Shown one piece after another: positions 1 to 19,546 of a stretch of 19,546 nucleotides of DNA. Position numbers and translations under genes: made by a program. The notes below the pieces were generated by a model. That model saw nothing but the letters and a program-made list of their open reading frames with translations, was not told the DNA's origin and ran no database searches. Origin of the DNA: Rotaria sp. (lineage: Eukaryota); contig CAJNUA010000065.1 of NCBI GenBank assembly GCA_905330235.1, positions 246,198-265,743 on the forward strand, read 5' to 3'. The stretch's first letter is position 1; each line of letters begins with the position of its first letter.

Positions 1-295
1 TTATTAGATATTATTATGTTATTACTAGAAAAAATGCATTAATACTTTTTTTTATAAGTAATAAAATCGATTTATAATTAGCAAATAGATTAAAGCAAGT
101 TTTGTTTTCTCATATTCAGAGCTAACATCATTGGATGTTTATTGGTTCTTTTTTCTGGTGTTAAACTCATTCTTTTTCAAGGTAAAAAACGTGGCTATTA
201 TTTTATCTTACAACTTTGCGATATCATATGTAGATAATGTGATTGACCTTTAATGCGAGCATATCATTTGTCTAATCAGTCACGTTTCATTGGAA

Positions 296-322
296 AATTG
301 AAGTTAATTAATTAATTAATTT
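296..322. repeat. (TTAA)n / (AATT)n microsatellite.
   Basis: aagttaattaattaattaattttc at 299-322, read directly. Confidence 0.7.
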
Positions 323-2039
323 TCTTAGATCATCAACATTTTTGTTTCTCCTGCTTAGTCTAGACACATATTCTTTTCTTGATGCGTCAACACTTTTCTA
401 TACAACAGTATTTCTAAAGAGAAACAAAGCTATATGCGACCTTTTTTAAGAATTTTTCACTAGTTCTTTTGAAACGAGTTTATCTCAGGGCAAAGAACTC
501 ATTCCATAACGATTCATTAAGTCAACAATTGGTTGATTTCAATAAATAAACTTTCCATTTTCTGAAGGCTTGTGCTATTTTGTACTTCCTGCTTATATTA
601 ACGTCCATTTAAAGGAATTTATCAGTGCAGTCCATAATTGGCTAAAATGGCGAAGTGACGTATCTTGTTCAGGTACATTCTAATGATATGATACTCAGAA
701 AGTAAAGAGTTTCTAGTAGATGAAATAACTTTTCAGACATAGCCAAGTATCCGAAACCGACTCTATCTTATTTATTTTTTGTATTTTTGATTGAAATTTC
801 TTTCTCTTTTTTTTGTTATTGACGTTCCATATTACATTTGTTTTGTTGCTATTGACTCGCTATTTATTATCTCTTTCTATTTCGTTCCACTTGATTTCTT
901 TTTATGTTTTTGCCATTGATATAAATGTTAGCGTAACTTACAGTGCACAGCTATTTAATAGATCTGCTACGGGTCTCAACACATCATTCTGTATTCAGAT
1001 AAACAGAAATTGTTCTAGTAATTATTGCCGAAAGTTAGAACTTGATTATGTCTTACATTTTAAATCGGTGATATGGCGACTAGAGAACGGTTTTGTACCG
1101 ACTAGGAGGGTACCGCAAAACCTTGACTTAAAACTTACACTCACTATTTTCTTCGAAAATATATGTGAGTTCCACAAAAATATGTCGATAAAACAGAAAA
1201 ATGGTTGTGTCCAAAGAATATATTTATGTAGATGATTTCGACGTAATCGGACGATACCTCATCTGTCATTTAAAAGTTTATTGTTTTATTTATATTTAGT
1301 GGTGTCGAATTACTATTACTTATTTTCGGCTTACAAGATTTGATTACCGCTTATTGATAATATAATTGTTTGGAAGCATACGAACGAGAACAAATGAACA
1401 CTAAAAAATGAATTTGATGATTAACATAATGGATTCAATATACTTAATTTCTTTTCACTTATATATTCTGCAGTACATCTATATAAATATTTACTATTCT
1501 GCGGAAATAGAAACTTGAATAATTCCGAATGTATTTCTATTGATAGTGTATTGTCTGATATATACATGAATTCAAATAAAAAATTTTTCAACTGCCATAA
1601 TGGAACCTTTTGCAATGTTTCAAATTTATCAAAATTGATACAAAGTGCTATCAACATTTGAACAATTGCTTCAATAGAAAACATTTTGACCTTTTTAATG
1701 AGAATAATAAAAGATGTTGTGGCCAAATAAAAGTGATCTTTTCTTCTTGAAGAATGAAGTTCTTAAGAACATGTATACTCACTTAGAAGATATTGTCTAT
1801 CTAAGCAGCAGTCGTTTGGATATCATTTTAGAGAAGCTTATTTGTTGCATTCAAATCAACACTGCAAAGTCATCTTCCGCAGAAATTCTGTTGAAGCTTT
1901 GAGTTTCCAACTGTACGTTTTTGATGAAGAGATATCTAGTAGTGAAGATAATGAAACGAACAGTAGGTACCGTATTGACTGTGGATCTTTAGTCACAATC
2001 CTGTTTATTTCTTAAGAAAGCTTTAAAGAATTCTTTCAA

Positions 2040-2290
2040 CTTTTCTTCAGAATGTTGCTTTAAATGCTAGTAATTCCAGTTGACAGGACATCTCATGGTG
2101 AAATAAGGTCATTTTCAGTATTGTTTCAAGTTCCTGCTCAGCTTTTTTTTGTCAATTAAGAGCGAAAGATATTAAAAAGATCCATTCTGAATTCTATTCA
2201 AAACCTTGACAACAATAACAAAGAGTATTATTCTAAGACTTTATCACTTTTCTTATAAGGATCTGTTCAGGATCTCTGTACCATGATTCT
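2040..2290 (+). repeat. Copy A of a roughly 250-bp interspersed repeat family. It is a non-coding element, possibly SINE- or MITE-like.
   Basis: It aligns collinearly with 11255-11520 at about 75-80% identity, read directly. Shared strings in copy A and then copy B: catctcatggtg/atatctcatgatg; ttttcagtattgtttcaagttcctgctcagcttttttttgtcaa/ttttcagaatatcttcaagttcttgctcagctttttttatcaa; ttctgaattctattcaaaac/atcagaattcattttcaac; acaacaataacaaagagtattattctaagactttatcac/acaggaataacaaaaagaattatactatgactctatcaa; gatctgttcaggatctct/tgatcaggatcctct. Confidence 0.7.
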
Positions 2291-3594
2291 CTCATAATTT
2301 ACAGACAAATCAGACATGAATCCTAAAGTGGTGGATGTAGGTATGATTCAAACAAGATGCTGTCTCATTTCCTATCCGCACTTGTTATTATTCCAAATGT
2401 CGAACAGAATACGAAGTAGTCGAGCGATTCTTGATATTGGCCAGTACTATACGCCATTTTTTTCATTATACATGAAATCCTACACTTTCTAACGTGTGTT
2501 CTCGTCATATGTAACCATGGTAACTGAGTATACGGTATGTTCGATAGCAATGGAGGAAGAGAAAGAAAAAATCAAGCTTATTTCCTCGATTTATAAACAT
2601 GAAAGAGAGGTGAACAAACTGTTATTTTGTGCATAAAATGATTCTACATGTAGGAGAATTCCTGCATAGAGACTAAAAACAAGATATTCTTAGCACAATG
2701 TTACATATCGTGAACATTGACCGACATTAGATAGATTATAATTGTTTTTCCTATTCTCTAAGTTATTTTTTCGTAGGATCTACTTTTTTCATTATGATCC
2801 ATCATTACTCTATAACAACCATCAGTTTTTCTTTTCTCTTGACTTTTTTTGTCGCTGACATCAAACATAAATTTATGCTACATTGAACATTGCCTATCTT
2901 CGTTTAGAAATACTTAAAAGTAGGCATTTTTGATCCAAACGGTAGATTTTCACTTGAATTTATCATTTTTTTTAGTGATCAGACATTTGTCGATTGCAGC
3001 TTGTAGATCATATCATTGCTTTATCTTTACACCTACAGTCGAATCACTCCTAGAACTACAAACTTTCACAACCACACCCACGCTCACAAAGACGCATACA
3101 AATTATTCCGCTGAAGGTTTTCTTAATCAAGCATGAAGCAGTTTGCTTTTACTTGCATCTTTTTGTTGAAGTTTTCAAGTAAATTGTACGTGTCAAATTT
3201 TCGATAAAGAAATCATCAAAAAAATTTGTTAAATCTATGCAAGAAAATTCTCTGCTAAAATATTCTTTTCTTGTCGCTTATATGAGAACAATATGTAAGT
3301 GTTACGCGTTACCTCGTTGAGTTAGTATGATGTCATTAATGACCATAGAAAATAGTATCGACTACTTAAAGAGAATAATCAATGCACTTAGTTGATTTTT
3401 AAATTCATATTATTGTATATTTTTTGCTAAGAATAACGCTAGAGTTTGTTTAACTAAGTTTTATTGAAATCAGTTTTATTGAAGGTTGTTCAGATACATA
3501 TAAGGAAAAAAGGGTGATATGAATAAAGCATCACAAGCTACGGATAACACATGAATAATGAGCGTTGAAATAAGTCACTAGATTGCTATAGATT

Positions 3595-3600
3595 TTATTT
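3595..3600 (-). promoter_or_regulatory. Candidate polyadenylation signal AATAAA for the SPTLC2 orthologue, about 60 nt downstream of its stop codon.
   Basis: The plus strand reads tttatt at 3595-3600, which is AATAAA on the minus strand immediately 3' of the terminal exon. Confidence 0.4.
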
Positions 3601-3661
3601 GTCAATTAAGAAGAAAAATAGTTTGTAGTCAATAAATGATACGTATTAAGATGGTAAAATA

Positions 3662-3772
3662 TTAATCTTCGTGATAGTCTTCAGGATTTAGTTCAGCTAA
3701 ACGACGTAGTGGCTTTCGTTTTGAACATTGAAGCCCGTTAATATAGCCGACCTCATCGAAAACTCTCAAAGC
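3662..3772 (-). CDS. SPTLC2: SPTLC2 exon 11, terminal ([36 protein letters not shown], then TAA stop at 3664-3662).
   Basis: Acceptor tttcatag|GCT. Matches the human C-terminus [38 protein letters not shown], including the acidic tail. If the exon-10 donor were not used, the protein would end 9 codons later at TAA instead. The splice is preferred because of this conservation. Confidence 0.7.
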   Translation of the reverse strand, partial: ALRVFDEVGYINGLQCSKRKPLRRLAELNPEDYHED

Positions 3773-6700
3773 CTATGAAAAGAGAAAAATAAAATTGTTT
3801 AACTATGTCTGGCATATTGTTTCTTCATTACATGATCGAGCATTTCTTTAGTATGACTAGCAGATAGACAAAATCGTATACGTGATTCGTTAATCTTAGT
3901 AGCCGGAAAGCCCACAGTCACTACAGCACATCCACGTTTTAACATTCCTCGATTGACAGCTCTATATAATGAAACAGTTAGTATAAAAAGAAAAAAAACA
4001 TAATTTCATACGCAATTTTAGCTGGTATGAACAGCATTACTGGAACCACTGGCGAATCATTATTTCCATATACAATAAAGCCCATATCAACAAGTTGACG
4101 ACGAAAATAATGAACATTACGAGCTAATTGTTGAATACGTTTTTGACCTAAAAATAATATCGAATACATCTAAGATAATTCTTATCGCATTAGAGATCGT
4201 CATTCCCATCTAAACTACGTAGTTCATTTTGTACTTTTCTTTCTTACAATACTCGGAATTTAATATCTTACCATTATCAGTTCCATCTTGACCACTGATA
4301 ATGTTAAGTGCACTAAGGATTTGATAGACAATAGGTGCCGACATGCTCGATGAGTAACATGCAGAATGAGAATGAGCTCGAATATAATCGACCAAAGACT
4401 ATGACAAAAGTCAAATTCGATCAATTTAATATAAAAGAATATCTCATACCTTGTTACCAGCAATATAACCTCCGACAGAACAGAAACTTTTCGTAAATGT
4501 GCCCATATGTACATCAATATCTTTCGGATCAACATTCCAGTAATCGACAACACCACGACCACGTGAACCAATGGCACCAATTGAATGAGCTTCATCAACA
4601 TACAAATAGACTTTGTATTTTTTCTTAATGGCAACTATTTCAGGTAATTTACACAATGAGCCTTCCATACTAAAGTTTCATAAAGCCAACATTAACAAAA
4701 TTAAGTAGAACAGTCATCCGTTTTACCTGTAGACACCTTCGACGATAATCAAAATTTTTCTCCATGGTCGAAATTTTCTTGATTGACCATAAATAATGGC
4801 TTCACGTAATTGATATTCCAAATCTTGCATGTCTAAAAAACAAATCAATAAACTTTGTCAGAAAAAACGATATAAAATTGAAAAATAGAAGATTTTCATG
4901 ATAATGTCGTTTCCTTTATAAAACATGATGTATTTAACAAAAAAAATGAACAAAAATCACAGTAATCAGAATAACGCTATGAAGCACGAGGAGTGTTAAA
5001 ACTATTTTTTGAGCCATAATATTTTCAAGAAACAGCTATGAAAGTATAAAAATATCTGTATGGACTAAAAATTTAGCGTAGTTATTTGTCTTGAAATGGC
5101 TTCGAAGTTTATGACTTTCCTATTTACTTTCAGGATTTCGAAAACTTTTTTTTCGAAATTCAATTTTCAACACAACTAGAAATATGAAGCTGGCTACGTT
5201 GATCAAAAATATAGCAATCACAAATCCCAGAAATATAATGCTATGCCAGGAAGCGAGTTTTATCCAATGTTGATTCATCGACTCAAACCGAGTTTATGAC
5301 CCTTCTTTCGTATAAACTACCTCGTAAAAAATGGGTTTCGATTTCGAGCCTATAGAATTATGTAAGATAATAGAAGACATGGTTTTATTTTTTCAACTAA
5401 ACTAATATAGATAATATGCAACGAGAAAGAAGGATCAATCAATTTAGTTTAATAATTATTTGAAAATCTGATATATCGGCGTATCCATACGACCATTATC
5501 AAAGTATATATATTAAGAATATGGTCGTGATGTTAGTATATATCCATCAACATAATACAACAAAGATAATTCAAAAAGTGCAAGTCATGGATTAAATAAA
5601 TCAAAAACAACTATTGAAAAATTTCTGTAAATCTGATATGAATAGTTTACGGAATAGTCTTCTCTAGAACGCGATCAGATTAGATTTACCAATGCTATAG
5701 CTAGGATTATGATCAGGACCACTGAAAAAAAGTTATTGAAACTGGAATTCAAAGAAATGAGTCTAGTACATCTCGAGTTGGTATATAGAATGTCCAGAAA
5801 ATCACTAGACAAAGAAAAATTTGAATATCTTTGCCATATTTCGACGATATGTGCTGATATTTTTACCATTGATAAAGTAATATTCAAAGCTTATATTCAT
5901 AAGAGAAACATTGTAAAAATCATTTCAATGTATTTACAATTGATTTTAACCAAGAGCTGTAACCTTTCATAAGTTATGAAAAAATGATATATTTATTTTG
6001 CTAGCCAAGCATAAACGACATCTATTTTTTTCAATCAATTGTTTACACTAGTATCGCTTGGGCTCATATTTATACTATAGATACATGCATTGTTACTTAG
6101 CGTATCCTAAAAGTTTTACACATAAACATCAAGAATATGTTGACAAAACTACAATATTAATTTTTCATAACTTGTGAAATATTATGAACCTTTTGTTGAA
6201 GTCAGTTGTACTACTTAAAAACATTTTTGAGAACGTTTCTCTTATAAATATGAACTATGAACATTGCTTTGTTAGTGGTAAAAATATCAGCCCATATAGT
6301 CGAAATATGGCGGAGACATTTACATTTTTCTTTGTCTGGTGCCTTTCTAGATACCCTTTATTTTAGAAAGAATTCAGAAGCCTTAATTTCTTGAAATACG
6401 TATAAATTAGTCAGAAACTCAGCGACATATGCATAACTTGTCATTGCATGGGGTGCGGGTGTATATCTTGTCTTCACTCGAATCCGCACATAATAGCACT
6501 CACTTTCATCTACATTCAAACCCAAATTACAAAATTTAAATACTCACAACAGGATTTTACTCATAAGACAAGTGGAGACCATAATGTATTGTCAAGGTAA
6601 AAATATCGTTTTTTACTGGCCTAAGTTTAATATGCGTATTTAGGTTTCAAATTGAGAATGTTTCATATCTAAAACTCGTTAATATAATGAAGAAAGGCGA

Positions 6701-7677
6701 GAAATATTTTTCTGTAAAGACCAATTCGAATCAAAATGGGTCATTGCAAATATGGATACATACCATTGTGATTGAATGTGCGAATATGTGCACCAGATAG
6801 TCGAGCACCAAGAATAATTGAAACATGATTTAGTTTATCACTCAATATAAGATCACCCTATTGCAAAACATTTTTAATGAAAGAAAAAAAACAAGATGAT
6901 TGTTCTATACTTTGCCCATTATTGCGGGAATATTTAATGCATTGGTAGCAAAGCCCATACCAAAAGCAATACAATCTTCAACACCTAGATAATTTGCCAT
7001 CATTTCTTCAAGAGTTCTCATATATTGTTGATTTCCTATGAATAGAAAATGAATACATGAAATGATTTGATTTAGTTTATAAAAAGACAAACGTACCTAA
7101 TTCATGACGAGTACTACAGTTCGTAACGCCATAATTTTCAATTGATCTTATAGCTTGTTCTGTACATGGACCGCTGTTTTCGGCAAAACCTAAATAATTG
7201 TATGAACCCAAATTGATGGCCGGTATTTTTCTGCCAGTAAATCTATATCAATGAAGATAACCATATGAGCTTTTTTTCTTTTTTTTGTCGACTTTCTCAT
7301 TCACACTCACCTGAATGTCCAATTGTAATCGTCTGTCACACGTTCCATGACATCGACTATAGGTCCCGCCATACTTGCAATCGGTTGATTGAATACATCA
7401 CGAACACGTTTATAGAGATTACGCGTATAGAAGCACTCGAAACTTTGATAGAGCGGTACAAAATCCTACGAAGAGAAAACATTCATAATAGACTTTTTAT
7501 GAGATGTTTTGAAACCTTTGGATTTGGATCTATAACAAGTGTTTTCTTTTCCAAGCCAATATAACGAAGAAAATCGCGCAACCATCCGAGTGCAGTATGC
7601 AAAGCAAAACTGAGTATAGTAACGACGGCAGCCCAAGTTGGTGCTTCTTCGAAATTTTCATCGTTAAGAGTCATCAT
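3662..7677 (-). CDS. SPTLC2: Serine palmitoyltransferase long-chain base subunit 2 (class-II aminotransferase, AONS family). Gene span from start codon to stop codon, 11 coding exons, about 503 aa.
   Basis: Conceptual splicing across GT-AG introns gives a continuous protein that aligns with my recollection of human SPTLC2 along its whole length. Examples: LRDFLRY in exon 1; [18 protein letters not shown]; [11 protein letters not shown]; [18 protein letters not shown]; [29 protein letters not shown]; [19 protein letters not shown]; [24 protein letters not shown]; [14 protein letters not shown], which contains the PLP-binding Lys; HSHSACYS; [25 protein letters not shown]; [25 protein letters not shown]. 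All intron phases are consistent. Confidence 0.9.
3832..3961 (-). CDS. SPTLC2: SPTLC2 exon 10 ([44 protein letters not shown]).
   Basis: Acceptor tatatag|AGC and donor CAT|gtaatg, phase 0. Matches the human [44 protein letters not shown] region. Confidence 0.8.
4012..4147 (-). CDS. SPTLC2: SPTLC2 exon 9 ([45 protein letters not shown]-).
   Basis: Acceptor tttag|GTC and donor ATTGC|gtatga, phase 2. Matches the human [45 protein letters not shown] region. Confidence 0.85.
4272..4398 (-). CDS. SPTLC2: SPTLC2 exon 8 ([42 protein letters not shown]-).
   Basis: Acceptor tcatag|TCT and donor AATG|gtaaga. Matches the human [43 protein letters not shown] region. Confidence 0.85.
4450..4669 (-). CDS. 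SPTLC2: SPTLC2 exon 7 ([73 protein letters not shown]). Contains the PLP-lysine motif.
   Basis: Acceptor ctttag|T and donor CAAG|gtatga. Near-identical to the human [73 protein letters not shown] region. Confidence 0.9.
4727..4832 (-). CDS. SPTLC2: SPTLC2 exon 6 ([36 protein letters not shown]-). It follows the only long intron in the gene, about 1.93 kb (4833-6763).
   Basis: Acceptor ttttttag|AC and donor TACAG|gtaaaa. Matches the human [36 protein letters not shown] region. Confidence 0.8.
6764..6857 (-). CDS. SPTLC2: SPTLC2 exon 5 ([31 protein letters not shown]-).
   Basis: Acceptor tgcaatag|GGT and donor AATG|gtatgt. Matches the human [32 protein letters not shown] region. Confidence 0.8.
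6911..7035 (-). CDS. SPTLC2: SPTLC2 exon 4 ([42 protein letters not shown]).
   Basis: Acceptor ttcatag|GA and donor AAA|gtatag, phase 0. Matches the human GMGFATNSMNIPALVGK region. Confidence 0.8.
7097..7242 (-). CDS. SPTLC2: SPTLC2 exon 3 ([49 protein letters not shown]-).
   Basis: Acceptor atatag|A and donor TTAG|gtacgt. Matches the human [24 protein letters not shown]...CSTRQEIG region. Confidence 0.8.
7311..7465 (-). CDS. SPTLC2: SPTLC2 exon 2 ([51 protein letters not shown]-).
   Basis: Acceptor cttcgtag|G and donor TTCAG|gtgagt. Matches the human [23 protein letters not shown]...DIMERQSHDYNWSF region. Confidence 0.8.
7516..7677 (-). CDS. SPTLC2: SPTLC2 exon 1 ([54 protein letters not shown]). 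Donor AAAG|GTTTCA, phase 0.
   Basis: The ATG pair at 7677/7674 lies upstream of the conserved membrane-proximal LRDFLRY motif. An upstream in-frame Met at 7731 exists, but the codons between (CFSLIFCNLLQ) are AT-rich and pyrimidine-tract/CAG acceptor-like, so I treat them as 5' UTR or intron. Confidence 0.6.
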
Positions 7678-10600
7678 TTTTTTCGTGTCATCCTGGAGCA
7701 AGTTACAGAAAATTAAAGAAAAACAATACAATATATAAATCTAGCTAAGACTTGACTTACTTTTGATTTTGTGTCCAACAGATATGATGTTTTATTGAAA
7801 GTGTCCGTCATATGTACTCAGTTGCTTCTCAACAATGATGCTTATGTGCTGGTAAATATCTGAAACGATAAAGTCCACCTAGGCCAAAATTTGATTACCG
7901 AAGTATCGTTCCAATGGTGGTTGTAGATTTTAAGGATTTTTTCATATATTTTAGAATCTCGATCAAAATAAATTGATCTTGACAAGTAATAATATTTTCT
8001 TTTCTGAAATTTTTCAGAGTAAAAATAGCTAGCTTTTTACTATTGTTGAAAAATCTTTAAGTGTAACTTCGACGAGATTAAAATGTTAAACACGATGAAA
8101 CAACACTACTTGTGGACGACACTCATTCCATGTCAATCATATTTTTCTTGAGAGTCAGACAGACAAATACATCATGTCCGTCTGAGAGTATAGGTACAAG
8201 TCTTATATCTTCATCCACTCACACTATCCCACACCAACTAACACCCGGTCTCACATCGTTATGGATATGCTCTGTAACTAATAATCGATTTTTCTTGCTC
8301 ATTAGAAATTTGTAAGGAGCGTTGCATTGTTCATCATTATCATCTGAACTGACGGAGAACGGTTCAAAAACGGTGAAAATCGCCAATCGTGTTTCATCCT
8401 TTAGGGCAGTAATCCTGTCTTGTCTTCATCGTCTTAGGCAGTATAAAAAGTCGTCTTAGATAGTCAGAATTATCGGCCTGGGTGCTTCCTAGAAATCTAT
8501 TCTTTCAAAGTGAGAATTCTTCAGTAAGAAAGATGAGGAAATGATGATTGAATTTGAAAATCTTGTATTATTGTAAATATTTCGCTGGTAGGTTGATTGA
8601 AACTCACAGCACATAAACGGACAGGCAATCGAAAAAACTTATCTTTGACAAATAATCACAAGCGGATCGGTTACCGGTTGTACAATCATCTTTGTAATCT
8701 TCGAGTTATACCCTCTTGAACATAATCCAAGGAGTTGACAATAAACCTTATTTAAACTCTTGATTTACTCTCTTAAGAATTTAAAAGATCGATCAATTAC
8801 AGACACTTTTTCTTTATAATAGCATGACTATATTAAGAACTCACCGTAGAAAATTGCGTTTTCATAGCATGTAAATTTTGTAATAACTAAATGCTGCAAC
8901 GATAACAAAGAGAAAGGCTAGAATTTTTCTATGAAGATTTCTAGAAGAAAATTAATGGGTACGCAAGTGAAATTTATTTCGATCAATCTTAATAGATGTT
9001 TATCGGAAGCTTGACTTTACCAGACTATGAAAAAATCTTTCAAATATGCAACTATATGTTGAACAGAATATGCCAAGACTTACATTCAATTGCAGTTACA
9101 CTCTACAATGAAACGTACTTGAAGTAAAAGAATAAAAAGTGAAAGAGAGAGTCTTATAACGTGCTTAAAACTGCGCTCTCTCTATGTTGCTGCCCTACGA
9201 TCAATAACGGCAACATCAACAACAGTAACAGCAATCATTCTTGATTTAATTGCTTCTGCACTGTGATACTACGATTTGTCAATAAATGAGAGCAGAACAC
9301 AGAAAAAAATGTCTCGAGCGCACTAACAATGCAGGCAAATATGTTGGAAGCCATAGCGTTGCCAACATAGAGTTTAGAAACAATCCATTATCGCTTTTCG
9401 TTAGAATTTTAAATACTGTCATCATGTTTTCTCAGAACTTCAAAAAATTGAGTTCATCTGAGTCCTTATCTGTTCTCAGTACATTTCTATCTCTGATAAT
9501 GCAATACTTGATCAAGATTATAATTACTCTGGTGAAAGTTTTGAAAAAAATGAAAAATTTCTAATATTAACTAAGATTTTTGCTCGAGTTTCTAGAAAAA
9601 AAATAGACAAATTTTGGGAAAGTGATATTAAGAACTAAAAGGTAGAAAGTTAAAGAAATAAAATCATAAATATCGATCTATAGACTTATTGATTGTAAAC
9701 AGATAACCTTATATTTGAAGCTAAATATTTATAAATATCTGTTGACATATTTATTAGTTGTCAAATTTGCTCAATGATTTCGATTCGATCATGATATTGT
9801 ATTTTCAATTATGGCTCTTCATTGCATGGTACTATTTGAATTTAAATTGATAGACGAAAATGTATTCGTTGATTATTCATACTTGAGTCTTCACTCAATG
9901 GTTGTGCAGCATCATGCTCTATTACTATTTGATTATTTGAATTTTCTAGAACAACAATACATATATTAGGACTAACATTTACATGTAACTGGCGAAAAAA
10001 AAATATTCGTACGAGAATAGATGGCACGTAGATAGTGATTTTAATGCCCATCAATGTTGACTATGTGAGAACATCTTGTAAGTACAGATTCATAAAGTCT
10101 TTGGTGAGAATATTTAATATTTTGAATTCGATATTTGGTCTTTTGAGATAGGTTTTAGTGATCTTTGTTCCTGGTAATTATATCTATCATGTTAATAATG
10201 ACGATTTCCAATATCTTCAGTCACAATCCTACTATTTAGTTGATTTTCAATAGTGGAAAGTATTTATTTGAATACGCAATGCTACTTAAAATCACTTTAA
10301 AAGTATTACAAGAAAGTAAGAATTACAAAAATGAAAGAAATTTTTCAGTTCATATGACCAATTTTAAGGATTTAAAAATATGTCTACTTATGCAAATTCA
10401 AATCAAGAGAGGTTATAGCTTAGACAAAAAACGATATCCTCTGCTTTTATGAATACTGGAGTCTAATCTTTTTTGAGTGTTAATTTTTTATATTTTGTAT
10501 ATTGCTTTTAGTGATGTTAAATTATTATTTGCCTTGATTTTTATTTAAAGGCATCGGGTGATAATGATAACATTTAGTCGACGTTCATGTATGTAAGAAA

Positions 10601-11089
10601 TCCTCATCGGCAGTTTAAATAACAACATAAAAAATCTAGAAATAAAAATAAGTTAAACATTTTTTATTTCGAAAATATCTTAGAAGAGTTACTATAGAAG
10701 ACAAGAATATTAAAGAGTTTATCAAAATATAATATCTGTTTAAAATTTAAAACGCCTTTTATTTTACCAAAAAAAATTTAATTCCAAACATTTTATACCA
10801 TAACGAGACGTTATCCATATTCTTATAAAGTACGAATATTTCTAAAATGCACATTAGATTAGTCTTAAAAAACGTTGTCACTACTTTATAAAGCTTCTGT
10901 TAAATAATCTTTTCTTCCGTCTCTGTTTTTCATAGCTTTAATTCCATTGGTTTGCAAATGTCCCCACTATTGTATTGCTAAATTTCTTAAACATCTATGA
11001 GATTCAAAAGTTTATTTGATTGAGTTTTGTAGCGTAGTTCCAAACAATTCAACAACTTAAAAATAAATTCATAAATTAATGATATCGCT

Positions 11090-12070
11090 TTTGGTTTTAG
11101 TAAAGATCCTGGGAAAAGATAACAGAATATAATATCTTTTCCAAGATCTTGATAAGATCTTGCTTATCAATCCCCAGATTTCAACGTCTTGCTTACAAGG
11201 TATTCGACTAGGGTAGTCTTAATCCTTTTCATGTCTTGGAAAAACTGAAAAAAATCTTTCAGAATTCTAAATTTCAAGGGTCTTGAAGAGTTTTCTTTAG
11301 AATTCTATTAATTGCAGTACTAAGATATCTCATGATGCAACAAAATCCTTTTCAGAATATCTTCAAGTTCTTGCTCAGCTTTTTTTATCAACTAACAATG
11401 AAGGATTCTATCAGAATTCATTTTCAACTCTATTTCGACGCTAGACAGGAATAACAAAAAGAATTATACTATGACTCTATCAATTTTTGATCAGGATCCT
11501 CTATCCGTGCCTATTATAAGTAACTTTTCTAAACTTGCTCAGGGTCGTGTTGAGATCTGCTTGGGAAGGCATATGTAGAGTCCAGACTAGGGAATAACAC
11601 ATATGGCTAGTTTCTTAATGAAAAAACATCATGGTTAAGTGAAAATTTTTTTAACTAAGGTGTATTAAAAATTTGATCTTGAGAATCCTATCAATACTTA
11701 CCACTAATTTAGTTCACGACCTCAAAAACAATCAAATGATTTCGTCAATATTTTAGCCAGTTTCCGTTCTGGATCTGTTCAAGATCTTCTAATCTCTGAA
11801 CGCCAACAAACTTCACTGTCAATGTGAAGTAAAATATTAACAGGAATAAACAAAAGTTTCTCAAGATTATACTATGCTTTTGTTCCGACTTTGACAGAAA
11901 TCTAAAGACACAAGAACCTAACAGGATTTCATTTCAATTTTCACTGCTTTTGCTATTAAGGTGAACAGAAGGATCCGAACAAAAGCTTAGATGATTCTTT
12001 CTTCAATGTTGTTAAGATTGATATTCAATATGATCTAACACCCAAGTGCTGAAATGAATTATCTTTTGGA
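11090..12070 (+). repeat. Degenerate cluster of the same repeat family. It holds the best copy B at about 11255-11520, flanked by partial or diverged copies.
   Basis: Motifs recur within the cluster. ttcagaattct occurs at about 11259 and about 11299. ttcaag(g/t)tcttg occurs at about 11274 and 11365. cttgctcag occurs at about 11370 and 11543. gactaggg occurs at about 11204 and 11588. attatactatg occurs at about 11463 and 11866. ggatctgttcaagatcttct at about 11771 resembles the copy-A end ggatctgttcaggatctct. Confidence 0.55.
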
Positions 12071-13864
12071 TTTTATCTTCACATAAAACTTGAAAATTCA
12101 TTAAATTAAGGTGTTAGTATCAATTACAGTTATTACACTAATTTTTTCTTTAAAAAAAGATTTTTAGCAAAAAGCAAGTCTTTCAAAAAAACTTTTTCAA
12201 TTCAATGCATTTGTGGGAAAAGCTCAAAAATATAGTTCTTAATCGACTTAAAATGAGCAGATAATAGTATATTTTTTTTAAAACTTCAATACTGCATTTT
12301 TAGAATTTTTTCTCGTAACAATCGTTGTTCAACTGAAAGCACAATACAAGTCGATAAATCAGACGGAATTTAACATATCGAATGTTTAAGTTATATTAAA
12401 TAATATGACACAGTCCAGCAGGGTAAGCTAACCATTGTATAAACTGCATGTCTAGAGATCAATATTCTTTGTGCTCATTTATCTTTTGTTCTGTTTAGAA
12501 AATCGTGCAACATTCGATCAGAATCTTTTCCAATGAAAAATCATTGAAATCCTTACAAGATCCTAATTTAAGAACAACCGAAAATATCAGATATGTCAGG
12601 GATCTAATTCTAAAACAGCAGAGATTTTCATTAGAGAACAATAAGAAACTTAAGCAATGGAAAATGAATTGGTCTAGACGTTGTTTTTGGCCGATCAATT
12701 ATGTGTTGTCAAGTTGTCATCGGGTGAAGCAAAAAAAATTTTTCTTGTCGTTACAACAAACACAAGAAAAGATGTAATTAAATTTTATGTGAAAAGGCTT
12801 TTATGATCATCCACGTTGATGTCAAGAGAAACGTAAAGTTAAATATGAATTTGAGGTTTTTCAATGGGTTAGCTAGTGTGCATTTATGGACGATCTGGTC
12901 AAGAGCGGACGTATCGAGATTGAAATATTCTCGCCAATCATGTAAATTTTTTGTCTTGTTTTCATCGAAATCAAAAATTTGTCTTGCATTCTACTAAAAA
13001 AAGTGTTTTCATTCCTAAAAAACTCGCAAGCATCTAAATGGTGGCTACCTTGAACCACCACTGTGTGTATCTTAAGATAAAGTACAGAAAATAACAAAGC
13101 TTCTATGTCAAGGGTATTAACAACTAGACAGTGAAGTACTAAAGAACTACCGACCAACAAAATTTGAAACTTTAATAGCAGATAGACCTCGCGAAATAGA
13201 TCCAAAGCTTCGATCAAACCAACTTTCCATCGTACGTCCTTCTATGATATATTGGAGTTCGGAGACAAGTTCTCTAAAATTTTATCTTGATTTTTCTAAG
13301 ATACTACGTCTAAACGAGCTGAACAGTTTTTACCGGTACTGTAAAATGTTGGTACGAGAGCTTCTGTTTCCTTACTATCATACTGTTTGCCAATACAAAA
13401 GTCGAAATATGAGATTTGCCACAAATAATGCTTCTTTTTCGATTAGAGCGAATCTTTGTAAAGCCTACCAAAAACCATCTGAAGCACATTTTATGAAAGT
13501 ATCCTGTTCGTGATGGACATGTGTGTAAACTTCTCTTTATTTACGCCTGCACCGTCGATTTAAATTTCGACTTCTTCTTGGTGTGTGTTCAAGTGTCCAA
13601 GGCAATATATTGAGGATTCACAGGTGGTTTGTAGCGGATCTAGGATATTGGTGAATGGATCGAATTAGAGGTCGTAATGAACTCATTTTTGAGTATCTTT
13701 GCTGAGGCAAAATCAAGAAGTATTTCGGAACGTACGACAATCGCTCCTCAGTGCCCTCTTCTGAATTCACCATTGTCGATAGTATAGAGTCGTGAATTAT
13801 CATGATTTGCAACAGAAGTAGATCAATGGGCAAGACTATCTGTAGTTTTAAAATCTTTTCACAA

Positions 13865-13912
13865 CTGATCGGTGCTCAACGATAACGCTAGAATTTAATG
13901 AGATTTATACTG
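13865..13912 (+). repeat. Left copy of a roughly 45-bp direct repeat (gatcggtgctcaacgataacgctagaatttaatgagatttata).
   Basis: It is similar to 15395-15445 (atcggtcaaaacgataacggaagacgtttatgaactgaattcata) at roughly 70-75% identity with small indels. The pair flanks about 1.5 kb. Confidence 0.4.
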
Positions 13913-14519
13913 CACGTTCATTCGATCCCTGCATCGCAATGCCGAGCTCATACGATTGTCAGTAATGTAGTCCATTCTTGAACACTAACGCAATTCATTC
14001 GCATCAGTTTATGCAATTACAAATCATGAGAAAGAAACAATGCAAATATTGAAAATGGCTATAATCATATATACACTATTTTCACCTGTCTGAATTCTAG
14101 AGATCGAATTCAAATCGAATGAAACATTTCTCAAGTTGAATTAAGTCGATTCTGAATTGATTTTTGAGAAAGTAGGTAGAATCGAATCGAATCAAATGAA
14201 GATGTTTTTATTCAGTTTGAACAAAAAATATAGATTATCCTTTATCTTGTAAAGAAAGTAAGATAAAATACTAATTATCATATTCTAGTTTTTTACTAAA
14301 CGACAGATGTCATTATTCTATCTGAATAACCATTGACTAATAGATAACTCATGTGACACTTTTGTCCGCATTACCGCCGGTACGCCGCGGTACTGATAGG
14401 AAACGGCGGTATACCGACGACTTACCGACGAGAGTGTAGCAATCTCTGATAGAGGTATTAGTCTGGATGAAGTTATATTTTCTTCATTTCATCAATCGCT
14501 CTCGTATTCACACATCAAC

Positions 14520-14720
14520 ATGCGTTTTTATATGCAACTCGAGGCGAAAAGAAAAAGAACGTAAAAGCGAAAGAGAGAGAGAGAAAGAATCAAGGATAGA
14601 GATGTATTCAATGATACATAGTTAGGATGAAAGGAAGGATAAAACATATAATGAAAAGAAATCACAAAGGAAGAACAACACATATAATAAAAAGAAATGA
14701 CAAAAGAAAGGTTAAACATC
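14520..14720 (+). repeat. Polypurine (AG-rich) low-complexity tract with a (GA)n microsatellite core and an imperfect roughly 28-bp tandem duplication.
   Basis: gcgaaagagagagagagaaagaatcaaggatagag at about 14556-14590. acatataatgaaaagaaatcacaaagga and acatataataaaaagaaatgacaaaaga are adjacent at about 14645-14705. The plus strand is almost entirely purines over about 200 bp. Confidence 0.7.
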
Positions 14721-15394
14721 ATGTGTGAGCAATAAATTCAATCGGGAATGTTATAGATAGTGCTTACGACTTTCAATTCTATCTATGAATGATTACAGAG
14801 AGTGCCTCTGTCTAAATTAAAATGAATCAAGACAAAAACTGTTTCAAAGTACAAGTTACTAATAAAAATTGTTGCAGCGCCATCTATAATGAAAATTTAT
14901 ACCATAATGGGAGCTGATTTGGGCACTGTGATTAGAACATGCGGCTCAAACATATCAACATTATTAAGTTACATCGAAAATGACTCAATCTTGTCAGTTT
15001 CAGTAGACATGAGTGTGTGGATGTCGCTGGGTGTTTTCACTCTTATTCTCCGCAGTCACACGGACCCTCTATTATATCAAATGTTTATTAATAATTTAAT
15101 TCTCTAAAATGTACTTTCCATTGTACTTTTTGTTAAACAAATAAATAATATTTGAATATTTATGAATAGATTAGATATAGAAAAAAGTAACATGAATGAA
15201 AAAATAGAAACAATAAGTAGCTTGTTGAAAAGAAAACATTAATAAGTAGGTAATCCGTAGTATGTTGGAAAATGAGAATATCCTTCTTCTGTAAAAGTAT
15301 AAGCCACATCGAATCGAGTCCAATCCAAGTCGAATGAAGGTTTTCTCGATAGTTTCGATCACTGCAGTGTTCTTCTGAGTCGAACTTCTAACCG

Positions 15395-15445
15395 ATCAAA
15401 TAGTATCGGTCAAAACGATAACGGAAGACGTTTATGAACTGAATT
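15395..15445 (+). repeat. Right copy of the roughly 45-bp direct repeat.
   Basis: See the left copy. tcgaatgaa-containing segments (14110-14135 and 15315-15345) also recur just inside each repeat. Confidence 0.4.
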
Positions 15446-16037
15446 CATATGTGTCCTAAATATTTCGTATTAATTCAGTGGTAGAAATTCATCGATAGTA
15501 CACATTTAAATGGGTGTTTGACTAAAACATTATTTAAATTACTAATCAATATATGTACAGTTCACTTGCCACAATTAGAAACTAAACTCATAAACTCGTT
15601 TATACATCGTCAAACTATGCAAGGCAATAAAAAACATTAAAATATATTCTACATTCATTCTCTATCGGCTTGAATTTCTTCTCCAGAAACAAACGTTAAC
15701 TTCAGACACAACAATGCAACTGACTTTTATTTTTCATATTCATTCAAGTAAGGCATCAACAATCATTGAATAAAAATACAGCCTGCAAAGCAGTAGTTTT
15801 ATTAGCTGCATGTTTATACTATAAGATTGAAAACGCTTCAAGCAGGCCTCTTTCAATTATTATTTTTTTCTTCTTCAAACAAACACGAGATTATTCTTTG
15901 TTTTAATTACTTGTCTCTTCGCACCTATTTTGACGATGAAAAAGAAACCATAATGCAGTAATGAAAAAAATCATATCAGAGACCGAAAAGTAACGTTGAG
16001 GATCGAATGCAAATTTTCTCACGCCGTACAGTAGAAA

Positions 16038-18002
16038 ATGGACCGATCTCAGAGTTTCACCTCATTGTTCGAGCCTCTCATCAAATCACAACGAGAAAGT
16101 CAATCGTTATCAACCGAAAGTAGCACCAACTCCGCTCATGAAGCACCAATCAACGATTCCAATCCTATGAATCCAGTCAGTGTTACCCGCATTAGTCAAA
16201 TTAAACCTCGACCACAGAATATCGTAAGCCGAATACGGAAGAGAAATAAAGACTATTTGACTGCACATGACCACGCCACAGTCGATCATCCCACCAGTGA
16301 CGATATCTCGATCTCTTGGAGCAGCAATTCCATTAAAATAGAAGAAGGAAAACAACAGTCACCCAGACAGTGCCAGGGCAGTGTGACGCATATCCTTTCA
16401 AACAAACATAAATCTCCTTCTCTACACAAAATCGAAAACTCTAAGAAAAATCAGGACAATTCGACTTCACAAGGACATGCTAATGTAGTTCATGTATCGA
16501 AGGATGATCTTTCGATCGTTTCTAGCGACAACTACAGTCCAACCGTACGGAAAGAAGCACAACAGCTCTCTCAAAATAACATTCGAGTCAGTCATGGGAA
16601 CCAAACTGAACTTCAGTCTTCTCCTCACAAGATTGATACGCGCAAAAGAAAAAGTGACTATTTGACAGCCCAAGGCCATGTTACCGTAAATGGTGGGGCG
16701 AAAAAGGACGCTCCCATTTCTTCCTTGCTTAAGAGCAACAACAGCAGCGAAAGTGAACAACAGCAACTCGCTGAAAACGCAGTCAGTATTACTCACAATA
16801 ATCCAGATGAACTTCAGCTCTCGCCTATCTATGAAAAAGAGACGCAAAAGAGAAATCAAGAGTATTTGACTACACAGCGTCATGTTAATGTTAATCGCGT
16901 TTCAAAGGATGATCTTCCGATCATTGCTGGCGACAACTATACTACGATCATAAAGAAAGAAGCTCAGCAATCTACTCAAAATAATATTCGAATCAGTCAT
17001 GTGAGTCAAACTGAACTTCGTCCTTCTCCCCACAAGATTGACACACGGAAGAGACATAGCGACTATTTAACAGCTCAAAGCCATGTTACCGTGAATGGTG
17101 GTGCAAGAAAGGACTCTTCCATTTCTCCTACGATCAAGAACAACAACAGTAGAGGAAGAGAATCACAGCAACCAGCTGAAAAGCAAGTCAGTGTTACTCA
17201 CATTAATCCAGATGGACTTGAGTTTTTCTCCATCTACAAAGAAGAGGTACGAAAGAAGAATCAAGAGTATTTAACCGCACACGGTCATGTTAATATTCAT
17301 CACACTTCTAAGGATGATCTCTCAATGTTAACCAGGAACAAATGCAATCAAATCTTACATAAAGAAGCACAGCAGTCATATCAAAATAATATTCAAGTCA
17401 GCCATATTAGCCAACCTGAATTTCAGCCTTCACATCACCAGATTGACATGCAGAAGAAAAAAATTGACTATTTAACAGCTAAAGGTCATGTTACTGTAGT
17501 TGATGGTGTGAAACAGGATTCCTCCATTCCTCCTACGATCGAGAGCAACAGTAGTAGAGAAAGAAATTCAGAGCAACTTACTGGAAATCAAATCAGTGTC
17601 ACTCATATTAACCCAAATGGACTTGAGTTTTTCTTCACTCACAAAGAAGAGATACAAAAGAACAATCAAGATTATTTAACGGCGCAAGGTCACGCTACCA
17701 TTAGTGGTGCTTCAAAGCGCGATCTCTTCACATGTCAGACTATGGGCGATATAGCAGTCAATGGGAAAAGAAAACAACCAGCGAGTGATTATATTAGTGT
17801 GCGTTATACACGAAAAAATCATGTAAGACCGACTGAAGTTACAATGACGGTTGATACCGAAGTGAAGAAAGAGCAAAGTGTGTCCATTGGAAGCAATCGT
17901 AGGAATAAAACCGTGCCCAAAACAGATAGCCAACCACAACTTAATGTAAACAGTGTTGATATCAGACTTTCAGCGGTGAGTAATAAAACAAACGAAATAT
18001 GA
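16038..18002 (+). CDS. Large hydrophilic low-complexity tandem-repeat protein (654-aa ORF) of unknown function. Rich in Ser, Gln, Asn, Lys, His and Thr. No signal peptide or transmembrane segment in the N-terminal 60 aa. It is likely exon 1 of a gene that continues downstream.
   Basis: This is the longest ORF in the window by far, inside AT-rich DNA where random ORFs are under about 100 aa. The start has a Kozak context (gaaaATGg) and an in-frame TAG 6 nt upstream. Internal periodicity: seven units each begin with the motif D/E-Y-L-T-A/T-x-G/R-H-V/A-x-V. The nucleotide period is about 400-405 nt (A-type starts at about 16655, 17050 and 17466; B-type starts at about 16862 and 17263). The complementary-strand ORFs (16110-16355, 16467-16883, 17712-18034) are shadows. 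Confidence 0.75.
   Translation: MDRSQSFTSLFEPLIKSQRESQSLSTESSTNSAHEAPINDSNPMNPVSVTRISQIKPRPQNIVSRIRKRNKDYLTAHDHATVDHPTSDDISISWSSNSIKIEEGKQQSPRQCQGSVTHILSNKHKSPSLHKIENSKKNQDNSTSQGHANVVHVSKDDLSIVSSDNYSPTVRKEAQQLSQNNIRVSHGNQTELQSSPHKIDTRKRKSDYLTAQGHVTVNGGAKKDAPISSLLKSNNSSESEQQQLAENAVSITHNNPDELQLSPIYEKETQKRNQEYLTTQRHVNVNRVSKDDLPIIAGDNYTTIIKKEAQQSTQNNIRISHVSQTELRPSPHKIDTRKRHSDYLTAQSHVTVNGGARKDSSISPTIKNNNSRGRESQQPAEKQVSVTHINPDGLEFFSIYKEEVRKKNQEYLTAHGHVNIHHTSKDDLSMLTRNKCNQILHKEAQQSYQNNIQVSHISQPEFQPSHHQIDMQKKKIDYLTAKGHVTVVDGVKQDSSIPPTIESNSSRERNSEQLTGNQISVTHINPNGLEFFFTHKEEIQKNNQDYLTAQGHATISGASKRDLFTCQTMGDIAVNGKRKQPASDYISVRYTRKNHVRPTEVTMTVDTEVKKEQSVSIGSNRRNKTVPKTDSQPQLNVNSVDIRLSAVSNKTNEI
16650..17720 (+). 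repeat. Intragenic tandem repeat array inside the 654-aa ORF. About 2.6 copies of a roughly 402-nt (134 aa) unit, each made of an A half and a B half of about 67 aa.
   Basis: A-type half-repeats: DYLTAQGHVTVNGGAKKD...ITHNNPDELQLSPIYEKETQKRNQ, DYLTAQSHVTVNGGARKD...THINPDGLEFFSIYKEEVRKKNQ and DYLTAKGHVTVVDGVKQD...THINPNGLEFFFTHKEEIQKNNQ. B-type half-repeats: EYLTTQRHVNVNRVSKDDLPII...SHVSQTELRPSPHKIDTRKRHS and EYLTAHGHVNIHHTSKDDLSML...SHISQPEFQPSHHQIDMQKKKI. They are read directly from the translation. Confidence 0.85.
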
Positions 18003-18027
18003 TTCTTCTGAATGCCTTTTGTTTTAG

Positions 18028-18140
18028 GATACACCTCTGATTCAAAATAATAGCCGTCAGAATAGAATGCTGCGGTCTAACGTGCGTGTTCTCCAAGAGA
18101 AGAAAAACGTCTTAGAGAACCAAGGAACATCAATCATGTA
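18028..18140 (+). CDS. Candidate second exon of the repeat-protein gene (DTPLIQNNSRQNRMLRSNVRVLQEKKNVLENQGTSIM). It ends either at TAA 18138-18140 or at a GTAAGT donor at 18137.
   Basis: A strong phase-0 donor CAGCG|GTGAGT lies at 17976 inside the ORF, 27 nt before its in-frame stop. A polypyrimidine acceptor gcctttt gttttag|GAT lies at 18027/18028. The resulting reading frame is open and heptad-like. AATAAA sits at 18148-18153 immediately after the TAA. Confidence 0.4.
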
Positions 18141-19263
18141 AGTTGCTAATAAAAAATAGCCATGCTACATGTCTTGGATATTCGTCAATGAGAAGATCGC
18201 CGAACTACTTTAGAGTGGAAAATTAATGTCCAACTAACTAAAAGTAGCTCGCCAGTTCTTGCAGAAAGGGTATTTCACAGACCGAGGTCGTGAGTTTTTG
18301 AAGTATTGTAATGTTTTAATGAAAATCAAAATGATAGAATTTTCCATAGGCCTTGATGAACGCCTTTACAGAGATGATGGAGGCCATTAATCGAATGACC
18401 TAGAAACACAGACGCAGGAATATTAATAATCTAATATAAGCGATTTGGTTTTCATCTCACATAGAGAGGAAGAGAGAAAATAGTTTTCATTGTAAACCAG
18501 TTTTTGAAAACGTTATTATATGTGTGCTTTGCATGTAAAACCATTCGAGTTCGTTGGATTGGCTCCGAACTCGGTTTTGTCAGGGTTTACAAATGTGCAT
18601 CATCCGAATCAGAATCAGAGGATTTCATACCGGACAGAATCTATTTACCATGCGATATTCCAAAACCGATAGTTAAGTTGCAATTTCCTTTCGTCAATTT
18701 TCTTTATGAATAATTCGTCATTGTATTTGCAAGCTAGTTTATCTTATGACACTTCAATGTTCTTTTTCCAGCCTAACTTCATTCGCATAGATGAAATTTA
18801 TCAAATGTGTTGAAGGGATATATTGGATTTATAATGAACAGTAATGTCACTGTAATGCGACGCTGAAAATTCAGATTTTCTGGCGAATAAATCCTTTTTT
18901 GGGGCTTCATCATTCGTCAGCCGTTGCCACACAAAACCATAATAAAAAGATATCCTCGTCTCAAAAAGGTAAACGAATATTCACGTATGAGCTTATAAGG
19001 AATAAGAAATAACACCACTACAAGCAATGTTGAATTCAGCGAACAACATAAACTAACTTTAATGTTGATTTTGCCAAGTTTCAAGAAGTTCTTGATACAG
19101 ACTTGGGTTGTTGCTTGACTGCCATTATATTCCAGACCATGCATAGTGCTTTTCTGTAAAAAACGGAAGGGACACATCTTTTTTTTTACGTAAGCAGATG
19201 ACGGAAGATCACTTTATGACAATGTTACATTAACAAAATATTTTTTGCTCTTTTGTATTACAG

Positions 19264-19546
19264 GCGAAATATTTTCCACAAGCCATGGGGCATGTTTGCC
19301 TTGGTAGCAGCAACTATTCTCATCCTGGGTGGAATCACAGCTCTCGTACTTGGCCTATTGTTAAGTACGTTTTTTATTAATATAGTTTGCTCTCTGATAC
19401 AAGATTTGATAAAAACAGGATCAACGGGTACGCCTACATCGACAACAACAAGTACATCAACAACAGCTACTACTGCGACGACAACAACAACAACAAGCGC
19501 AACAAGTAAGAAATCATTACATGAACGAGCAGTTTTGTACACGTAT
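19264..19546 (+). CDS. Partial gene (5' portion, running off the window) encoding a single-pass membrane protein with a Thr/Ser-rich mucin-like region: ...MFALVAATILILGGITALVLGLLLS...TGSTGTPTSTTTSTSTTATTATTTTTTSATSKKSLHERAVLY...
   Basis: On the plus strand one frame is open from an acceptor-like site (ttttttgctcttttgtattacag|GCG at 19263/19264) to the window end. It contains ATG at 19292 followed by a 24-residue hydrophobic helix and then (ACN)n Thr codons. The 94-aa minus-strand ORF at 19258-19542 (VVVVVAVVAVV) is its antisense shadow. A candidate in-frame 54-nt intron (GTACGT at 19365 ... aaaaacag at 19418) would excise the AT-rich segment STFFINIVCSLIQDLIKTG. Confidence 0.5.

Follow-up and report, generated by a model that had tools for sequence, protein, structure and literature searches.

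A stretch of 19,546 nt of Rotaria sp. DNA (hereafter, the window) contains a long open reading frame filled with tandem repeats, which raises the question of what kind of protein this frame encodes and whether it is a complete gene. The ORF (16038..18002, plus strand; 654 codons from an ATG) lies in a GC-richer island, with a GC content of 0.39-0.42 against ~0.30 in the flanks. The first-pass annotation held that an ORF of nearly 2 kb could not have arisen by chance, and by our own arithmetic a 654-codon open frame indeed has a probability of ~1e-18 at a stop-codon frequency of ~0.06. That this is a real protein-coding gene is further borne out by dN/dS values of 0.2-0.57 among the repeat copies and by intact homologous ORFs in other rotifer assemblies.

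TRF detected 2.9 copies of a 405-nt period with 77% matches, spanning 16500-17680, in line with the ~402 nt proposed initially. Using a unit-based HMM, we identified eight half-units of ~64-65 aa in residues 28-565, with two types alternating, followed by a degenerate ninth unit at residues 572-611. Thus, the initial description of two alternating types of ~67 aa stands, but the number of half-repeats, given as about seven, becomes eight plus the degenerate ninth. The array is composed as follows:

16119..16313, plus strand: half-unit 1, residues 28-92, PVSVTRI ... KRNKDYLTAHDHATV (HMM E 8e-20)
16323..16517, plus strand: half-unit 2, residues 96-160, GSVTHI ... decayed motif QDNSTSQGHANV (HMM E 7e-22)
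16527..16718, plus strand: half-unit 3, type A, IRVSHG ... RKRKSDYLTAQGHVTV
16728..16922, plus strand: half-unit 4, type B, VSITHN ... KRNQEYLTTQRHVNV
16932..17123, plus strand: half-unit 5, type A, IRISHV ... RKRHSDYLTAQSHVTV
17133..17327, plus strand: half-unit 6, type B, VSVTHI ... KKNQEYLTAHGHVNI
17337..17528, plus strand: half-unit 7, type A, IQVSHI ... KKKIDYLTAKGHVTV
17538..17732, plus strand: half-unit 8, type B, ISVTHI ... KNNQDYLTAQGHATI
17751..17870, plus strand: degenerate ninth unit, ASDYISVRYTRKNHV, conserved in the orthologues P0001 and P0002

The three youngest periods share 71-79% nucleotide identity, in agreement with the earlier estimate of ~75%, but this figure does not extend to the older units, which are only 51-63% identical. 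Even the closest copies have already reached a dS of at least 0.47, so the copies are old and individually maintained, and the suggestion that the array is evolving by unequal crossing-over finds no support; with such divergence, little copy-number variation among isolates would be expected. The number of half-units varies between species, from 5 to 11, and one relative (P0011) carries a young 28-aa amplification. AlphaFold2 modeling of a double unit from a 19-row alignment yielded no secondary structure (pLDDT 52.7, pTM 0.14), and on this prediction we rejected a folded domain for the repeat. The repeat region is thus predicted to be an intrinsically disordered tail, as the comparison with disordered scaffolds in the first-pass annotation had anticipated.

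Each half-repeat contains two short conserved motifs, M1 and M2, embedded between variable polar linkers. M1 has the form Φ-x-Φ-[S/T]-H-Φ (e.g. VSVTHI, IRVSHV), and M2, located ~22 residues after M1, consists of a basic patch followed by [D/E]-Y-L-T-A-x-G-H-[V/I]-x-[V/I]. The D/E-Y-L-T-A-x-G-H-V signature, already noticed in the initial reading of the sequence, is clean in seven half-repeats (residues 72, 207, 275, 342, 410, 477 and 545), and the remaining copy is decayed (DNSTSQGHA at residue 140). The tentative idea of metal or nucleic-acid binding through the His-containing motifs gains no support from our results. Across 64 M2 instances from 17 proteins, collected with a search pattern that permitted Phe at the Tyr position, conservation reaches 95% for Y, 91% for L, 91% for T, 78% for A, 83% for G, 94% for H, and 92% and 94% for the two V/I positions; Phe substitutes for the Tyr in 0/64 instances although the pattern permitted it. 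The residue at position -1 is D/E in 81% of the instances, positions -3 to -6 are mostly K/R (Lys/Arg in ~50-60% at -5 to -3), and the six upstream residues have a mean net charge of +1.9, being negative in only 4/64. Position Y+3 is occupied by A (78%), V (8%), S (8%), T (3%) or E (2%), and never by Leu or Ile (0/64), whereas Asn is found at -3 in ~22% of the instances and Pro is not seen at -2.

Searches of the tail against Pfam, PDB sequences and PDB profiles returned nothing above threshold, so that the family remains as unrecognized as it was at first sight. When 1.84 billion proteins were searched with a profile, only 17 relatives emerged, the named ones being exclusively Rotaria “unnamed protein product” entries; an exact look-up of the window protein in the public collection yielded no record, and a whole-tail metagenome scan produced no relatives. 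A metagenome scan with a degenerate DNA pattern for M2 gave eight loci, about the number expected by chance, all of them encoding unrelated bacterial proteins, such as a SAM-methyltransferase segment, GRYADYLTARGHVVVGVD. In the literature, a search for YLTAQGHV returned 0 papers. M2 is a sharply conserved 10-residue motif, previously undescribed and without a counterpart in Pfam, PDB or the searchable literature, and the gene has so far been found only in bdelloid rotifers.

The repeat ORF itself is probably not a complete gene but exon 1 of a longer bdelloid gene, for which we propose the following model:

16038..17975, plus strand: exon 1 (646 codons), which codes for the N-terminal cytoplasmic tail, predicted to be disordered
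17946..17975, plus strand: the conserved 3' end of exon 1, NVNSVDIRLSA, adjoining the splice donor
17976..18027, plus strand: intron 1, 52 nt, GTGAGT...TTTTAG
18028..18137, plus strand: exon 2, DTPLIQNNSRQNRMLRSNVRVLQEKKNVLENQGTSI-, with a phase-2 end and positional equivalents in loci L002, L004, L006 and L007
18138..19263, plus strand: intron 2, 1126 nt, GTAAGT...TATTACAG
19264..19364, plus strand: exon 3, a basic juxtamembrane RNIFHK and the transmembrane (TM) helix MFALVAATILILGGITALVLGLLL (nt 19292-19363)
19365..19418, plus strand: intron 3, 54 nt, GTACGT...AAACAG
19419..19505, plus strand: exon 4, Thr/Ser-rich and mucin-like, RSTGTPTSTTTSTSTTATTATTTTTTSAT, predicted to be extracellular, with a donor GTAAGA next to it

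The start codon of exon 1 is supported because an N-terminal MD is conserved among the homologs (MDRS/MDHT/MDPF/MDES/MDAS/MDGS). At the other end of the exon, the homologs have D.RLS.V, DLRISLV or NIEVQMTSV at the equivalent position, and the last eight codons of the ORF with its stop (VSNKTNEI*, 17976-18002, 27 nt) appear to be read-through into GT-AG intron 1. All introns are GT-AG, the frame after splicing runs without a stop for 745 aa up to the window end (19546), and the gene extends past this point, beyond exon 4. That exon 1 and the TM exon are spliced together is inferred only from conservation, intron phases and open frames.

Alternatively, the repeat ORF might end at its own stop codon (18000-18002) and encode a soluble disordered protein, the TM and mucin-like exons belonging to a conserved neighbor gene. 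Such a two-gene arrangement would account for the presence of that stop, at which all public ORF-based predictions end, for the many NLS-like basic clusters in the tail and for the unusual length of intron 2, which at 1126 nt far exceeds introns 1 and 3 (52-54 nt) and counts against the single-gene model. However, the conserved protein sequence stops exactly at the GT donor (D-I-R-L-S-A|GTGAGT), and the residues beyond it are not conserved. Furthermore, a TM exon followed by Thr/Ser-rich coding sequence is found downstream on the same strand in 9/9 homologous loci (L001-L009), an order that is retained despite strong divergence of the tail. In most of these loci (L001, L002, L004, L006 and L008), the TM segment is not preceded by an in-frame ATG and is therefore an internal exon rather than the start of a separate gene. 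The intron phases (0, 2, 1) are the same in the window and in L007, and in L001 the TM segment comes after a single intron of only 79 nt. As for the gap that corresponds to intron 2, L006 and L004 have one of similar length, in L002 and L007 it is short, and L001 lacks it. On this evidence, we consider two separate genes quite improbable.

An alternative 3' end, a terminal exon ALMNAFTEMMEAINRMT* at 18351-18403, was rejected because its R. socialis counterpart contains stop codons, whereas the TM exon is kept in all loci. Intron 2 has no match to a snoRNA or other ncRNA in Rfam and shows only patchy conservation (~68%) against R. socialis. A synteny check showed that the 331-aa gene located upstream of the Rotaria loci is absent from the window.

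Given this exon structure, the topology of the protein can be predicted. Residues 1-646 lack any hydrophobic stretch (maximum 19-residue Kyte-Doolittle window, 0.08) as well as an N-terminal signal peptide, and the only TM segment, at ~residues 692-716 (KD19 = 2.56), is flanked N-terminally by R, H and K. The statement in the first-pass annotation that the protein lacks hydrophobic segments thus applies within the ORF but not to the gene, whose exon 3 encodes the TM helix; the idea of a free-standing soluble protein (a parasite antigen, a nuclear or a spindle-matrix protein) does not hold, since the next exons encode this helix and a mucin-like segment rich in Thr. Domains that are Thr-rich or contain Cys are C-terminal to the TM helix, longer Thr/Ser-rich tracts follow it in L001, L006, L007 and L008, and an independent NCBI gene model from R. 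sordida (P0182) contains the tail, the TM helix and the C-terminal domain (C-domain) in the same order. A type II (N-terminus intracellular), single-pass, mucin-like membrane protein is well supported by these predictions, and equally well supported is its layout, a ~690-residue disordered cytoplasmic tail, then the TM helix, then an extracellular Thr/Ser-rich segment. We regard the topology logic as shown, along with the gene structure, the disorder, the motif conservation and the restricted distribution.

The TM helix contains a G-x3-A-x3-G pattern and, in the Rotaria-type group, a conserved GG pair. Type II proteins are substrates of SPPL2 and S2P, and regulated intramembrane proteolysis in this Gly-containing helix could conceivably free the tail, which carries seven K/R clusters resembling monopartite NLSs ahead of the motifs, for transport into the nucleus. 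However, AG or AS replaces GG in the distant subfamily, we found no DNA-binding or transcription-related domain, and the idea is purely circumstantial, making it an unlikely one. Such a route would partly rescue the earlier notion of a nuclear protein.

The more distant relatives are organized in tandem paralog arrays, with tails that carry 1-5 copies of M2 and a C-terminal ConA/CBM-like ectodomain that we assign to the beta-sandwich jelly-roll (lectin/CBM-like) type. In L001, L008 and L009, M2 is found in the N-terminal tail of every paralogous gene with a TM helix, a mucin-like segment and a C-domain, and matches to the M2 pattern fall only in the frames of those genes. On these sequence comparisons, M2 is a hallmark of the cytoplasmic tails across the whole receptor-like family. 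A kinetochore scaffold of the KNL1/Spc105 type, with M2 as a divergent MELT-SHT repeat, bears a superficial likeness to the window protein as a disordered array of ...L-T-x-x-x-H... units. Nevertheless, the motif core is [D/E]-Y-L-T rather than M-[D/E]-[ILVM]-[S/T], the array is followed by a TM helix and mucin-like sequence where a coiled coil and RWD domains would be expected, no Pfam match was found, and family members reside in tandem arrays with lectin-like ectodomains; the motif register and the TM/mucin architecture refute this scaffold, the probability of which is virtually nil.

For the window subfamily, the ectodomain appears to be mucin-like only: an HMM of the C-domain had no match in the window, in L006 (the orthologous locus of R. 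socialis) or in L002, L004 and L007. Because the window end truncates the ectodomain of the window gene and the R. socialis ortholog lacks a lectin-like domain before the next gene, the term “receptor” fits this subfamily less securely than it does the distant paralogs. Moreover, the L006 copy is split into several ORFs, so some lineages may be losing the gene or may not need it.

Taken together, the window gene most plausibly encodes a type II mucin-like bdelloid membrane protein with a multivalent docking tail, a reading that we favor with some reservation. The M2 copies in the tail would probably dock cytoplasmic partners, each acting as a short linear motif for a cytoplasmic reader. The near-invariant Tyr would be the key residue and most likely a phosphorylation switch; phosphorylation of this Tyr is a guess from the sequence, proposed because the residue is near-invariant and preceded by [D/E] at -1. 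The basic patch may keep M2 against the inner membrane leaflet or aid recognition, and because eight copies raise the valency, clustering of the protein at the surface would bring about the assembly of partner proteins. We infer the phosphorylation, the identity of the reader and the role in signaling. M2 matches no known phosphotyrosine-reader consensus, as Y+3 is Ala rather than Leu, Ile or another bulky hydrophobic residue, and the docking model leaves the M2 His, which is about as conserved as the Tyr (94% vs 95%), unexplained.

The tail could also work without phosphorylation, as a linker between the cytoskeleton and the membrane that binds FERM/PTB-type domains by beta-strand addition, or acidic lipids via the basic patches, and organizes the cortex under the glycocalyx, as in CD43 and PSGL-1. 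The mucin-like ectodomain and the basic cluster directly upstream of an aromatic, beta-prone motif fit such a linker, as do the ~22% of M2 copies with N at -3, which gives an NxxY pattern. The FERM-binding motif of ICAM-2 and CD43 is RxxTYxVxxA, and the spacing of the conserved M2 residues is unlike that of this motif and of NPxY, with no Pro at -2; we therefore consider a linker fairly unlikely. As a tentative and rather unlikely extension of the docking model, M2 might represent a new class of cytoplasmic signaling motif that defines a bdelloid-specific family of type II surface receptors, with tandem arrays, mucin stalks and lectin-like ectodomains. The family would then be an immunoreceptor-like system of independent evolutionary origin, with the window gene as a hyper-valent (8-9 motif) signaling amplifier or co-receptor.

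Bdelloid rotifers are studied for their asexuality, desiccation tolerance and uptake of foreign genes, and to our knowledge their cell-surface recognition and signaling machinery is essentially uncharacterized. Our analysis re-annotates fragments listed as “unnamed protein product” as one architecture, in which a tail is followed by a TM helix, a mucin segment and, in some members, a lectin-like domain. It also indicates that the family is incorrectly modeled in public annotations, which either break off at the intron or, for R. socialis, splice into the Thr-rich repeat in the wrong frame. M2 is short and present in multiple copies and is thus easily testable. If a reader domain is found, M2 would define a lineage-specific signaling module; if not, the gene would remain a membrane mucin of an ordinary kind, restricted to this lineage and distinguished by its repetitive tail.

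Among known systems, the hemITAM receptors (Dectin-1, CLEC-2 and CLEC-9A) are type II proteins in which an N-terminal tail with a Tyr motif after acidic residue(s) is followed by a TM helix, a stalk and a C-terminal ectodomain of the carbohydrate-binding type (PMC3634610). The layout likeness to these Group V C-type lectin-like receptors is that of the distant bdelloid paralogs, with their ConA/CBM-like domain, and both gene sets lie in tandem clusters. The two families lack sequence homology, and the ectodomain of the window subfamily appears to be restricted to the mucin segment. The hemITAM and ITAM consensus is Y-x-x-[L/I], with DED upstream in Dectin-1 and CLEC-2, and that of ITIMs is [S/I/V/L]-x-Y-x-x-[L/V/I] (PMC3634610). 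M2 ([D/E]YLTAxGHVxV), by contrast, has Ala instead of Leu/Ile at Y+3, an obligatory G-H-V extension, a basic rather than tri-acidic flank and 1-11 copies rather than one. Assignment to the hemITAM, ITAM or ITIM classes thus fails, with Leu/Ile at Y+3 in 0/64 instances, and the endocytic YxxΦ and NPxY signals fail as well, Y+3 being mostly Ala and Pro being absent from -2, even with Asn at -3 in 22%.

The FFAT core is E-[F/Y]-x-[D/E/pS/pT]-A-x-E with a flanking acidic tract, and Phospho-FFATs carry Thr at position 4 (PMC7705450). M2 agrees with it at 4/7 core positions (1, 2, 4 and 5), as E-[F/Y]-x-[T]-A (PMC7705450), and together with its cytosolic location this would allow M2 (E-Y-L-T-A) to act as a phospho-FFAT that recruits VAP/MSP-domain proteins of the ER and tethers the ER to the plasma membrane. 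However, the upstream flank of M2 is basic (mean +1.9; negative in 4/64) where FFAT requires an acidic tract (PMC7705450). In addition, Phe never occurs at position 2, position 7 is Gly (83%), and the conserved G-H-V-x-V extension has no counterpart in FFAT. Membership in the FFAT/Phospho-FFAT class accordingly fails on the acidic tract, and a tether of this kind is very unlikely.

A desiccation protein of the LEA/hydrophilin type likewise fails, as no Pfam match reached the cut-off. The RHIM segment of RIPK3 contains NYLTMQ, a resemblance to RHIM/amyloid motifs that we judge to be coincidental given that M2 has no I/V-Q-I/V-G core.

The docking model has analogs among multi-tyrosine scaffolds, namely, the YxxP array of p130Cas, LAT and the EPIYA repeats of CagA, which are disordered, contain multiple copies of a Tyr motif and act via valency. 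The bdelloid tail resembles them as a disordered region with many copies of one short Tyr-centered motif, but the motif sequence is different, its phosphorylation is putative, and a type II mucin-like membrane anchor is joined to the array. The sialomucins CD43, PSGL-1 and podocalyxin cross the membrane once and combine a Thr/Ser-rich ectodomain with an adaptor-binding tail, but they are type I proteins with a signal peptide and a short tail. The bdelloid protein shares with them the single pass, the Thr/Ser-rich ectodomain and the cytoplasmic tail, and is predicted to combine these features with the opposite topology and a repeat tail of ~690 aa.

The window has a GC content of ~30% and few long ORFs, a composition and ORF pattern typical of a eukaryote with short introns. 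The ORF at 16038-18002 on the plus strand (654 codons) lies within a GC-richer island (0.39-0.42). The first-pass annotation had described it as an array of about seven alternating half-repeats without hydrophobic segments, which is accurate except that the units number eight: a half-unit HMM, anchored at the D/E-Y-L-T motif and then searched iteratively, recovered 8 half-units of ~64-65 aa (residues 28-565) and a decayed ninth (572-611), with two types in alternation, and the maximum Kyte-Doolittle value of any 19-residue window in the ORF is 0.08. Tandem Repeats Finder reported a period of 405 nt at 16500-17680 (2.9 copies, 77% matches).

Half-unit type A: ...NIRVSHVsqTELqPSPHKIDtrKRKSDYLTAQGHVTVNGG...
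Half-unit type B: ...VSVTHINPdeLxfSIYKEExxKKNQEYLTAHGHVNIxHxSKDDL...

The dN/dS ratio between repeat copies is 0.20-0.57 (Nei-Gojobori); thus, the repeat frame is kept by purifying selection, a result that excludes a collapsed satellite of non-coding DNA. The copies are old, without recent homogenisation, and the proposal that the array undergoes ongoing unequal crossing-over and is likely copy-number polymorphic is weakened, since dS reaches 0.47-0.76 even between the most similar copies. The number of half-units differs among species, from 5 to 11.

Upstream of the gene, intergenic AT-rich DNA contains a 36-nt tandem repeat (14630-14719; 2.5 copies, 77% matches), and the segment 15750-15969, preceding the start codon, is 68.6% identical to the Rotaria socialis locus over 229 nt and may represent a conserved 5' UTR or promoter. 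The ATG itself directly follows an "acag" acceptor.

Similarity to the relatives ends at D-I-R-L-S-A, exactly at a GTGAGT donor (17976), and the end of the ORF beyond this donor (VSNKTNEI*) is not conserved. Downstream on the same strand, we identified an exon coding for a strongly hydrophobic segment (RNIFHKPWGMFALVAATILILGGITALVLGLLL) and, after it, a Thr-rich one; joining the exons through GT-AG introns throughout yields the following model:

16038-17975, plus strand, exon 1 (646 codons)
17976-18027, plus strand, intron 1 (52 nt)
18028-18137, plus strand, exon 2 (phase 2 at its end)
18138-19263, plus strand, intron 2 (1126 nt)
19264-19364, plus strand, exon 3 (transmembrane (TM) helix)
19365-19418, plus strand, intron 3 (54 nt)
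19419-19505, plus strand, exon 4 (Thr-rich)

The spliced model is an uninterrupted 745-aa frame, still open at the end of the window and followed by a further GTAAGA donor. Each of the nine homologous loci fetched for comparison (L001-L009, including the R. socialis assembly) likewise has a TM exon and then Thr/Ser-rich coding sequence downstream in the same orientation, and the intron phases after exons 1, 2, and 3 (0, 2, and 1) are the same in the window and in L007. In L001, exon 1 is separated from the TM-encoding exon by one 79-nt intron. The TM segment cannot begin a separate protein because no in-frame ATG precedes it in L001, L002, L004, L006, or L008. A single gene comprising the repeat ORF, the TM exon, and the Thr-rich exon is thus well supported, with splicing predicted from sequence, and the picture of a soluble repeat protein should give way to one in which the ORF is only exon 1. 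Intron 2 is much longer than its neighbors (52-54 nt); the corresponding gap is of similar length in L004 and L006 but short in L002 and L007, and L001 lacks it. It contains a 156-nt block (18942-19090) with 68.6% identity to R. socialis, and no Rfam match or conserved ORF was found in it.

No signal peptide was found at the N-terminus of the predicted protein, the N-terminal 646 aa are hydrophilic and followed by a single TM helix with basic residues on its N-terminal flank, and the sequence C-terminal to the helix is Thr/Ser-rich, joined in distant relatives by a Cys-containing, sequon-rich domain. From these features, the protein is predicted to be type II, with the ~690-aa repeat region on the cytoplasmic side. 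An AlphaFold2 model of a 132-aa double unit (19-row alignment) had a pLDDT of 52.7, a pTM of 0.14, and no secondary structure, which, with the S/Q/N/K/T-rich composition, indicates that the tail is a predicted intrinsically disordered region bearing short linear motifs. The TM helix (19292-19363, and the TM exons of L001-L009) is unusually conserved, with a small-x3-small-x3-small pattern (G-x3-A-x3-G in the Rotaria-type group and A-x3-A-x3-A in the distant group) that suggests helix-helix association.

A word-indexed search identified only 10 relatives, and profile searching, carried out exhaustively over 1.84 billion representative proteins (E < 1e-3), identified 17. None carries a functional name, the only named ones being "unnamed protein product" from R. 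socialis and Rotaria magnacalcarata. The observation stands, and the family was rightly called unrecognised. Exon 1 is ~65% identical in nucleotide sequence to the R. socialis locus, where stops or frameshifts break the tail ORF (L006, 10001-12200, GCA_965120305.2) into several pieces. In the R. socialis gene models on deposit, introns span these gaps, and several of the models (P0003, P0004, P0006, and P0009) end in QQQQPRAQQLQQQLL, the Thr-rich ACA repeat translated out of frame, with the TM exon skipped. A pseudogene, an assembly error, or simply wrong annotation could explain the broken ORF and models. Elsewhere in the window, the minus strand carries a serine palmitoyltransferase gene (aminotransferase class I/II, PF00155; exons 3799-4668, 6905-7090, and 7483-7731), one 74-aa exon of which matches a Rotaria sordida protein at 89% identity. 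These identities mark the window as bdelloid rotifer DNA, from a species related to, but distinct from, the Rotaria species on deposit.

In the more distant L001, L008, and L009, the motif tail and TM helix are followed by a long Thr/Ser-rich tract and a C-terminal domain of ~160 aa. These loci, from ENA and Logan assemblies (GC 0.37-0.47), contain tandem arrays of 2-4 paralogous genes (L001, 7700-13600; L008, 1800-10750; L009, 400-7050), in which every paralogue has its own TM, mucin tract, C-terminal domain, and N-terminal tail with 1-5 copies of the motif (M2, a basic patch followed by [D/E]YLTAxGHVxV); no M2 match was found outside the paralogue tails in the three loci. Receptor families in rapid expansion show similar clustering. 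P0182, a 264-aa R. sordida NCBI gene model, independently has tail, TM, and C-terminal domain in the same order. The domain family has 111 database members, the named ones all bdelloid (Rotaria species, Adineta vaga, and A. steineri). Its model is all-beta (pLDDT 92.9, pTM 0.89), and although Foldseek found no significant match and Pfam CBM_4_9 gave only sub-threshold ones, the model and fold comparisons class it as a predicted ConA/CBM-like jelly roll, for which sugar binding is plausible. Searched with the domain HMM, neither the shorter Rotaria-type loci nor the orthologous R. socialis locus (up to the following gene) gave a match, so the subfamily in the window, which ends before the gene does, may consist of tail, TM, and mucin only.

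Across 64 distinct instances in 17 family proteins, the M2 consensus is [K/R]3-4-x-[E/D]-Y-L-T-A-x-G-H-[V/I]-x-[V/I]-[D/N]-[R/H], with conservation of 95% for Y, 91% for L, 91% for T, 78% for A, 83% for G, 94% for H, and 92% and 94% for the first and second V/I. Phe replaces the Tyr in 0 of 64 instances, though the search pattern permitted it, and the six upstream residues have a mean net charge of +1.9. A looser motif, M1 (Φ-x-Φ-[S/T]-H-Φ, often followed by N-P), lies ~15-24 residues upstream; the linkers between M1 and M2 are unconserved. In P0011, a 512-aa protein from a JGI contig, residues ~95-290 form 7 near-identical 28-aa tandem units (DHSISERKKKDEYLTSQGHIHVDSFPSN) holding only the basic patch and M2, a recent amplification that marks M2 as the putative unit selected and multiplied. 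Chance occurrences of the 10-residue motif alone are also seen in bacterial proteins unrelated to the family (metagenome contigs L014/L017 and L011/L015), one of them where a helix meets a strand in a class I SAM methyltransferase (GRYADYLTARGHVVVGVD) and another at the very C-terminal end of a large repeat protein (EYLTAQGHVNVI), which suggests that the motif sequence is compatible with a helix-cap-strand conformation.

M2 does not fit the known motif classes compared. It fails the hemITAM/ITAM/ITIM definition (PMC3634610), Y+3 being mostly Ala and in none of the 64 instances Leu or Ile, as well as both YxxΦ and NPxY. It matches phospho-FFAT (PMC7705450) at four core positions but fails there too, having a basic flank in place of an acidic one and no instance with Phe; for KNL1-MELT, both register and architecture are wrong.

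We consider it very likely that the gene encodes a disordered cytoplasmic region, anchored to the membrane, in which a short and sharply conserved motif is repeated as a multivalent array, and that a receptor-like type II family has this motif in common. Far more tentatively, and as a doubtful proposal, M2 would be where a cytoplasmic reader docks, with the Tyr as key residue, given its 95% conservation, the lack of Phe, and the acidic residue at -1, a feature of many tyrosine-kinase sites. The Tyr would then probably serve as a phospho-switch; the basic patch may keep M2 at the inner leaflet or aid recognition, and the eight copies would provide avidity upon clustering. The equally strong conservation of the His and the G-H-V-x-V extension are accounted for by no known reader.

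Surface proteins that span the membrane once and repeat a docking motif in their cytoplasmic part are known in kind; what is new here, and of main interest, is M2 itself, which is sharply delimited and simple to test. In function, the nearest analogues are receptors of the Dectin-1/CLEC-2 type, which are likewise type II, with a tyrosine motif in the N-terminal tail, a stalk, and a lectin-type ectodomain; however, fold, motif, and copy number all differ from those of the rotifer family, and the likeness is one without homology.
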